Shown one piece after another: positions 1-64,000 of a stretch of 64,000 nt of DNA. Numbering within the stretch: the first letter of the stretch is position 1; each line of letters opens with the position of its first letter. The notes under the pieces are model-generated. The model ran no database searches. It worked only from the letters and a program-made list of their open reading frames with translations, and was not told where the DNA came from. This DNA comes from Dehalococcoidia bacterium (GTDB lineage: Bacteria > Chloroflexota > Dehalococcoidia > Lucifugimonadales > UBA3495): contig JASLXV010000023.1 in NCBI GenBank assembly GCA_030740155.1, positions 1-64,000 on the forward strand, in the 5' to 3' direction. Made by a program: the position numbers and the translations under genes.

Positions 1-73
1 TGGCACCGTGAAATTCCAGGCGGATTTTGGGGTTGAATTGGAGCCGGAGAGAGGCATTTTCGCCGTCACCCAT
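1..73 (-). CDS. IS1380-family transposase, N-terminal fragment (runs off window)
   Basis: ATG at 73 with GGAGG RBS (84-80); reads MGDGENASLRLQFNPKIRLEFHGA; not in ORF track. Confidence 0.7.
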   Translation of the reverse strand, partial: MGDGENASLRLQFNPKIRLEFHGA

Positions 74-231
74 CGGGTGCCTCCATGATACTTACGTCAT
101 CTTACTGCAAAGTGACATGCCATGGAGTCATTATAGCTGGGTATACGCACGATGGCTTATAATTAGACGATAGTTGAAAGAACATCGACGAATTACCGAT
201 AGAGTTTTTCAATCATATGGGAAATGTGGGG
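1..231 (-). mobile_element. Left end of an IS1380-family-like insertion sequence (continues beyond window start)
   Basis: Minus-strand ORF starting at 73 resembles IS1380-type transposase N-termini; putative terminal IR CCCCACATTTCCCATATG at 231-214; AT-rich segment; abruptly truncates the neighbouring gene. Confidence 0.7.
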
Positions 232-1015
232 TAAGTGTCGGCCAGGAAGGTCAGTGATTCACGGCTCTCCTGGGGGGCCCAGATGAGCGCTACATTACCA
301 CCCCCGGTAACGAAACTGACGGCTCCCTGTTGGGAGTTGGGTTCCGGCCCGGTCCACCCGGTAACCCGCACGCTGGCCTCTTGGTCTAGCTTGAGGGTGA
401 GTCCGTACTCATTGACGGCGACCGGCAGCGCCGGAGTCGGCGTGGGCGCCGGCACGGCGGTCGCTTCCGGAGCGGGCATCGCCTCAGGGACCGGCGTAGC
501 CTCCGGTGCGGCCTCGGGCGCTTCAGTGTCCATGAAGCCGAAGTGCTCGCCGCTCATGACAGCCGCCCCCTCGAATAGCTGACCGGGGTCGAACCCTTCG
601 ATCTGGGTACCGTCCATCGCCCCGAAAATGCCGGCGAGCTGTTCGCCGCCCATGCCCAGGGCCTGGTCGAACCCCATAGTGTCGAACATGGCGAAGGCGC
701 TCTCTGGGTTCATGAACTGGAAGTCCGCGCCTCCCATGGCCCCGGCGGCGTCGAATCGCTGACTGGGATCGAACCCGGCCACCTGGCCTTGGTCCATTGC
801 GCTGAACATCCCGGCCAGGCCGTCCCCTCCCATGCCCAGGCCTCCGATACGGTCACCGTCTACGGTCACCGTCTATGACGCCGAACATTCCGGCAAGTTG
901 GTCCCCGCCCAGGTCCAGTGCCTGGTCGAAGCCCATGGTGTCGAACATGCCGCAGGCGCTGCCGCCGTCCATGAAGCCGAAGTGCTCGCCGGTCATGCCG
1001 GCCGCCGCATCAGGG
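213..1015 (-). pseudogene. Degraded gene for a 60-aa-repeat, Pro/Ala/Thr-linker (probably surface) protein
   Basis: Repeat FMxxxSAxxMFDTMGFDQALxxGGxQLAGxFG.. present in two frames (853..1293 and 213..869), joined by a 13-bp tandem duplication at 848-873; last residues PTFPI* are encoded by the IS end; no clear start. Confidence 0.7.
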
Positions 1016-1423
1016 TGGCGATCGGCGGGTGCAGGCTGCCCGGCGAATCGACGGCTTAGACAATTCGAGCCTTTTTCATTGAACCTCAGGCCTGCGTTGT
1101 CGGGTAGGGTGCGCGCACCAACTTTGGGATGGTCGCTCTGAGGCCTCTCTCGGGTGCACTTGATCGGGCTTACCCGAGTTCGGCAGTTCCTATTTGAACC
1201 TCCTCTGCTACCGGTAGGGGATTCACCCCTGGCGACATAGGTGCCTACGCCCTGTTTGGCGCCGGACCCGGAGCTTATGTTAGGCCTATGCAAATGGCGG
1301 GCGATGCGCCGACCCAGCCGAGGAAGCGTTCTTCAGGCGGACCCCGGCGGGAGGAAGTGGCAGCATCATCCTGCGGCGAAGCTGAATTCCCAAGTGCAGA
1401 GAACACGTGATAGGAGGTCAGAA

Positions 1424-1696
1424 ATGTTCTGGTTCAGGCAATGCCCCCGTTGCTCAGGAGACATCTATGTGGACCGGGACCAGTACGGGCCGTATATCAC
1501 CTGCATTCAATGCGGTTTCAGCCGAGACGTGCCCAATGTGTCCGAAGGCCCGACGGTAATCTCCGCCGAGCCCGTCCCAGTGCCGGTGGTCCCCCGGGAA
1601 GAAGGAGGACGCCGCCGCCGGATTTCCCATGGCGGACGCCACTTCGCGAAAACCTTGGAGTTCGACCCCGAGCCGGACCTCGAAATAGCCGCCTGA
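1424..1696 (+). CDS. Small zinc-ribbon protein (CPRC...CIQC), 90 aa
   Basis: AGGAGG RBS at 1412-1417, ATG 1424; two CxxC motifs; basic RRRR patch. Confidence 0.8.
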   Translation: MFWFRQCPRCSGDIYVDRDQYGPYITCIQCGFSRDVPNVSEGPTVISAEPVPVPVVPREEGGRRRRISHGGRHFAKTLEFDPEPDLEIAA

Positions 1697-2234
1697 CACC
1701 CTGGCAGCCGGCCGTGCCGGGGCTAACCAGGACTGCGAGGAACGGGCAGGAGCTTCGGGGCCGCCACCGGCATAGGCAACACACCGCCGGTGGAACCCCT
1801 CGCCTCTGCCACGACCTTCACGGGCTCGGTGTCTTGTATCGATACCCCTTGCATTCTTTCTTCCACCCGCCCAGGGGAGAGAGTGACGGGCCAAGCTCGT
1901 CGCTCTCTCTTCAGTTGAGGGGATCCCGGGTTCGACGAAGGAGGAGTCTCGACCCCAGGTCCGCCTATCTGCCCGCGCCAGCCCGCCGGCAGCACCACCC
2001 GGTTGGCTCGCCGCCACTCCATGCCCGGCTCCGTGTTCTTGACTGTCGTACCCTCCGCCGGAGCGTGTCCAGCGCCCGCCACCCTGTGTTAACATTGGGT
2101 GCGCCATTAGGCGTTCTTCCCGTCCAACGGCGGCCCATCCCCGCGGGGCGGCCGGAACTGCCCACCGGAAAAACCTTGACGGTGCCGTAGTGGTGTTGGA
2201 ACGGGCTACGCTGGGGCAAGGAGACAACGGCGAG

Positions 2235-3422
2235 ATGAAAGCGCTTCAAGGGATTCGGGTGCTCGATCTGACCCGGGCTCTGGCGGGTCCTTTTTGCACC
2301 CTGATGCTGGGTGACTACGGGGCGGATGTGATCAAGATAGAGATCCCCGGTATGGGAGATGACACCCGGCACTGGGGCCCGCCTTTCATAGGTGACGAGA
2401 GCGCCTATTTTCTCTCCATCAACCGCAACAAACGGAGCCTGACCCTGAACTTCAAGGAGCCCCGGGCCAAGGAGATTTTTCTGCGGATGGCCCGGGAGGC
2501 CGACGTGGTGGTGGAGAACTTCACCCCAGGGGTCATGTCCCGGTTCGGCCTGGACTACGAAACGGTGAAAGGGACCAACCCCAGGATTGTCTACTGCTCA
2601 ATCTCCGGATTCGGCCAGGACGGGCCCTACCGGGACCGCCCGGCCTACGACCAGATAATGCAGGGAATCGGCGGCATCATGAGCGTCACCGGCGGGCCAG
2701 ACGACGATCCGCAGAAGGTCGGGATCGCTATTGCCGATATCGGGGCCGGAATGTGGGCCGCGTTCGCGATTATGGCCGCGATTCGACACCGGGACCAACA
2801 GGGTGAAGGCCAGTACATCGACATCTCCATGATGGACGCCCAGGTGGCCTGGCTGACCTATCAGGCGGGCTATTTCTTCGCCAATGGAGAGCCGCCCAAG
2901 CGCCTGGGGGCCGCCCATCCCAACCTGGTCCCCTACCAGGCATTCATGTGCGGTGACGGCAAGTACCTCAACGTGGCCGTGGGCTCCGAGCGCATCTGGC
3001 AGCGGTTTTGCCAGGGCATGGGGCTGGAAGACCTGCGGGAGGCCCCGGACTATGCCACCAACGGCGACCGGGTACGTAACCGGGCCGCACTGGTGCCCAG
3101 GCTCCAGGAGCTGTTCCTCACCCGGTCGACCTCGGAGTGGGTGGAAGCCCTCATCCCCGCCGGTGTCCCCTGCGGACCCATCAACGACCTGGCGGACGTA
3201 TTTGCCGACCCCCAGCTTCTCCACCGTCAGATGTACCTGGAGATGCCCCATCCCACCCTGGGGTCCGTCAAGCAGACGGGCATTCCCATCAAGTTCTCCT
3301 TGACTCCCGGTGGCTTGGACCGGCCCCCGCCTTTGCTGGGCGAGCACACCAGGGAGATCCTGCGGGAGCTGGGATACTCGGAGTCCCAGATCGACGATAT
3401 GGCTGAAGAGTCGGTTACCTAG
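2235..3422 (+). CDS. CoA-transferase family III (CaiB/BaiF)
   Basis: LQGIRVLDLTRALAGPFCT, NRNKRSLTLN, ADVVVENF, GFGQDGPY, PPLLGEHT motifs; RBS AAGGAG. Confidence 0.95.
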   Translation: MKALQGIRVLDLTRALAGPFCTLMLGDYGADVIKIEIPGMGDDTRHWGPPFIGDESAYFLSINRNKRSLTLNFKEPRAKEIFLRMAREADVVVENFTPGVMSRFGLDYETVKGTNPRIVYCSISGFGQDGPYRDRPAYDQIMQGIGGIMSVTGGPDDDPQKVGIAIADIGAGMWAAFAIMAAIRHRDQQGEGQYIDISMMDAQVAWLTYQAGYFFANGEPPKRLGAAHPNLVPYQAFMCGDGKYLNVAVGSERIWQRFCQGMGLEDLREAPDYATNGDRVRNRAALVPRLQELFLTRSTSEWVEALIPAGVPCGPINDLADVFADPQLLHRQMYLEMPHPTLGSVKQTGIPIKFSLTPGGLDRPPPLLGEHTREILRELGYSESQIDDMAEESVT

Positions 3423-3694
3423 GAGAATCAGAGGCTTCACCGTTCGCCGTCTCGACCATGCATTCTTCAACGACAGCAACCAGGGCTGGCCTGGCGCCTT
3501 CTTTGCCGCCGGCTGCGCCGGCCATAAGCCCGGCCACGGCCCCCTTTTCTGTAACCAGCCCGCCTCGCCCACCGTTGCCGGGTGAGAATTGGGGCCTTCG
3601 GGTTGATATATATCGGGGTTCAGACATCTTGCCTGAGGCCGGAGGTCCGTTTATCATGGGACGGAACCGCCGTGGGCGAGGAGGTTGACCGGCA

Positions 3695-4534
3695 ATGGAC
3701 CTGGGATTGAAAGACCGCGTCGCTATCGTGGGAGGATCCAGCAGGGGTATGGGGAGGGCCATAGCGGTAGCCTTCGCCCAAGAGGGCGCCAGCGTCACCA
3801 TCTCTGCTCGAACCGAGGCCGACCTGCGCCGCACCGAGATCGAGTTGGCCAGGATTGGGTCGCAACACCACGTGCTGGCCATCCCCGCCGACCTTTCGGT
3901 GCCCAGGGATATCCGCCGCGTGGTTCGTGACACCTTCAACCGCTTCGGCCAGATCGGAATCCTGGTGACCCACGTGGGGCACGGTCCGTCCGGCCGGGCC
4001 TCCGAGTTCAGCGACGAGACCATTTTGGCGGCCCTGGAAGAGAACTTCCTCAGCGCCATCCGCCTGGCCCGGGAAGTGATTCCCTACATGAAGCAGCAGC
4101 GATGGGGGCGCATTATCCACTTGCTCCACAGCCCGGTGGGCCGCCCGGACAACGGGGCGGCCCTCTCCGCCGCCAGCCAGTCGGCGCTGGTGGGTTACTC
4201 CAAGCTGCTTTCCAACGAGCTGGCCCCATTCAACATTACCGTGAACAACTTGCTCTCCGGCCCCATCCAGACGGAATACCTGACCGCTTCGCTAGAGGCC
4301 AAGGCCAAGGAGACCGGCCGCCCGGCCGAGGAGCTGGCCAAGGAGGCGGTAGCCGCCATTCCCATGCGCCGCTTCGGCAAGCCCGAGGAGGTTGGAGATC
4401 TGGTTGCCTTCCTGGCGTCGGACCGAGCCGGGTATCTCACCGGCACCAGCGTGGTCCTCGATGGCGGCACGCTCCAGCCATTCGCCCGGCAGTCCCCAAC
4501 CGATCCCTCCAGCCGGCCACCGGTGATCCCGTAG
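3695..4534 (+). CDS. Short-chain dehydrogenase/reductase (SDR)
   Basis: GGSSRGMG NAD(P) motif, IPMRRFGKPEEVG...YLTG...DGG C-terminus; RBS GAGGAGG; canonical YxxxK not evident. Confidence 0.9.
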   Translation: MDLGLKDRVAIVGGSSRGMGRAIAVAFAQEGASVTISARTEADLRRTEIELARIGSQHHVLAIPADLSVPRDIRRVVRDTFNRFGQIGILVTHVGHGPSGRASEFSDETILAALEENFLSAIRLAREVIPYMKQQRWGRIIHLLHSPVGRPDNGAALSAASQSALVGYSKLLSNELAPFNITVNNLLSGPIQTEYLTASLEAKAKETGRPAEELAKEAVAAIPMRRFGKPEEVGDLVAFLASDRAGYLTGTSVVLDGGTLQPFARQSPTDPSSRPPVIP

Positions 4535-4663
4535 GGCGGAGACCGGCTTGGGCGTGCCGGCCCGATGGATTTGCCGGGCTACTCCGAAGATAGCGGTCGA
4601 CAGGTGGCGTGCCAAGAGTACCTCCACATGGGCAGCGTCGCACCGGTGACGCTCCCTTCCCCC

Positions 4664-4754
4664 CGTCTTTCCGGCGAAGGCCGGAATCTAGGGAAGAGCC
4701 GGCTTTCGCCGGGGTGACGGAACGGGTATCGAGCCATTTGCGAGACGCCAAACT
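4664..4754. repeat. CGTC-type palindromic repeat with conserved tail, copy 1
   Basis: CGTCTTTCCGGCGAAGGCCGGAATC...CCGGCTTTCGCCGGGGTGACG plus GGGTATCGAGCCAT tail shared with 13161-13260. Confidence 0.8.
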
Positions 4755-4987
4755 GGCCCAATCAGCTCGATGTCGACATTTCTCTTTGCAAGCCACGTCG
4801 GCTGAGGACTAACCCCGCGAAGTTAAGATTGGACTGTGATGCTCCGCCGGAGGTGGCGCATCACAGCCTTTTCGTTTCTCCGGCGAGAGAGCGTGGGCCG
4901 GGGAGGGCAAACGCCACTCGGAAGACGCCCCAGCCAGAGGCTCCAAGCGGTACAATGGTTGCAACCGCTTTCAGGAGATTTCGAGAA

Positions 4988-5826
4988 ATGCCGCTGTTTC
5001 TGAAAAGACGTGCCGGTGTCGCGGTCGTGGAGATCGAGGGAGTGATCGGCACCCGCGTCCGCGTGCCGGCGTACACTCGTCTCTTCGACTCCGTCGCCCA
5101 GAGCACCCGCTACCGCGCCCTGCTGCTGGACATAGACTCTCCGGGGGGGTCCGCCTCCGGCTCGGAGGTTCTCTACCGGAGCTTGAAGAGGGTGGCCGAG
5201 CGAAAACCGGTGGTGGCCTACATTCGCGGTTTGGGAGCTTCCGGCGGCTATTACCTGGGCTGCGCCGCCAGCAAGATCGTTGCGCTGCCCGCCGCGCTGG
5301 TGGGTTCCATCGGCGTCATCTACCTCCGGCCCGTTCTGGAGCAACTGCTGGGTAAGGCCGGCGTGGATTTTTCGTGTTCAAGGGGGGCCGGCTAAAGGAC
5401 ATGACCGGGTTCTGGCGCGGCCCAACCGCCGAAGAGGGAGAGAAATTCCAGGGGCTGATCAACGAGATTTACGATAATTTCGTCGCGGTGGTGGCCCAGG
5501 GCCGCCCCTTGGACGAGGGTCAGGTCCGGGAACTGGCCACCGGCGAGGTGTTCACCGCCCGCAGGGGGAATGAGCTGGGTCTGGTTGACGAGCTTGGGGA
5601 CTTCCAGGACGCGCTGGAACTCGCGGCACGGCTGGGAAGCATCCGGCCCCGCCCGCTCATGGTGCGTCCCAAACGCTCGATAGGCCAGCGGATGTTCGGC
5701 GGCATGGGCAATCGCAGCTCCGCCCTGCCCCCCCTCGCCGCCCAGCTCCAGCGGTTGCTGGCCGGCGGCATCTACTACCTGGAGCCGTCGTATCTGATGA
5801 GCGACTACTCGCCGGAGGGTGAGTGA
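4988..5826 (+). pseudogene. sppA: Signal peptide peptidase SppA (S49), split by a 1-nt frameshift near 5373
   Basis: Frame 1: IDSPGG, GASGGYYLG, VGSIGV; frame 2: VFKGGRLKD, GEVFTA, LGLVDELG; the halves join at GAT TTT TC|GTG TTC. Confidence 0.85.
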
Positions 5827-5881
5827 CCCTGGGGGCACCCAGCCGGTCCCAACGGCGTCCTCTCTGCCGGATTGCGGTGAG

Positions 5882-6685
5882 CTAGCTCTTCTCCAGCCGT
5901 TTCGCCTCCTGCCAGAGGGCCTCTTTGTCGGCCAGCGGAAGCTGGATGAACTCCTGGCCGCGGCCGGCCGCCAGTCGCTCCATCGTGGTGTACCGGCCCT
6001 GGAAGCGGCGGTTGGCCTGCCTCAGGGCATCTTCGGCGTGGATGTTGAGCCACCGGGACAGGTTGACCAGGGTGAAGATGAGGTCGCCCACCTCGTGGAT
6101 CTTTTCTTCCTGGCTGGCGGCCCGGCGAAGCTCCTCCGCCTCTTCAACCACCTTGTCCAGCACGCCGGAGATGTCATCCCACTCGAATCCGGCTTTGCCC
6201 ACCCGGTCCTGCATTAGCTGAGCGTAGGTCAAAGCGGGCAGGTCCCGGGGTATGCCGTCCACCGCCGATTTGCGGACCCCTTTACTCCGGTTCTCCTCCG
6301 CTTTCAGACGCTCCCAGTTGCGCTCCACCTCGCTGGAGTCGGCGACCTGGGCATCGCCAAAGACGTGGGGGTGCCGGCGCACCAGCTTTCGGTTGACCCG
6401 GGCCAGCACGTCGGCCAGGTCAAACTCGCCGGCCTCACTGGCGATTTGAACGTGGAACGCCACCTGCACCAGGATGTCTCCCAGCTCCTCGGACAGCGCC
6501 GGGGCGTCGTCGCGATCCACGGCCTCCAGTACCTCGTAGCACTCCTCCAGGAGGTTGCGCTTCAACGAGGCGTGGGTCTGCTCCCGGTCCCAGGGGCAGC
6601 CCCCCGGAGCGCGGAGCCGCTCCATGATGTCCATCAAGGTCTGGAATTTTCCGAGATCGCTTTCGGGGATCGGTTCGTAAGGCAT
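5882..6685 (-). CDS. mazG: Nucleoside triphosphate pyrophosphohydrolase MazG
   Basis: LRAPGGCPWDREQTHASL, EELGD, RRHPHVFG, second EVGDL domain. Confidence 0.97.
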   Translation of the reverse strand: MPYEPIPESDLGKFQTLMDIMERLRAPGGCPWDREQTHASLKRNLLEECYEVLEAVDRDDAPALSEELGDILVQVAFHVQIASEAGEFDLADVLARVNRKLVRRHPHVFGDAQVADSSEVERNWERLKAEENRSKGVRKSAVDGIPRDLPALTYAQLMQDRVGKAGFEWDDISGVLDKVVEEAEELRRAASQEEKIHEVGDLIFTLVNLSRWLNIHAEDALRQANRRFQGRYTTMERLAAGRGQEFIQLPLADKEALWQEAKRLEKS

Positions 6686-6762
6686 GGGCGAATTATAGCC
6701 AGGCCGGTGGTTGCTTCACAAGATGTTGGGATGCTAACGTAGAACTCACCCTAGGAGGAAGC

Positions 6763-7464
6763 GTGCGCCGGGTCGCCTGGGTTCCAAACGCCCTTTTCAT
6801 CGTTGCCGTGCCCCTGTTTCTGGTGACCGCCAGCGTTGCCTGGGCGTTCAACAGCGTCGGTGTATACGAGAGGGGATTCGACAAGTACCAGATTTCCAGC
6901 TACACCGGCATCACCCGGGCGGACCTGGTCCAGGTGGCCGCCGACATCCGCCACTACTTCAACTCCGGCGAGGAGCCCTTGGCGGTGCGGACCCGGATTT
7001 TCGGCGAGGAGCGGGACCTGTTCAACAGCCGGGAAGCCACCCACATGCGGGACGTGAAGCGCCTGATCTGGGGAGTTTACATAATCGCGGTGCTATCCAC
7101 GGCCTACCTGCTGGCCACGGCGGGCTGGGGCTTGGCGCGGTACCGGCGCCGGTTCGCCGAGACCCTGGCCCGCCGGTGCCTCTGGGGTGGCGGAGTCACG
7201 CTGGCGCTGTTATTGGCGGTGGGACTCTTCGCGCTGGTGGGGTTCGACCGGCTGTTTCTGACGTTCCACCAGATCAGCTTCGCCAACGATCTGTGGCAGT
7301 TGGACCCGCGGACGGACTACCTGGTGGCGCTGTTCCCCCAGAACTTCTGGTTCGACGCGACTATGTGGGTAGCCACGCGGGCCGTTGCCGGAGCGCTGGT
7401 AGTAACCGTCTTCTCCGGTGGCTACCTGCTGTACCTCCGGCGCGCCGCCCGGGGGGAGGTGTAG
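6763..7464 (+). CDS. TIGR01906/DUF1461-like integral membrane protein
   Basis: HMRDVK and FDRLFLTFHQISFANDLWQLDPRTDYLVALFP motifs; several TM helices; RBS AGGAGG, GTG start. Confidence 0.85.
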   Translation: MRRVAWVPNALFIVAVPLFLVTASVAWAFNSVGVYERGFDKYQISSYTGITRADLVQVAADIRHYFNSGEEPLAVRTRIFGEERDLFNSREATHMRDVKRLIWGVYIIAVLSTAYLLATAGWGLARYRRRFAETLARRCLWGGGVTLALLLAVGLFALVGFDRLFLTFHQISFANDLWQLDPRTDYLVALFPQNFWFDATMWVATRAVAGALVVTVFSGGYLLYLRRAARGEV

Positions 7465-7702
7465 GGGCACAGCATGCTGTTCCCCTACGCGTGGTGGCGC
7501 TGTTCCCCTAGAACTTTTGGTTCGACGCGACGATGTTGGTAGCCACGCGGGCCGTTGCCGGAGCGCTGGCCGTAACCGTCTTCTCCGGTGGCTACCTGCT
7601 GTACCTCCGGCGCGCCGCCCGGGAGGGAGGTGTAGGGGCACAGCATGCTGTCGGCGCGCCGCCCGGAGGGGAACGTAGGGGCACAGCATGCTGGGCCCCT
7701 AC
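7322..7702 (+). repeat. Tandem duplication (170-bp offset) of the gene 3' end, with three GTAG-type REP palindromes
   Basis: 7322-7480 is repeated at 7492-7651 with few substitutions (including CAG>TAG); GTAGGGGCACAGCATGCTG at 7461, 7632 and 7675. Confidence 0.95.
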
Positions 7703-7708
7703 GGCCGC

Positions 7709-7933
7709 CTAGCCGCAGGCGCAGCCGCCGCCACAGCAGCCACCACCACCCATAGGGGGCGGCGGGCCGGCCTGGCCGCCGGCAAATTCGCCGCGAGTCA
7801 CCGAGGCGAAGACCGAGATCGCCCGGTTTGCTGGTTGCTCGCAGACCGGACAATCGGAGCCATCGGCGCTCATGGACTGGAGTTTCTGAAACTTATTGCC
7901 GCAGGTGGGGCAGTAGTACTCATATATTGGCAT
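7709..7933 (-). CDS. FmdB-family zinc-ribbon regulatory protein
   Basis: MPIYEYYCPTCG...CPVC, C-terminal GGGCCGGGCAC. Confidence 0.92.
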   Translation of the reverse strand: MPIYEYYCPTCGNKFQKLQSMSADGSDCPVCEQPANRAISVFASVTRGEFAGGQAGPPPPMGGGGCCGGGCACG

Positions 7934-8157
7934 CTTAGATCTTCCTTCACTAACAGGCGTCAGGCACGAACGGGCTTCGGGCGCGAACGGCTTCGCTGTT
8001 CTGACCTCGAGGCAGGACCCAGCTACTTGCCAGCTACTTGAATGTATCCGAGCCGGCGGCCCGCGTCAAGGGGCGCGCCTGGGCGCTCCCCGGTCACGGC
8101 GAAGACGAACTTTCGACTCGCCTCCGGCCCCGGCACGATGCCGCGAAGATGAACCGC

Positions 8158-8185
8158 TTGACAAAAAGCTGGTTTGGCCCAGAAT
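8158..8185 (+). promoter_or_regulatory. Putative sigma70-type promoter of MFS copy 1 (paralogous site at 9743-9770)
   Basis: TTGACA-N16-CAGAAT, conserved as TTGACA-N16-CAAAAT in the duplicate. Confidence 0.5.
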
Positions 8186-8202
8186 TGGTTGCTGTTTCGC
8201 CG

Positions 8203-9531
8203 TTGCATACCGGGTGTCTTGAACTTCCGGAACGGGCGGGCAGCCGGGCCGGGGCCGAGGAGCTACTCATAAACAAACGCACCCAACTGTCCTGGCTGGC
8301 ACGCATCCGGACCTTCGACTCTCTGCGACTGTACCGGGACTACCGTTACCTCTGGGCGGGCAACTTCTGCGCCAACTGCGCCCAGTGGCTTCAGCTACTT
8401 TCGGTAGGCTGGCTGGTGCGGGACCTCACCGCCTCCACCGGGTCCTCGGCGCTCCTGGTGGTGACCGCCGGGGGACTGAACACCGTTCCCGTCTTGTTTT
8501 TGGGCCCCTGGGGCGGGGTTCTGGGCGACCGCATCAACCGCAGGAAGCTGGTGATGACGCTCCAGGCCTTCATGGCCTGTACGGCCCTCCTGTTTGCCTT
8601 CCTGGTGCGGTCTGACTACATCGAATGGTGGCATGCCTACGTCTACGTGGTGGTGGGCGGTTCGTGCCATGCCGTGACCCTCCCGCTGAGGCAGGCGCTG
8701 GTGGCCAACACCGTGCCCAGGGAATCGGTTGTCAATGCGTTTGCTTCCAACATCTTCACCGTTACGGGAACCCGCATGCTTGGCCCGTTTATCGGCGGTG
8801 TCCTTATCGCCACGCTGGGGTTCTTCTGGAATTTCGCTTGGGAGTCCGCGTTGTACACGGGCACGGTGCTGGCTTATTGGCGCATGAGGACACCCTACTC
8901 CCACGGAAACGCTGCCGCTGTGAAGGCTTCCCTATTGTCCAGCTTGAAAGAGGGGATCACGTACGTGAGGAAGGGGGAAAGAGTGATCTTCAACCTCATA
9001 GTGTTGGGCCTGATACCCAACGCCGTCCTCAACCCGGTCATGTTCCTGTTGCCCATATTCACCACCGAGGTGCTGCACGGCGGCGCCGACCTGGGAGGGA
9101 TTCTCCTGTCGACGACCGGGCTCGGCGGGTTCATCGCCGCCTTCACCATCGCTTCCGGCGGATTCAAGTCCAGGAGGGGGTTGGTTTGTCTGGGGGCGAT
9201 AGCCGCGAGTTCCGTCTGCATCATTATTTTGTCCCAGGCCAGGTGGCCGGTGGTGGCGATCTTGCTGGTCGGGATGATGTCGTTTGCCCAAGGGACCTTC
9301 CGCACCACCTCGGGCTCGGTGATCCAGTACATGACGCCCGATGTCCTCCGGGGCCGGGTAACGTCGTTGCAGTCGTACGCCCAGGGGTTCTTGATACTGA
9401 CCAGCTTGCTCATCGGCTGGTTCATCGACTTGACCACGGTCGTCATCGGCATCATGACCATCGGGGCCGTGGGTTTGGGCTTGGCGATTCTCTCAAGCCT
9501 CGCCTTCCGCCGGGTCCGCCAGTTGGCGTAG
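8203..9531 (+). CDS. MFS transporter (DHA3/EntS-like), duplicate copy 1; start uncertain (TTG 8203 or ATA 8269)
   Basis: GGVLGDRINRRKL motif A, PDVLRGRV, about 12 TM helices. Confidence 0.9.
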   Translation: MHTGCLELPERAGSRAGAEELLINKRTQLSWLARIRTFDSLRLYRDYRYLWAGNFCANCAQWLQLLSVGWLVRDLTASTGSSALLVVTAGGLNTVPVLFLGPWGGVLGDRINRRKLVMTLQAFMACTALLFAFLVRSDYIEWWHAYVYVVVGGSCHAVTLPLRQALVANTVPRESVVNAFASNIFTVTGTRMLGPFIGGVLIATLGFFWNFAWESALYTGTVLAYWRMRTPYSHGNAAAVKASLLSSLKEGITYVRKGERVIFNLIVLGLIPNAVLNPVMFLLPIFTTEVLHGGADLGGILLSTTGLGGFIAAFTIASGGFKSRRGLVCLGAIAASSVCIIILSQARWPVVAILLVGMMSFAQGTFRTTSGSVIQYMTPDVLRGRVTSLQSYAQGFLILTSLLIGWFIDLTTVVIGIMTIGAVGLGLAILSSLAFRRVRQLA

Positions 9532-9787
9532 CGGCCGGGCAAGAGAGAGATTGTCGTTGCTGAAAGCTACAAACTCGAGGGCCGGCTCCCAGTGGTTGGG
9601 TTTTGACGCCCCGGCCGTCGGCACTTCGACTTTCGCACCGGCGGCTCGCGTCGAGGGGCGCGCCGGGATGGCCCCTGGCCGTAGCGGGGACGAACCTTCG
9701 ACTCGACTCTTGCTTTCGTCCGGGGCCGCGAAGTTGAACTGCTTGACAAAAAGCTGGTATAGCTCAAAATTGATTGCTGTTCCGCTG

Positions 9788-11122
9788 TTGAATGCCGGGT
9801 GTCTTAAACCCCCGGCTCCGGGCAGGCAACCGGGAACGGGCGGGGCCGAGGAGCAGCTAATAAACAAACGCAGCCAACTGTCGTGGTTGGCCCGCATCCG
9901 GACTTTCGATTCTTTACGACTATACCGGGACTACCGCTACCTTTGGGCGGGCAACTTCTGCGCCAATTGCGCCCAGTGGCTTCAGCTACTCTCGGTGGGC
10001 TGGCTGGTGCGGGACCTCACCGTCTCTACCGGGTCTTCCGCGCTCCTGGTGGTAACCGCCGGGGGACTGAACACGCTTCCGATCTTGTTGTTGGGTCCCT
10101 GGGGTGGAGTCCTGGGCGACCGCATCAACCGCAGGAAGTTGGTGATGACGCTTCAGGCCTTTATGGCCTGTACGGCCCTCCTGTTTGCCTTCTTGGTGCG
10201 GTCCGACTACATTGAGTGGTGGCATGCCTACGTCTATGTGGTGGTGGGCGGATCATCCTGGGCCGTAACCCACTCCCTCCGGCAGGCGCTGGTGGCCAAC
10301 ACCGTGCCCAGGGAATCGGTCGTGAATGCCTATGCCTCCAACGTCTTCACGATTACGGGGACCCGGATGGTTGGCCCGTTCATCGGCGGCATCCTGATCG
10401 CCACGCTGGGGTTCTTTTGGAACTTCACGTTGGAGGCCCTGCTGTACGCGGGCACGGTGCTGGCCTATTGGCGGATGAAAACTCCCTACTACCACGGGAA
10501 CGCTTCCACCGCGACGGTTTCCCCATGGGCCAGCCTGAAAGAGGGGATCAGGTACGTGAGGAAGGGGGAAAGAGTGGTCTTCAACCTAATAGTGCTGGGC
10601 CTCATCCCCAACGCAGTCCTGCACCCGGTCCTGTTCCTGCTGCCCGTATTCACCACCGAGGTGCTGCACGGTGGCGCCGACATGGGAGGGGTACTCCTGG
10701 CTACCACCGGGCTCGGCGGGTTCCTCTCGGCTTTCACCATAGCTTCCGGCGGGTTTCAGTTCAGGAGGGGATTCGTCTGCCTGGGGGCGGTAGCCGTGAG
10801 TTCTGTCTCCGTCATTCTTTTCGCACAGGCCAGCTGGGTTGTGGCGGCGATGCTGCTGATTGGGATTATGTCTTTCGGGCAGGGGACCTTCCGCACCACC
10901 TCGGGCTCGGTGATCCAGCTCCTGGTACCCGATGTCCTGCGGGGCCGGGTAACCGCGCTGCAGCAATACACCCAGGGGTTCTTGATACTAACCAGCTTGC
11001 TCATCGGCTGGTTCGTTGACTTGACCACGGTCGTCATCGCGATAATGAGCATCGGCGCCACGGGATTGGGCCTGGCAATTTTCTCCAGCCTCACCCTCCG
11101 CCGGGTGCGCCAGCTAGGGTAG
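9788..11122 (+). CDS. MFS transporter (DHA3/EntS-like), duplicate copy 2; start uncertain (TTG 9788 or ATA 9860)
   Basis: Close paralogue of the preceding gene with the same motifs. Confidence 0.9.
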   Translation: MNAGCLKPPAPGRQPGTGGAEEQLINKRSQLSWLARIRTFDSLRLYRDYRYLWAGNFCANCAQWLQLLSVGWLVRDLTVSTGSSALLVVTAGGLNTLPILLLGPWGGVLGDRINRRKLVMTLQAFMACTALLFAFLVRSDYIEWWHAYVYVVVGGSSWAVTHSLRQALVANTVPRESVVNAYASNVFTITGTRMVGPFIGGILIATLGFFWNFTLEALLYAGTVLAYWRMKTPYYHGNASTATVSPWASLKEGIRYVRKGERVVFNLIVLGLIPNAVLHPVLFLLPVFTTEVLHGGADMGGVLLATTGLGGFLSAFTIASGGFQFRRGFVCLGAVAVSSVSVILFAQASWVVAAMLLIGIMSFGQGTFRTTSGSVIQLLVPDVLRGRVTALQQYTQGFLILTSLLIGWFVDLTTVVIAIMSIGATGLGLAIFSSLTLRRVRQLG

Positions 11123-11148
11123 CGCAAGGGCAGAGGAGAGAAGAGAGA

Positions 11149-12645
11149 TTGTCGGTGCTGAGAGGTGGGAACTCGAAAGCCAGCTCCAAGTGGTTGGTTT
11201 TTACCGCCCTGGCCATCGGCACCTTCTTGTCGGTGGTGGACCACGGCAGCGTCATTGTGGCCCTTCCCACCATAGAGGCCCATTTCGGCACCGACCTGCC
11301 CACCGTCCAGTGGGTGATCGTGGGCTATGCCTTGACCATCAGCGTCCTGCTGTTGCCCATGGGGCGGTTGGGCGACATGGTCGGCCGGAAACGGATCTAC
11401 ATCGCCGGCTTCTCCATCTTCGTCGTGGCCTCCGCTCTAGCCGGCGCATCTCCCGATCTAGCGTTGCTGATCGGCGCCAAAATCCTTCAGGGAGTCGGGT
11501 CGGCCATGATCCAGGGTAATAGCATGGCCATCGTCATCTCGACTTTTGCCGAGACGGAACGTGGCAAAGCACTGGGCTCCCATCTCAGCGTAGTCGGCAC
11601 GGGGGCGGTGGCCGGCCCGGCGTTGGGCGGCCTACTGATCAGCGTCCTCGATTGGCGTTGGGTCTTCTTCATCAACGTCCCCATTGGGCTCATCGGCATC
11701 GCCGTGGCACTCCTGGTCTTGCAGGGGGAACGCCACATTGAGGAAGCGGAAGATAGCGGACGGCAGTCCTTCGACTGGATGGGTGCGGTGCTCTCGGGGG
11801 TGACCCTGCTGGCCTTCCTGATGGTGGTCGGCAACGGGGACCGGGTTGGGTGGACCTCCTGGCCGGTTGTGGCGGGAACCGCGGCCGCGGTTCTCTTTTT
11901 GGCCGCATTCATCTGGTGGGAGCTGCGGATTGAATCCCCCATGCTGGAACTCCGGCTGTTCCGGCGCAAGCTGGTGGCCCTGGGCGTGGCAGCCGGCTGG
12001 ATATCCTTCCTGGGCACGGCGGCAGCTCGTTTCATGATGCCCTTCTACCTCCAGCGGGTCCTGGAATACAGCCCCGGAAAGGTTGGTCTGTTCATGATCC
12101 CCGCAGCGCTTTGCATGGTGTTCGTGGGCCCGGTGGCCGGCCGGCTTTCCGACCGGTACGGCTGGCGGCGGTTTACCGCCGGCGGCCTGGCCCTCTCGGC
12201 GGCCGCCTCATTTATTCTGGCCATCGGCCTGACGCCGACCTCGCACGTCATGCTGGTTATCGTGATGCTGATGCTGCTGAGCACCGGCACCGGCCTGTTC
12301 AACTCGCCGAACAATAGCTCCATCATGAGCGCGGTGGAGCGGTCCAGGTACGGCGTGATCTCGGCGCTGACCCAGTTGGTGCGCAATTCAGCGAACGTCA
12401 CCAGCGTGGCCCTATCCACTACCATCGTGGTGATCACCATGGGTTCGCAGGGCGTTGAGCCCAGCCTGGATGCCGTTTCCCCCGAGGTGGCTGGAGCCTT
12501 CGTCGATGGCCTGCACAACGCGTTCCTGCTGATGGGAATCCTTCTGGTCGTGGGCATGATTATCTGCCTGGTAAGAGGAGATGCGCCCCGGCAAGTACCG
12601 GCAGAATCCGGGGCGGAAGAACATGGAACCGCCCGCCTCCATTAG
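11149..12645 (+). CDS. MFS transporter, DHA2 (EmrB/QacA) family
   Basis: VIVALPTI, GRLGDMVGRKR, WRWVFFINVPIG motifs; TTG start. Confidence 0.93.
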   Translation: MSVLRGGNSKASSKWLVFTALAIGTFLSVVDHGSVIVALPTIEAHFGTDLPTVQWVIVGYALTISVLLLPMGRLGDMVGRKRIYIAGFSIFVVASALAGASPDLALLIGAKILQGVGSAMIQGNSMAIVISTFAETERGKALGSHLSVVGTGAVAGPALGGLLISVLDWRWVFFINVPIGLIGIAVALLVLQGERHIEEAEDSGRQSFDWMGAVLSGVTLLAFLMVVGNGDRVGWTSWPVVAGTAAAVLFLAAFIWWELRIESPMLELRLFRRKLVALGVAAGWISFLGTAAARFMMPFYLQRVLEYSPGKVGLFMIPAALCMVFVGPVAGRLSDRYGWRRFTAGGLALSAAASFILAIGLTPTSHVMLVIVMLMLLSTGTGLFNSPNNSSIMSAVERSRYGVISALTQLVRNSANVTSVALSTTIVVITMGSQGVEPSLDAVSPEVAGAFVDGLHNAFLLMGILLVVGMIICLVRGDAPRQVPAESGAEEHGTARLH

Positions 12646-12674
12646 CCCCCATCCAGCGGGGTCACACCTTGACC

Positions 12675-12703
12675 TTGACACCCGATTCCGCGGATGGCAG
12701 AAT
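12675..12703 (+). promoter_or_regulatory. Putative sigma70 promoter of the CDGSH gene
   Basis: TTGACA-N17-CAGAAT with TG extended -10. Confidence 0.55.
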
Positions 12704-12815
12704 GCGGTGCTATCCGGCGGCTGATTGCAGGAACGGCCCAGGTTGCAACGTGACACCGCCTGACATTGCCTGACATTGAATGAAGCGAATGAATCCCGAA
12801 GGATGGTGAGGAGAT

Positions 12816-13022
12816 ATGCCCGACGTCAAGATAGAAGTCCGCGCCAACGCCGGAAACCGCGTCTACGGACCCTTTGAACTGGTAGACCAGGACGGCAACG
12901 CGTACACGATCCCCGAAGGTCAGTGGGTGTCTCTATGCCGCTGCGGCCTATCCAAGAATAAGCCTTTTTGCGACAGCGCCCACCGGGACTCCGGCTTCGA
13001 AGCCGCCTCGAAAGCCAGGTAA
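12816..13022 (+). CDS. CDGSH iron-sulfur domain protein
   Basis: LCRCGLSKNKPFCDSAH motif; RBS GAGGAG. Confidence 0.93.
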   Translation: MPDVKIEVRANAGNRVYGPFELVDQDGNAYTIPEGQWVSLCRCGLSKNKPFCDSAHRDSGFEAASKAR

Positions 13023-13160
13023 CGCCCTAACCCGGACCCGCCAAGAGCCCGGCTGAACCGCCTCCGCCGGGGATGCGCGAGCTGAAGCGGCTGGGTTTGG
13101 TTTAGCGTCTTGTAGATAGCGTGACGTCGGCCCAATCGGGCGTCATTCCTTCCCCACGCC

Positions 13161-13260
13161 CGTCTTTCCGGCGAAGGCCGGAATCCAGGGATGTGCCGGC
13201 TGGGTCCCGGCCTTCGCCGGGATGACGATGGGGTATCAAGCCATCTACGAGATGCTGGAC
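13161..13260. repeat. CGTC-type palindromic repeat with conserved tail, copy 2
   Basis: CGTCTTTCCGGCGAAGGCCGGAATCCAG...CTGGGTCCCGGCCTTCGCCGGGATGACG; matches 4664-4754; half copy at 43929-43955. Confidence 0.85.
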
Positions 13261-13478
13261 TAAAGGCCTGTCAACTGATTGCTGATGACGGTCTTACGTC
13301 AGTCCCCACGGTCAATATCCAAGAATGACATCCTGAAATAACCAAGTAGACTGAGTACGCGCAGTATCAAGCCCCCGGCCAACTCCGTAGAGCTGGGAAA
13401 GCCGCCGAGACTATCCGGCCCGCGCCTCGCGGCCGTCTCGGAACCGCTAGGGAGCGGCGGTGAGAGAGGCGGCCCAGG

Positions 13479-14549
13479 CTAGGTAGACCGGAACTTCCTC
13501 TTCATGGCCCGGACCGAAGCCAGGCGTTCCTCGGCCAGCCGGTCGGCGGCCCGGGCTGTGGGAATTTCCTCTTCCTTGGATATCTGGATTACCCGGCCCA
13601 TGGTGTCGTAGATGCGCTCGGTCTTCTCCCGGGCCCGGTCGGGGTGGTAAGCTGTCCCGATTTCCATGGCGACGTTGATGATGCCACCGGCGTTGATGAT
13701 GTAGTCCGGGGCGTATAGGATCCCCCGCCGGTTCAGCGCTTCCCCGTCGCCCTCCGTCAGGAGTTGGTTATTGGCCCCTCCGGCCACCACCCGGCACTTG
13801 AGCCTGGGAATGGTGTCGCCGTTCAGCACGCCGCCCAGGGCGCAAGGGGCGAAGATGTCACAATCCACGTCGTATATCTGTTCCGGCGACACGACCTCGA
13901 GGCCCAGGCTCCGTGCCCGGTCCAGTGCGTCTTCGAAAACGTCGGTGACCACTACCTGAGCGTCCTCTTTCATCAAGTGGTGTGCGGTGTAGAGTCCCAC
14001 CTTTCCGAACCCCTGGAGGGCCACCTTCTTGCCCGTGAGGGAATCGGAGCCCCAAACCTCGCGGGCGCAGGCTTTCATGCCCACGTAGATTCCCAAGCCG
14101 GTCATGACGGAGGTGTCGCCGCTGCCGCCTGCGGTGATGGGAAGTCCTACCACGTGAGCCGTCTCCTGGCGAATATACTCCAGGTCGAGACCGGTGCTTC
14201 CTACGTCGGTGGTGGTCAGGTAGCGTCCACCCAGGGTGTCCACGAAGGAGCCGTAAGCCCGCAACAGGGCCTCGGTTTTCTGGGTATGAGGGTTGGCAAT
14301 GATCACGGCCTTACCGCCTCCGAGAGGCACGTCTGCGGCCGCCGCCTTGTAGGTCATGGCTTGGGAGAGGCGGAGCGCGTCCTGAACTGCGTCCTCCTCC
14401 GCAGTGTAGGGCCAGATGCGGGTACCGCCGCAGGCTGGGCCCAGGGTTGTGTCGTGAATGGCGATGATGGCTTTGAGGCCTACCGCCGGGTCGGCGCAGA
14501 TAACCAGTTGCTCGTGTCCGTGGCAGCCCATGTAGTCAAAGATCTTCAT
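13479..14549 (-). CDS. Leu/Val/Phe dehydrogenase (Glu/Leu/Phe/Val family)
   Basis: AIHDTTLGPACGGTR, GGGKAVI, GFGKVG, GGANNQL, YAPDYIINAGG; GGAGG RBS before ATG 14549. Confidence 0.95.
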   Translation of the reverse strand: MKIFDYMGCHGHEQLVICADPAVGLKAIIAIHDTTLGPACGGTRIWPYTAEEDAVQDALRLSQAMTYKAAAADVPLGGGKAVIIANPHTQKTEALLRAYGSFVDTLGGRYLTTTDVGSTGLDLEYIRQETAHVVGLPITAGGSGDTSVMTGLGIYVGMKACAREVWGSDSLTGKKVALQGFGKVGLYTAHHLMKEDAQVVVTDVFEDALDRARSLGLEVVSPEQIYDVDCDIFAPCALGGVLNGDTIPRLKCRVVAGGANNQLLTEGDGEALNRRGILYAPDYIINAGGIINVAMEIGTAYHPDRAREKTERIYDTMGRVIQISKEEEIPTARAADRLAEERLASVRAMKRKFRST

Positions 14550-14751
14550 CGCAAGGGACCTCCTCGCCAAAGGATTGGGGCCATATCGAAATCCGCTTCT
14601 ACCCTAGTAGGATTCACGACAGGTATAGCCGGTTCAGGGTCGGAGTTGAGTGCCGTGGTTTACCATTCCATTATAACCCGGCGGGGCGGAAGGAGGACAT
14701 AGGCGCCTCTACCCGAGAGCGCCGCCATAGGGGTCGCCCGAATCCGGAGGC

Positions 14752-16101
14752 TCAGGTCCCTCGTTCCACGGCCTCGGCCCGGCGGGCCTCAGGCCTCCGT
14801 AGCGACGGCTTTTTGGCAATGAAGAAGAGGATACCGCCGATGAAGTTCACTGCGGCCAGGACCACAAACGCGATGTCGTAGGTGCCCGTGGTGTCCCGGA
14901 TGTAACCCGCGAAAGGGGCGGAGAGCAACATCATGATGTTCATCGGCAATGTGGAGAAGCCCAGGATCGATCCAAAGGACGCCCGGCCGAAGTACTCGCC
15001 TCGGATCGTTACAGTCATGGGATTGCGTCCTCCCCACCCGATCCCGAGCAGAACCGCGAAGAGGAAGATCATGGTGAGACTGTCCGGCGAGGTTAGCAAC
15101 ACCACCGCCCCCGCCTGGATCGTGGTGAAGACGAGCAAGCCCAGCCTTACCGGTATCTTGCTGCCGACGTAGCCTCCCACCAGTTGAAAGACCATCGCGA
15201 GGCCGGTGTACGTGGCAACTACCCAGGCCGTGGTCTGCACCTGAAACCCCGCGTCGCCCAACAGCAGGCCCAGGTGGACCCAGATGGCGGGAAGCGGAAT
15301 GGTGGTGCATCCGTGGCCGAAAGAGATCAGCCAGAAAGCAGGGGTCCGGAGCGCCTGGGAGAGGGTAAAGTCTACGTCTGTCCCCTCGGTTTCAGCCTTT
15401 GCCTCGGCAGAACGGCGTCCCGGCGCGGCCACCACCGGGCGAGGCGCCGGCGCCGCTCCGTCGGGGAGCAGGCCGTATTCCTGGGGGCGGTTGCGGATCA
15501 GCCGGGTCAAGGGAAAGGCCACCGCCAGAATGAAAATGCCTATGATGAGGGCGGTGAGCTGCCAACCCAGCCGGTCCTGGTCCGGGTCGATGGCCCAGGC
15601 GATGGCCGGCACCAGCAGCAGAGCGCCGAAGCGGCCGCCGGCGTTGGACCACCCCACGGCGATGGCCCGGCGCCGGGAGAACCAGTGGTTCAGCATGGTC
15701 ATCATCGGGACCCAACTGGCGAAGCCTTGGCCCAGCGCCATGACGATGTAGGCCAGGTAGAACATCCAGATGTTCTGGACCCGGCTGAACAGCAGGAACC
15801 CCGAGCCCCCAATGAGCAAGCCGATCAGGACCATGCGCCGGGTCCCGATCCGGTCGGTCAGGTACCCCTCGATGGGCCCCAACATGCCCCCCTCGATCCG
15901 GGCCAGGGTCATGGCGAAGCCCATTTGCGTCCGGTTCCAGCCGAACTGCCGCTCCAGTGCCACCGCCCAAACGGTCATGGATTGGGAAAGGGGTACACTG
16001 GCCAGCACCGTAACGAAACTGCTGATGGGGACCAGCCACCAACCGTAAAAAACTCCCCGCAATCTGCCGGGGAGGTGTGTCGACGGGCTCGGGGGTTCCA
16101 A
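14752..16101 (-). CDS. MFS transporter (OFA/MCT-like), paralogue 3
   Basis: C-terminal part of the track ORF; TTG at 16101 with GGAAGG RBS; FYGWWLV, GYLTDRIGTRR, EYFGRASFG. Confidence 0.9.
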   Translation of the reverse strand: MEPPSPSTHLPGRLRGVFYGWWLVPISSFVTVLASVPLSQSMTVWAVALERQFGWNRTQMGFAMTLARIEGGMLGPIEGYLTDRIGTRRMVLIGLLIGGSGFLLFSRVQNIWMFYLAYIVMALGQGFASWVPMMTMLNHWFSRRRAIAVGWSNAGGRFGALLLVPAIAWAIDPDQDRLGWQLTALIIGIFILAVAFPLTRLIRNRPQEYGLLPDGAAPAPRPVVAAPGRRSAEAKAETEGTDVDFTLSQALRTPAFWLISFGHGCTTIPLPAIWVHLGLLLGDAGFQVQTTAWVVATYTGLAMVFQLVGGYVGSKIPVRLGLLVFTTIQAGAVVLLTSPDSLTMIFLFAVLLGIGWGGRNPMTVTIRGEYFGRASFGSILGFSTLPMNIMMLLSAPFAGYIRDTTGTYDIAFVVLAAVNFIGGILFFIAKKPSLRRPEARRAEAVERGT

Positions 16102-16217
16102 AGCTAGTTTCCTTCCGGCTCGGCCCTTTGTCTTACTGCGGGCCTCGCGGTACGGCTTTTGGAAGAGTAGCATATCAAAACATTTGCTGTCGAAAGCATC
16201 ATCGCCGGTGGGTCCGG

Positions 16218-17567
16218 CTAGCCGCCCCGGCTGACCGCCTCGGGCTGGCTGGCCGCCGGACTCCGGCGCGCCGGCTTCTTGGCCATGAAGAAGAGGATCC
16301 CACCCAGGAAATTCAACCCTCCCAGTATCAGGAAAGCCATGGTGTAGGTGCCGGTGGTGTCCCGAATGTAGCCGGCGAAGGGGGCCGAGGCCAGCATCAG
16401 GATGTTCATCGGCACCGTGGAGAAGCCCAGAATCTTGCCAAACGACTCCCGGCCAAAGTATTCGCCACGAATGCCTATGAGCAGCGGATTGCGTCCACCC
16501 CAACCGATGCCCATCAACACGGCGAAAAGGTAGATCATGAAGTGATTGCTCGGCGAGGTGAGGGTCAATATCGCGACCGCTTGGACCGACGTGAAGATCA
16601 GCAACCCGAATCGCTTGGGAAACATGTCGCCGATATAGCCCCCTATTAGCTGGAAGATCATTCCAACGCCGGTGTAGGTGGCGACGACCAGCGCAGTCGT
16701 CTGCAACGGGAAACCCGCGTCTCCCAGGAGCAAACCCAGGTGGACCTGCATTGCTGGGAGCACTATGGTGGCGAACCCGTGGCCGAAGGATATGAACCAG
16801 AAAGCGGGGGTACTGATGGCCTGGGTGAACGTAAAGTCGGTGTCCGGCCCGTCGACCGGCGTCTGGCCGGCGGTGGGCCTGCGGCCATGCACGGCCACCA
16901 CCGGGTGGGGCGTCTCCTTCTCGCCATCGGGAAGCAGTCCGTACTCCTGGGGCCGGTTGCGGATCAACCGGGTGAAAGGGAAGGCCACCACCAGAACGAA
17001 CACGCCAATAATCAGCGCCGTGAGGCTCCAACCAAGCCGGTCGTAGTCCGGGTCGATGGCCCAGGCGATGGCCGGCACCAGGATCAGCGCGCCCAGGCGG
17101 CCGCCGGCGTTGGACCACCCGACCGCGACCGACCGGCGACGGGAGAACCAGTGGTTCAGCATGGTCATCAGCGGGATCCAGCTGGCAAAGCCCTGGCCTA
17201 TCGCCATGACCACGTAGGCCAGGTAGAACATCCACAGGCTGTGGACCTGGCTGAAAAGGATGAAGCCGATGCCCCCAGCCACCAGGCCGAACAGGACGGT
17301 GCGCCGGGTCCCAATCCGGTCGGAGAGGTAGCCCTCCAACGGTCCCAGGATACCACCCTCGACCCGGGCCAGAGTCATGGCGAAGCCCAACTGGGTCCGG
17401 CTCCAGCCGAATTCGCGCTCCAGCGCCACCGCCCAAACGCTCATCGCATGAGAGAAGGGCACGTTGGTCATCGTGGTTGCGAGGCTGCTGATCGGGACCA
17501 GCCACCAACCGTAGAAGATCCCCCGCTTCCGGCCGGGGAGGTTTTCGCTTGTATCGCTGGAACTCAA
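16218..17567 (-). CDS. MFS transporter (OFA/MCT-like), paralogue 2
   Basis: FYGWWLV, GYLSDRIGTRR, EYFGRESFG; TTG start. Confidence 0.92.
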   Translation of the reverse strand: MSSSDTSENLPGRKRGIFYGWWLVPISSLATTMTNVPFSHAMSVWAVALEREFGWSRTQLGFAMTLARVEGGILGPLEGYLSDRIGTRRTVLFGLVAGGIGFILFSQVHSLWMFYLAYVVMAIGQGFASWIPLMTMLNHWFSRRRSVAVGWSNAGGRLGALILVPAIAWAIDPDYDRLGWSLTALIIGVFVLVVAFPFTRLIRNRPQEYGLLPDGEKETPHPVVAVHGRRPTAGQTPVDGPDTDFTFTQAISTPAFWFISFGHGFATIVLPAMQVHLGLLLGDAGFPLQTTALVVATYTGVGMIFQLIGGYIGDMFPKRFGLLIFTSVQAVAILTLTSPSNHFMIYLFAVLMGIGWGGRNPLLIGIRGEYFGRESFGKILGFSTVPMNILMLASAPFAGYIRDTTGTYTMAFLILGGLNFLGGILFFMAKKPARRSPAASQPEAVSRGG

Positions 17568-17675
17568 ATTCAGTACACTTCCGGCTCGGCCCGTGGGCCC
17601 GCCTCACATCTGGATTGCCACATTAAAGTATCATGAAAACGTATAGTATCCCGATGATAATATCATGTCGCTCGC

Positions 17676-19010
17676 CTACGTGTCCGCCTCGGGCGGGCGG
17701 GTTGACGGACTCGGCGACGGTCTCTTGGCCAGCAAGAAGAGGAGGGCGCCGAGGAAATTCAGGGCAGCCAGGACCAGGAAAGCGACGGTGTAGGTACCTT
17801 GAACGTCCCGGACATAGCCGGCGAAGGGGGAGGCGATCATGAGCAGGACGTTCATCGGGACGGTGGACAAGCCGAGGATTTTCCCGAATGACGCCCGGCC
17901 AAAGTAGTCGCCACGGATCGCGACGGTCAGGGGATTGCGTCCCCCAAACCCCATGCCAAACAGGACGGCGAACAAGTAGAACGTGGTAAGACTGGTCGCG
18001 TACGTGAGCACCACTATCGCGCTCGCCTGAATCGTGGTAAAGATGAACAGAGCCACCCGCTTGGGGATTCGGTCACCGACGTAGCCTCCAACAAGTTGGA
18101 AAACCATCGAGACGCCGGTATAGGCGGCGACGATCCAGCCCGTGGTCTGTACGTTGAACCCCTTGTCTTCCATCAGCAAACCCAGGTGGGCCATGATGGC
18201 GATGATCACCATGGAAGTGAACCCGTGGCCGAAGGATATGAGCCAGAAAGCGGGGGTCCGCAAGGCCTGAGCGGCCGTGAGGTCTCCGCCGGCCCTCTCG
18301 CCCTCACCCGTTTCCCCGGCGCCGGCGCCCGCCGGGACCGGCGCCGAGGGAGAGACGGCCGGCCCGCCATCGGGCAGCAGGCCATACTCCTGGGGCCGGT
18401 TGCGGATCAGCCGGGAAATGGGGAAGGCCACCAGCAGAGCGAACAGCCCCAGGGCCGTGGCCGTGACCTTCCAGCCCAGCCGGTCGTGGTCCGGGTCGAT
18501 GGCCCAGGCAATGGCCGGAACCAGCAGCAGCGCCCCGCCCCGGCTGCCCACGTTGGCCCACCCCATGGCGGTCGCCCGGCGCCGGATGAACCAGTGGTTC
18601 AGCATGGTCATCAGGGGAATCCAGCTGCCCAGCCCCTGGCCCAGCGCCATGACGAGGTAGGCCAGGTAGAACATCCACAGGTTTCTGATCTGGCCGAAGA
18701 GCAAGAAGCCGGCGCCGAAGATCAGGAGGCCGAACAAGACCATGCGACGGGTCCCCGCCCGGTCGGTGAGGTAGCCCTCGAGGGGTCCCATCAAGCCGCC
18801 CTCGATCCGGGTGAAGGCCAACGCGAGACCCAACTGGGTCCGGCTCCAGCCGAAATGGCGCTCCAACGCCACCGCCCACACGCTCATCGCGAAGAAGAGG
18901 GGCACGGTGGCGATCACCATGACGAAACTGGCGACGGGCACCAGCCACCACCCGTAGAAGACTCCCCGGGGACGGCCGGGGAGGTGTCCGCTCTGGCCTG
19001 CGTTTCCCAA
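17676..19010 (-). CDS. MFS transporter (OFA/MCT-like), paralogue 1
   Basis: FYGWWLV, GYLTDRAGTRR, DYFGRASFG; TTG start. Confidence 0.92.
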   Translation of the reverse strand: MGNAGQSGHLPGRPRGVFYGWWLVPVASFVMVIATVPLFFAMSVWAVALERHFGWSRTQLGLALAFTRIEGGLMGPLEGYLTDRAGTRRMVLFGLLIFGAGFLLFGQIRNLWMFYLAYLVMALGQGLGSWIPLMTMLNHWFIRRRATAMGWANVGSRGGALLLVPAIAWAIDPDHDRLGWKVTATALGLFALLVAFPISRLIRNRPQEYGLLPDGGPAVSPSAPVPAGAGAGETGEGERAGGDLTAAQALRTPAFWLISFGHGFTSMVIIAIMAHLGLLMEDKGFNVQTTGWIVAAYTGVSMVFQLVGGYVGDRIPKRVALFIFTTIQASAIVVLTYATSLTTFYLFAVLFGMGFGGRNPLTVAIRGDYFGRASFGKILGLSTVPMNVLLMIASPFAGYVRDVQGTYTVAFLVLAALNFLGALLFLLAKRPSPSPSTRPPEADT

Positions 19011-19172
19011 GGCCCACTCCGATCTCGCTCGAACCGTTGCCCCGGTTCGAGCCGCCGCTTCCGGTCACCCCGAGACTATCAGAAGTTGGCGTGGGTGGTC
19101 TATCGGCTCATCGAAGCGGAGGAAATCAACCCACGGTGGCCAGGGATCGAGCCCGGCTAGGGCGGCTCCCGG

Positions 19173-20018
19173 TCAGCCCCGGTCACTCCGGGTTGTTTCG
19201 AGCCACAGTTGGTATACCGTGTTCTTGGGCATATCCAGCGATACGGCCACCTGGGCCACCGCCTCTTTCGCCCGGGTCCCGGCCTCCCGCAGCCGGGACA
19301 GCTCCCGGCGGGCCTCCTCCAGTTGGGACGGCGGTGGGCCGGCGGGCAATGGCTCTTCGGGCGCTCCCCGCACCACCAGGACCAGCTCTCCCAGGGGGGC
19401 CTGAAAGTGTTCCACGGCCTCGGATAACGAGCCTCGGAACACCTCTTCGTGTAGCTTGGTCAGCTCCCGGCACACGGCGACCTCCCGGTCCCCCAACTCC
19501 TCCAGCATGTCTTGCAGCGTGGCCCGCAGCCGGTGGGGAGCTTCGAACGCCACCAGCGTCAACGGGAGGGAGGAGGCCGCCCGGAGGGACTGGCGCCGGC
19601 CCTTTTTCCGCCGGGGCAGGAATCCCAGGAAGAGGAAAGCGTCGGCGGAGAGGCCGGAGACAGCCAGGGCGGTGGTGAGGGCCGACACCCCCGGAACCGA
19701 TTCCACGCGAAACCCGGCGGCGGCCGCCCGGGACACCAACTCGCTGCCCGGGTCGCTGACCGCCGGCATCCCGGCGTCGCTAACCAGCGCCACATCGCCC
19801 AACGCCAGGGCCTCCAGCAGCCGGGGAATCCGGGCCTGCTGGTTGTGCTCGTGGTAGCTCAGCAGCGGCACCCGAATCCCCAGATGGGATAGCAGCCGGC
19901 GGGTGACCCGGGTGTCCTCGGCGGCGACGAGTTGCACCTGGCCCAAGACCCGGGCCGCCCGGAGGGTCATATCCTCCAGATTTCCGATCGGTGTTCCTAC
20001 CACGAAGAGAGTGCCCAT
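19173..20018 (-). CDS. rsmI: 16S rRNA (cytidine1402-2'-O)-methyltransferase
   Basis: GTPIGNLEDMTLRA, AEDTR, SDAGMPAVSDPG, RELTKLHEE. Confidence 0.97.
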   Translation of the reverse strand: MGTLFVVGTPIGNLEDMTLRAARVLGQVQLVAAEDTRVTRRLLSHLGIRVPLLSYHEHNQQARIPRLLEALALGDVALVSDAGMPAVSDPGSELVSRAAAAGFRVESVPGVSALTTALAVSGLSADAFLFLGFLPRRKKGRRQSLRAASSLPLTLVAFEAPHRLRATLQDMLEELGDREVAVCRELTKLHEEVFRGSLSEAVEHFQAPLGELVLVVRGAPEEPLPAGPPPSQLEEARRELSRLREAGTRAKEAVAQVAVSLDMPKNTVYQLWLETTRSDRG

Positions 20019-20038
20019 GCCTTAACATATACCCTGTA

Positions 20039-20749
20039 ATGAGGGCTGCTGGCAAATATTGGACTGGCTCGGTCCGCCCCCAGGTCGAAAAGGCCGGGGG
20101 TGTCCCCGCCCTGGCGCTCTTGGTTCTGGTTGTCCTGGTAGCTACGTCGGGGTTCCTGTACCTGCACGAATGGGGGCACGCCTTCGGTTTTTGGCTCGAC
20201 GGCCTGGCGCCCTGTGTGGGCCTGAACAGTTCGTGGCCCGCTCCGCCCAACGAAGACGTTATTACCCTGATGGGCGGCCTCTTCGGTCCGTTGCTCGGTA
20301 TGGGGCTAGGTCTGCTGTTCCTGGCGTTGCACTTCCTTCTCAGCTTCGCCAAAAAGTGGACCATGATACTCAGCGTGGCGAACCTGGTGGTACACCCCTT
20401 CTTCGTCGGCGGGTTCATCTATTCGGTCCTGATGTCCGGGCGCCCTTTCTACTGGGATGATGAGAGTACCGTTTCCTTGATGCTACCCGACACTTCGAGC
20501 ACTGCAAGTGCCCTCAACGATCTGGTTGGCGAAGTAGGCAGAAGCTTCCTGTTCGATGGCTGGTCATTGGCGGTGGTTTGGCCGGGGGCGCTGCTGCCAC
20601 TCTTCGCCCTCATTGGCCTGACGTGGTTTGGCCGGCCTCTCGGGAACCAGCGCGCGGTCACCTGGACGCTCGTGGTTGGAGCGCTCTGTTTGGCCGGCGC
20701 TGCTTTGTGGGCGGGGGTTGCCCAGTTCGGCTGGAAAATTTGCTTCTGA
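20039..20749 (+). CDS. Membrane protein with HExGH motif (putative M50-like metallopeptidase)
   Basis: LHEWGH at the end of TM1, GGLFGP, later WDD; several TM helices; start uncertain. Confidence 0.65.
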   Translation: MRAAGKYWTGSVRPQVEKAGGVPALALLVLVVLVATSGFLYLHEWGHAFGFWLDGLAPCVGLNSSWPAPPNEDVITLMGGLFGPLLGMGLGLLFLALHFLLSFAKKWTMILSVANLVVHPFFVGGFIYSVLMSGRPFYWDDESTVSLMLPDTSSTASALNDLVGEVGRSFLFDGWSLAVVWPGALLPLFALIGLTWFGRPLGNQRAVTWTLVVGALCLAGAALWAGVAQFGWKICF

Positions 20750-20810
20750 TCAGGCGCAAAGCGGGCTTCGAGGCATACACGCGGATTTCCCCACCCCCCC
20801 CATGATTAAC

Positions 20811-20851
20811 GTTGTGACACCCCTGCGCCTCGGGCGCAGGGGTGTCACAAC
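20811..20851. repeat. Perfect 19-bp-stem hairpin (terminator or REP-like)
   Basis: GTTGTGACACCCCTGCGCC-TCG-GGCGCAGGGGTGTCACAAC. Confidence 0.75.
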
Positions 20852-21015
20852 TACTCTTCCCTATGGGTGGGGCCGAGCCTTGCTCGCCGCCCTTGCCGGA
20901 TGGCGGCGTGGCCGGTAAGCTCAATAGAGCGATCGGATTCCAACGGCGATCCCACGGGAACAACGGACCCCGGATCAAGACCCGAAACAACACCTGAAAC
21001 AACAACGGAGGGAGC

Positions 21016-22683
21016 ATGGCGAGCCTTACCGGCGCCCATTTATTCATCCGGTGCCTGAAGCAAGAGGGCATCGAGAAGGTGTTCACCATCGTCGGCGACA
21101 CCATTCTGCCCCTGGTGAACGCGGCCGCCGAGGAGGGCATCGAGTTCATCGACACCCGGCACGAGGGCGCCGCCCTGCACATGGCCGACGGCTACGCGCG
21201 GATCACCGGCCGGCCCGCGGTGGGAATGTTCACCGGGGGGCCGGGGTTCTCCAACGCCATCTCGGCGCTGCCGGCCGTTTTCACCTCGGAGAGCCCCGTG
21301 ATCTTCATCGCCGGCTGCGCCGAGCTTCCGGAGAAGGGAATGACCACCTTTCAGGAGATCGACCAGACCGCCATGGCCGCGCCAGTGACCAAGGGCTCCT
21401 GGCTGATCCACGACCGGAAGCGCATCCCGGAGTTCGTGGCCACGGCCTTCCGAACGGCCATGTCCGGCCGGCCCGGCCCGGTGCACCTCACGCTGCCGAT
21501 GGACGTGCAGGAGCAGGAGATCTCCGAGGATGAGCTGCCCCGGTACCTACCCCGGGAGTACCGGAGTCAGGGCCGTTCCCAGGGAGACCCGGCCCTGATC
21601 GAGGAGGCGGCGGCCCTGCTGAGCGGGGCCAAGCGGCCGGTGATCATCGCGGGAAATCCGGCTCGTTACTCGGTGGCGGAGGAGCAATTGCAGTCTCTGG
21701 CCGAGGCCACCGGCATCCCCGTCTTTACCGTGGAGCAGGCCAGGGGATTGCTGGACGACGAGCATCCCCTGTGTTTCGGCTATGCCGATGGGGCGCTGAA
21801 TCCGCCGGCCCGCCGTTTTAGCGAGGCCGACGTGGTGCTGCTGCTGGGTAAGCGGCTGGACCACCGTTACCGCTACGGGGATATCTTCAGCCCCGCCGCC
21901 CAAATCATCCAGGCCGACCCCTCTCCGGCGGAGATCGGGCGCAACCGGGGCGTTGCCGTGGGGCTGTTGGGAGACCTGGGGGCGCTGGTGGACCAGTTGA
22001 CCGCCGCCATCAAGCCGGGCTCTCGGGACGGTATCGCGTCCTGGGTGGACCAGCTCCAGGAGGACCGGTCGGCCTGGATGCAAGAGATGCGGGACAAGGC
22101 TGGGGGCGAGCCGATGCACCCGATGGACGTGTACTCCAGAGTCGAGCATCTGATCGACCGGGACACGGTTATCGTCTTCGACGGCGGCGACTACGTGCAG
22201 TGGGGCCGCGGCTACGTCAAAGCCCGGAGGCCCGGCCACTTCATCCGGCTGGGACCGCTGAGCCACCTGGGAGCCAGCATCCCCTACGGCATGGCCGCCA
22301 AGCTGGCCTATCCCGGCAGCAAGGTGCTGGTGTTCATCGGCGACGGGGCCTTCGGCTTCTACGCCATGGAGTACGACACCTGCATGCGCCATAACCTGGC
22401 GATAACCACGGTGATGGGGAATGACCACACTTGGGGAATCGACAAGACCTTTCAGCTTGCTTACTTCAACCGGGCCGTGGCCACCGACCTTCGCTCCGTC
22501 CGGTACGACAAGCTGGTGGAGACCTTGGGGGGCTACTCGGAGTATGCCGAGACGCCGGAGGAAGTAGCCCCAGCCGTTGAAAGGGCCCTGGCTTCCGGGC
22601 GTCCCTCCCTGGTCAACGTGGCGATTCGATCCGAGCCGAGTCCCCTGGCGGCGGCAATGATCGCGAGGCGTGCCGGGCGTTAG
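21016..22683 (+). CDS. Thiamine pyrophosphate-dependent enzyme (IlvB/oxalyl-CoA decarboxylase/HACL-like)
   Basis: RHEGAALHMADGYAR, GPGFSN, FQEIDQ, GDGAFGF...GND ThDP motif. Confidence 0.93.
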   Translation: MASLTGAHLFIRCLKQEGIEKVFTIVGDTILPLVNAAAEEGIEFIDTRHEGAALHMADGYARITGRPAVGMFTGGPGFSNAISALPAVFTSESPVIFIAGCAELPEKGMTTFQEIDQTAMAAPVTKGSWLIHDRKRIPEFVATAFRTAMSGRPGPVHLTLPMDVQEQEISEDELPRYLPREYRSQGRSQGDPALIEEAAALLSGAKRPVIIAGNPARYSVAEEQLQSLAEATGIPVFTVEQARGLLDDEHPLCFGYADGALNPPARRFSEADVVLLLGKRLDHRYRYGDIFSPAAQIIQADPSPAEIGRNRGVAVGLLGDLGALVDQLTAAIKPGSRDGIASWVDQLQEDRSAWMQEMRDKAGGEPMHPMDVYSRVEHLIDRDTVIVFDGGDYVQWGRGYVKARRPGHFIRLGPLSHLGASIPYGMAAKLAYPGSKVLVFIGDGAFGFYAMEYDTCMRHNLAITTVMGNDHTWGIDKTFQLAYFNRAVATDLRSVRYDKLVETLGGYSEYAETPEEVAPAVERALASGRPSLVNVAIRSEPSPLAAAMIARRAGR

Positions 22684-22713
22684 AAGCCAGAATAATTTAT
22701 AGCTGTTCCCTGA

Positions 22714-22741
22714 GGTGGTTCGACAGGCTCAACACGAACGG
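22714..22741. repeat. TTCGACAGGCTC-type palindromic repeat, half copy
   Basis: GGTGGTTCGACAGGCTCAACACGAACGG, nearly identical to 44084-44111. Confidence 0.7.
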
Positions 22742-22834
22742 GGAAAACCCCTGAATTGGAGAGACCCGTTCGGCCATGTATCTTACATATAGACGTGACA
22801 GACCGCTTCGTCCTGGGTCTTGCGGACCGGCGGC

Positions 22835-23188
22835 TCAGCGGCTGGTGTTGATGACCGCCCGGCGGTGGGTGCCCTCTCCGAGCTTGCGGTCGCCATCGTA
22901 GGCTTCCACCCGGAAGGTCAACTTGTTGCGGTCCACCTCGGTTAGCTCCGCGTAAGCGATGATGGTGGCGCCGATGTCGGCCGGGGCCAGGTGCCGGACA
23001 TCGACATTAAAGCCGACCGAGGTCTGGCCCTCTTCCAGGAACTTGTGCACCGTCGCAATGGAGGCCAGTTCCATCAGCTCAATCATGGCCGGAGTGCTGT
23101 ACTTGTTCACGTGCCCCGCCACGTTGTGCTCGCAGACCATTGTCTGTTTCTCGCCCTTGATGCCGGGGACTATCTTCGAAGTCACCAT
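22835..23188 (-). CDS. Fluoroacetyl-CoA thioesterase (FlK)-like hotdog-fold thioesterase
   Basis: STPAMIELME, TSVGFNVDVRHLAP, GEGTHRRAVI. Confidence 0.9.
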   Translation of the reverse strand: MVTSKIVPGIKGEKQTMVCEHNVAGHVNKYSTPAMIELMELASIATVHKFLEEGQTSVGFNVDVRHLAPADIGATIIAYAELTEVDRNKLTFRVEAYDGDRKLGEGTHRRAVINTSR

Positions 23189-23344
23189 TTAGCTGCGCCT
23201 CCTGATCGGCTAGGGGTTGCGGTTTTTGTCATCATAACAGATGGCTTGGCGGCACCCACCGGGCTCGCGGGTACCCCGAGACCCTCATCAGGGAGGGCCG
23301 GCGGGAACGCTTGCGGCCGCCTCGGCTTCAGGCTTTGCCCTAAA

Positions 23345-23473
23345 ACTGTCATTCCGAGGAGAGAAGCGACGAGGAATCTGGTGCGGGGTTCCTTCATCGG
23401 AGCCTAGACCCACTACCCAGACCCCTCGCTTCACTCGGGGTGACATGCTCCAGGGTACTTTTGAGGCAAGGCC
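23345..23473. repeat. GTCATTCCGAG-type MITE/REP-like element, copy 1
   Basis: About 130 bp aligned with 52966-53095; imperfect IR ends TGTCATTCCGAG / CTCGGGGTGACA. Confidence 0.85.
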
Positions 23474-23544
23474 CCAGCTTCACGCCTGCCTGTTGAACGC
23501 GGCCCGATATTGATATAACATTCACCCCTCAGGAAGCTTCTGCT

Positions 23545-24471
23545 ATGGATACCAAGAGGGACATCCTTTCGGTGACGGACCTGTGTGCCGATGAGACCCG
23601 TGGAATTATACGCCGGGCCCGGCATCTGAAGGCGGACGTGTCAGCTCAGCCCCTCCAGGGCAAGAGCATTGCCTTGTTGTTCGAGAAACCCTCGCTGCGC
23701 ACCCGAGTCAGCTTCCAGGTGGCCATCAGCCAGTTGGGCGGCTACTCCGTCTACCTCGGCCCGGACGATGTGGGCCTTGGCGGCCGCGAGCCGGTGTCCG
23801 ACATCGCACGAGTGCTCTCCGGCTACGTGGATTGCATCGTCGCCAGGGTCTTCAACCACCAGGACCTCGTGGAATTGGCCCGGTATGCCTCCGTGCCCGT
23901 GATCAATGCCCTGTCCGACTGGGAACACCCGTGCCAAACCATGGCCGACCTGCTGACCATGGACGAACACCTGGGCGGACTGGAGGGCGTCAAACTGGCT
24001 TTCATCGGCGACGGCAACAACGTGGCCCGAAGCTTGTGCCTGGCCCTTCCGGCGATGGGCGTAGGTTTCACCATGGCCGCGCCGGAGGGATATGAATTGG
24101 ACGAGACCTCGCTCAAGCTGGCGCGCCGGCGGGCCGAGACAGCGTCGGTGGAGGTGCGAGCGGTGAGGGCCCCGGTCGAGGCAGTCACCTTCGCCGATGT
24201 GGTGTATACCGACGTGTGGGCCAGCATGGGGCAGGAAGAGGAAGCAGCACGCCGCCGGCAAGCTTTCCAGGGGTACACGGTTGACCCGGCCCTGCTGGCT
24301 CAGGCCAAGGCCGGCGCCATATTCATGCACGATATGCCGGCCCATTACGGCGAAGAGGTGCCGCCGGGAATGCTGGAGCACCCCCAGTCGGTGGCCTATC
24401 AACAGGCCCATAATCGCAAACCAGCCCACATGGCTCTCCTGGAGTTTGTCATGGGCGGAGCCGGAGCTTAG
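23545..24471 (+). CDS. argF: Ornithine carbamoyltransferase
   Basis: FEKPSLRTRVSF, HPCQ, GDGNNV, YTDVWASMG, HDMPA. Confidence 0.96.
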   Translation: MDTKRDILSVTDLCADETRGIIRRARHLKADVSAQPLQGKSIALLFEKPSLRTRVSFQVAISQLGGYSVYLGPDDVGLGGREPVSDIARVLSGYVDCIVARVFNHQDLVELARYASVPVINALSDWEHPCQTMADLLTMDEHLGGLEGVKLAFIGDGNNVARSLCLALPAMGVGFTMAAPEGYELDETSLKLARRRAETASVEVRAVRAPVEAVTFADVVYTDVWASMGQEEEAARRRQAFQGYTVDPALLAQAKAGAIFMHDMPAHYGEEVPPGMLEHPQSVAYQQAHNRKPAHMALLEFVMGGAGA

Positions 24472-24473
24472 TC

Positions 24474-25817
24474 GTGAACGTCCCTATCGTGGCCATCGTC
24501 GGACGGCCCAACGTCGGCAAGTCGTCTCTATTCAACCGGATTCTTGGCCGCCGCCAGGCCATCGTATCGGAGGTGGCCGGAACCACGCGTGACCGGTTGC
24601 TGGCCGAGGCCCAATGGGATGACTATCGCTTCATCCTGGTGGATACGGGGGGCCTGGAAACGAACCCGGAGGGGACCATCCGGGAAAAGGTCCAGGAGCA
24701 GGCGGACATGGCCGTGGCCTCGGCCGACGTGATCATTTTCATGACCGACGTGGCCGACGGCCTGACCCCGGCCGATCAGGTGGCGGCCGACCGGCTCCGG
24801 CGCACCCAAAAGCCCGTGATATTGGCGGTCAACAAGGTGGACAACGACGCCCGGGAATTCACCGCGTCGGAGTTCTACCAGATAGGGATGGGCGAGCCGT
24901 CGCTGATCAGCGCCTACCACAATTACGGTATTTACGAGTTGATGGACCTGGTCCTGGCCAATCTGCCCTACCAGCCCGAGGCGCCGGATGAGGCGGAAGA
25001 GACGGAAATGCCATCGCCGGCCACGCTGAAGCTGGCCATCGTGGGACGGACCAATGTTGGCAAGTCCATGCTGCTGAACTCCATCCTGGGGCAGGAGCGG
25101 TCCATCGTCAGCCAGGTAGCGGGAACCACACGGGACGCCGTGGACACCAACTTGAACTACCGGGGCAACGACATCGTGTTGATCGATACCGCCGGCATCC
25201 GCCGGCCCGGACGCGTCGGGCGCGGCATCGAAAAATACAGTGTAATCCGGGCCGTGAGTGCGGTGAATCGCAGCGATATCACGCTGCTGGTGGTCGACGC
25301 CACCGAACTGGCCACGGCCCAGGACGCCCACATATCCGGGCTGGCCTGGGATGTGTGCCGGGGTCTCATCGTGGTGATCAACAAATGGGACCTGATGGAG
25401 GAAGAGGGCTCGCTGGAGCGGGAACGCGCCCTGTTCCGCGTGCGGGAACGGCTCCATTTCATGCCCTATGTCCCCATCTGCTTCACCTCCGCGCTGCACG
25501 GGACCGGTATCCCCGGGCTGTTGCGGACCGCCCTGGACCTGTGGCAGGAGAGGCTCCGGTTGATCCCAATCCGCCAGTTGCAGTACGTCCTGGCCGACGC
25601 TCTCGCCGCCCACTCGCCCCCCACGGTGAAAGGACACGGGCGCAAGAGGCTGCGCATCAACCGTTTGCGGCAGGTTGATGTGAATCCGCCGACGTTCCTC
25701 TTTACAGTGGATAACCCGCAACTGGTACACTTCTCGTATCAACGCTACCTGGAGAATCAGTTGCGGACCAATTTTGGCTTCGACCACACTCATCTGAGGC
25801 TGGTGTTCAAGAAATGA
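24474..25817 (+). CDS. der: Ribosome biogenesis GTPase Der
   Basis: Two G-domains GRPNVGKS / GRTNVGKS, DTGG/DTAG, C-terminal SYQRYLENQLR. Confidence 0.98.
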   Translation: MNVPIVAIVGRPNVGKSSLFNRILGRRQAIVSEVAGTTRDRLLAEAQWDDYRFILVDTGGLETNPEGTIREKVQEQADMAVASADVIIFMTDVADGLTPADQVAADRLRRTQKPVILAVNKVDNDAREFTASEFYQIGMGEPSLISAYHNYGIYELMDLVLANLPYQPEAPDEAEETEMPSPATLKLAIVGRTNVGKSMLLNSILGQERSIVSQVAGTTRDAVDTNLNYRGNDIVLIDTAGIRRPGRVGRGIEKYSVIRAVSAVNRSDITLLVVDATELATAQDAHISGLAWDVCRGLIVVINKWDLMEEEGSLERERALFRVRERLHFMPYVPICFTSALHGTGIPGLLRTALDLWQERLRLIPIRQLQYVLADALAAHSPPTVKGHGRKRLRINRLRQVDVNPPTFLFTVDNPQLVHFSYQRYLENQLRTNFGFDHTHLRLVFKK

Positions 25818-26536
25818 TGCGAAGGCCGTTGCCCCCGCTGTTGTTCGTCTCGGTGGTGCTGCCCCTGCTGACCGCTTTCGTGGTCGTGGCGTTCCTGACT
25901 TTGGAAGACGCGCCCGTGGCGGCCCAGTATGCCTCGGTGCTGGTCCTCTCGTATCTTCTTGGCTCGATCCCCTGGGGCTACCTCCTGCTCTTCATGACGC
26001 GTGGGGTCGACGTCCGAGAATACGGAAGCGGCCGCACCGGGATGACCAACGTACTTCGCACCGGTGGAGGCAAGCTTGCCGTCGTGGTCCTGGCGCTGGA
26101 CCTGGGCAAAGGAATATTGGCGGTGCTGCTGGCCCGGGAAGTGATCGGCCCGAACGAGGCCGAAGTGGCGGCCGGCCTGTGCGTGTTGGTGGGCCACAAC
26201 TGGCCTGTGTTCCTTCAGTTCCGCGGCGGCCGGGGCATCTTGACCGGCCTGGGGGGCCTGTCGATCATGGCCCCGATCCCGGCGGTTTTCGCGGCGGTGG
26301 CCTTTGTCTTCGCGACACTGTTCAGCCGGTACGTGTCCCTCGGTTCCATAACCGGAGTGGTCATCGCCTTTCTCTCGGTGCTGGCGATGACCCTGGCGGG
26401 GGTGTACTCCACTACCTACACCCTCTACGTGTCCCTGGGCGGGGCCATTATCATCTGGCAGCACCGGGACAACATCCGGCGGATACGCCAGGGCAATGAG
26501 CGGCGCTTGGGTCAGCCGGCTGATAAGCTTGTCTGA
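25814..26536 (+). CDS. plsY: Glycerol-3-phosphate acyltransferase PlsY
   Basis: YLLGSIP, GSGRTGMTNVLR, GHNWPVFLQFRGGRG, HRDNIRRI. Confidence 0.96.
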   Translation: MMRRPLPPLLFVSVVLPLLTAFVVVAFLTLEDAPVAAQYASVLVLSYLLGSIPWGYLLLFMTRGVDVREYGSGRTGMTNVLRTGGGKLAVVVLALDLGKGILAVLLAREVIGPNEAEVAAGLCVLVGHNWPVFLQFRGGRGILTGLGGLSIMAPIPAVFAAVAFVFATLFSRYVSLGSITGVVIAFLSVLAMTLAGVYSTTYTLYVSLGGAIIIWQHRDNIRRIRQGNERRLGQPADKLV

Positions 26537-26557
26537 CCGTCGAGCAGACCTCAGGTT

Positions 26558-26589
26558 ACATAGGGGCGATTCGCGAATCGCCCCTATGT
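26558..26589. repeat. GTAG-type REP-like perfect palindrome (32 bp)
   Basis: ACATAGGGGCGATTCG|CGAATCGCCCCTATGT. Confidence 0.8.
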
Positions 26590-26616
26590 CTGCGTGAGAG
26601 AATAGGGGATCAAGCG

Positions 26617-27621
26617 TTGGAAGAGAGGGTAGCGGTAGTCGGCTCCACCACTTGGGGCACCACCTTGGGCATTATCCTGGCGCGGAAGAACATCCCGGTA
26701 AGGTTGTGGGCCCGCACTTCGGAGGAGGCCGCCGAGCTTGAAGCCAAGCGCCGAAACACCCGCTTCCTTCCGGACATCGCCTTCCCCGATGGCCTCAGCG
26801 TTACCAGCGACGTTCAGGACGCGGTAGCCCCAGCCGGGCTGGTCATCGTCGGCGTGCCCTCCGACCGGCTACGGCAGAACGTTCGAAACATACGCGACGC
26901 CATCACACCTGGAACTATCATCCTGAGCGCGACCAAGGGCCTGGAGTTGCCGGCGGGTCAAAGGATGAGCCAGGTCCTGAAAGAGGAGCTTCCCCCTCAC
27001 CTGCACCCCGGCATCTGCGTGCTGTCCGGCCCCAATCTGGCCAAGGAAATAATCCAGGGGAAGCCGGCGTCCACCGTGATCGCCGGAGAGGACTCGGCCG
27101 TCGTCAAGCAGGCCCAGGCCATCCTCATGTCCCGCTATTTCCGAGTCTACACCAGCCGGGACGTCGTCGGGGTGGAACTCGGCGGAGCGCTGAAGAACAT
27201 CATCGCCCTGGGGGCCGGCATGGTCGACGGCATGGAGGTGGGTGAAAACGCCAAGTCGGCCTTCATCACCCGGGGGCTGGCCGAGATCACCCGCCTGGGG
27301 CTTGCCGCCGGCGCCGAACCCCTCACCCTCGCCGGACTGGCCGGGCTTGGCGACCTGATCGCCACCTGCTCCAGCCCGCTGAGCCGCAACCGCCACGTGG
27401 GGGACCAGCTGGCCCGGGGCAAGACCTGGCCGGAGATTCAACGGGCCATGGACAACGTGGCCGAAGGGGTCAATTCCACCGGCGCGGCGCTGGCCATGGC
27501 CAGCCATTTGGGCGTGGAGATGCCCATTGCCCTGGCCATCAACCGAATCCTCTTCGAAGGGTTGTCACCCCAAGAAGCCGCCACCGAGCTGATGGAGCGC
27601 CCGCCCCGCTCTGAGTGGTAG
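26617..27621 (+). CDS. gpsA: NAD(P)H-dependent glycerol-3-phosphate dehydrogenase
   Basis: SGPNLAKEI, GVELGGALKN, GLAGLGDLIATCSSPLSRN. Confidence 0.97.
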   Translation: MEERVAVVGSTTWGTTLGIILARKNIPVRLWARTSEEAAELEAKRRNTRFLPDIAFPDGLSVTSDVQDAVAPAGLVIVGVPSDRLRQNVRNIRDAITPGTIILSATKGLELPAGQRMSQVLKEELPPHLHPGICVLSGPNLAKEIIQGKPASTVIAGEDSAVVKQAQAILMSRYFRVYTSRDVVGVELGGALKNIIALGAGMVDGMEVGENAKSAFITRGLAEITRLGLAAGAEPLTLAGLAGLGDLIATCSSPLSRNRHVGDQLARGKTWPEIQRAMDNVAEGVNSTGAALAMASHLGVEMPIALAINRILFEGLSPQEAATELMERPPRSEW

Positions 27622-27636
27622 GCCGCTCCGCTTCGC

Positions 27637-28008
27637 CTAACGCAGCTCGCCGCGGCGGAGGGACGGCGCCCGCTCCAACAGCCACCGGGCCGCCGCCACG
27701 CGGTGACACGGCTGGCCCGCCGGCTCGAAGCACAACAGCGTAAACTTCCCTAATCCGGGCGACTCGTCGACCCATTCCCGGAATTTGTCCAGGTCGTGGT
27801 AGTCCGTGTCCAATCCCCGGCGGAACTCGCGGGAAAAAGCGGCAAAATCGATCTCTCCGCTCCGGTAGGCCAGAAGCAACTCCTGCCGGGGGTACAGGAA
27901 TGGGAGCGTTTCCCACTGGACCCGCTTGCCGCGGGGATGCCTCCGAGACACCCGGTAGAGGCGGCCCTCCCAGTCATCGGGAGCGTAATAGCTGGCGGTG
28001 TACAGCAT
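27637..28008 (-). CDS. DUF488-like hypothetical protein
   Basis: YTASY N-terminus, TLLCFE...CHR motif. Confidence 0.75.
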   Translation of the reverse strand: MLYTASYYAPDDWEGRLYRVSRRHPRGKRVQWETLPFLYPRQELLLAYRSGEIDFAAFSREFRRGLDTDYHDLDKFREWVDESPGLGKFTLLCFEPAGQPCHRVAAARWLLERAPSLRRGELR

Positions 28009-28014
28009 GGGCGG

Positions 28015-29061
28015 CTATCGGTCTTCGACACTGCCAGGTTGGACTAGGGGACGGCCGGTCCCGGAACTCCGGCGGCGGAAGGCCTGGCGTAGCACGAACA
28101 CCAGCGCGCCCAGGGCGATGATGCTGGCGTAGCTGATGGCTCGGTCCACCAGCACCATCGCCACGGCGGCGCTGCTCGCCAGGCTGGACAGACGCACGGC
28201 CAGACCGGAGACCCCCGATTCCACCGCCCCGAGTCCTCCAGGGGTTGGGAACAGGGTCAGCAGGGAGTTGGCCAGGGTCAGGAAAACGATCACGGCCAAC
28301 CCCAGGTCCAGATCCAGGGCCTGGACCACCAGGTACAATCGCCCCACCTCGGCCAGCCAGCCCAGCAGGCCCAGGACGGTGGCCGGCAGGACCCGGCGGA
28401 AGCTGCCCATGGTGCCTTCCTGGAAACGGCGGTAATGCTCGGACAGCCGGTCCGGCAGCTTTCTCAGGGTCCACTCCCTGGCCCAGGTCATCGCCGCCAA
28501 CACAAAGGCCAGCAGGAATACCAGGACGACGGCCAGCCCCAGCACTGCCCAGGCGGCCCGTCCGGTGTCACTGACCAGAAAGGGCACCGCCGCCGCCAGC
28601 ATCAGAACAACCAGGATGGCGTCCAGCGTCCGTTCCGCCAGGATGGTGCCGATGGTGCGGGGAAAAGATGCGCCTTGCTCGTCTCGGTGCAAATAGGCGC
28701 GGTAGGCGTCGCCCAGGCGTAACCACCCCACCGCATTGGCGAACCAGCCAAGCAGCAACAGTTGGCTGCAGTAGAGCACGCCGGGAACCGGCGCGTCGTC
28801 GCCCTGAGTGTTGCGGAGAAGGAGCCGCCACCGGGCTCCTCGTAAAATGAAGGTCGAGTAGTGAACCAGAAAGGCCAGGGCCAGGTACCAGGGATTGCCC
28901 CCTCTAACCTGCTCCCAGGTTGCCCCCACGTCGACGTCGAAGCGGGTGGCGACGAAAACCAGGAAGGCCCCGGCCAGCGCCAGGGAGATCAGGGTGGGGA
29001 AGGAAAAAAACCGTCGCTTTAGATTGGTCGATTCTCCAGGGTTGCCGCCGGAGGGGGCCAT
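28015..29061 (-). CDS. Lysylphosphatidylglycerol synthase TM / UPF0104 flippase-like protein
   Basis: RGARW, RLGDAYRAY, ERTLD, PTPGGLGAVE motifs. Confidence 0.9.
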   Translation of the reverse strand: MAPSGGNPGESTNLKRRFFSFPTLISLALAGAFLVFVATRFDVDVGATWEQVRGGNPWYLALAFLVHYSTFILRGARWRLLLRNTQGDDAPVPGVLYCSQLLLLGWFANAVGWLRLGDAYRAYLHRDEQGASFPRTIGTILAERTLDAILVVLMLAAAVPFLVSDTGRAAWAVLGLAVVLVFLLAFVLAAMTWAREWTLRKLPDRLSEHYRRFQEGTMGSFRRVLPATVLGLLGWLAEVGRLYLVVQALDLDLGLAVIVFLTLANSLLTLFPTPGGLGAVESGVSGLAVRLSSLASSAAVAMVLVDRAISYASIIALGALVFVLRQAFRRRSSGTGRPLVQPGSVEDR

Positions 29062-29101
29062 TAATCCTCGGTTGAGCCCGCCGGGCAGGACTGGGCCATT
29101 T

Positions 29102-30001
29102 CTAGCGCAGCTCCTTCGGCAGGGTGAAGGCGACATCTTCGTCGACACCATCGAGCTGGATTACCACCTCCGGCGCCAGCGCCCGGATAACGCTCTCCAC
29201 CAGCACCTCGGGGGTTGAGGCTCCCGAGGTAATGCCCACGTTTTCCTTTCCTTCCAGCCAGGCCGGGTCCAACTCCTCCGGCCCCATGATCAGGTATGAC
29301 GGGACGCCCTGGGCTTCGGCGACCTCCCGGAGACGGTTGCAGTTGGAGCTGTTCTCGGCGCCGATAACCAGGACAACCTCCACCAGTTCCGCCATCCTGG
29401 TCACCGCCATCTGCCGGTTGGTGGTGGCGTAGCAAATGTCGCTGCGGACCACGGCGTCATGAAACCGGTTCCGGATTGCATCGATGGCCTGGGCCGTGTC
29501 CCGGACCGAGAGCGTGGTCTGGGTCAACACGGCCACCCGTTCTTCCGGAGGCCAATCCGGGGGCTGGCTTTCCGATTCATCATTGATCAGGGTCATCTCC
29601 ACCTGGCCCATGGTCCCCCGCACTTCCTGATGGCCCCGGTGCCCCACCAGCAGGACCTTCCTTCCTTCCTGGTGGTACTTCTTGGCCTCGTTGTGGACCC
29701 GGGTCACCAGAGGGCACACGGCGTCGATTACCCGCAAGCCGCGCTCTTTGGCCTTTTCGAAGTCTTCGGGCGGGGAGCCGTGGGCGGAGAACACTACCCG
29801 GGAGCCGCGAGGTATCTCATCGACGGTCTCGACGGTAATCGCCCCTTTCCGCTCCAGATCGGCGACCACATAGGGGTTGTGGACGATCTGGTGTTTGACG
29901 TAGACGGGCGGGCCGTACTTGCGGAGGCAGATCTCCACGACATCGATCGACCGCACCACCCCGGCGCAGAACCCCCGGGGAGAGCTGAGGGTCACTTTCA
30001 C
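29102..30001 (-). CDS. ispH: 4-hydroxy-3-methylbut-2-enyl diphosphate reductase
   Basis: PRGFCAGV, IVHN, FSAHG, CPLV, ICYATTNRQ, SGASTP. Confidence 0.98.
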   Translation of the reverse strand: MKVTLSSPRGFCAGVVRSIDVVEICLRKYGPPVYVKHQIVHNPYVVADLERKGAITVETVDEIPRGSRVVFSAHGSPPEDFEKAKERGLRVIDAVCPLVTRVHNEAKKYHQEGRKVLLVGHRGHQEVRGTMGQVEMTLINDESESQPPDWPPEERVAVLTQTTLSVRDTAQAIDAIRNRFHDAVVRSDICYATTNRQMAVTRMAELVEVVLVIGAENSSNCNRLREVAEAQGVPSYLIMGPEELDPAWLEGKENVGITSGASTPEVLVESVIRALAPEVVIQLDGVDEDVAFTLPKELR

Positions 30002-30031
30002 TGGGCCACTCCTAATGCAGTCAGCCGTCGG

Positions 30032-31213
30032 CTATCCGCTCTGGTCCGCCATTAAATGCAAATACTTGTACCCGGAGCCGGTATTCAGCAGGACGATCGT
30101 CTCGTCGGCCTGCAAGAAACCCTCTTGGACCAGGCGATTGAGCCCCACAACGGTGGCGGCTCCTTCGGGACAGGCGACAACTCCCTCGGCGGCGGCGAGT
30201 TCGTGCATGGCTTCCACCATCTCATGGTCCTCCACCGCCAGTGCGGTGCCCGCCGTCTCCCGGATTATCTGAAGGATGAGGTAATCGGCGAAGGGGCCCG
30301 GCACCCGGAGGCCGTCGGCCACCGTCGCGGCTTTGGGCCAGGGCTCGGCGGCGGGAGTTCCTTCGTGAAACGCCTTGACGATGGGTTGGCAGCCGACGGC
30401 TTGCACCGCGATGAACTTGGGCTGCCGGCCTTCGACCCAGCCCAGCTCCATCAACTCCTGGAATGCCTTGTGCATGCCGATGATGCCGGTTCCGCCGCCG
30501 GTGGGATAGACGATGGCATCGGGCAACTTCCAGCCCAGCTGCATGGCGATTTCCAGGCCCATCGTCTTTTTGCCCTCGGCCCGGTAGGGTTCCTTCAGTG
30601 TCGAGAGGTCGAAGAGCCCTTGCTCCTTGGCTACCGCCACCGCTATCCGGCCGGCGTCTCCGATCAGCCCGTCAACCAGGTTCATCTCAGAACCGGTGAG
30701 AAGGCACTCCTTCTTGTTGGCGTCGGGGACATCCTTCGGCATGAACACTTTGAGCGGCATTCCACCCCGGGCGCAGTAGGCGGCGGCGGCCCCGGCGGCG
30801 TTGCCGGCGGAGGGCATCGTGAAACCGGGGGCGCCCAGCTCACCGGCCCGGGAGATGGCTGCCGATATTCCCCGGGCTTTGAAGGTCCCAGTGGGGTTCA
30901 GCCCCTCCTCTTTGATGAACAGGTGGTTCAATCCCAGACGCTTCCCCAGGTTCGGCGCCTTCAGCAAGGGGGTCCCCCCTTCGCCCAGGGTGACCACGTT
31001 CGCCGGGTCCTCCACCGGTAGCAGCTCGGCGAAGCTCCACATTCCACCGGGCCGGCGCGCCACGGCGTCCCGGTCCACCTCCCGGCCCAATTTGGGCAGG
31101 TCATAGCGGGCATACAGCACTTTACCGCAGCAAGGGCTAACCGTGCTCAGGGCGCCGGCGGAATAGGTCTTGCCGCATTGAGTGCATTCCAGGTGGGCCA
31201 GATAGCTGGACAC
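30032..31213 (-). CDS. thrC: Threonine synthase
   Basis: LGEGGTPL, KEEGLNPTGTFKARG, SAGNA, EGKKTMGLE; GTG 31213 with GGAGG RBS. Confidence 0.92.
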   Translation of the reverse strand: MSSYLAHLECTQCGKTYSAGALSTVSPCCGKVLYARYDLPKLGREVDRDAVARRPGGMWSFAELLPVEDPANVVTLGEGGTPLLKAPNLGKRLGLNHLFIKEEGLNPTGTFKARGISAAISRAGELGAPGFTMPSAGNAAGAAAAYCARGGMPLKVFMPKDVPDANKKECLLTGSEMNLVDGLIGDAGRIAVAVAKEQGLFDLSTLKEPYRAEGKKTMGLEIAMQLGWKLPDAIVYPTGGGTGIIGMHKAFQELMELGWVEGRQPKFIAVQAVGCQPIVKAFHEGTPAAEPWPKAATVADGLRVPGPFADYLILQIIRETAGTALAVEDHEMVEAMHELAAAEGVVACPEGAATVVGLNRLVQEGFLQADETIVLLNTGSGYKYLHLMADQSG

Positions 31214-31363
31214 GGGCTGGTAACCTCCATTTCTCAGACAGGCGAATAGCCTGGATACGGTGGCGATTATCTCGAAGATATCATACTCTATGTTGGGTAC
31301 CTCTGGCACGGGGTGGAATCGGTCCCCGGCCAGTTTCCCCCGCTTTTGTGGTCAAACCTCCTA

Positions 31364-31372
31364 TGCTATAAT
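31364..31372 (+). promoter_or_regulatory. Extended -10 promoter element
   Basis: TGCTATAAT about 35 nt upstream of the crotonase-prs operon start. Confidence 0.6.
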
Positions 31373-31407
31373 CCGTGGTGCCGCCGACCCGATCACGGAG
31401 AGAGACC

Positions 31408-32226
31408 ATGCCGTCCTACCAACACCTGCTGCTGGAAAAAGACCCGGTCGCGCACATTGCCAAACTCACCATCAATCGTCCCGACCGGCGCAACGCCATG
31501 AACGATCAGACCACCGATGAGATGTCCGACGCCATCGAAGACGTGGAGGCCGACGACTCCATACGAGTTCTCATTCTCACCGGGACCGGCAATGTGTTCT
31601 GCGCCGGCGGCGACCTGCAGGCGCTGCGGGGAGGCAGCGAGCTGGGTACCTGGGCCGCGGACACACCGGATGAAATCCGCCGCAGTTTCCGTCGGGCCCA
31701 GCGCCTGATGCTGGGATTACAGCGGATGGAAAAGCCGGTCATCGGCATGATCACCGGCGCCGCCGTGGGCGCGGGTTTCGACTTGGCTGCCGTGTGTGAC
31801 ATTCGGATAGGGTGCCCCCGCTCCCGATTCATGGTAGGCTACGTGCGGTTGGGCCTGTTTCCCGGCTTCGGCGGCACCTGGCTTTACACCCGAACCCTCG
31901 GCAGTTTGGGTAAGGCGGCTGAGCTGTTGTTCACCGGCGATTTCATGGAAGCGGATGAGGCGTACCGTGTGGGGTTTCTAAACCGGCTGGTGCCGGAAGA
32001 AGACCTGGAAAGCGCAACCATGGAAATGGCCCGTAAGATCGGGGACGGCCCGCCAATCGCCCTCCGGTTGGCCAAGCTGATGCTCTACAAAGGCCTGGAC
32101 TTCGACCTGGAGACGGCGATGAAGATGGCGGCGGCGGCGGAGACAATTACCTTGACCTCGAAGGACCACGAAGAGGGCATCGCGGCCTTTCGGGAGTCCC
32201 GGAAAGCCGTTTACGAGGGCCGATAA
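31408..32226 (+). CDS. Enoyl-CoA hydratase/isomerase family protein
   Basis: NRPDRRNAM, FCAGGDL, GAAVGAG, DHEEGIAAF. Confidence 0.94.
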   Translation: MPSYQHLLLEKDPVAHIAKLTINRPDRRNAMNDQTTDEMSDAIEDVEADDSIRVLILTGTGNVFCAGGDLQALRGGSELGTWAADTPDEIRRSFRRAQRLMLGLQRMEKPVIGMITGAAVGAGFDLAAVCDIRIGCPRSRFMVGYVRLGLFPGFGGTWLYTRTLGSLGKAAELLFTGDFMEADEAYRVGFLNRLVPEEDLESATMEMARKIGDGPPIALRLAKLMLYKGLDFDLETAMKMAAAAETITLTSKDHEEGIAAFRESRKAVYEGR

Positions 32227-33176
32227 TGGTTTCGGTGATCGACGACCTCAAAGTATTTACCGGCAACGCCCACCGGCAATTGGCCCAAGACGTTTGCCGG
32301 TACCTGGATTTACCTCTGGGCGAGGCTGAGGTGTTCAAGTTCGCCAACGACAACACCTTCGTCCGCATCCAAGAAAACGTCCGTCAGAGGGACGTTTTTA
32401 TTATTCAGCCCACCTGCTACCCGGTCAACGACAACCTGATGGAACTCCTCATCATGATCGACGCCTGCAAGCGGGCGTCGGCGGGGCGCATAACCGCGGT
32501 GGTCCCCTACTACGGTTACGGCCGCACCGATAAGAAGGACCAACCGCGCGTGCCGATAACTGCCCGCCTGGTCGCCGACCTGTTGACCGCGGCCGGCGCC
32601 GAGCGGCTGCTGACCGTCGACCTCCACGCCGGACAGATACAGGGCTTCTTCAACATCCCGGTGGACGAGTTGACCGCGCTGCCCATTCTGACCGACTACT
32701 TCCAATCCAAAGAGATCAACGACCTGGTGGTGGCGGCGGTGGACATCGGCATCAGCAAACGGGCCAGGGACGTTGCGGAGCGGCTCCACGCTCCCCTGGC
32801 AATCATCGAGAAACGCCGATTGGGCAATAACGAGCGCACCGAGACCCTGAACGTCATCGGCGATGTGCGGGGCAAGGTGGCCCTCCTCTTCGACGACGAA
32901 GTCGATACCGGAGGCACCATTGTCGCCTCCGCCCGCACCCTGGTGGAACGTGGCGTCAAAGAGGTGTACTGTTGCGTGACCCATCCGGTCCTGTCCCGCG
33001 ACGCCTCCGATCTCATGGCCCACAGCAATTTCACCGAAGTAGTGGTCTCGGACACCATCCCTCTGCCGGCGGAGAAGCGCAACGGCAAGATCACCGTGTT
33101 GTCGGTGGCCCCCCTGTTGGGCGAGGCGATCCATCGCATCCATAAAGGGCTCTCGGTCGGGGAGATGTTCAACTGA
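32226..33176 (+). CDS. prs: Ribose-phosphate pyrophosphokinase
   Basis: NDNLMELL, DLHAGQIQGFF, DDEVDTGGT. Confidence 0.98.
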   Translation: MVSVIDDLKVFTGNAHRQLAQDVCRYLDLPLGEAEVFKFANDNTFVRIQENVRQRDVFIIQPTCYPVNDNLMELLIMIDACKRASAGRITAVVPYYGYGRTDKKDQPRVPITARLVADLLTAAGAERLLTVDLHAGQIQGFFNIPVDELTALPILTDYFQSKEINDLVVAAVDIGISKRARDVAERLHAPLAIIEKRRLGNNERTETLNVIGDVRGKVALLFDDEVDTGGTIVASARTLVERGVKEVYCCVTHPVLSRDASDLMAHSNFTEVVVSDTIPLPAEKRNGKITVLSVAPLLGEAIHRIHKGLSVGEMFN

Positions 33177-33196
33177 CTCAGGAGGTAGGTTTCGGC

Positions 33197-34372
33197 ATGT
33201 ACGATTTGCTGATCAAAGGTGGCACCGTAATCGACCCATCTCAGGGCATCCACGGCGTCAATGATGTGGCGGTGGAGAAAGGCAAGATTGCCCGGGTCGC
33301 CTCTAGCATCCCCATCGAGGAGGCCCTCCGGGTGGTCGAGGTTCGCGGGAAGCTGGTTACACCCGGCCTGATCGACCTGCACACCCACGTCTACGACGGG
33401 GTGAACAACAATGGCGTGGCGCCCGACCTCGGTGGGGTTCGCGCCGGCGTCACCACCATGGTGGATGCGGGCAGCGCCGGGTGTGACAATATCGGAGGCT
33501 TTCCAAGACACATCATTCCCAACAACCACACCGAAGTTATCTGCTTCTTGCATATTTGCCGTACCGGCCTGACCACATCTCCCGACATCTTCAGCCCGGC
33601 CAGCATTGACCTGGAGAAGACGATCCAAGTAGCCTCGGAGAACCGCTCGTTTATTTCCGGCATCAAGGCGCGGATGGTGTCGCCGGCGCTGGAGATCATG
33701 GGAATGGAGATGCCGCGTCTGGCCAAACAGGCCGCCAAGGAAGCCGGCATCAAGCTCATGGTCCACATCGGGGACACGGAGAAGCGCTATGACGCCAACG
33801 TCATCCGCCAACTGCTGCCGATAATGGAGGAAGGGGACATCGTCACCCACTTCTTTACCGCCAACCCGGGTGGGGTGCTGGGCGCCGATGGCAAGCTGGT
33901 CCCCGAGGCCAAGGAGGCCAACGACCGGGGAGTGTGGCTGGATACGGCCCACGGCCGGATGAACTTCAGCTTCGACGTGGGCGAGCGGATTCTGGACCAG
34001 GGGCTGTCGCCCCACTGCATCAGCACCGACCTGACCCAGCCCGGCCGGCTGCGCACCGTCCACAGCATGACGGAGATGATGAGCCGGTTCCTGGCCATGG
34101 GGTTCACCATGGATCAGGTGGTCACCATGTCCACCTTGAATCCCGCCAAAGCGGTCGGCGCGGATGACCGCCTGGGCACCCTGGCCGTTGGCCGGCAGGC
34201 CGATATCTCGATACTGGAAGTCAAGGACGGTGAATGGGTGGTCTACGACGTGGTCGGCGACTCCCGGCGGCTGGACAAGGCGTTGGTGCCGGTGATGACC
34301 GTCAAGAGGGGTGAGGTGTTCGAAGCCGCCTGGGGTCCCCGCCCCTGGGGTTGGGAGCCGGACCAGTCCTAG
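33197..34372 (+). CDS. Amidohydrolase/deacetylase (dihydroorotase-like metallohydrolase)
   Basis: PGLIDLHTH, GVTTMVDAGSAG, MVHIG, ISTD. Confidence 0.92.
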   Translation: MYDLLIKGGTVIDPSQGIHGVNDVAVEKGKIARVASSIPIEEALRVVEVRGKLVTPGLIDLHTHVYDGVNNNGVAPDLGGVRAGVTTMVDAGSAGCDNIGGFPRHIIPNNHTEVICFLHICRTGLTTSPDIFSPASIDLEKTIQVASENRSFISGIKARMVSPALEIMGMEMPRLAKQAAKEAGIKLMVHIGDTEKRYDANVIRQLLPIMEEGDIVTHFFTANPGGVLGADGKLVPEAKEANDRGVWLDTAHGRMNFSFDVGERILDQGLSPHCISTDLTQPGRLRTVHSMTEMMSRFLAMGFTMDQVVTMSTLNPAKAVGADDRLGTLAVGRQADISILEVKDGEWVVYDVVGDSRRLDKALVPVMTVKRGEVFEAAWGPRPWGWEPDQS

Positions 34373-34431
34373 AGCCGTTCCCAGTTATTGCCGGCCGCCT
34401 CGAATCGGGCGTCGGCCCAATAGACGCACCA

Positions 34432-34461
34432 AGTAGGGGCGAGGCATTTCTCGCCCCTACT
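34432..34461. repeat. GTAG-type REP-like palindrome
   Basis: AGTAGGGGCGAG-N6-CTCGCCCCTACT between convergent genes. Confidence 0.75.
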
Positions 34462-34663
34462 CTTGTCGGCGGACCTGCCTCGAAACCGTCATTACGAGCG
34501 AAGCGCCGGGTGACATGTTCCAGCGTACTCCAGAGGCAAAGCTGCTGGGAGCCGACGCGGGGTTGGCCACAGGAGGCAACAGAGGCATTAGCTCCTAATT
34601 AAATCTCTGTGCCTCTGTGTCTCTGTGGTCATTTCCCCGTGAAGCGCTTTTGGAGCACGCGGT

Positions 34664-35626
34664 TCAGGAAACCGTCTTGCCGGCGGGTCGCTTCTTCCCA
34701 CGGAAGGGCCGGGTCAGCCGGCGAAGCTTGGCGGAAAGCCGGAACCTGGGCCGGATGCTGTGGGCGATGAGGGGCGCCACCTGCCGGTTGCCCGCTACCA
34801 GGGGAGCCACCCAGCGCCTCAATTCCTTCATGCTTGGCGAACGTGTCTCCCAGCTGGGCACCAGGCATTCCAGGGGATTCCACCGTTTCTCGCCGGGCAG
34901 TCGCGCCATCACGGTTCCCTGGGCCTCCGTGACCGCCAGCACCCCCGCCGCCACGTCCCAGAGGTGGGGAGAGCCTTGAATCGAGTATTGCAGCACGCCG
35001 GAGGCAGTCATCGCCAACTCATAGGCGGAGCTGCCGGTGGTCCGTGGCTCTCCTCCGTTGGAGTGGCCGCTCCCAGTTAATCTGCCGGCGAACTTGGAGG
35101 TGTGGGCGAAGGAGCCCGGCAGGCCGACGAGGCGGTTGTTTACCGGTTCTTTCGACTGGTAAACGGTAACCGGTTCCCCGTCGGCGAAGCAGCCGCCGCC
35201 CCGGCGGCAGTGCATGACGAACCCGCCGCCCGGCTTGGGCCAGGGGATGTAGAGCGCACCCGCCAGGGGCCGGCCCCGGTAAAGGACGCCGATTGACGAC
35301 GCGTACACCGGAAGCCCGTTGATGAAGTTGGTGGTCCCGTCCAGGGGGTCGAGTACCCAGAGGTAGTCGGGGCAGGCCGTGTCGGACGCGCCGGCGTCCT
35401 CCTCCCCAAGGATGCCGTGGTCCGGAAACCGCTGGGCTATCTCCGCCACGAGAAACTCCTGGCAGGTGGTGTCGGCAGCGGTCACCGGGTCCCGGTGAGC
35501 CTTGTCTTTGTACTCGATGGAGATCTGGCGTCCGAAGTGGGCGGAGAGGATTTCCCCGGCTCCCTCGGCCAGCCGCACGGCGAAGGTCTCGATCTCCTGG
35601 GCCAGCGTGTCAGCGGGGAACGCCAC
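34664..35626 (-). CDS. Inositol monophosphatase family protein
   Basis: GEE, WVLDPLDGTTNF, WDVAAG. Confidence 0.94.
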   Translation of the reverse strand: MAFPADTLAQEIETFAVRLAEGAGEILSAHFGRQISIEYKDKAHRDPVTAADTTCQEFLVAEIAQRFPDHGILGEEDAGASDTACPDYLWVLDPLDGTTNFINGLPVYASSIGVLYRGRPLAGALYIPWPKPGGGFVMHCRRGGGCFADGEPVTVYQSKEPVNNRLVGLPGSFAHTSKFAGRLTGSGHSNGGEPRTTGSSAYELAMTASGVLQYSIQGSPHLWDVAAGVLAVTEAQGTVMARLPGEKRWNPLECLVPSWETRSPSMKELRRWVAPLVAGNRQVAPLIAHSIRPRFRLSAKLRRLTRPFRGKKRPAGKTVS

Positions 35627-35743
35627 TGCTGCTTCCTCTTGTTTCAGCCATCGTGGGAAGATTCTTTGGGTAGAGCGAGGGGAACCCTTTCTTGCAGTAA
35701 AGGGTTCGCCGGAGGCGCCTTTCTTGGGGTTTTCCAGCAGGGA

Positions 35744-36208
35744 TTATGGCCCGGCGGCGGCCTGTAAGGCCTCCAGGTGCCCGGTCCAGTGCCGGGCGAT
35801 GGTGCGCATCCGGTCTTTGCCGGTGGGGGCTGAGCCGTCGGCCCGGTACATCAGCACCGCGTCGGGGTTTGGCAGGGCCCGGATCGCTTTGATCAATTCT
35901 TGATGTGACTGTTTGAGTTGAGCGACGATGTCGGCGAGGGTTGAACCGGCGGTCTTTCCGACGGCGTCCTCATTGATCGCGTCGACGGAGATCGTGTGGT
36001 AGAGTGCGGGCCCGCCCTGGCCCACGGCCAAAGCAGCTTCGGTGGTGGCCCGGTGCCAGAAAAGCATGTGGGCCGCCACCTCCCACACCCCCCAGCGATC
36101 GACGCGGGCCGATGACTGGGCCCCGGGACCCTCGAAGTACTGAAGTGTCTTCTGCACCACCTGATTCGCCAGGTCGATTAGCTGATCAATCGTTTCGGAC
36201 TCGGCCAT
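35744..36208 (-). CDS. DinB-like four-helix-bundle protein
   Basis: WGVWEVAAHMLFWH and HWTGH histidine motifs; RBS GAGGAGG. Confidence 0.75.
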   Translation of the reverse strand: MAESETIDQLIDLANQVVQKTLQYFEGPGAQSSARVDRWGVWEVAAHMLFWHRATTEAALAVGQGGPALYHTISVDAINEDAVGKTAGSTLADIVAQLKQSHQELIKAIRALPNPDAVLMYRADGSAPTGKDRMRTIARHWTGHLEALQAAAGP

Positions 36209-36650
36209 TTAGGTGCCCTCCTCATCGCAGTCTGGCGGCGAACCTCCCAGCGACGCCCGCGGTTGGAGCAGTTTCACCGGAGTTATTGCCGGGGTATTGA
36301 TTGGAACTATTTGCTCCGGAACGGCGGCGCTGGGCTGGGGACAACCCAGTATAACATGGGCTGTCGGCGTCGCCGTTGCCGAACGTCTTGCCTGTCCGGA
36401 GGGAGCGGCAGCTTGCCCGGAGGCGCCGGGTCCGCCGTGACTTCCGCGAAATATGAAATAGCTCAATTCGTTATGGGGTTGGCGCATGTCAGTTGATTCC
36501 GCGCCCAAGATGCGAATTGAGGGAATGTTCGGCGGGTCAAGGCTCCGATGGAGGGACCCCGCGCCGGATTCCTCGTCGCTTCGCTCCTCGGAATGAAATT
36601 TCTTGGACAAGCCCATCTTCAGGCGAGGGGTTCGGCAGGGGCGAACAGAA

Positions 36651-36677
36651 GTAGGGGCGGGTATGAAACCCGCCCCT
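36651..36677. repeat. GTAG-type REP-like palindrome
   Basis: GTAGGGGCGGGT-ATGAA-ACCCGCCCCT. Confidence 0.7.
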
Positions 36678-36706
36678 TTTGATTGCGTCCAGGTTATGCG
36701 CTCAGG

Positions 36707-37117
36707 TTATGCGGCCGGTTTGAAGTACGGGATGGTGACCTGCTCGGTGGCCCGGACGAAGGTCACCTCCACCGGCATGCCGATCTTCACGTCCTTCGGG
36801 TTGCAATCGACGATGTTGGTGAACATCTTCACCCCTTCATCCAGCTCCACCAGGGCCAGGACGTAGGGCACTTCTTCGGCGAAACCCGGCGTCCGGTTCT
36901 GGTAGGTAACCGTATAGGTCCAGACGGTGCCTTTGCCGCTAGCCTCGAACCACTTGATATCGCTGGACCAACAGTGAGCGCAGATTCCACGGGGATAGAA
37001 CTGGAACTCGCCGCAGCGATCGCACTTCTGGATAATCAGGCGTCCCTGACGGCAGGAGTCCCAGTATGGCTTGGTCTCGCCAACGATGGTCGGCAGCGGC
37101 TTCTTCCATTCAGGCAT
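36707..37117 (-). CDS. DUF35/ChsH2-like Zn-ribbon OB-fold protein
   Basis: CDRC...YPRGICAHC, GKGTVWTYT, PYVLALVELDEG. Confidence 0.94.
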   Translation of the reverse strand: MPEWKKPLPTIVGETKPYWDSCRQGRLIIQKCDRCGEFQFYPRGICAHCWSSDIKWFEASGKGTVWTYTVTYQNRTPGFAEEVPYVLALVELDEGVKMFTNIVDCNPKDVKIGMPVEVTFVRATEQVTIPYFKPAA

Positions 37118-37120
37118 GGT

Positions 37121-38302
37121 CTAATCCCTCCCCAGAATCACTGTTCCGCCGCTGTGCCGGGTCGCCAGGGTGCCACCCGTTCCGTGGCATAGGGCGACCC
37201 GGCAGTTGGGGACTTGGCGTGGCGTCCCCTCGAACTGGTTGCGGAGTTGCCGCGTCGCCTCCAACAGCAAGAAGATGCCTCGCATTCCCGGGTGGTTGGA
37301 CGAGAGGCCGCCTCCATCGGTGTTGATGGGCAGCTCCCCGCCGACCTCCAGCCGGCCGCCGGATACGAATGCGCCGCCCTCACCCTTCTGGCAGAAACCC
37401 AGGTCCTCCAACGTTTCGATTACCGTGATGGTGAACGAGTCGTAGACCATGGCCATGTCGATGTCCTGATGGGTCACCCCGGCCATGGCGAAGGCCGGCT
37501 CGTGGCTCTGCTTCGCGGCGATGTACATCAGGTCTCGCTTGCCCGCCCCCTGGTGGGCCAGCGCTTCACCCGTGCCCAGCACCCATACCGGCTTGTGCCG
37601 GCAGCCCCGGGCGACCTCCGGCGAGGCCACTACCACCGCGCCTCCGCCGTCGCTGATCAAGCAACAATCCGGGAGGTGCAGAGGAGACGATATCACCCTG
37701 GAGTTGACCACGTCCGCGACGGTGATTGGGTCGCGGAACATCGCCTCCGGGTTCATGGAGGCGTGCTTGCGTATCGAGACGGCCACCTCGGCCAGTTGCT
37801 CCGAGGTGGTCCCATACAGGTGCATGTGCCGCTGGGCGATCATGGCGTACATGCCCACCGTGGTCAACCCGTACAGCTCTTCAAAGCTATCCGGCGACGG
37901 CTCAAGCTTGGGGTGGCCGAACCGGGCCACACCGCCGGTGCCCACCGAGACGCCGCCCGACCGGGCCTGGGAGCTGTAGGTGATGACGGCGCAGTTGATG
38001 CGCCCGCTGGCGATGGCGTTCAAAGCGTGGGCCAGATGGAACTCGAAGGAGCCGCCACCGACGGTGGTGTTGTCCACGAACTTTGGGTAGAGGTTCAGGT
38101 AGTCGGCCAGGTTCATCCCGGTGTTGCGGCCGGCCGAGTGGGCGACGAGCAGGCCGTCAACATCTTTCTTCTCCAGGCCCGCGTCCTCCAGCGCCTTGAT
38201 GACGCTCTCCCCCTTGATCTGTAGCTCACTCTTGTCGGGCGCGTAGCGGGTGACGTGCTCGTGAATGCCGACGATGGCGGCGGCGCGCCTGAGATCCACC
38301 AT
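37121..38302 (-). CDS. SCP-x/lipid-transfer-type thiolase-fold protein
   Basis: CCLISDGGGA, YDSFT, NTDGGGLS..HPG; N-terminal catalytic Cys absent (GGGS); paired with DUF35. Confidence 0.92.
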   Translation of the reverse strand: MVDLRRAAAIVGIHEHVTRYAPDKSELQIKGESVIKALEDAGLEKKDVDGLLVAHSAGRNTGMNLADYLNLYPKFVDNTTVGGGSFEFHLAHALNAIASGRINCAVITYSSQARSGGVSVGTGGVARFGHPKLEPSPDSFEELYGLTTVGMYAMIAQRHMHLYGTTSEQLAEVAVSIRKHASMNPEAMFRDPITVADVVNSRVISSPLHLPDCCLISDGGGAVVVASPEVARGCRHKPVWVLGTGEALAHQGAGKRDLMYIAAKQSHEPAFAMAGVTHQDIDMAMVYDSFTITVIETLEDLGFCQKGEGGAFVSGGRLEVGGELPINTDGGGLSSNHPGMRGIFLLLEATRQLRNQFEGTPRQVPNCRVALCHGTGGTLATRHSGGTVILGRD

Positions 38303-38623
38303 ATTTGAGGTACCTCCGTACCAGATTGTCGCCGAGGGAGTTCGCCCTTTCTTATCTCAGAGCATCCATGGAAGGGGAGGCTCGGCATGGGTGCTGAACG
38401 CCGGCAGCGGAGCGCTGACCGCTGATCATCATGGCCACCTGGAGCGGCATTATCATAGGTGCGGGGCTGGAGGGTGTCAAGGGCCGGTGCATCCGGCGGT
38501 CTCGGGCTGGGGGCCTCTTCCTAATCCCCGGGATACCGGATATAGTTGGGTGCGAGGCATGCCTCCCTCACCCGGAGTCAAAACAGGGCATGCTGGTGGC
38601 GGCCAATAATTTCAGGAGGCTTC

Positions 38624-39271
38624 ATGCTGGCGTTTTTGGGAGGCACCGGACCGGAAGGCAGGGGACTCGCCTTGCGGCTAGCCCTGGCAGGGCAGCAGGC
38701 GATCATCGGGTCTCGAGACGCCGGCCGGGCCGCCAAAGTGGCGGAGGAGCTGCTTCAGCTCGCCCCCGGAGCCCGCATCGGGGGAGCCACCAACGCCGAT
38801 GCCGCGGCCCGGGCCGACGTGGTCTTCTTGACTTTTCCCTACGAAGGGCAGCGTACGGTGCTGGAGCAGTTGCGGGAGTCCCTTGACGGCAAGGTGGTGG
38901 TTAACGTCATCGCCCCCATGCTCTTCGAGCGAGGCCGGGGCGCCAGCGCCGTGGCGGTGCCGGCGGGCTCCGCTGCCCAGGAGGCGCAGGAGATATTGCC
39001 CGGCTCCCTGGTCGCCGCCGCTTTTCAAAACGTCAGCGCCGAGGACCTGCAGAAGCCGGAGATTATGCTGGAGGGGGATGTGATCGTCTGCTCTGGCCAT
39101 CGGGAAGCCAAAACCCTGGTGATGGACCTGACGCGGGAGATCAAGAACCTGCGCCCGGTGAACGGAGGCGGCCTGGCCAACGCAAAATACGTGGAGCAGC
39201 TAACCCCCCTGCTGGTCAACATCAACCGGATACACAAGATCCACGCCGGCATCAAGATAGTCGGACTCTAG
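38624..39271 (+). CDS. npdG: NADPH-dependent F420 reductase
   Basis: GGTGPEGRGLA, IGSRD, GSAAQ, AFQNVSA, LLVNIN; RBS AGGAGG. Confidence 0.92.
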   Translation: MLAFLGGTGPEGRGLALRLALAGQQAIIGSRDAGRAAKVAEELLQLAPGARIGGATNADAAARADVVFLTFPYEGQRTVLEQLRESLDGKVVVNVIAPMLFERGRGASAVAVPAGSAAQEAQEILPGSLVAAAFQNVSAEDLQKPEIMLEGDVIVCSGHREAKTLVMDLTREIKNLRPVNGGGLANAKYVEQLTPLLVNINRIHKIHAGIKIVGL

Positions 39272-39354
39272 GGAAAAGTTCTTTAGGAGGGGTCTGGGGG
39301 ACCCTTTCTTGGAAGAAAGGGTCCCCCAGCGTTCCAGCATTCAGGAGTTGATCG

Positions 39355-39621
39355 TTAAAGCCAGCTTTCTTCTTCGTCTTCCTCCGGCTCCCGGAACGTA
39401 TACCCCAATCCTTCAAGCTCGGCCCGGAGCCGCCCAGAAAACTCCTCGATGGTGCCGCTCTCCGGCACGGTGATTTCAATCTTGCCGTCCGCGGTCCGGC
39501 CGATGGAGCCGGGGTCTTCCTTGGACAGTTCCACGCTGACAGACTCCCGGTGGATGCCCAAGGTATCGGTCACCGAGAAGATGACCTCCATGTCTCCCAT
39601 GTCGATTATTCCTTCGGCCAT
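39355..39621 (-). CDS. Small acidic hypothetical protein (88 aa)
   Basis: MAEGIIDMGDMEVIFSVTD...; coding-like codon usage; AGGGG RBS. Confidence 0.7.
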   Translation of the reverse strand: MAEGIIDMGDMEVIFSVTDTLGIHRESVSVELSKEDPGSIGRTADGKIEITVPESGTIEEFSGRLRAELEGLGYTFREPEEDEEESWL

Positions 39622-39923
39622 AGCTGGCACCCCTTTTGACCCTAGAAGTGTGGGAAGGCATTGATCCTGAACCAAGTATACAGTCGCCGGTCGCGGACCC
39701 TGGTTCCCGGCCGGAATGGATTTCAATTTTTCCTTGATGCATGTATATTTCCTGAAAGGGTTGCGACGGCACGGCGGCATTGTGTCCCGAGGCTGCGGAA
39801 GGGCCGGGCCGCTCGCCTGACCCCTGGAATGCAACGTCACGTATAAGAATGTAACGTTACGGACAAGGTTGAGGCTCTGATACCGGGCGGCCGGCCGGCC
39901 GCCCCTACTGAGGTTTGCTAGTT

Positions 39924-41090
39924 ATGCGACAGAGCGCCGACGTGGTCATCATTGGCGGTGGGGTTATGGGGTGCAGCATGCTGTATAACCTGGCCCGGTT
40001 GGGAGTCACCAACTCCCTGCTGGTGGAACGGGACGTGCTGGGGTCCGGCTCCACCGGCCGCTCCCAGGCCATCTGCCGGATGCACTACTCCAATCCGGTG
40101 ACGGCCTCGATGGCCTGGGAGAGCCTCAAGGTCTTTACCAACTTCGACGACGCCGTCGGCGGCAGCTCGGGGTTCGTCAAGACCGGGTATCTGGTCATAG
40201 TCGAGGATGTCGATCGGCCTGGGCTCGAACGAAATGTGGCGATGCAGCAGGAGCTGGGCATCAATACCAGCCAGGTCACTGCCGCCGATCTGAGAGAGCT
40301 GGCCCCGATGCTCGCCGTCGATGAGACGGAAGCCCTGGCCTGGGAGCCGGAGTCGGGATATGCCGACCCGTACATGTTGACCACATCCTACGCGGCGCGA
40401 GCCCGTGATATGGGCGCGGAAATCATGTTGCGGGCCCCGGCTCAGATGATAGAAGTGTCGGGGGACCGGGTCCGCGCGGTGGTGACCGATCAGGGCAGGG
40501 TGGAGACACCGATCGCCGTGGTGGCCGCCGGCCCCTGGTCCAAGATAGAACTGGCCAAAGTGGGGGTCGACGCGCCTCTGGTTCCGGTCCGCCACCAGGT
40601 GGCACTGCTCACCCGGCCGCTGGACCGGATACCCGATCACCCTATCGTCGGAGACATCGCCCAATCCTTATCGTTCCGGCCTGACGGCTCTTCCATGACC
40701 ATGCTGGGGGTTGGCGAGGACGAGGTGGCAGACGTCGATAGCTACAACCAGGGTGTGGAGATGTCGGGCATCGCCGATGCGCTGGGCCGGATGGCCCGCA
40801 GAATGCCCGGAATGGCCGATTCATACGTCCGTGGCGGCTGGGCCGGCCTCTTCACCACCACCCCGGACTGGCACCCCATCCTGGACCGGGTCCCAGGCAT
40901 CGAAGGGCTGTACTGCGCCGTGGGGTTCAGCGGGCACGGGTTCAAATTGTCACCCATGATCGGCTTGGCCATGGCCGAGTTGATCGCCCAGGGGCGGGCC
41001 ACGTCCATCGACATTTCGCCGCTACGCTTCACCCGGTTCGCTGAGGGGGACCTGCTTTCCTCCAGCTTCAGGTACCGGGTGCTTGCCTGA
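39924..41090 (+). CDS. FAD-dependent oxidoreductase (DAO/sarcosine oxidase beta-like)
   Basis: IIGGGVMG, GSTGRS, TPDWHPI, GFSGHGFK. Confidence 0.93.
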   Translation: MRQSADVVIIGGGVMGCSMLYNLARLGVTNSLLVERDVLGSGSTGRSQAICRMHYSNPVTASMAWESLKVFTNFDDAVGGSSGFVKTGYLVIVEDVDRPGLERNVAMQQELGINTSQVTAADLRELAPMLAVDETEALAWEPESGYADPYMLTTSYAARARDMGAEIMLRAPAQMIEVSGDRVRAVVTDQGRVETPIAVVAAGPWSKIELAKVGVDAPLVPVRHQVALLTRPLDRIPDHPIVGDIAQSLSFRPDGSSMTMLGVGEDEVADVDSYNQGVEMSGIADALGRMARRMPGMADSYVRGGWAGLFTTTPDWHPILDRVPGIEGLYCAVGFSGHGFKLSPMIGLAMAELIAQGRATSIDISPLRFTRFAEGDLLSSSFRYRVLA

Positions 41091-41141
41091 CGCCGCCGGC
41101 CTGACGCCATTGCACAGAGGAACGGGACCGGAGCACCAGCG

Positions 41142-42461
41142 ATGCTGAGAGGTGGCCGCAGGGTGCTGCTGGCCGTTTTCCTGGGCCTCTTGGTGCTGGC
41201 CGCCGGAAACGGCGATTACCGGCCCTCGGCGTTGGACCTGGCGGTAGCGCCCTACCGGTACAGCCTGGTCCGCTGGGAGCTGTCCCACTTCCTGGAAAAA
41301 TGGGTCAACAAGCTGGAGGACCTGCTGCCCTGGGCCTCGACGCCGTCGCGTGAGGACCGAATCGCCCGGGCGGTGGAGTTCTTTGACCTGGGCGAAACGT
41401 TGCGGGGCCTGGAGCACCGGCTCCGGTTCCCCGAGTCGAACGCCGGGAGTCCGTCGCCGGAGGATCAGGGCCGGCCTCTCCGGGCCGAGATTGAGGAAAT
41501 CAGAGAGCGGCGACGCCACCTGCGGGAGGGTGTGGAGGAGACGATAGAGGGCGAGATCAGCGCCGTGCTCGCCACGGAAGGGTTCGCCTCCCGGATCGGC
41601 CTCATCTTTCCGCCGGTGGACACCGTCTTTTCCGGGTCTCCCGGGGCGCTGATACTGTCGCCGAGGGACCGGATCGAGCGGCAGTTGACGGTCTTGCTGA
41701 TTCCCGGCCTGGACGACGACGTCCGGGAACAGATCGAGGAGCAGATCTTCCAAGGGGAAAACATGGCGGCCCTGGTGGCAAGCACCGGCGGTGTGGCCAC
41801 CTACCCCAGCGTGGTTTCCGATTCCGGCAGTCTCCACCATGCCGTGGTGACCACCGCTCACGAATGGCTCCACCATTGGTTCTTCTTCCAACCGCTGGGG
41901 CAGCACTTCTGGGACAGCTCCCAAATGACCACCCTGAACGAGACGGCAGCGACACTGGGCGGCCGGGCGATCGGGGACCGGGCCTTCACGGCCATGACCG
42001 GGGAGCGGATAAACCGCGATCCGCCACCGGAGCCCGTGGCCCCGGACCCCGAGGCCTTCGACTTCAATGCCGCCATGCGCGAGACCCGGGTGAAGACCGA
42101 GGAGCTGCTGGCCGAAGGCAACATCGAGGAGGCGGAGGCGTATATGGAGGAGCGACGCCGGTTCCTGGCGGACAACGGCAGCTTCATTCGGAAGATCAAC
42201 CAGGCCTTCTTCGCCTTTCACGGGTCCTACGCCACCAGCGCGGCGTCGATCAGCCCCATAGACGCTCAACTGAGGGAGCTTCAGGACCGCAGTGGCTCCC
42301 TGGAGGGCTTCATCAAGTCCGTCGGCCGGTTCGGCAGCTACCAGGAGTTCCTGGACCACCTGGAACAGCCTCAGGCGGGGCAAGGCCGGGCGGCGGGGGA
42401 CCAGGGCGCCGGCATCGAAGACCCGGCCGGCAGGCCCGAGACCTTGGCCTCCGCACCCTGA
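41142..42461 (+). CDS. Exported putative zinc metallopeptidase (HExxH...E)
   Basis: N-terminal signal/TM, AHEWLHH, LNETAA, NQAFFAFHGSY. Confidence 0.75.
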   Translation: MLRGGRRVLLAVFLGLLVLAAGNGDYRPSALDLAVAPYRYSLVRWELSHFLEKWVNKLEDLLPWASTPSREDRIARAVEFFDLGETLRGLEHRLRFPESNAGSPSPEDQGRPLRAEIEEIRERRRHLREGVEETIEGEISAVLATEGFASRIGLIFPPVDTVFSGSPGALILSPRDRIERQLTVLLIPGLDDDVREQIEEQIFQGENMAALVASTGGVATYPSVVSDSGSLHHAVVTTAHEWLHHWFFFQPLGQHFWDSSQMTTLNETAATLGGRAIGDRAFTAMTGERINRDPPPEPVAPDPEAFDFNAAMRETRVKTEELLAEGNIEEAEAYMEERRRFLADNGSFIRKINQAFFAFHGSYATSAASISPIDAQLRELQDRSGSLEGFIKSVGRFGSYQEFLDHLEQPQAGQGRAAGDQGAGIEDPAGRPETLASAP

Positions 42462-42476
42462 CGGCTTCTTGACCGG

Positions 42477-43760
42477 TCAGCGCTCGTCCTCGGCCCAGAA
42501 TTCCTCCGGCCGCTTGTTATACTTCCCATAGCTCAGCACATCGTCGAACCACAGCCAGAACCGGTTCAGCCACCGCCAGCGCCAGTGTTTGATGGAGATG
42601 CGAGCCGCCACGTGCACCCAGTGGGTGGACTTGGTCCAAGGGCAGGTCCGGGTGCAATTGGAGCAGGTGGTGCCGACCCGGTTCTGGTACCCCATGCACT
42701 TCTTCGCGTCGACCATCCACTGGAGGACCCCGGTGGTGTTGCACTCGTTGTTTGGCTGATAGCTTCGCTCGCCCGTCGGAATGGCCCCGGCACCGCACTT
42801 CCGGGTGCATTTCAGACAGATATCGCAGAACTCGGTGATGCCGAAGTCCCGGGCGCCGTCGGGCTCCAGCGGCAGGTCGGTGATGACTTTGGATATCCGC
42901 AGGCGGGACCCAATCTTGGGGTTGATCAGGTTGCTGTGCCGGCCCACCTGACCGAGCCCCGCGTCGACGGCCAGGGGGATGCTCAGCGCCACGTCGTTGC
43001 CGCAAGGGATTGCGTGGTACCCCAGGCCTCGAATAAACTCGGCCAGCATCCAAACGGTTGGCGCCAGCCTGGTATAGGCCATGGTGCTGAACGCCTCCGT
43101 GAGGAGGGTCGGCGCGTACTCCGCGCCCTTGGAGCCCCCGGGCCATTCGTGCAGCATCACCACCACGTACTGCATCTCCTTTGGAATGACGCGAGTCCCA
43201 TCTTCCAGAAGAGTGGGCGCATCGTACTGTTCCAGGCCGGGCTCGTCGGAGAACTTGATGGGGTACTGTTTCATCGCCTTCTTGTCGAAGTAATGGGAGT
43301 ACACCCAACGCCGGTCCAGCCTGGCAATACCGGCCTGGTTCGCGCCGAACACCCTGGCGGCCTTACGCACGACCTTGGATGCCTCTTTGGTGGGAGCCTC
43401 CCAGCGCTGCCCTGGCGCGGGTCCCAACTGGGACTGCCAGGCGGTGGAGGGCTGATCCGGCTCATTCTTCGAGAACCTCAGCAGATTGAGGAAGGAATCT
43501 GCCGCGGCGTCCAGGCTCCAGGCGGGCCGGTCGTAGCCGCTCCGCCCCTTTTCAACAAGCAGGTGCTGCTTGGTTTTTAGCTTGGCGCGTTCCGCGAAAG
43601 CCACCGGATCATAGAGCGCCTGGGTGCCCATATTGTTCATCTGGTTGAACCTTACGTACGAGCTTTGCACCTCGTACATTTCGGCAGCCGTGACAAAGCC
43701 GTTTGGGCTCGGGTTCTCTGGTTGTTGCACCTTAGGGGCCGGCCGCTGCTTGATCTTCAT
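42477..43760 (-). CDS. Reductive dehalogenase (RdhA)-like cobalamin/2x[4Fe-4S] protein
   Basis: ARVFGANQAGIARLDRRWVYSH, SIPLAVDAGLGQVGR, VITDLPL, FCDICLKCTRKC and C...CSNCTRTCPW. Confidence 0.85.
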   Translation of the reverse strand: MKIKQRPAPKVQQPENPSPNGFVTAAEMYEVQSSYVRFNQMNNMGTQALYDPVAFAERAKLKTKQHLLVEKGRSGYDRPAWSLDAAADSFLNLLRFSKNEPDQPSTAWQSQLGPAPGQRWEAPTKEASKVVRKAARVFGANQAGIARLDRRWVYSHYFDKKAMKQYPIKFSDEPGLEQYDAPTLLEDGTRVIPKEMQYVVVMLHEWPGGSKGAEYAPTLLTEAFSTMAYTRLAPTVWMLAEFIRGLGYHAIPCGNDVALSIPLAVDAGLGQVGRHSNLINPKIGSRLRISKVITDLPLEPDGARDFGITEFCDICLKCTRKCGAGAIPTGERSYQPNNECNTTGVLQWMVDAKKCMGYQNRVGTTCSNCTRTCPWTKSTHWVHVAARISIKHWRWRWLNRFWLWFDDVLSYGKYNKRPEEFWAEDER

Positions 43761-44048
43761 GCCGTAAGAACTCCAATGGGCGCCAAATTATCGGTCGCCG
43801 CTCCGGATACCGGATCAGGGACGTACAAATCTCTGGCCTCTCTACCCTCCAAGGCCACGGTTGCCTCCGCTAGTTTAGTGCCGTGTAATTGGCTTGTCAC
43901 CCAGCCGGTAATCCCGGCGGCGCTTCTCTGGATTCCGGCCTTCGCCGGAATGACGGGAGCGGATGGGACTACCGCCCAGTTTCGCCGATTTAGATTCATT
44001 GCACAAAATACGCTAATCCCTGGTTTCGGTCACGGCCGTTAAGCTCAT

Positions 44049-44111
44049 CCGTTGTCCCAGAGCCTGTCGAAGGGCGCCGCGCCGGTGGTTCGACAGGCTC
44101 ACCACGAACGG
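44049..44111. repeat. TTCGACAGGCTC-type palindromic repeat
   Basis: CCGTT...GAGCCTGTCGAA-N-TTCGACAGGCTC...AACGG inverted pair. Confidence 0.75.
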
Positions 44112-44212
44112 TCGAATTTCGTCGCGGTTCGTTCTCCCGGCATCGCCCGGAGGGGCGTAACGGCGCTCACCGCGAACGGCGCCGGTGGAGCCGATTATCA
44201 CGAGACAGCCGG

Positions 44213-44989
44213 CTAGCCGTCCCCCAGGTGTCTGATCTCCCGCAGGAACTCCGCGCCGGCGAGTGCGACAAGGTCCGACAGGCCCAGGTCGAACTTCTTG
44301 ACCCCCAACTCGTATCGACGTTTGGTTGCCTCGCGATCGAACACCACGCTGAGGCTGACATCCACGCCCGCCTTGACGATCTCCACGATCATGGCGTCCA
44401 TGGTCCGGTCGACCTCTGCCTGGTCCGGCATGCCCATGGACTGCCACAAGTCCCTGGGGCCGATCTGAATACAGTCGATACCCGGCACGGCGAGAATCTC
44501 CGACAGATTCTGAACCGCCTCGACCTCCTCCAGTTGGCACAGGACGAACACCTCCCGGTTGGCCATCTCGGTGTATTCGCGTCCGATGACGTCCAGCCCA
44601 AACCACGCCCCCCGGCCCTTTTCGTACACGGTACGCGAACCCTCGGGGTAGAACCGGCAGGCCTGGACCACGGCGCGGGCGTCCACGGCCGTGTTGATTC
44701 GAGGGATATGGACCCCGGCGGCGCCCACGTCCAGGTAGCGTAGTATTTGATCCTCTGAGAACGCCATCCGGATTATGACCGGGATGTTGAAGGCGTCTCC
44801 GGCCCGAATGAGGTTCTCCACCTCCCGCTCGTCCATGGGCAGATGCTCGCAGTCGATGGTCACGTAGTCATATTCCAACGCCCCAAACAGCTCGACCATC
44901 TCGGGACAATACGAACCGAGTCTCCCACCCACCACAATCTGGTTCTCTTTGAGCTTTGCCTTCATGCTATTGCTGCGTATTCTCATCAT
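44213..44989 (-). CDS. HpcH/HpaI aldolase family protein
   Basis: IDCEH, LDVGAAGVHIP, YPEGSR, QLEE, IGPRDL. Confidence 0.92.
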   Translation of the reverse strand: MMRIRSNSMKAKLKENQIVVGGRLGSYCPEMVELFGALEYDYVTIDCEHLPMDEREVENLIRAGDAFNIPVIIRMAFSEDQILRYLDVGAAGVHIPRINTAVDARAVVQACRFYPEGSRTVYEKGRGAWFGLDVIGREYTEMANREVFVLCQLEEVEAVQNLSEILAVPGIDCIQIGPRDLWQSMGMPDQAEVDRTMDAMIVEIVKAGVDVSLSVVFDREATKRRYELGVKKFDLGLSDLVALAGAEFLREIRHLGDG

Positions 44990-45066
44990 CACCCCTTGTG
45001 AGTTGCTCTTCGGCCGCTTGACCGAGCGGCAGGAACGCGACTTGCCGTCGGCCGCGGGTCAACAGT

Positions 45067-47064
45067 CTACAGGTACCGGCCGGCCCGGGCGCCGTCCAGC
45101 ACCGCGTGGAATATCCGGCGCGGGGCCAGGCAGTCACCGGCCAAATGGAGTTCCTTGACCCGGCCTTTCAGCGCCCTCGCAAGCTGGGTATTGGCGCGGC
45201 TGCCGCACGCCAGCACGACCGTTTCTATGCCCTCTATCCGGCGCTCTCGCCTGGTCAAGGTGTTCCGGACCACGATGCTTTCCTCTCCTATCGCTTTGAG
45301 CCCAGTCAAGGGCGAGAGGGTAACTCCCTTTTCCAAGAGCCGCTTGGTCAGCAGGTACTTGGTGGCATCCTCGATACCCTGACCCACGGTCAGCAATTCC
45401 GAAATCAGTTCCACGTCTTTACCCTGGTCCGCCAGGAACTCGGCAATCGATGGGGCGGGCAGATGGTCCTCGACGCCTCCGACAACCAGCACCTTCTGCC
45501 CAACCTGGGCCTCCCCCTGGAGGACCTGCATGGAGGTCACCACCCGTGCGTCATCCACGCCGGGAACCGGAGGAACATAGGGCTCGGCGCCGGTGGCCAG
45601 CACCACGGCGTCGGGAGCAAGCTCGGCCACCAATTCCGGGGTTATCTCTTCGCCCAGTAGTAGCTCCACTCCCAGTTTCTTGAGTTGAGAGTGGAGATAG
45701 ACAATCATATCTCCCAGTTGCCGGCGGTTGGGGTCACGAGCGATGATGCTAACCTTGCCGCCGAGTTCGGTCCGGCGCTCACTCAGCAGGACACGGTGTC
45801 CCCTGAGGGCGGCCAGCCGGGCCGCCTCCATCCCCGCCGGGCCGCCTCCCACGATGAGGACGAGCTTCTTGGCCCGAGCCGGCGCAAAATCCATCTCCTC
45901 TTCCCGGCCCGCCGCCGCGTTCACCGCGCACATCACCGGCCGTCGCCGCCCCACGTAATGGCATTCGTTGGTGACGATGCAGGTCCTGATGTCCTCGAGC
46001 CTGCCCTCCCTGGCCTTGTTGGCAAATTCTGGGTCGGCGATGAAGGCCCGGGCCATCCCCACCATGTCGGCGGAGCCTTCGGCGATGATGCCCTCGGCGA
46101 GCGACGGGTCGTTGATCCTGCCGGCCACGATTACCGGAATGTCCACCACCGCCTTGATCGCGGCGGCCATGGGAACGTTGGGGCCGGGCGGCACGTAGGA
46201 CGGGCTCGTGTAGGCCAGCTTTAGCCCATCCTTGGTGAGTCCCATATGAGTTCCGCCGCTGATATTTATGAAATCGATGTGCTGGTTCAACCGCCGGGCG
46301 AGCCCTTTCACGTCCTCCAGCGTCAGGCCGCCTTCGAAGCGCTCGTCGCCGGTGATGCGCACCCCCACCGGGAAGCTTGGGCCCACCAGTTCCCTGGTGG
46401 CCTCCAGCATCTCCAACAGGAAGCGGAGCCGGTTGTCCGGGTTGCCCCCGTATCGGTCGTTGCGCCGGTTGGTATGGGGCGATAGGAACTGGTTTACCAG
46501 ATACCCGTGAGCCGCGCCGATCTCCACGCCGTCCAGGCCCGCTTCCTTGATCCTCCTGGCGCCATGGGCGAATACCCGGACCAGCTCCGCGATCTCCTCT
46601 GCCTCCAACTCGTGAGGCACTTCCAGGTCGTACTCGTCGATCACCTCGGAGGGTCCCATAGCCAGACGCAGGGCGCCCGCATGCTGGATCGCGATCCCCA
46701 GGTGGAGCACCTGCCCAACGCAGACGGCGCCATGGCGGTGCACCGCTTCGGCCCGCCTTCGAAACACCGGAATCAGCGCATCATCGTAGTGACGGATGCC
46801 CTCAGGCGTGGCCGGATTGAGGGGCACTACGTCGGGATCCGACGCATGGCCGGGGACGAACCGCCCCGGACCCACCGAGTAATGGTGCACTCCCTCGCCC
46901 GAATTGATCCCGATCAGCCCCACTCCCCCACGGGCCCGCTCCTCCAGATAGCGGAGGTTTCTGCCTTCCGACAGGCGGGTGTGATGGGTGGTCATCATCA
47001 ACCGGTTGCGCACCAGCAGGGAACCGAGATTGATGGGCTGAAAGAGATGCTTGAAATCGGACAT
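45067..47064 (-). CDS. NADH:flavin oxidoreductase (OYE/FadH/TMADH-like, with FAD domain)
   Basis: HLFQPINLG, AHGYLVNQFLSP, NRRNDRYGG, GGGPAGMEAA; start at MSDFKHLF. Confidence 0.93.
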   Translation of the reverse strand: MSDFKHLFQPINLGSLLVRNRLMMTTHHTRLSEGRNLRYLEERARGGVGLIGINSGEGVHHYSVGPGRFVPGHASDPDVVPLNPATPEGIRHYDDALIPVFRRRAEAVHRHGAVCVGQVLHLGIAIQHAGALRLAMGPSEVIDEYDLEVPHELEAEEIAELVRVFAHGARRIKEAGLDGVEIGAAHGYLVNQFLSPHTNRRNDRYGGNPDNRLRFLLEMLEATRELVGPSFPVGVRITGDERFEGGLTLEDVKGLARRLNQHIDFINISGGTHMGLTKDGLKLAYTSPSYVPPGPNVPMAAAIKAVVDIPVIVAGRINDPSLAEGIIAEGSADMVGMARAFIADPEFANKAREGRLEDIRTCIVTNECHYVGRRRPVMCAVNAAAGREEEMDFAPARAKKLVLIVGGGPAGMEAARLAALRGHRVLLSERRTELGGKVSIIARDPNRRQLGDMIVYLHSQLKKLGVELLLGEEITPELVAELAPDAVVLATGAEPYVPPVPGVDDARVVTSMQVLQGEAQVGQKVLVVGGVEDHLPAPSIAEFLADQGKDVELISELLTVGQGIEDATKYLLTKRLLEKGVTLSPLTGLKAIGEESIVVRNTLTRRERRIEGIETVVLACGSRANTQLARALKGRVKELHLAGDCLAPRRIFHAVLDGARAGRYL

Positions 47065-47599
47065 CTTGTTGCACGCTCTACTTCGCCAGGGCGACGAGAC
47101 TACCGCACTATCAATGCCAAAATTCAGGATCAGGATTCGGGCGTCGCAAAAACTCGCCTCCCCAACGGTGATGATTCTATGGACCCACCCATATCGTGTC
47201 AATCGCGGCGTCTCTCCTCTGGGCCGGACCTGGTTCGCTCCGACGTGGATGCTCGCCCGCGCCGGTACGACACCCTCCTCTGTGAGTTGCTCCGGAGAGG
47301 CCGGAAAATTACCTGAAAGTTCGGCCGGAATGCCGGGGATACCATCCCATCCGGGCATGTGCTACTATTCCGGTTGCGCCAGTACTCGAATGGGGATGTC
47401 GCCGTTTACCGTCGGCCAAGGGAACACCACGTCCGCAAAAACGGGCGCAAGAACGGCCGTTTTCCCCACATCACCGGATAATCCGGGGCGCGCCTTATGG
47501 GCAACGCGCCTCTGTACGATCACTCCAATATCCACTTGAGATACGGGATGAACCACGGGTCCTCCGATGCAGGCCCATTCATCCAACTGGAGGGCGTTC

Positions 47600-50011
47600 A
47601 TGGCCGATCAAGCGCTGGCCGGCGTACGAGTGCTGGACCTTACCCAGGGCGTGGCGGGTCCTTTCTGTACCCGGCTGCTGGCCGACTACGGGGCCGAAGT
47701 GGTGAAGGTGGAGGCCCCCGGCGAGGGCGACAAGACCCGTCACCTGGGCCCTTTTCCCGGAGATATCCCGAACCGGGAAAAAAGCGGCTCCTTCTGGTAC
47801 CTGAACTTCAACAAGAAAGGCATCACCCTGGACCTCGAGGACCCGGAGGACGTTCAGAGCTTGAGGTGCCTGGCCGGCGAGGTGGACCTGCTGGTCGAGA
47901 GCTTCCGGCCCGGGGTCCTGGCCCGGTTTGGGCTGGACCTTGGGGGGCTGCAGAAGGCGAACCCGGGCCTGGTGGTGACCTCCATCACCGACTTCGGCCA
48001 GACCGGACCCTACCGCGACTACCGGGCCTGCCAGCTGGTACTCAGCGCCCTGGGAGGGCTGCTCTGCAACAACGGGTACCCGGAGCGGCCCCCGGTGCAA
48101 ACCGCCGGCTGGCTCTGCGACTACGTGGTGGGCACATTGGCAACCGCGGGAGCCCTGGCCGCCCTCTACCATCGGAACCGGGGCGGACAGGGGCAACACG
48201 TGGACATTTCCGCGATGGACTGCATCGCCGCCATAGTGGGGCGGCAGGTCACGGAGCTTTCCCTCACCGGCCAGCAGGAGGGCCGGCGCGGCTCTGGCTT
48301 CCAGCTCATCCCCTGCCCCGACGGTTACATTGGCGTCAACATCCTGAACTTCCGCCACTGGGAGAATTTTTGCCGGATTATCGGGGCCCCCGACCTGGCT
48401 CAGGACCCCCGCTTCGAGATCAGCCTGGGACGCCAGCGCCACGCCAAGGAGTTGCACCAGCGGATCTTCCAGGCCCTGGAAGGCCGCACGCGGGCGGAGC
48501 TTTTCGCCCAGGGACAGGACCAGGGTGTCCCCATGGGGCTGGTGGCCACTCCCGAAGAGATCCTGGATTTCCCTCAGCATAAGGAGCGTGGCTTCTTCGT
48601 GAAGATGGCGCAGCCCGGAGCAGACAGCCTGCTGGTCCCTGGGGCCCCATTCCGGCCCTCGGCCACGCCGTGGAGGATGTCGTGTCTCGCTCCCACCCTG
48701 GGCCAACACAATGGGGACCTCCGGGATAGCAGCCTGTTCTCTCCCCGGCGAGGCCCTGCGGCGGCCCCGGCGCCTCCGGGCCGGCTGCCCCTCGAAGGCA
48801 TCCGTATCCTGGACTGCACCCACTGGGTGGCGGGTCCCTCGGCCACCCAGTACCTGGCCGCGCTGGGGGCCGAGGTGATCAAGGTGGAGTCGGTGCAGCA
48901 CTTCGACGGGGCGCGAACCTCCGTGTACCAGATGGAGGGGATGGCCTACGAACAGTCGGCCAGCTACATCTTCCGCAACCGTAACAAGAAGGGGATAACC
49001 CTGAACCTCGCGGACCCCAGCGGACAGGAGCTCTTCCGGGGGCTGGTGCGGGAGTGCGACGTGGTGACCGAGAACTACACCCCGAACGTGATGCCCCGCT
49101 TCGGCTTGAGCTATCAGGACCTGAGGCCCCAGAACCCCACGATGGTGATGCTATCCATGTCCGGATACGGCGCCAGCGGGCCTTGGAGCCGCTACCCGGC
49201 GTTCGCCAGCACCTTTGCCCAGATGTCCGGAATCTACCATCTGTCCGGCTATCCGGATTACCTGCCGACACCCCTCGGTGGAGGTGGCGTGGACCCCATC
49301 AACGGGATCATGGGCACGGTGGCCGTGCTGGTGGGCCTGCTCCACCGGCAGCGTACCGGCCAGGGGCAGCACGTGGACTTTAGCCAGCTCGAGGCCATCA
49401 CCACCATGCTGGGAGACTCGTTCCTGGACGTGGGGCTCAATGGACGGGTGCCGATGCGGCAGGGAAACCGCCACCCCAGGGCGGCCCCCTACGGGTGCTA
49501 CCCCTGCCAGGGCGAGGACTCCTGGGTCACCATTGCCGTGTTCACCGACGACGAGTGGCGGCAGCTTTGTCGCGTCATGGGAACGCGCGAGCTGGCGGGC
49601 CAGGAGCGGTTTGCCAGCCTGGAAGCGCGGCTGGCCCATCAGGACGAGCTTGACGAGCTGGTAGGCAAGTGGACGGCGGAGCGCGAAGGCTACGAGGTCA
49701 CGCGAGTGCTCCAGGAAGTTGGCGTAGCATCCGGCCCCGTTCTGCCGCCCGCGTTGCTTCCGAAAGACCCGCACCTGGAGGCAGGAGGATTGTTCGAGGA
49801 AGTGGAGCGGGCCTGGGTGGGCAAACTTCCCTACACCAAAGTTCCCATCCGCTTCTCCGCAACGCCCCTCGGCCCGTCGGCCCCCGCGCCATGCCTGGGA
49901 GAGCACAACGGCCCGGTGCTGGGGAGCCTGGTGGGGTTGGAGGAGGGAGAGCTTCAGGACCTGGAAGCGCGCCAGATTATCGGCACCGAACCCCTGACGG
50001 TGCGGGTCTGA
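47600..50011 (+). CDS. Fused double family III CoA-transferase (CaiB-CaiB)
   Basis: Two domains: LAGVRVLD...APTLGQHN and LEGIRILD...APCLGEHN. Confidence 0.94.
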   Translation: MADQALAGVRVLDLTQGVAGPFCTRLLADYGAEVVKVEAPGEGDKTRHLGPFPGDIPNREKSGSFWYLNFNKKGITLDLEDPEDVQSLRCLAGEVDLLVESFRPGVLARFGLDLGGLQKANPGLVVTSITDFGQTGPYRDYRACQLVLSALGGLLCNNGYPERPPVQTAGWLCDYVVGTLATAGALAALYHRNRGGQGQHVDISAMDCIAAIVGRQVTELSLTGQQEGRRGSGFQLIPCPDGYIGVNILNFRHWENFCRIIGAPDLAQDPRFEISLGRQRHAKELHQRIFQALEGRTRAELFAQGQDQGVPMGLVATPEEILDFPQHKERGFFVKMAQPGADSLLVPGAPFRPSATPWRMSCLAPTLGQHNGDLRDSSLFSPRRGPAAAPAPPGRLPLEGIRILDCTHWVAGPSATQYLAALGAEVIKVESVQHFDGARTSVYQMEGMAYEQSASYIFRNRNKKGITLNLADPSGQELFRGLVRECDVVTENYTPNVMPRFGLSYQDLRPQNPTMVMLSMSGYGASGPWSRYPAFASTFAQMSGIYHLSGYPDYLPTPLGGGGVDPINGIMGTVAVLVGLLHRQRTGQGQHVDFSQLEAITTMLGDSFLDVGLNGRVPMRQGNRHPRAAPYGCYPCQGEDSWVTIAVFTDDEWRQLCRVMGTRELAGQERFASLEARLAHQDELDELVGKWTAEREGYEVTRVLQEVGVASGPVLPPALLPKDPHLEAGGLFEEVERAWVGKLPYTKVPIRFSATPLGPSAPAPCLGEHNGPVLGSLVGLEEGELQDLEARQIIGTEPLTVRV

Positions 50012-50034
50012 GCGCCGGCGAGGATTGCGAGGAA

Positions 50035-50162
50035 ATCCCCCTCGGTCCCCTTTTGCAAAGGGGGATGCACGGTGGCCCTGGTCTCATGGGCCTCACGTTG
50101 GCAAGGATTGCGAGGAGGCCCTCCACGGTCCCCCTTTGTTAAAGGGGGATACAGGGGGATTT
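50035..50162. repeat. CCCC(C)TTT-N-AAAGGGGG palindromic repeats (two units)
   Basis: TCCCCTTTTGCAAAGGGGGA and TCCCCCTTTGTTAAAGGGGGA; related hairpin at 39288-39328. Confidence 0.65.
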
Positions 50163-50506
50163 GGCCCCAACCAAGTTCCAGAACAAGTATAACTGTCCAT
50201 TCAAAAGCCGGTGATTCACGAACTGCGAATGGGTCTGCATCCATGTCGCCAGTATCAGTCGTGGCTTGGCCTGGCGGCTTCCCTGACCCGCGATAACACT
50301 GTTCGGGGCAAAGGCACGCGGGACTCCCCCATCGATACTCGGTGAGCGAGGCGGTTCTGGACAAATCTTCCCAGTTGACGCTACTATTCCTCCATCACTG
50401 TCCTGATGATGGATCCTACCCAGTTTACCGGGCTGAACGCCTGCTTTCCGGGAAGATGTTCGCGGGCGAAGCGACGGTGGTGCAACCAAGATAAGGGGGG
50501 AGTCGT

Positions 50507-51877
50507 ATGGATAAGCTCCAGGAACGGTTGGCCACTTATGCCTGCGCTCTGAACTACGAGGACCTGCCTCCGGCGGTCATTCACGCCGCCAAGGTGAGGG
50601 TGATCGACACCATGGGCGCCCTGGTTGGGGGCTTCTCCGGAGAACCGTGCCGGATCGTACGGGCCATGGCTGCTCTTTCGTCCAGCCCCATGGCGGCCAC
50701 CGTCCTGGGCACTCGGGAGACGAGTTCTCCTGAGATGGCGGCTTTCGCCAACGCCGCCACGGCCCGGTATATGGAATCCAACGACGTGTATCACTGGCCG
50801 GGGAGTGGCGGAGGGCACCCCAGCGATACCCTCACTCCGGTCCTGGCGGTGGCCGAGCCGACCCACGCCAGCGGGCGGGAGTTCATCAACGCCATCGTGT
50901 TGGCCTACGAGATCTACCTGCGGGTTGGCGATGCCACCCGGACTCCGGGCTGGGACGCCGCCACCAGAGTGGTCTTGGCCGTCGCGATCGCGGCGGGGAA
51001 GATTCTGGGCCTTTCCCAGGAGCAGATGGCTCATTGCATCTCCCTGGCAGTCGTGCCCAACAACGCCCTCGGGCAGACGCGCAGCGGCCGTCTCTCCATG
51101 TGGAAAGCGGTGGCCGCGGGCCAGGCGGGAAAGGCGGGGGTGTTCGCCGCGCTGCTGGCCCGTCAAGGGATGGAAGGGCCGAACCTCCCGTTCGAGGGAG
51201 CGGCTGGGTGGTTCCGCAAGGTGTCCGGGGAGGCCTTTGCCCTGGAGAGCATGGGCGGCCGTGGCGCCCCTTTCAAGATATTGGACACTATTATCAAGGC
51301 CAGGGCTTCCTGCGGGTCTACCATCTCGTCGATTATGGCGGCTGAAAGAGCGCACGCCAGCCTGAAAAGCACCAGGGACGTGGAACGGGTCATCGTGGAG
51401 GTCTACGAGCCGGCCAAGCGAGGCATGGGCACCGATGAGGTGAACTGGCGCCCCGAGACCCGGGAGACGGCGGACCACAGCATACCCTACGTGGTGGCGG
51501 CGGCCTTGCTGGACGGCACCGTGGGGCCCCGCCAGTTCACGATGGAGCGCATCCGGGACCCGGAGCTAATGGCCCTGCTGCAGAAGGTGGAGGTGGTGAG
51601 CAACCCTGAGTTCACCAAAGCCTACGAGAGCGTTCCCGTGGGCCACTCCACTCGGGTGGAGGTGGTGACCACGAGCGGTCAGCGGCACGTGGGCGAGGTG
51701 AACAGCATCAAGGGAGACACCAGAGACCCCATGAGCGATGGGGAGATCGAGGACAAGTTCCGCATCAACACCCTGGGCATCCTGAGCGATGAGCGGGTCC
51801 GCTCCATCCTGGACCGCCTGTGGCAGTTGGAAGAGATGGAGAATGTAGCCGAGATACCGCCGGCTTTGGTTCTGTAG
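50507..51877 (+). CDS. MmgE/PrpD family protein (2-methylcitrate dehydratase-like)
   Basis: RYMESND, HPSD, LSMWK, RETADHSIPY. Confidence 0.93.
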   Translation: MDKLQERLATYACALNYEDLPPAVIHAAKVRVIDTMGALVGGFSGEPCRIVRAMAALSSSPMAATVLGTRETSSPEMAAFANAATARYMESNDVYHWPGSGGGHPSDTLTPVLAVAEPTHASGREFINAIVLAYEIYLRVGDATRTPGWDAATRVVLAVAIAAGKILGLSQEQMAHCISLAVVPNNALGQTRSGRLSMWKAVAAGQAGKAGVFAALLARQGMEGPNLPFEGAAGWFRKVSGEAFALESMGGRGAPFKILDTIIKARASCGSTISSIMAAERAHASLKSTRDVERVIVEVYEPAKRGMGTDEVNWRPETRETADHSIPYVVAAALLDGTVGPRQFTMERIRDPELMALLQKVEVVSNPEFTKAYESVPVGHSTRVEVVTTSGQRHVGEVNSIKGDTRDPMSDGEIEDKFRINTLGILSDERVRSILDRLWQLEEMENVAEIPPALVL

Positions 51878-51971
51878 CCTCTGACGCCGCGGGTCCGAAC
51901 GGGGCCTGGCCGGGCATCGGCAGAGAGGAGCCGGCAGGAAGCCGGAACGCAACGAAATGAGAGGAGGCACC

Positions 51972-52757
51972 ATGGAATACGAGAACATTCTGTACGAGAA
52001 GCGGGACCACGTGGGCATCGTCACCCTGAACCGTCCCCGGAACATGAACGCCCTGGCGCCGGGGATGCACGAGGAGATCAAGGACGTGCTGGGGGTGATG
52101 CAGGAAGACGATGACGTGCTGTGCACCATCCTGACTGGAGCCGGAGACCGGTCGTTCTGCGCCGGGGCCTTCGTGAAGAGTGATAAGACGCACCACGCGG
52201 ATGGCCCGGCGGACTATCTGGTCCGGCGGGGCCGCAGCCCTCTGGAGGCGCTGGACAAATACCCCAAGGTTGTCATCGCGGCGGTCAACGGTTATGCCAT
52301 CGGCGCCGGGCTGAACCTGGTGGTCTTGTCCGACCTGGTGATCGCCTCAGAGAACGCCAGCTTCGGCTTCCCAATGACCAGGCTCGGCATTATTCCCGCC
52401 TACGCCGGCTCGGCGCGCCTGGCCCAGTGGGTGGGCAAAGGCAAGGCCATGGAGATGGCCATAATGTCTCGCCGGATCGACGCCCAGGAGGCGTACCGGG
52501 TGGGCTTGGCCAACAAGGTGGTGCCCGCGGAGGGCCTGATGGCCGAGGCCATGGTCTGGGCGAGGGAGATCACCGAGTTGGCTCCCATCTCGGTGCGGCT
52601 GACCAAGGAGGATATCAAGCAGGGCATGGACACCGGCCCGGACAGCGCCTGCGACGCCAACTTTTTCCGCTTCATGGCCACCGTGCTCAGCGAGGACCGG
52701 GTCGAGGGCCACGCGGCCTGGCGCGAAAGGCGGACGCCGGAGTTCAAGGGCCGCTGA
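51972..52757 (+). CDS. Enoyl-CoA hydratase/isomerase family protein
   Basis: LNRPRNMNAL, FCAGA, AAVNGYAIGAG; RBS GAGGAGG. Confidence 0.94.
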   Translation: MEYENILYEKRDHVGIVTLNRPRNMNALAPGMHEEIKDVLGVMQEDDDVLCTILTGAGDRSFCAGAFVKSDKTHHADGPADYLVRRGRSPLEALDKYPKVVIAAVNGYAIGAGLNLVVLSDLVIASENASFGFPMTRLGIIPAYAGSARLAQWVGKGKAMEMAIMSRRIDAQEAYRVGLANKVVPAEGLMAEAMVWAREITELAPISVRLTKEDIKQGMDTGPDSACDANFFRFMATVLSEDRVEGHAAWRERRTPEFKGR

Positions 52758-52965
52758 CCGGCATACGAGCCTGGCTGATTGCGACCGCTGGGCGGTTGGT
52801 GTTCCAGCCAGCTGAGGTGTTGCCGTCCGGAGAAACGGTGGCCGGTGTGCCGGAACGGACCTGCCGGGTTCGTCCGGCACCTGGCCGGCCCAACCTGGAG
52901 TCCGGTATTGGTAACGGCTGAGGAGCTACCCTGGGGGGAGTGAATTGGTCAGGGGTTCCCTCTAG

Positions 52966-53095
52966 ACTGTCATTCCGAGGAGCAAAGCGACGAGGAATCT
53001 GGTGCCGGGCTCCCCATTTGAAACCTGGACCCACCGCCCCAGACCCCTCGCTTCACTCGGGGTGACATTGTCCAGAGTACTTTTGGGGCAAGGCC
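52966..53095. repeat. GTCATTCCGAG-type MITE/REP-like element, copy 2
   Basis: Aligns with 23345-23473; inverted half copy at 36567-36596. Confidence 0.85.
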
Positions 53096-53258
53096 ATTGG
53101 TCAGGGACAGGCGATTGTTCGAGGTTACGCCGGGATTGGGAGGAGAGGTTGTTACCCCATGATAGTGGGGCAATTCCGCGAACCAGATGGCAGTGGACGC
53201 ACTCGGGATACCGGTATGCGGTTCACGGCGTCCTAGGGCGGGGTCGCGGAAATCGAGG

Positions 53259-53645
53259 TTAGGAGTTCCAGCCCAATACGGTTGCCACTTCGTCAGGCAA
53301 TTCGATGACATCGAAAGGTTTGGGGATGAGCCAGGTGGCCCCCAATTCCCCATAAATCCGCCGGTCTTTTTCGCCGGACAAAGCGGTCATCATGATTACC
53401 GGAATGTGCCGCGTAGCTTCGTCGTGCTGGAGTTCTTGAAGGGCCGTGACACCGTCCATCTCGGGCATTGAAACATCCAGTAGGATTACGTCCGGTTGCT
53501 CTTCTTTGGCGGCCGCGAAGCCGGCAATACCGGTGTCGGCCTGTAAGACTTTCCAGCCTTTTGTAGATTCGATTCCGATCTGAATGCAATCTCTAATGAT
53601 GGCCTCATCGTCGACTACCAAGACAGTCTTATCAGGTATTGACAC
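53259..53645 (-). CDS. Stand-alone response regulator receiver protein
   Basis: VLVVDDE, PDVILLDVSMPEMDG, IPVIMMTA, KPF. Confidence 0.93.
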   Translation of the reverse strand: MSIPDKTVLVVDDEAIIRDCIQIGIESTKGWKVLQADTGIAGFAAAKEEQPDVILLDVSMPEMDGVTALQELQHDEATRHIPVIMMTALSGEKDRRIYGELGATWLIPKPFDVIELPDEVATVLGWNS

Positions 53646-54294
53646 TATTCACCCCTAATCTTGATATGCGTCATTGCCATCCACTATTCGGATTACGACC
53701 TCGAACGCTCAGTGAACGGATTGACGGGGTCTTCCAACTCTCCCTGCTTTTTTGGCGCCTTTCCCGACTTGACATAAACATAAACCTTGATCCCGTGGCA
53801 TTGTCAACGCTTCACAGGCCGAGCTAATGGCATCTTTTGGGTCGCTCCGCCCTAGTGGAAAAGCCGGACTCGATTCGTACCCCAAATCCTGACAGGCACC
53901 AGCTTCCATCTCTCTAGCCACTCCGGGAGACCTCCCCACCAGCGGTCCGGGAAGCAACTCCGCCTCGCCGTTGCCGCATATGTGCGAAACTTGAGAACCC
54001 CCCCTCCGCCTGCCCGAATTTAGCGCGTCGCCATCAATTCAGCTTCAAATGACTCGTAGACCTGATCCAAATTGAAATGCAGCCGGGCGGTTGCCTATTT
54101 CGAGACAGGTGGATACACGGAGAACAGGCTGGGGCTTTCCGGCTTTTCGGCTAGAGGGGGCCGTGGGTGGCCACTCGACGCGGTGGGCTAAGAGCAGGGC
54201 CCCGGCAGGAGCGACTCAGCTTGCGGCTCCCCGCGCCCTGCGGCTAGGCTTAGGGTGAACGGATGGTCATAAGGGCAATTTTCGATATTTGGCG

Positions 54295-55023
54295 TTAGAT
54301 ACCCGCACCGCGAGTAAACTCAGCCAACAGGGCTTCTTCACGCTCTGGGCGGTGGTTCGTTGCCGTTGCCTTTTGCACCACCCCAAGCTTCTCCTCGAGT
54401 TGACCTACTCGGTCCTGAAGTCTTTCGTGGCTGCGCAGTACCAGCGTGATAGCCTCCGCAACCGGATCCGGAAGGTCTGCATGGTCAAGAACGGCCATCG
54501 GGTGTGGTTTCTCTTGGACCACTTTGCCGGGGACGCCGACGACCGTCGCGAACGGAGGAACGGTTTTCACGACAACAGAGCCGGCGCCGACCTTCGCGCC
54601 ATCACCCAAAACCACTGGGCCAAGGACAGCGGATCCACCTCCCATCACAACATTGCTGCCCACGGTTGGGTGACGCTTACCCTTATCCAGCGAAGTCCCC
54701 CCCAGCACGACTCCCTGGTACATCAAGACATCGTCGGCAATCTCCGCGGTTTCTCCGATCACGACTCCGGAGCCATGGTCGATAAAGAACCGCCGGCCGA
54801 TCGTGGCCCCCGGATGTATTTCAATCCCGGTTAGAAACCGGCCGATGTGGGAAAGCAAACGGGCAAGGAAATAGATCTTGTGCCGCCACAGGTAATTCGA
54901 GACTCGGTATATCCACACCGCGTGGAGACCCGGATAGCAGAAGACTATCTCGAGTCTGGTCCGCGCGGCTGGGTCCATCTTGAAGACAGTTGCTATATCT
55001 TCTCTCAGTCTTCCAAACATCAC
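54295..55023 (-). CDS. cysE: Serine O-acetyltransferase
   Basis: [32 protein letters not shown]. Confidence 0.97.
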
Positions 55024-55091
55024 AGGCCTGTCCTAATTGTGGTTTTACTGCTCCGGCGAAGCTTCAGACTTTATTGAGAACCAGGTTTGGA

Positions 55092-56012
55092 TTACGCGAA
55101 GAGTCCCGTGGATAGATATCGCTCCCCGGTATCGGGTGCGATCACCACGATAAGCTTGCCGGCGTTCTCCGGTCTCTTGGCAACCTGTATGGCAGACCAG
55201 ACCGCGGCGCCTGAAGATATGCCTGCCAATATCCCTTCTTCTCTGGCAAGCCGCTTGGCCGTCGCCGCGGCATCTTCGTTAGATACCTGGATGATCTCGT
55301 CAATCAGGTCCGTACGGAGGACCTGCGGAACAAACCCGGCTCCTATTCCCTGTATCTTGTGGGGCCCGGGACTTCCACCGGAAAGGACCGGCGAAGCCAC
55401 AGGCTCGACTGCAATAGCTTTGAAACTTGGTTTTCGCGGTTTGATTACTTCGGCAACTCCGGTTATCGTCCCGCCGGTACCCACTCCCGACACTAGGATA
55501 TCCACCTGGCCATCGGTGTCGTTCCAAATCTCCTCGGCAGTGGTGAGCCGGTGAACCTCGGGGTTCGCCGGATTCATGAACTGTTGTGGCATGAAGGCGT
55601 TCGGGTCTTCTTTCACTATCTGCTCAGCCTTGCCGATGGCCCCTTTCATTCCCTCACTTCCCGGAGTCAGAACCAACTCGCAGCCAAAAGCAGCCAGGAG
55701 TTGCCGCCTTTCCTCCGTCATCGTCTCCGGCATGGTTAGAAGCAACCGGTACCCCTTGGAGGCACAGACCAGGGCCAATCCAATCCCAGTATTGCCGCTT
55801 GTCGGTTCAACAATGACGGTGTTTGGCCCGATCAGACCGGCTTTTTCCGCCGCCGCGATCATCGACAGGCCGATTCTATCTTTGACGCTGCTGCAAGGAT
55901 TGAACGATTCAAGCTTGGCCGCCACGGTGGCCGCTGCTCCGTCCAAGATGCGGTTCAATTTTACCAACGGCGTCCCACCGATCAGGCCAGTAATATCATC
56001 AGCTATTCTCAC
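55092..56012 (-). CDS. cysK: Cysteine synthase A
   Basis: [46 protein letters not shown] start. Confidence 0.98.
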
Positions 56013-56043
56013 GGTTGTGCCTCCTCAAAATGATCATTACGCC

Positions 56044-56072
56044 AAAAACCCCCAGTGATTTCACTGAGGGTT
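56044..56072 (-). terminator. Intrinsic terminator (attenuator) upstream of cysK
   Basis: mRNA AACCCUCAGUG-AAAU-CACUGGGGGUU followed by U tract (UUUUU in total). Confidence 0.8.
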
Positions 56073-56132
56073 CTGGTCTTTTCAGCCTGGTTTTCTTTGG
56101 ACAATCATTTACAGGCGAAAGACCTCACCCTC
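56066..56132 (-). promoter_or_regulatory. Antiterminator hairpin of the cys attenuator
   Basis: GAGGGU-GA-GGUCUUUC-GCCUG (56132-56112) pairs with CAGGC..AAAGACC..ACCCUC (56089-56066), taking the 5' arm of the terminator. Confidence 0.75.
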
Positions 56133-56230
56133 AAAATACAACAAGTGCAACAAGTACAACAGGTACAACAACAACCGGGGTTTCGGTCGACTTGGCTACA
56201 CATCTCGGAATCCTTCGCGGTGATTGCCAT
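56105..56230 (-). CDS. Polycysteine leader peptide (41 aa) of the cysK-cysE operon
   Basis: MAITAKDSEMCSQVDRNPGCCCTCCTCCTCCILRVRSFACK*; 11 Cys, 9 within 12 codons; below the ORF-track length cutoff. Confidence 0.85.
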   Translation of the reverse strand: MAITAKDSEMCSQVDRNPGCCCTCCTCCTCCILRVRSFACK

Positions 56231-56239
56231 GGCGGACAG

Positions 56240-56268
56240 AATATATCACATTCCATGACCATTGTGAA
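56240..56268 (-). promoter_or_regulatory. Putative sigma70 promoter of the cys leader
   Basis: TTCACA-N17-TATATT with TG extension, ending 9 nt before the leader ATG; no SD sequence. Confidence 0.65.
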
Positions 56269-56422
56269 AGTATGGTGGGGGGGCGGACCAATTGTCCGAG
56301 GTGGACTCAGCCAGTCGGAAAAGATTGGGGCAATATCAGGCGACAGTCTCGCCTTTCCGCCACAGTCTACCGCTGCTCTTTGGGCGGGCCACTTCTGCTA
56401 GCGTCTTGATGCGCCGCCCCCC

Positions 56423-57634
56423 TCACACCCACGGCGTGCGCTTGGAGCGCTCTTTTTCCGAAGTGTAGGCGGGAAGTCCCTGGCGTTCCAGGACCTCGGT
56501 CAGCGTTTCCTTGAACAGCCGGCGGTCGGAGGCGCCGATCACGGCCTGCTCGTGGGCCTCGGAGATCGCCACCGGGTACCCCTGGCCCCGGCGGCACTGG
56601 TCCAGGATCAGGCTGTGGCCCAGGGACAATAGCGTCTCGTCCAGCGCGACCCACCGGGGGACCTCCACCCTGGCTATCTCCTCGCCGCCGTGCAGGTAGT
56701 AGAAATAGACCTGCTGGGCCTCCCCGTAGTTCTCCCTGGGGACCGAGGAGTTGGTCCGGTAGATGGGGGAGCGCCACCCTGGGGGCAGCCGCCGCTGGAA
56801 CAGGTCCCGGTCCAGGACGCCTCCGGCCAGGTCGCAAGGGGAGCGGACGGAGCGCCGGTTGCCGCAGGACTGGCGGCACACACCCAGGTCGTGGGGGCAG
56901 AGGCAGCATCTGATGGCGTTGACCACCTCGGTGCTCCGGGGCAGGGAGACGTAGGCGGCCAGGGTGACCGGACGGCGCTCGGCCAGGTGCCGTAGCCGCT
57001 CCAGCGCCGGAATCAGCCGGTCGCGAATAATCGCCTCCCTCACGAAGGGCCGGTATCCCTGGCCGGACAGTCCCCAGAGCACCAGGGAGCCGTCGACCAA
57101 CGCCAGGACCGGCGTATCGGAGGGGCACTCGGCGACGACCTCGGCCAGTTGCTCCAGCTCCCGCACCGTCCGCACCAGGCCTAGAAGGGGGCCGGTTACG
57201 GCCTCTTCCTGGGCGGGATTTCCGGGGTCAACGAGGTAGAGTTCCGACGGGCCGGCCCCGAGTTGGGGATGGCTGAAGAAGCTGGCATCGGGACGTCCGC
57301 CGTAGGTCAGAACGCACCCGCCGAGGTTGATCAAGTGGCAGCTAACCGGAAGGTGCCGGTCAACGTCGATGTGGGAGCCGTCCACCGCCGTCACCGACCA
57401 GTCCGCCGGCGGTGGCGGCGGCGCGTAGCTGCCCACCAGGCGGTCTTCCACTTGGGCGGCCAGAAAAGGCCGGTCGGTGGAGGTGCGGGTGATCTCGGCG
57501 GCCTCGGCGGGGTCGACTCCCTGGGCCGCCTCCAGCAGGGCGGTCAGCCGGGCTTCCCGGTCCTCCCGGGACTGGCCCAAACCCTGGGCCACCCGGTCCA
57601 GTTGATGGAGGGTCTCACCCAGGTCCAGGGGCAT
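56423..57634 (-). CDS. nurA: NurA-family nuclease
   Basis: AVDGSHI, LVDGSL, GYPVAISEAHEQA motifs. Confidence 0.9.
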   Translation of the reverse strand: MPLDLGETLHQLDRVAQGLGQSREDREARLTALLEAAQGVDPAEAAEITRTSTDRPFLAAQVEDRLVGSYAPPPPPADWSVTAVDGSHIDVDRHLPVSCHLINLGGCVLTYGGRPDASFFSHPQLGAGPSELYLVDPGNPAQEEAVTGPLLGLVRTVRELEQLAEVVAECPSDTPVLALVDGSLVLWGLSGQGYRPFVREAIIRDRLIPALERLRHLAERRPVTLAAYVSLPRSTEVVNAIRCCLCPHDLGVCRQSCGNRRSVRSPCDLAGGVLDRDLFQRRLPPGWRSPIYRTNSSVPRENYGEAQQVYFYYLHGGEEIARVEVPRWVALDETLLSLGHSLILDQCRRGQGYPVAISEAHEQAVIGASDRRLFKETLTEVLERQGLPAYTSEKERSKRTPWV

Positions 57635-57640
57635 CGCGGT

Positions 57641-59506
57641 TTACCTCAACACGCGCTCGTCGCCAACGCGACGGGTGATGTGCTGCTGGTCCAGGTATTC
57701 CAATAGGGGCAACACGTACTTGCGGCTGGAGTTGAACATGGTCCTGGCCTCGGCGACGGTGATGCTTTCGTTGGACTGAAGGTGGGAGACGACCCGGTCC
57801 GCCATCTCCCGGTAGGCGGCGGCGGTGAACACCACCGACGGGTTCACCCTCACCACCTGGCCCTGGTCGATCAGCACCCCCAGCAGCTCCGCTTCCAGGG
57901 GTTGGTCGCCGGGAGGCGTGTAAGGCTCCCGGCCCAGGATTTTCAAATATTCGGCCACCTGCTGCTGCATCTTGGGGGTCAAGGTTACCTGGTGGCCGGG
58001 GAGCCGCAGGAACGGGGCCTCTTCCACCACGTAGCTTTCGCCGGCCAGACGGGCCAACGCCCGGGTGAACGCGGGCTGAGACAGGCCGAGGCGGCTGCGG
58101 ATTTCCTGGACGGGCGCCCCCCGCCGCAAGGGGTATTGGCCGTGGTAGGTCTGGAGGGACACAAACATCTTGCTCTTGAGGATGTCCCAACTCTGTGCTG
58201 AGTAAACGACCGCGTCGTTATCGGTCCCCAACTCTCCCAGGACCACCACGTCCCCGTCGTCCACGAGGCTTGCCGTACGCTCCACGACCTCGGACGCCGG
58301 CAGGTTGGAGCGCCGGGATAGGGTCGTCAGATCGCAGGGGCCCCACTGCTCGGCGACGCTGAGCAGTATGTCTTCACCGGTGCCCTGGTCCAGCATCATC
58401 AGCCTTTCTTCCACCTCTGGGCTGAAGCGCCGGTGCCGCCGCCGGGGGTTCGGGTCCACCACCTGCCCCCCGCCCAGGGTATCTTCGGCGGAGCGGATGA
58501 CGAAGAAGTCCCCTTTTACCATCGGCAGGGATTCGTTCAACAGAATCTGCACCCAGCCTTCGGCGCCGGGGGCCAGCCGGTCGGCGTCCAGCAGCCGGAC
58601 CCTGGCGGTAGTCTCACTGGTGAACAGATGGAAGGTCACCCCCTCGTTGTGGCGCAGGGAGTGGGGCGCTCCCCGGACCATCCTCAACTGGGCGTCCAGC
58701 CTTCTGGTGGGCCTCAACCATCCGGGGGTGGTCAAGATTTCCCCTCGCTGGACCTCGGTGCGGGCCAGCCCGGAGATATTTACGGCCAGCCGGACTCCCG
58801 GCTGGGTGTTCTCCACCTTGGTCTTGTGGCTCTGCAATCCGCGAATCCTGCCCCGGCGGCCCGAGGGGGCTAGCTCTACCTCCTGCCCCACGGCCAGGAC
58901 CCCGTCGATGAGGGTTCCGGTGACCACGGTCCCGAAGCCGGAGATGGTGAAGCAGCGGTCCACGGGCAGCCGGGGACGCCCCAGGTCGCGCCGCGCCTCG
59001 GTGTCGTCGAGTATCCCGTCGAGGGCGGAGCGCAGATCGTCGAGCCCGGCCCCGGTGTTGGCCGATACCCCAACCATTGCCGAGTTTTCGAAAGAGGTCC
59101 CTTTCAGGGCGTCCTCGACCTCGGCCATGACCAGCTCCACCATCTCTTCATCGACCAGATCGGTCTTGGTGATCACCACCAGGTTGCGCCGGACCTGGAG
59201 GATGTCCAGGATGGCCAGGTGCTCCCGGGTTTGAGGCATGACGCTTTCGTCGGCGGCCACGATCAGCATAGCCAGGTCGATGGCGCCGACGCCGGCCAGC
59301 ATGTTCTTGATGAACCGTTCGTGGCCCGGCACATCGACGATGCTGACCTCCCGCCCGCTGGGCAAGGTCATCCAGGCGAATCCGAGGTCGACGGTCATCT
59401 CCCGCGCCTTTTCTTCGGGCAGGCGGTCCGGGTCGATGTCAGTCAGGGCCTTGACCAGCGTGGACTTCCCGTGGTCCACGTGGCCGGCGGTGCCTATCAC
59501 GTACAT
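57641..59506 (-). CDS. selB: Selenocysteine-specific elongation factor SelB
   Basis: [28 protein letters not shown]-terminal [13 protein letters not shown]...RVGDER. Confidence 0.97.
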
Positions 59507-59736
59507 TAGGGCATGATCGCTATGCGGGTGTCTTCGGGTCCAAGTACGTCGATGGCATGATGAAGGCACGCACGAATGTCCTCGGCTTTGAGGCCAGGGT
59601 AGTAATCCTGGGTTATCTTCCCGAAGGAAAGACCTTCCCTCACCAGTTCAAGCACACTCAATACCGGAATCCTGGTACCTGTAACACATGGCTTCCCATA
59701 ACGGATATCCTGGCTTACCGTGATTCCTTCGCTCAT
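59506..59736 (-). CDS. DUF433 domain protein (antitoxin-like)
   Basis: [26 protein letters not shown]. Confidence 0.9.
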
Positions 59737-59784
59737 GTCTCCCCTTAGTGAGGGTCTGCGTCAAGAATAGCACCAATTCGACCC

Positions 59785-61014
59785 TCACCCCACAAACCGG
59801 GTGAAAACCTGGTTGGCGATGAAGTAGGCCGATTCGGTCAGGCGTAGGCGTCCGTCTTGCCGCTCCAGCAGGCCCAACCCGGCCAGGTCCTCAATCTCCG
59901 GCCGGTACTTCGCTTCCAGGTCGGCCCCGGCCCCGGCGGACGCCTCCGCCAGGTCCATTCCGTCCAGGAGGCGTAGCCCCAGGAACATGGTTTCGGCGCA
60001 CGCCGTGTCCCGGTCGATGTATTCCTGGCCGGCCACCGGCGCGACCGTGCGCAACTCCGCCTCCGTGAGGGAGTCGAAGGGCCCCGGCTGGGTGGCCTGC
60101 CACCGCTTCACCCGCGAGATGTAGGTCCGGGGCGAATTCGCTTCCCAGAACCGGTACCGGCCCAGACGGGAGTGGGCGCCGGGCCCAACGCCGAGATAGG
60201 GCCGATTGAGCCAATAGCCCAGATTGTGCCGTGCAACGTACCCGGTCCGCGCCCAGTTGGATATCTCGTAGTGATGGTATCCGGCCCCGGCCAGCAAAAC
60301 CCGGGCAAGGCCGTACATGTCGGCGGCCAGGTCCGGGTCCGGCTCCGGCAGCTTCCCCTGCTCCATCTGGTGGTGCAGGGGGGTCCCCTCTTCCAGGGTC
60401 AAGCTGTAGAGTGAAAGGTGAGTGGGGCCGAGGGACACGACGGCTTGCAGCGTCTCCCGCCATTGGGCCAGCGATTGGTGGGGCAGGCCGTACATCAGGT
60501 CCAGGCTGATGTCGGTGAACCCGGCATCGCCGGCGGCCCGGTAGGCGTGCACCGCCTCCTCGGAGTTGTGGCGCCGGCCCAATAGGGTCAGCAGGCCATC
60601 GTCCAGGCTCTGGACACCCATGCTGAGCCGGTTGATTCCCTGGGAGAGCAGTCTCCGGCAGGCGGCCCGGTCCAGGTCCCCCGGGTTGGCCTCCAGGGTT
60701 ACCTCGGCATCCTCCTCGACGTTGAAGGCAGCGCGGATCGCGGCCAGCATCCGGCCGATGTATCCGTCGGGCAGATAGGAGGGCGTTCCTCCGCCGAAGA
60801 ACACGGTGTTGACCGCCGGTTGTTGCAGCACCCGGCCCCAGAGGCCGAACTCGGCGGTCACGGCCTCCAGGTACGGCGCAATAAGGTCTTCAATCCCCTG
60901 GTAGGTGTTGAAATCACAGTAAGGACATCTGGTCTGGCAGAACGGGACGTGCACATACAGACCCATTCCGGTATCTGGAACGATTCGTGGGGTCGGTAGT
61001 GGTCTTGTTGCCAT
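59785..61014 (-). CDS. hemW: Radical SAM heme chaperone HemW (HemN-like)
   Basis: YVHVPFCQTRCPYCDFN, GGGTPS, HYEISNW, HNLGYW. Confidence 0.95.
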   Translation of the reverse strand: MATRPLPTPRIVPDTGMGLYVHVPFCQTRCPYCDFNTYQGIEDLIAPYLEAVTAEFGLWGRVLQQPAVNTVFFGGGTPSYLPDGYIGRMLAAIRAAFNVEEDAEVTLEANPGDLDRAACRRLLSQGINRLSMGVQSLDDGLLTLLGRRHNSEEAVHAYRAAGDAGFTDISLDLMYGLPHQSLAQWRETLQAVVSLGPTHLSLYSLTLEEGTPLHHQMEQGKLPEPDPDLAADMYGLARVLLAGAGYHHYEISNWARTGYVARHNLGYWLNRPYLGVGPGAHSRLGRYRFWEANSPRTYISRVKRWQATQPGPFDSLTEAELRTVAPVAGQEYIDRDTACAETMFLGLRLLDGMDLAEASAGAGADLEAKYRPEIEDLAGLGLLERQDGRLRLTESAYFIANQVFTRFVG

Positions 61015-61152
61015 ACAAATCCGCTGGGATCGTCGAGGTCTTGGGGCAATTACCGGAGAGGACGCCGCGATTGCCCGCCGCCGGCTCGGGCCGGGTCCGC
61101 CGGTAGGCCCAAGCCCATCGCTCAGCTGGCCAGGGTGTGGCCTGGCGGGAGG

Positions 61153-61524
61153 CTACTCATCGTCAAGGAGCCTGGAGGAGCCGTCCACCACCTTCGAAGG
61201 GTCTTTGTCCTCGGGTCGATCGGAGCGGGGGGGCCTCCCCAGGTGAAGGTCGACCAGGTGAGGGGGAGAAAGCTTTATCAGCATGAGGACCGCTAGGCCA
61301 AGGACGATCACGTCGTCGGCTTTACCCACGATCGGGACCTTCCAATCGTGAGCTAGGTCGATGGGCGATACGATGTAGACAAGGGCCAGCGGGACCAATG
61401 CCCTTAGCACTATGAACACCCGCTTGTCGAAAGTGAGCCGCCATACCAACCGTACATACCGCATGATGACCGGCATCAATCGTGGGGCCATGAAGAACAA
61501 CAACGGGATTATCCGATGCAGCAT
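61153..61524 (-). CDS. YkvA/DUF1232 family membrane protein
   Basis: YIVSPIDL..D...PIVGKADD motif. Confidence 0.85.
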   Translation of the reverse strand: MLHRIIPLLFFMAPRLMPVIMRYVRLVWRLTFDKRVFIVLRALVPLALVYIVSPIDLAHDWKVPIVGKADDVIVLGLAVLMLIKLSPPHLVDLHLGRPPRSDRPEDKDPSKVVDGSSRLLDDE

Positions 61525-61733
61525 GGTTGCAACTCCGAAAAATCGGCTACCGCATATAATTATAAGGCAGTCCGGGTGCCTTGGGAACCGGGGCCGCTTC
61601 CGCCGCGGGACCATACGCTATACTATTACTGGTGCGGGCGCGAAATGCGTCCCCGCTTTTTTCGGGGTCCCACACAACAGCCGCAAACCTCGGGCCCAAG
61701 ATCGGTGTCCGAGGCGATGATGGAGCGTTGAAC

Positions 61734-63134
61734 ATGGCGCCTGTGACTCAATCCCGGACCATCGGCCAGCTTCGTAAGTCCCGTTACCAGGTGCTCCCGG
61801 TGCGGGAAGAACTGAGGAATAACCTGATTGCCAAGATCAGGGCGGAGGAGATCGTCTTCCCGGGCATCATCGGGTTCGAGAACACGGTGATCCCCCAACT
61901 GGAAAACGCAATCCTCGCCGGGCAGGACGTTATCCTCCTGGGAGAGCGAGGGCAGGCCAAGTCTCGTCTGATCCGGAGCATGGTCAATCTGCTGGACGAG
62001 TACATCCCCAAGATCGCCGGTTGTGAGATCAACGATAACCCCTACAGCCCCATTTGCCGGGCCTGCCGTGATAAAGTGGCCAAGGCAGGCGACGAGACAG
62101 AGATCGAGTGGGTGCCCCGGGAGGACCGCTACTCGGAGAAGCTGGCCACGCCGGATATTTCCATCGCCGACCTTATCGGCGAGGTAGACCCGATAAAGGT
62201 GGCCGAGGGCCATTACCTGTCCGACGAGCTGGTCATCCACTACGGCCTGGTGCCTCGCACCAACCGGGGTATTTTCTGCATCAACGAGCTGCCCGACCTG
62301 GCGGAGCGAATTCAAGTCGGCCTGTTCAACCTGATGGAAGAGCACGACGTGCAGATCAAGGGCTACCGTATCCGCCTGCCTCTGGACGTCTACGTGGTGT
62401 CGACCGCCAACCCCGAAGACTATACCAGCCGGGGCCGCATCGTGACCCCGCTAAAGGACCGGTACGGGTCGCAGATCCACACCCATTACCCCAAGGACAT
62501 CGAGGACGAGATCACCATCATGGAGCAGGAGCGGTCCCGCTTCCCCGAAGAGGACACCATAGTGGTGCCCGACTATATGAAGGAGATACTGGCGGAGATA
62601 ACTTCACTGGCCAGGCAGAGCAGCGAGATCAACCAACGCTCCGGGGTGAGCGTCCGGGTTTCCATATCCAACTACGAGATCCTGCTGAGCAACGCCATGC
62701 GACGGTCCATTGTCCACGGGGATCAGTGGGTCTGCCCCAGGGCCAGCGACTTGCCCTATATCGTTGCTTCTTTTTCCGGGAAGATCGAGCTGGAGACCTT
62801 CGAGGAAGGCCGGGAGAGCAAGGTGACCGACGACCTGACCCGGCGGGCGGCGCTCCGGGTATTTGGCAATTATTTCGACGTGAGCGATCTGGAGCAGGTG
62901 ATAACCTCTTTCGACCTGGGGCACACGGCGGAGACCGGCAGCGAGAGGCCGGCGTCCGAGTACCCGGCATTGCTGACGAGGGTAGAAGGCCTGTCCGACG
63001 CGGTGAAGCGGTTGACCGACGACGAGCGGCCCGAGGTGCTGGCTTCGGCCATCGAGTTCATCCTGGAGGGCCTGCACCTGAACCGGCGGCTGAACTGCGA
63101 GCGGAGCCCGGAGGGGTACCTCTACCGGAGGTAG
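61734..63134 (+). CDS. AAA+ ATPase, magnesium-chelatase subunit I-like
   Basis: LGERGQAKSR Walker A variant, INELPDL, ANPEDYTSRGRIVTPLKDR. Confidence 0.9.
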   Translation: MAPVTQSRTIGQLRKSRYQVLPVREELRNNLIAKIRAEEIVFPGIIGFENTVIPQLENAILAGQDVILLGERGQAKSRLIRSMVNLLDEYIPKIAGCEINDNPYSPICRACRDKVAKAGDETEIEWVPREDRYSEKLATPDISIADLIGEVDPIKVAEGHYLSDELVIHYGLVPRTNRGIFCINELPDLAERIQVGLFNLMEEHDVQIKGYRIRLPLDVYVVSTANPEDYTSRGRIVTPLKDRYGSQIHTHYPKDIEDEITIMEQERSRFPEEDTIVVPDYMKEILAEITSLARQSSEINQRSGVSVRVSISNYEILLSNAMRRSIVHGDQWVCPRASDLPYIVASFSGKIELETFEEGRESKVTDDLTRRAALRVFGNYFDVSDLEQVITSFDLGHTAETGSERPASEYPALLTRVEGLSDAVKRLTDDERPEVLASAIEFILEGLHLNRRLNCERSPEGYLYRR

Positions 63135-63341
63135 GCCTCGCCGGAAAGCAGGCTTGGCCGGCCGTTCGCCGCCCGGTCTCGGCACGACCTAATTCCCTCA
63201 TGTTCTGCGTCGCCAGTTACGGCTACACCCCTCATTGGATCCGAGTATCCGAGCCCTCTATTTCTCCTCTGCAAACCTCTTTTGCGGAACCTGCGAATGG
63301 TAAGTGGGGATTTCTACCACGCCGATTCTGACCGCCCCCCA

Positions 63342-63385
63342 TTGAACTTAAGCCGGCCCGGATTTATGATTAGTACAGATGTTCC
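63342..63385 (+). promoter_or_regulatory. Promoter with adjacent LexA/SOS box
   Basis: TTGAAC-N17-TATGAT followed by AGTAC-AGAT-GTTCC (63372-63385). Confidence 0.7.
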
Positions 63386-63412
63386 CATAAGTTCATGAAT
63401 CAGGGAGGTTTG

Positions 63413-64000
63413 ATGGGCGTCGCCGCAGTCCGGGCAGTCTACTGCAAAACCTTGCTGAACCGCACCGACGTTCCCGGTATGCCCTTTCGCTGGTCGCTGA
63501 ACCCCTACCGGGGTTGCAGCCACGCGTGTAACTATTGCTTTGCCCGCCCCACCCATCAGTTCGGAGGCCCCGACGCTGGCCGGGAGTTCGAGCAGCGGGT
63601 ATTCGCCAAGGTAAACGCGCCGCAGGTGCTGTGCCAAGAGCTTTCCCGCCCCCAGTGGCATCGAGAGCCCATCATCATCGGCACCGCCTCCGACCCCTAC
63701 GAGCCGGCCGAGGCCGAGTACCTGCTGACCCGCCGAATCCTCCAGGTATTGGCGGAGTTCGAGAACCCGGCGGCAATCACGACAAAAGGGGTGCTGGTGC
63801 GGCGTGATGTAGACGTATTGCGGGACCTGGGCCGGGTGGCCCACGTGCGGGTGATCTTCAGCGTTGGGAGCATCGACGAACGGGTGTGGAGGCTGACTGA
63901 ACCGGGGGCCCCGGACCCGTGGGCCCGGCTTGAAGCCATGCAATTTCTGGTGGAGAACGGCATCTCCGCCGGGGTGGTTATGGCCCCCTTGCTTCCCGGC
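63413..64000 (+). CDS. SplB/Rv2578c-like radical SAM DNA-repair protein (partial, runs off window)
   Basis: GGAGG RBS; NPYRGCSHACNYCFAR, GTASDPYEPAE, ITTKG; not in ORF track because it lacks a stop. Confidence 0.92.
   Translation, partial: MGVAAVRAVYCKTLLNRTDVPGMPFRWSLNPYRGCSHACNYCFARPTHQFGGPDAGREFEQRVFAKVNAPQVLCQELSRPQWHREPIIIGTASDPYEPAEAEYLLTRRILQVLAEFENPAAITTKGVLVRRDVDVLRDLGRVAHVRVIFSVGSIDERVWRLTEPGAPDPWARLEAMQFLVENGISAGVVMAPLLPG

What the first reader, a model, noticed from the sequence alone, without database searches (positions are those of the whole stretch)
56044..56230. Cysteine-sensing leader-peptide transcription attenuator of cysK-cysE
Seen: a 41-aa uORF with CCCTCCTCCTCC (codons 20-31) ends 92 nt before cysK. 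Its last codons (56132-56112) are complementary to 56089-56066, which overlaps the 5' arm of a terminator hairpin with a U tract (56072-56044), so the two folds exclude each other. Knowledge: this is the geometry of trp/his attenuators. Cysteine genes are usually controlled by CysB, CymR or T-box/S-box elements; polycysteine leaders are described in Actinobacteria, to my knowledge without a classic intrinsic terminator. Inference: ribosome stalling on Cys codons frees the antiterminator and allows read-through. I know of no description in Chloroflexota.
Basis: partly seen in the sequence, partly recalled or inferred. Interest (0 to 1): 0.92.

Follow-up and report, generated by a model that had tools for sequence, protein, structure and literature searches.

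The report
Cysteine-sensing leader attenuator before cysK-cysE
A 41-codon mini-gene with nine cysteine codons among twelve, followed by two mutually exclusive RNA hairpins, sits in front of the cysteine-synthesis genes of a marine bacterium. It likely turns them on when cysteine runs short: a textbook mechanism that I did not find in print for cysteine in this terminator-based form.

Summary
A 41-codon uORF (56230-56105, minus strand) carries CCCTCCTCCTCC at codons 20-31 and ends 92 nt before cysK. Its last codons pair with 56089-56064. That stretch shares 7 nt with the 5' arm of an intrinsic terminator (stem 56070-56049, U5 56048-56044).

The reading as a ribosome-mediated, cysteine-sensing transcription attenuator is the best explanation (about 0.72). 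It rests on inference; there is no experiment.

New support:
- The -10 element ends 9 nt before the ATG, and there is no Shine-Dalgarno sequence, so the uORF is probably leaderless.
- The same genome has two more Cys-codon leaders with terminators. One precedes sulfite reductase, the other a moeB-like gene plus a cysK/M paralog.
- That second type is conserved in all 24 family relatives searched, with covarying hairpins.
- A third leaderless leader, rich in aromatic residues, precedes DAHP synthase.

The window's own leader has no orthologue. Its cysK-cysE operon was not found in 40 relatives, so this copy has no covariation support.

Published relatives are the mycobacterial polycysteine sORFs (translational control, no terminator) and a predicted Deinococcus cysS leader. 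This scan has noted the same kind before on other DNA, including SAR202 sulfite-reductase leaders. I class it as a new member of a known kind, of moderate interest.

The parts
56240..56268 (-). Sigma-70-like promoter: -35 TTCACA (56268-56263), 17-nt spacer, TG-extended -10 TATATT (56245-56240). The -10 ends 9 nt before the uORF ATG.
   Evidence: 10 of 12 matches, with TG before the -10; 2 sites found in the region against 0.3 expected from shuffles. Sequence read. This is a consensus match only; no transcription start data.
56105..56230 (-). Leader uORF of 41 codons plus UGA stop. There is no Shine-Dalgarno sequence before the ATG, so it is predicted to be leaderless or nearly so.
   Evidence: Cys codons are 11 of 41, and 10 of them are TGT, the minor codon of this genome.
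56138..56173 (-). Regulatory Cys run CCCTCCTCCTCC (codons 20-31; 9 Cys), built from a 9-nt tandem repeat.
56112..56134 (-). 5' strand of the antiterminator. It lies inside the uORF, in codons 33-40.
   Evidence: Pair list. It is free when the A site is on codons 20-28 and covered from codon 30 onwards.
56064..56089 (-). 3' strand of the antiterminator. 56070-56064 is also part of the terminator's 5' arm.
56044..56070 (-). Intrinsic terminator: stem CCCUCAGUG/CACUGGGGG, loop AAAU, then U5 (56048-56044).
   Evidence: it forms in every unconstrained fold. The terminator state is -34.8 kcal/mol against -27.5 for the antiterminator state.
55092..56026 (-). cysK with its Shine-Dalgarno sequence GAGGAGG (56026-56020) and GTG start (56012).
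   Evidence: NCBIfam TIGR01139 cysK, 470 bits against a cut-off of 350.95. The Shine-Dalgarno sequence is unpaired in the minimum-energy fold.
54295..55023 (-). cysE (serine O-acetyltransferase), the second gene of the controlled operon.
   Evidence: NCBIfam TIGR01172, 233.7 bits against a cut-off of 210.65.

Best explanation
The 41-codon, cysteine-codon-rich uORF and the two competing hairpins behind it are predicted to form a ribosome-mediated transcription attenuator that lets RNA polymerase read into cysK-cysE only when charged tRNA-Cys is scarce.

Shown by the sequence:
- a promoter-like site whose -10 ends 9 nt before the ATG;
- the uORF with 9 Cys codons in 12;
- an antiterminator whose 5' strand is codons 33-40 of the uORF;
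- an intrinsic terminator that shares 7 nt with the antiterminator's 3' strand;
- then the Shine-Dalgarno sequence and cysK-cysE.

Inferred:
1. Transcription would start at or within a few nt of the ATG, and 70S ribosomes would translate the leaderless uORF while the polymerase is still in the leader.
2. With ample Cys-tRNA, the ribosome would run to the UGA at 56107-56105. There it covers 56124-56112, so the antiterminator cannot form. The terminator (56070-56049 plus U5) folds and transcription ends near 56044.
3. With scarce Cys-tRNA, the ribosome would stall on Cys codons 20-28. Its front edge then stays 5' of 56134. The antiterminator (-27.5 kcal/mol) folds before the terminator's 3' arm is made, and the polymerase reads through.
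4. Without translation, the 5' part of the uORF can pair with the antiterminator strand, so the default would be termination.

The element is likely one of at least three such Cys leaders in this genome. The others precede sulfite reductase and a moeB-like gene plus a cysK/M paralog. Together they would make a ribosome-read cysteine regulon.
For: Anatomy and coordinates.

Cognate genes: cysK and cysE are above NCBIfam cut-offs.

Ribosome-position model: with the A site on codons 1-28, the RNA 3' of the ribosome folds into the antiterminator before the terminator's 3' arm exists. Mean pairing probability of the 9-nt arm is 0.70-0.78. From codon 30 it drops to 0.06-0.14. At the stop only a -3 kcal/mol alternative remains.

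Antiterminator energy: not reached in 0 of 1000 dinucleotide shuffles.

Whole leader: folds at z = -3.6.

Output: the cysK Shine-Dalgarno sequence is unpaired, so the output is unlikely to be translational.

Same-genome parallels:
- C99:28614-28697, uORF MSSVVMAMTCCMCSCPCTLGGQEGHVI plus a terminator, before a NIR_SIR sulfite-reductase-like gene.
- C25:122453-122564, uORF MKHTGLTLNYDCTCTCPPS plus a terminator, before a MoeB/MoeZ-like gene and a cysK/M paralog.
- C80, an aromatic-rich leaderless leader plus a terminator, before DAHP synthase.

Family conservation of the sulfite-reductase type:
- 29 of 30 upstream regions in relatives have TTGACA-17-TAnnnT, an ATG 6-11 nt after the -10, and a 12-27 codon ORF with 1-6 Cys. 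23 of 30 have 3 or more Cys.
- 24 of 30 have a hairpin followed by a T run by my script.
- Helix 1:2 plus the terminator: 81.8% of cells paired against 51% or less when slid; 14 pairs changed on both sides, reached by 1 of 500 shuffles.
- Model R1 hits 24 of 24 family genomes and 29 of 41 genomes overall.

Weak RNA hint: one contig of a metatranscriptome library (X16, 153 nt, no differences) spans 56121-55969. It joins the leader's 3' part, the terminator and the start of cysK.
Against: There is no experimental datum: no transcription start, no 3' end, no ribosome footprint, no response to cysteine.

This particular leader has no orthologue:
- no DNA similarity in 40 relatives;
- its cysK is not found above 50% identity in them;
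- 80 metagenome loci that match the Cys-run pattern are all unrelated.
So its helices have no covariation support.

Model R1 of the conserved family scores it at only 12.9 bits, E 0.84.

At equilibrium the terminator wins in every ribosome state but one. Its probability is 0.94 or more, except 0.55 at codon 24. The switch therefore has to be kinetic, as in the classic cases.

The Cys run is a 9-nt tandem repeat and could be slippage. Its other frames read Val-rich and Leu-rich.

The arm being paired with something upstream is not rare in shuffles (157 of 1000).

Among 89 upstream regions of cysK orthologues in the phylum I found no clear Cys leader. Only 2 candidates turned up among 80 loci from all phyla.

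The RNA-library contig may be DNA carry-over, and contigs cannot show ends.
Confidence: 0.72

Rival explanations
1. The uORF is not translated or not regulatory. The hairpin plus U tract would be a constitutive or leaky terminator that insulates cysK-cysE from the upstream NurA-like gene. The Cys run would be a chance product of a 9-nt tandem repeat in an AT-rich spacer.
For: The Cys run is a period-9 repeat of 3.9 copies. There is no Shine-Dalgarno sequence before the ATG. There is no orthologous leader to show selection. At equilibrium the terminator always forms.
Against: The ATG sits 9 nt after a TG-extended -10. That is the spacing seen in 29 of 30 conserved leaderless Cys leaders of the same lineage. 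The frame that is open is the one cognate to the operon. The antiterminator energy was reached in 0 of 1000 shuffles. Two more Cys leaders lie in the same genome before sulfur genes. The terminator lies 350 nt past the NurA stop and behind a promoter-like site.
Confidence: 0.12
2. The uORF senses cysteine through ribosome stalling, but the output is not intrinsic termination. It would be translational unmasking, mRNA stability or Rho-dependent polarity, as in the mycobacterial polycysteine sORFs.
For: The only experimentally studied polycysteine leaders work on translation (10.1101/834739, abstract and passages read). There is no in vivo 3' end here.
Against: The cysK Shine-Dalgarno sequence GAGGAGG is unpaired in the fold of 56140-55985. 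A canonical terminator (9 bp GC-rich core, 4-nt loop, U5) sits between the uORF and the Shine-Dalgarno sequence, and its 5' arm is what the uORF's 3' end competes for.
Confidence: 0.1
3. The uORF encodes a functional cysteine-rich micropeptide, such as a metal-binding, redox or modified peptide. Its position before cysK-cysE would then be incidental or serve co-expression.
For: 41 aa with 11 Cys is compatible with a metal-binding peptide. Leader peptides can have trans functions (PMC7298713, search listing only).
Against: There is no homologue anywhere I searched. No maturation or export genes are adjacent; the neighbours are NurA-like, SelB, cysK, cysE and a response regulator. The coding region doubles as the antiterminator strand.
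Confidence: 0.04

Closest known systems
Classical leader-peptide transcription attenuators of amino-acid operons (E. coli trpL, Salmonella hisL, and leu, thr, ilv, pheA). The description is from established knowledge and from the introductions of 10.1101/834739 and PMC4007540 (passages read).
   Same: A short uORF enriched in codons for the operon's end product. An intrinsic terminator before the first gene. An antiterminator that overlaps the terminator's 5' arm. A stop codon placed so that a terminating ribosome blocks the antiterminator. A terminator that is more stable than the antiterminator, so the switch is kinetic.
   Different: The amino acid sensed is cysteine. The uORF has no Shine-Dalgarno sequence and starts 9 nt after the -10, so it is predicted to be leaderless. 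The run is very long (9 Cys in 12 codons) and is followed by 10 more codons that carry the antiterminator strand. The host is a marine Chloroflexota-type bacterium. No experiment exists.
Mycobacterial polycysteine leaderless short ORFs (Ms5788A and the 'Cys ribulon'; Canestrari et al., bioRxiv 10.1101/834739; abstract and passages read).
   Same: Leaderless short ORFs with consecutive Cys codons upstream of cysteine and sulfur genes. Several loci per genome form a ribosome-read regulon.
   Different: There, the Cys tract pairs with the Shine-Dalgarno region of the next gene, and a reporter showed that regulation is not by transcription termination. Here the Shine-Dalgarno sequence is free and a canonical terminator/antiterminator pair is present.
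[quoted passage not shown] 2005, PMC1262725; abstract and the Cysteine section read).
   Same: Short ORFs with runs of Cys codons near the stop codon, upstream of cysteine genes.
   Different: Those have no conserved terminator hairpins, and the authors proposed Rho dependence. This one has a clear intrinsic terminator.
Leaderless 10-aa leader peptide with two Cys before cysS in Deinococcus deserti, one of 14 leader peptides there predicted to act in transcription attenuation (de Groot et al. 2014, PMC4007540; passages read).
   Same: A leaderless leader peptide with Cys codons, predicted to work through transcription attenuation.
   Different: The target there is a tRNA synthetase gene, there are only two Cys codons, and it is a different phylum. 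The passages I read show no terminator/antiterminator analysis. The supplementary table S9 was not read.
The lineage's own 'C-x-C-T-C-P-P-T-stop' Cys leader before sulfite reductase and before moeB-like/cysK-paralog operons. I found it here. This scan noted it earlier on other SAR202 DNA (e1-2640396). I found no publication.
   Same: A promoter with the ATG 6-11 nt after the -10. A Cys-codon uORF, an intrinsic terminator, and a strand next to the stop codon that can pair with the terminator's 5' side. Same genome, same pathway.
   Different: There is no significant match to its covariance model (12.9 bits, E 0.84). In that family the Cys codons themselves form helix 1 and the stop codon sits in the hairpin loop. 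In the window the Cys run is unstructured and lies 5' of the antiterminator.

Membership tests
Classical leader-peptide (ribosome-mediated) transcription attenuator | [quoted passage not shown] | tested here: met
   41 codons, 11 Cys, 9 of them in 12 consecutive codons. The genome background is 0.98% Cys. Downstream genes are cysK and cysE.
Classical leader-peptide (ribosome-mediated) transcription attenuator | Intrinsic terminator between the uORF and the first structural gene | tested here: met
   Stem 56070-56062:56057-56049, loop of 4 nt, U5 at 56048-56044. It forms in all unconstrained folds.
Classical leader-peptide (ribosome-mediated) transcription attenuator | Antiterminator that shares bases with the terminator's 5' arm | tested here: met
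   56134-56127:56071-56064 plus 56124-56112:56089-56075, -27.5 kcal/mol. 0 of 1000 shuffles reach it.
Classical leader-peptide (ribosome-mediated) transcription attenuator | Geometry: a ribosome stalled at the regulatory codons leaves the antiterminator free, and one at the stop codon blocks it | tested here: met
   In silico only. The antiterminator is free for an A site on codons 20-28, and is lost from codon 30 and at the UGA.
Classical leader-peptide (ribosome-mediated) transcription attenuator | The uORF is translated | not testable with these tools
   No Shine-Dalgarno sequence. A leaderless start is inferred from the -10 ending 9 nt before the ATG and from the same spacing in 29 of 30 related leaders. 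The RNA contigs do not cover 56125-56230.
Classical leader-peptide (ribosome-mediated) transcription attenuator | Read-through responds to the supply of the amino acid | not testable with these tools
   Needs reporters, Term-seq or in vitro coupled assays.
Mycobacterial polycysteine leaderless sORF attenuators (translational) | The Cys tract or leader pairs with and sequesters the Shine-Dalgarno sequence of the downstream gene; no terminator is involved | tested here: not met
   GAGGAGG (56026-56020) is unpaired in the minimum-energy fold of 56140-55985. A canonical terminator lies between the uORF and the Shine-Dalgarno sequence.
Mycobacterial polycysteine leaderless sORF attenuators (translational) | Leaderless sORF with consecutive Cys codons upstream of cysteine genes | tested here: inconclusive
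   The Cys run and the gene context are met. The leaderless state is predicted from promoter spacing only.
Lineage-specific 'CxCTCPPT-stop' Cys leader (model R1 built here) | Significant match to the covariance model of sequence plus structure | tested here: not met
   With filters off, the best hit in the window is exactly 56044-56152 (minus strand), but at 12.9 bits and E 0.84. The true members in the same genome score 68.4 and 44.6 bits.
Known RNA families (T-box, SAM riboswitches and other Rfam families) | Match to an Rfam covariance model | tested here: not met
   Rfam 15 over 55000-57500 at E up to 10 gave only two chance-level hits, to eukaryotic and archaeal families, and neither lies within the leader 56044-56230.

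The most novel reading that the evidence does not exclude
This marine SAR202-type lineage governs cysteine and sulfur assimilation with a transcriptional 'Cys ribulon'. At least three leaderless Cys-codon leader peptides, each coupled to an intrinsic terminator, control sulfite reductase, a moeB-like/cysM-like operon and cysK-cysE, with no protein regulator needed. The window's copy is a newly born attenuator. It would have been built by expansion of a 9-nt repeat into a 9-Cys run on an accessory cysK-cysE operon that the 40 nearest relatives lack. If so, it shows how such switches arise de novo.
Probability: 0.4. Interest if true: 0.65.

Novelty: new member of a known kind. Interest (0 to 1): 0.55.

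Why it matters
Control of cysteine biosynthesis is textbook for protein regulators (CysB, CymR) and for T-box or SAM elements. A classical leader-peptide terminator switch for cysteine is not in the papers I could search. The only tested polycysteine leaders act on translation.

Here the full trp-style design stands before cysK-cysE. The same genome has sister elements before sulfite reductase and a second cysteine-synthase operon. This points to a ribosome-read cysteine regulon in an abundant group of marine bacteria that cannot yet be grown easily.

Practically, it flags unannotated small ORFs and terminators that gene callers miss. It gives testable sites for metatranscriptome 3'-end analysis. 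It also offers a compact cysteine-responsive part for reporters.

The wider claim is tempered: this scan has met the same design many times in other phyla. The value lies in the class as a whole, not in this single copy.

Tried and rejected
1. DNA search of the 241-nt leader in 40 relatives: only chance matches, best E 0.007 over 22 nt.

2. Cys-rich uORFs directly upstream of the relatives' cysK homologues (29 loci, identity 50% or less). No clear case. L020 (G005) has a frame ending ...SACKLICCRCTSM 110 nt upstream, which I did not read further. L012's flag is a long frame.

3. Genome-contig scan with CysK: 80 loci of 66-78% identity from many phyla. 16 were flagged for 3 or more Cys in 8 codons within 500 nt upstream. 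I read three (L061, L044, L039). I kept L061 and L044, both Chloroflexota MAGs by their titles, as candidate analogues with terminators. The other 13 were judged from the printed peptides only.

4. Phylum sample of 401 genomes, 208 with a CysK match. I screened 29 + 60 = 89 upstream regions. 4 + 17 were flagged. I read three of these (L355, L333, L325). None has a start codon plus a short Cys ORF.

5. Metagenome scan for TGYTGYACNTGYTGYACNTGYTGY. None lies near a cysK, cysE or sulfite-reductase homologue, and similarity to the leader is limited to the repeat. Dead end.

6. Equilibrium folding with a masked ribosome does not show a switch, because the terminator always wins. I replaced it with folding of the RNA made before the 3' arm exists.

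7. The same ribosome-position script on C99, C25, L061, L044 and L154 gave no clean picture. It chose the wrong terminator for L044 and L061, and the measure is diluted for the short leaders. I draw nothing from it.

8. RNA-library contigs. Four runs from three studies cover parts of cysK and cysE. None covers 56125-56500. This is no evidence for a start or an end.

9. Laying DNA runs to look for natural variants in the leader: the tool did not answer in five tries.

10. The Val-rich frame 56262-56131 (43 aa) was considered as an alternative leader. I rejected it because its ATG lies upstream of the predicted -10 and valine is not cognate to cysK-cysE.

11. Rfam: nothing on the window's leader region, nor on L148, L154, L160, L163, L170, L061 or L044.

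12. Literature searches found no paper on a Cys leader-peptide terminator attenuator in Chloroflexota. Only open-access PMC and bioRxiv were searched.
Full report
OBSERVATION

On the minus strand the region reads, 5' to 3':
- TTCACA (56268-56263), a 17-nt spacer, then TG-A-TATATT (-10 at 56245-56240);
- 9 nt (CTGTCCGCC);
- ATG at 56230.

The ORF from that ATG has 41 codons: MAITAKDSEMCSQVDRNPGCCCTCCTCCTCCILRVRSFACK. It stops with UGA at 56107-56105. Codons 20-31 (56173-56138) are CCCTCCTCCTCC.

The stop lies 92 nt before the GTG of cysK (56012), which has the Shine-Dalgarno sequence GAGGAGG at 56026-56020. cysK (TIGR01139, 470 bits; cut-off 350.95) and cysE (TIGR01172, 233.7 bits; cut-off 210.65) follow.

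Structures:
- The terminator is CCCUCAGUG (56070-56062), loop AAAU, CACUGGGGG (56057-56049), then U5 (56048-56044).
- The alternative fold pairs 56134-56127 with 56071-56064, and 56124-56112 with 56089-75.

IS IT MORE THAN CHANCE?

- Cys is 0.98% of codons in long frames of this genome, and TGT is its minor codon (1468 against 5338 TGC). The uORF has 11 Cys in 41 codons, 10 of them TGT.
- In 3.6 Mb only 14 stop-to-stop frames have 5 or more Cys in 8 codons.
- Among short frames followed by a terminator-like hairpin, two stand out by Cys count and low local G+C: this one and C99.
- A genome-wide search asked for a -35/-10 pair, a start codon 5-11 nt after the -10, an ORF of 6-45 codons and a terminator within 150 nt. 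It gave four hits: the window, C99, C80 and one unconvincing hit on C67.
- The antiterminator state (-27.5 kcal/mol) was reached by none of 1000 dinucleotide shuffles of the 61 nt upstream of the arm (mean -14.6, sd 3.0). The looser measure, 'the arm is paired with something', was reached by 157 of 1000.
- Against: the Cys run is a 9-nt tandem repeat of 3.9 copies, so slippage made it, whatever keeps it.

HOW IT WOULD WORK

At equilibrium, with a ribosome-sized mask moved along the uORF, the terminator forms in nearly every state. Its probability is 0.94 or more, except 0.55 at codon 24. The terminator state is -34.8 kcal/mol against -27.5 for the antiterminator state. A terminator that is stronger than the antiterminator is the known situation in classical attenuators (recalled from established knowledge). 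The decision there is kinetic.

I therefore folded only the RNA that lies 3' of the ribosome and that exists before the terminator's 3' arm is made:
- With the A site on any codon up to 28, which includes Cys codons 20-28, the antiterminator is the minimum-energy fold and the arm is paired (0.70-0.78).
- With the A site on codon 30 or 31 the outer helix is covered (0.06-0.10).
- At the stop codon the inner helix is covered too.

So a ribosome that stalls in the Cys run would allow read-through, and one that reaches UGA would allow termination.

In the fold of the whole untranslated leader, codons 3-10 pair with the antiterminator's 5' strand. That would give termination when the uORF is not translated.

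The cysK Shine-Dalgarno sequence is unpaired, so I see no basis for a translational switch.

The uORF has no Shine-Dalgarno sequence. The -10 ends 9 nt before the ATG, so a start at or a few nt before the ATG is the natural prediction. This is untested.

CONTEXT FOUND ON THE WAY, WHICH CARRIES MOST OF THE WEIGHT

The same genome has a second Cys leader on C99:
- TTGACA-17-TAGACT, 8 nt, ATG;
- uORF MSSVVMAMTCCMCSCPCTLGGQEGHVI;
- a terminator, CCCGCCAG...TTGGCGGG plus T5;
- then a gene with NIR_SIR and NIR_SIR_ferr domains, i.e. sulfite/nitrite-reductase-like. No NCBIfam equivalog cut-off was reached.

I searched that protein in 40 relatives: 35 of 41 genomes have it, and I fetched 30 loci. Results:
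- 29 of 30 upstream regions have the same promoter, an ATG 6-11 nt after the -10 (mostly 8-9), and a 12-27 codon ORF with Cys near its end.
- 23 of 30 have 3 or more Cys, three have 2, three have 1, and one locus (L177) has no such ORF.
- A typical ending is C-x-C-T-C-P-P-T-TAG.
- My script found a hairpin followed by a T run in 24 of 30.

In an alignment of 23 of these 30 (the six without a detected T run and L164, whose core was cut wrongly, were left out):
- A hairpin that spans the stop codon (CCUGUCCCC / GGGGGCAGG) and the terminator are paired in 81.8% of cells, against 51% or less when the partners are slid.
- 14 of 21 pairs changed on both sides, a count reached by 1 of 500 shuffles. 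For example, one terminator pair is G-C in 10 sequences and A-U in 9.
- The strand after the stop codon can also pair with the 5' side of the terminator: 79.7% of cells against 62% or less when slid. Here covariation is weak: 4 pairs with double changes, reached by 59 of 500 shuffles.

A covariance model of this family (R1) finds a third leader in the window's genome at C25:122453-122564 (44.6 bits, E 2.4e-6). Its uORF is MKHTGLTLNYDCTCTCPPS. It lies before a MoeB/MoeZ-like gene (NF004281, 299.6 bits) and a cysK/M-family paralog.

R1 hits 29 of 41 genomes, including all 24 family relatives. In 10 genomes, counting G000, a second hit lies 1.0-1.2 kb upstream of the cysK paralog on the same strand.

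A fourth leaderless leader is MMISSHRFYGYYWLFTGSSAAGRGLVPENR with a terminator. It precedes DAHP synthase (TIGR00034, 465.7 bits) on C80.

So this lineage uses leaderless leader-peptide terminators in general, and uses them for sulfur and cysteine genes in particular.

WHAT IS NOT SUPPORTED

The window's leader is not a detectable member of that family. With filters off, R1's best hit in the window is exactly 56044-56152, but at 12.9 bits and E 0.84.

It also has no orthologue:
- The relatives have no cysK above 50% identity to this one.
- In one relative, G020, the NurA-like neighbour is followed by a convergent gene instead.
- The nearest CysK sequences (66-78% identity) come from many phyla.
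- Of the 80 loci, two Chloroflexota MAGs have candidate Cys uORFs with terminators before cysK: L061...LACMCCCSCTLRRGG..., and L044...NCICMCRQG....
- Among 89 further upstream regions from the phylum I found no clear case.
- A metagenome pattern scan found only unrelated repeats.

Hence there is no covariation for this copy. The operon looks accessory, which is an inference.

RNA DATA

Contigs from four metatranscriptome libraries (three studies) cover parts of cysK and cysE. One 153-nt contig without differences spans 56121-55969, so it joins the leader's 3' part, the terminator and the start of cysK. It may be DNA carry-over, and contigs show no ends. It is a weak hint that read-through molecules exist.

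COMPARISON WITH WHAT IS KNOWN

- Mechanism: the classical trp/his type.
- Cysteine-specific precedents I read: Cys leader peptides without terminators in Actinobacteria (PMC1262725; abstract and the Cysteine section).
- Mycobacterial polycysteine leaderless sORFs that unmask a Shine-Dalgarno sequence and do not terminate transcription. Their authors wrote that uORF-mediated attenuation for cysteine had not been described (10.1101/834739; abstract and passages).
- A 10-aa leaderless leader with two Cys before cysS in Deinococcus deserti, predicted to attenuate transcription (PMC4007540; passages).
- A 2026 paper cites the mycobacterial case as translational (PMC13236596; passages).
- Four full-text searches gave nothing on Chloroflexota.
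- Rfam has no such family.

This scan's own notebook holds 59 earlier notes, from at least 57 genomes, that hold all the words of my query on Cys leader attenuators before sulfite reductase. The eight shown describe such leaders, and one concerns SAR202. One search, for which no note held all the query words, listed near matches that describe Cys leaders before cysK/cysE in other phyla. These are unchecked AI notes. I reached the SAR202 sulfite-reductase family independently before reading them.

The same notes call this genome a marine SAR202/Dehalococcoidia bacterium. This fits the marine run labels and the small class-mate genomes. I did not verify the taxonomy otherwise.

VERDICT

- It is a new member of a known kind: a classical attenuator, new for cysteine with an intrinsic terminator in the literature I could search, but already seen repeatedly by this scan.
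- Confidence in the mechanism is 0.72.
- Interest is 0.55.

Noticed in passing
G000:C99:28577-28755 (locus L148 778-956): A second Cys leader in the same genome. It has TTGACA-17-TAGACT, an ATG 8 nt later, the uORF MSSVVMAMTCCMCSCPCTLGGQEGHVI and a strong terminator, directly before a sulfite/nitrite-reductase-like gene. The contig ends inside that gene.
   Followed up: yes
G000:C25:122453-122640 (locus L302 about 1500-1690, minus strand): A third Cys leader, MKHTGLTLNYDCTCTCPPS with a terminator, before a MoeB/MoeZ-like adenylyltransferase and a cysK/M paralog. The same arrangement lies 1.0-1.2 kb upstream of the paralog in 9 relatives. This suggests a sulfur-carrier (CysO-type) cysteine route under the same control.
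   Followed up: partly
G000:C80:49700-50170 (locus L369, minus strand): A leaderless, aromatic-rich leader peptide (MMISSHRFYGYYWLFTGSSAAGRGLVPENR) with a terminator, before DAHP synthase (aroFGH). It is a candidate Phe/Tyr/Trp attenuator.
   Followed up: partly
L150, L155, L171 (sulfite-reductase leaders of G020, G010, G037): Three leaders share the peptide MR(Y/F)(G/E)DDLFHLC(T/M)..(PPT/LLM) and have only one Cys codon. Conservation of the peptide rather than of a Cys run hints at a nascent-peptide effect or another signal.
   Followed up: no
L151-L170 (sulfite-reductase leaders): Nearly all end in C-P-P-(T/S)-TAG, and the stop codon sits in the loop of a conserved hairpin. The Pro-Pro motif could slow the ribosome at the end of the ORF. 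Alternatively, it may only be the coding face of the C-rich helix strand.
   Followed up: no
window 56131-56262 (minus strand): The +1 frame of the same repeat gives a 43-aa ORF with a Val-rich run (VVVVPVVLVALVV). Its stop codon sits at the start of the antiterminator strand. Its ATG lies upstream of the predicted -10.
   Followed up: partly
window 56423-59569 (minus strand): A NurA-domain protein and a SelB (selenocysteine elongation factor) gene lie directly upstream of the leader. In relatives G020 and G007 the NurA homologue lies 2.7-3.7 kb from the sulfite-reductase leader instead.
   Followed up: partly
L092, L111 (Bryobacterales/Bryobacteraceae MAGs), about 180-320 nt upstream of cysK: Two related loci share an upstream frame that ends ...PPRSPAC(N/S)(K/R)S(S/T)GCCSGR. 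It is a possible Cys leader in Acidobacteriota. I did not read the sequence.
   Followed up: no
L020 (G005:C11), 110 nt upstream of the cysK paralog: A frame ending ...SACKLICCRCTSM (4 Cys in 8 codons) lies directly before the cysK paralog of a 1.5-Mb relative. It may be a shortened version of the C25-type operon leader.
   Followed up: no
L333 (G295:C31:5760-6250): The cysK upstream region holds several long, near-perfect hairpins that look like repeat elements (fold of -103 kcal/mol over 220 nt).
   Followed up: no
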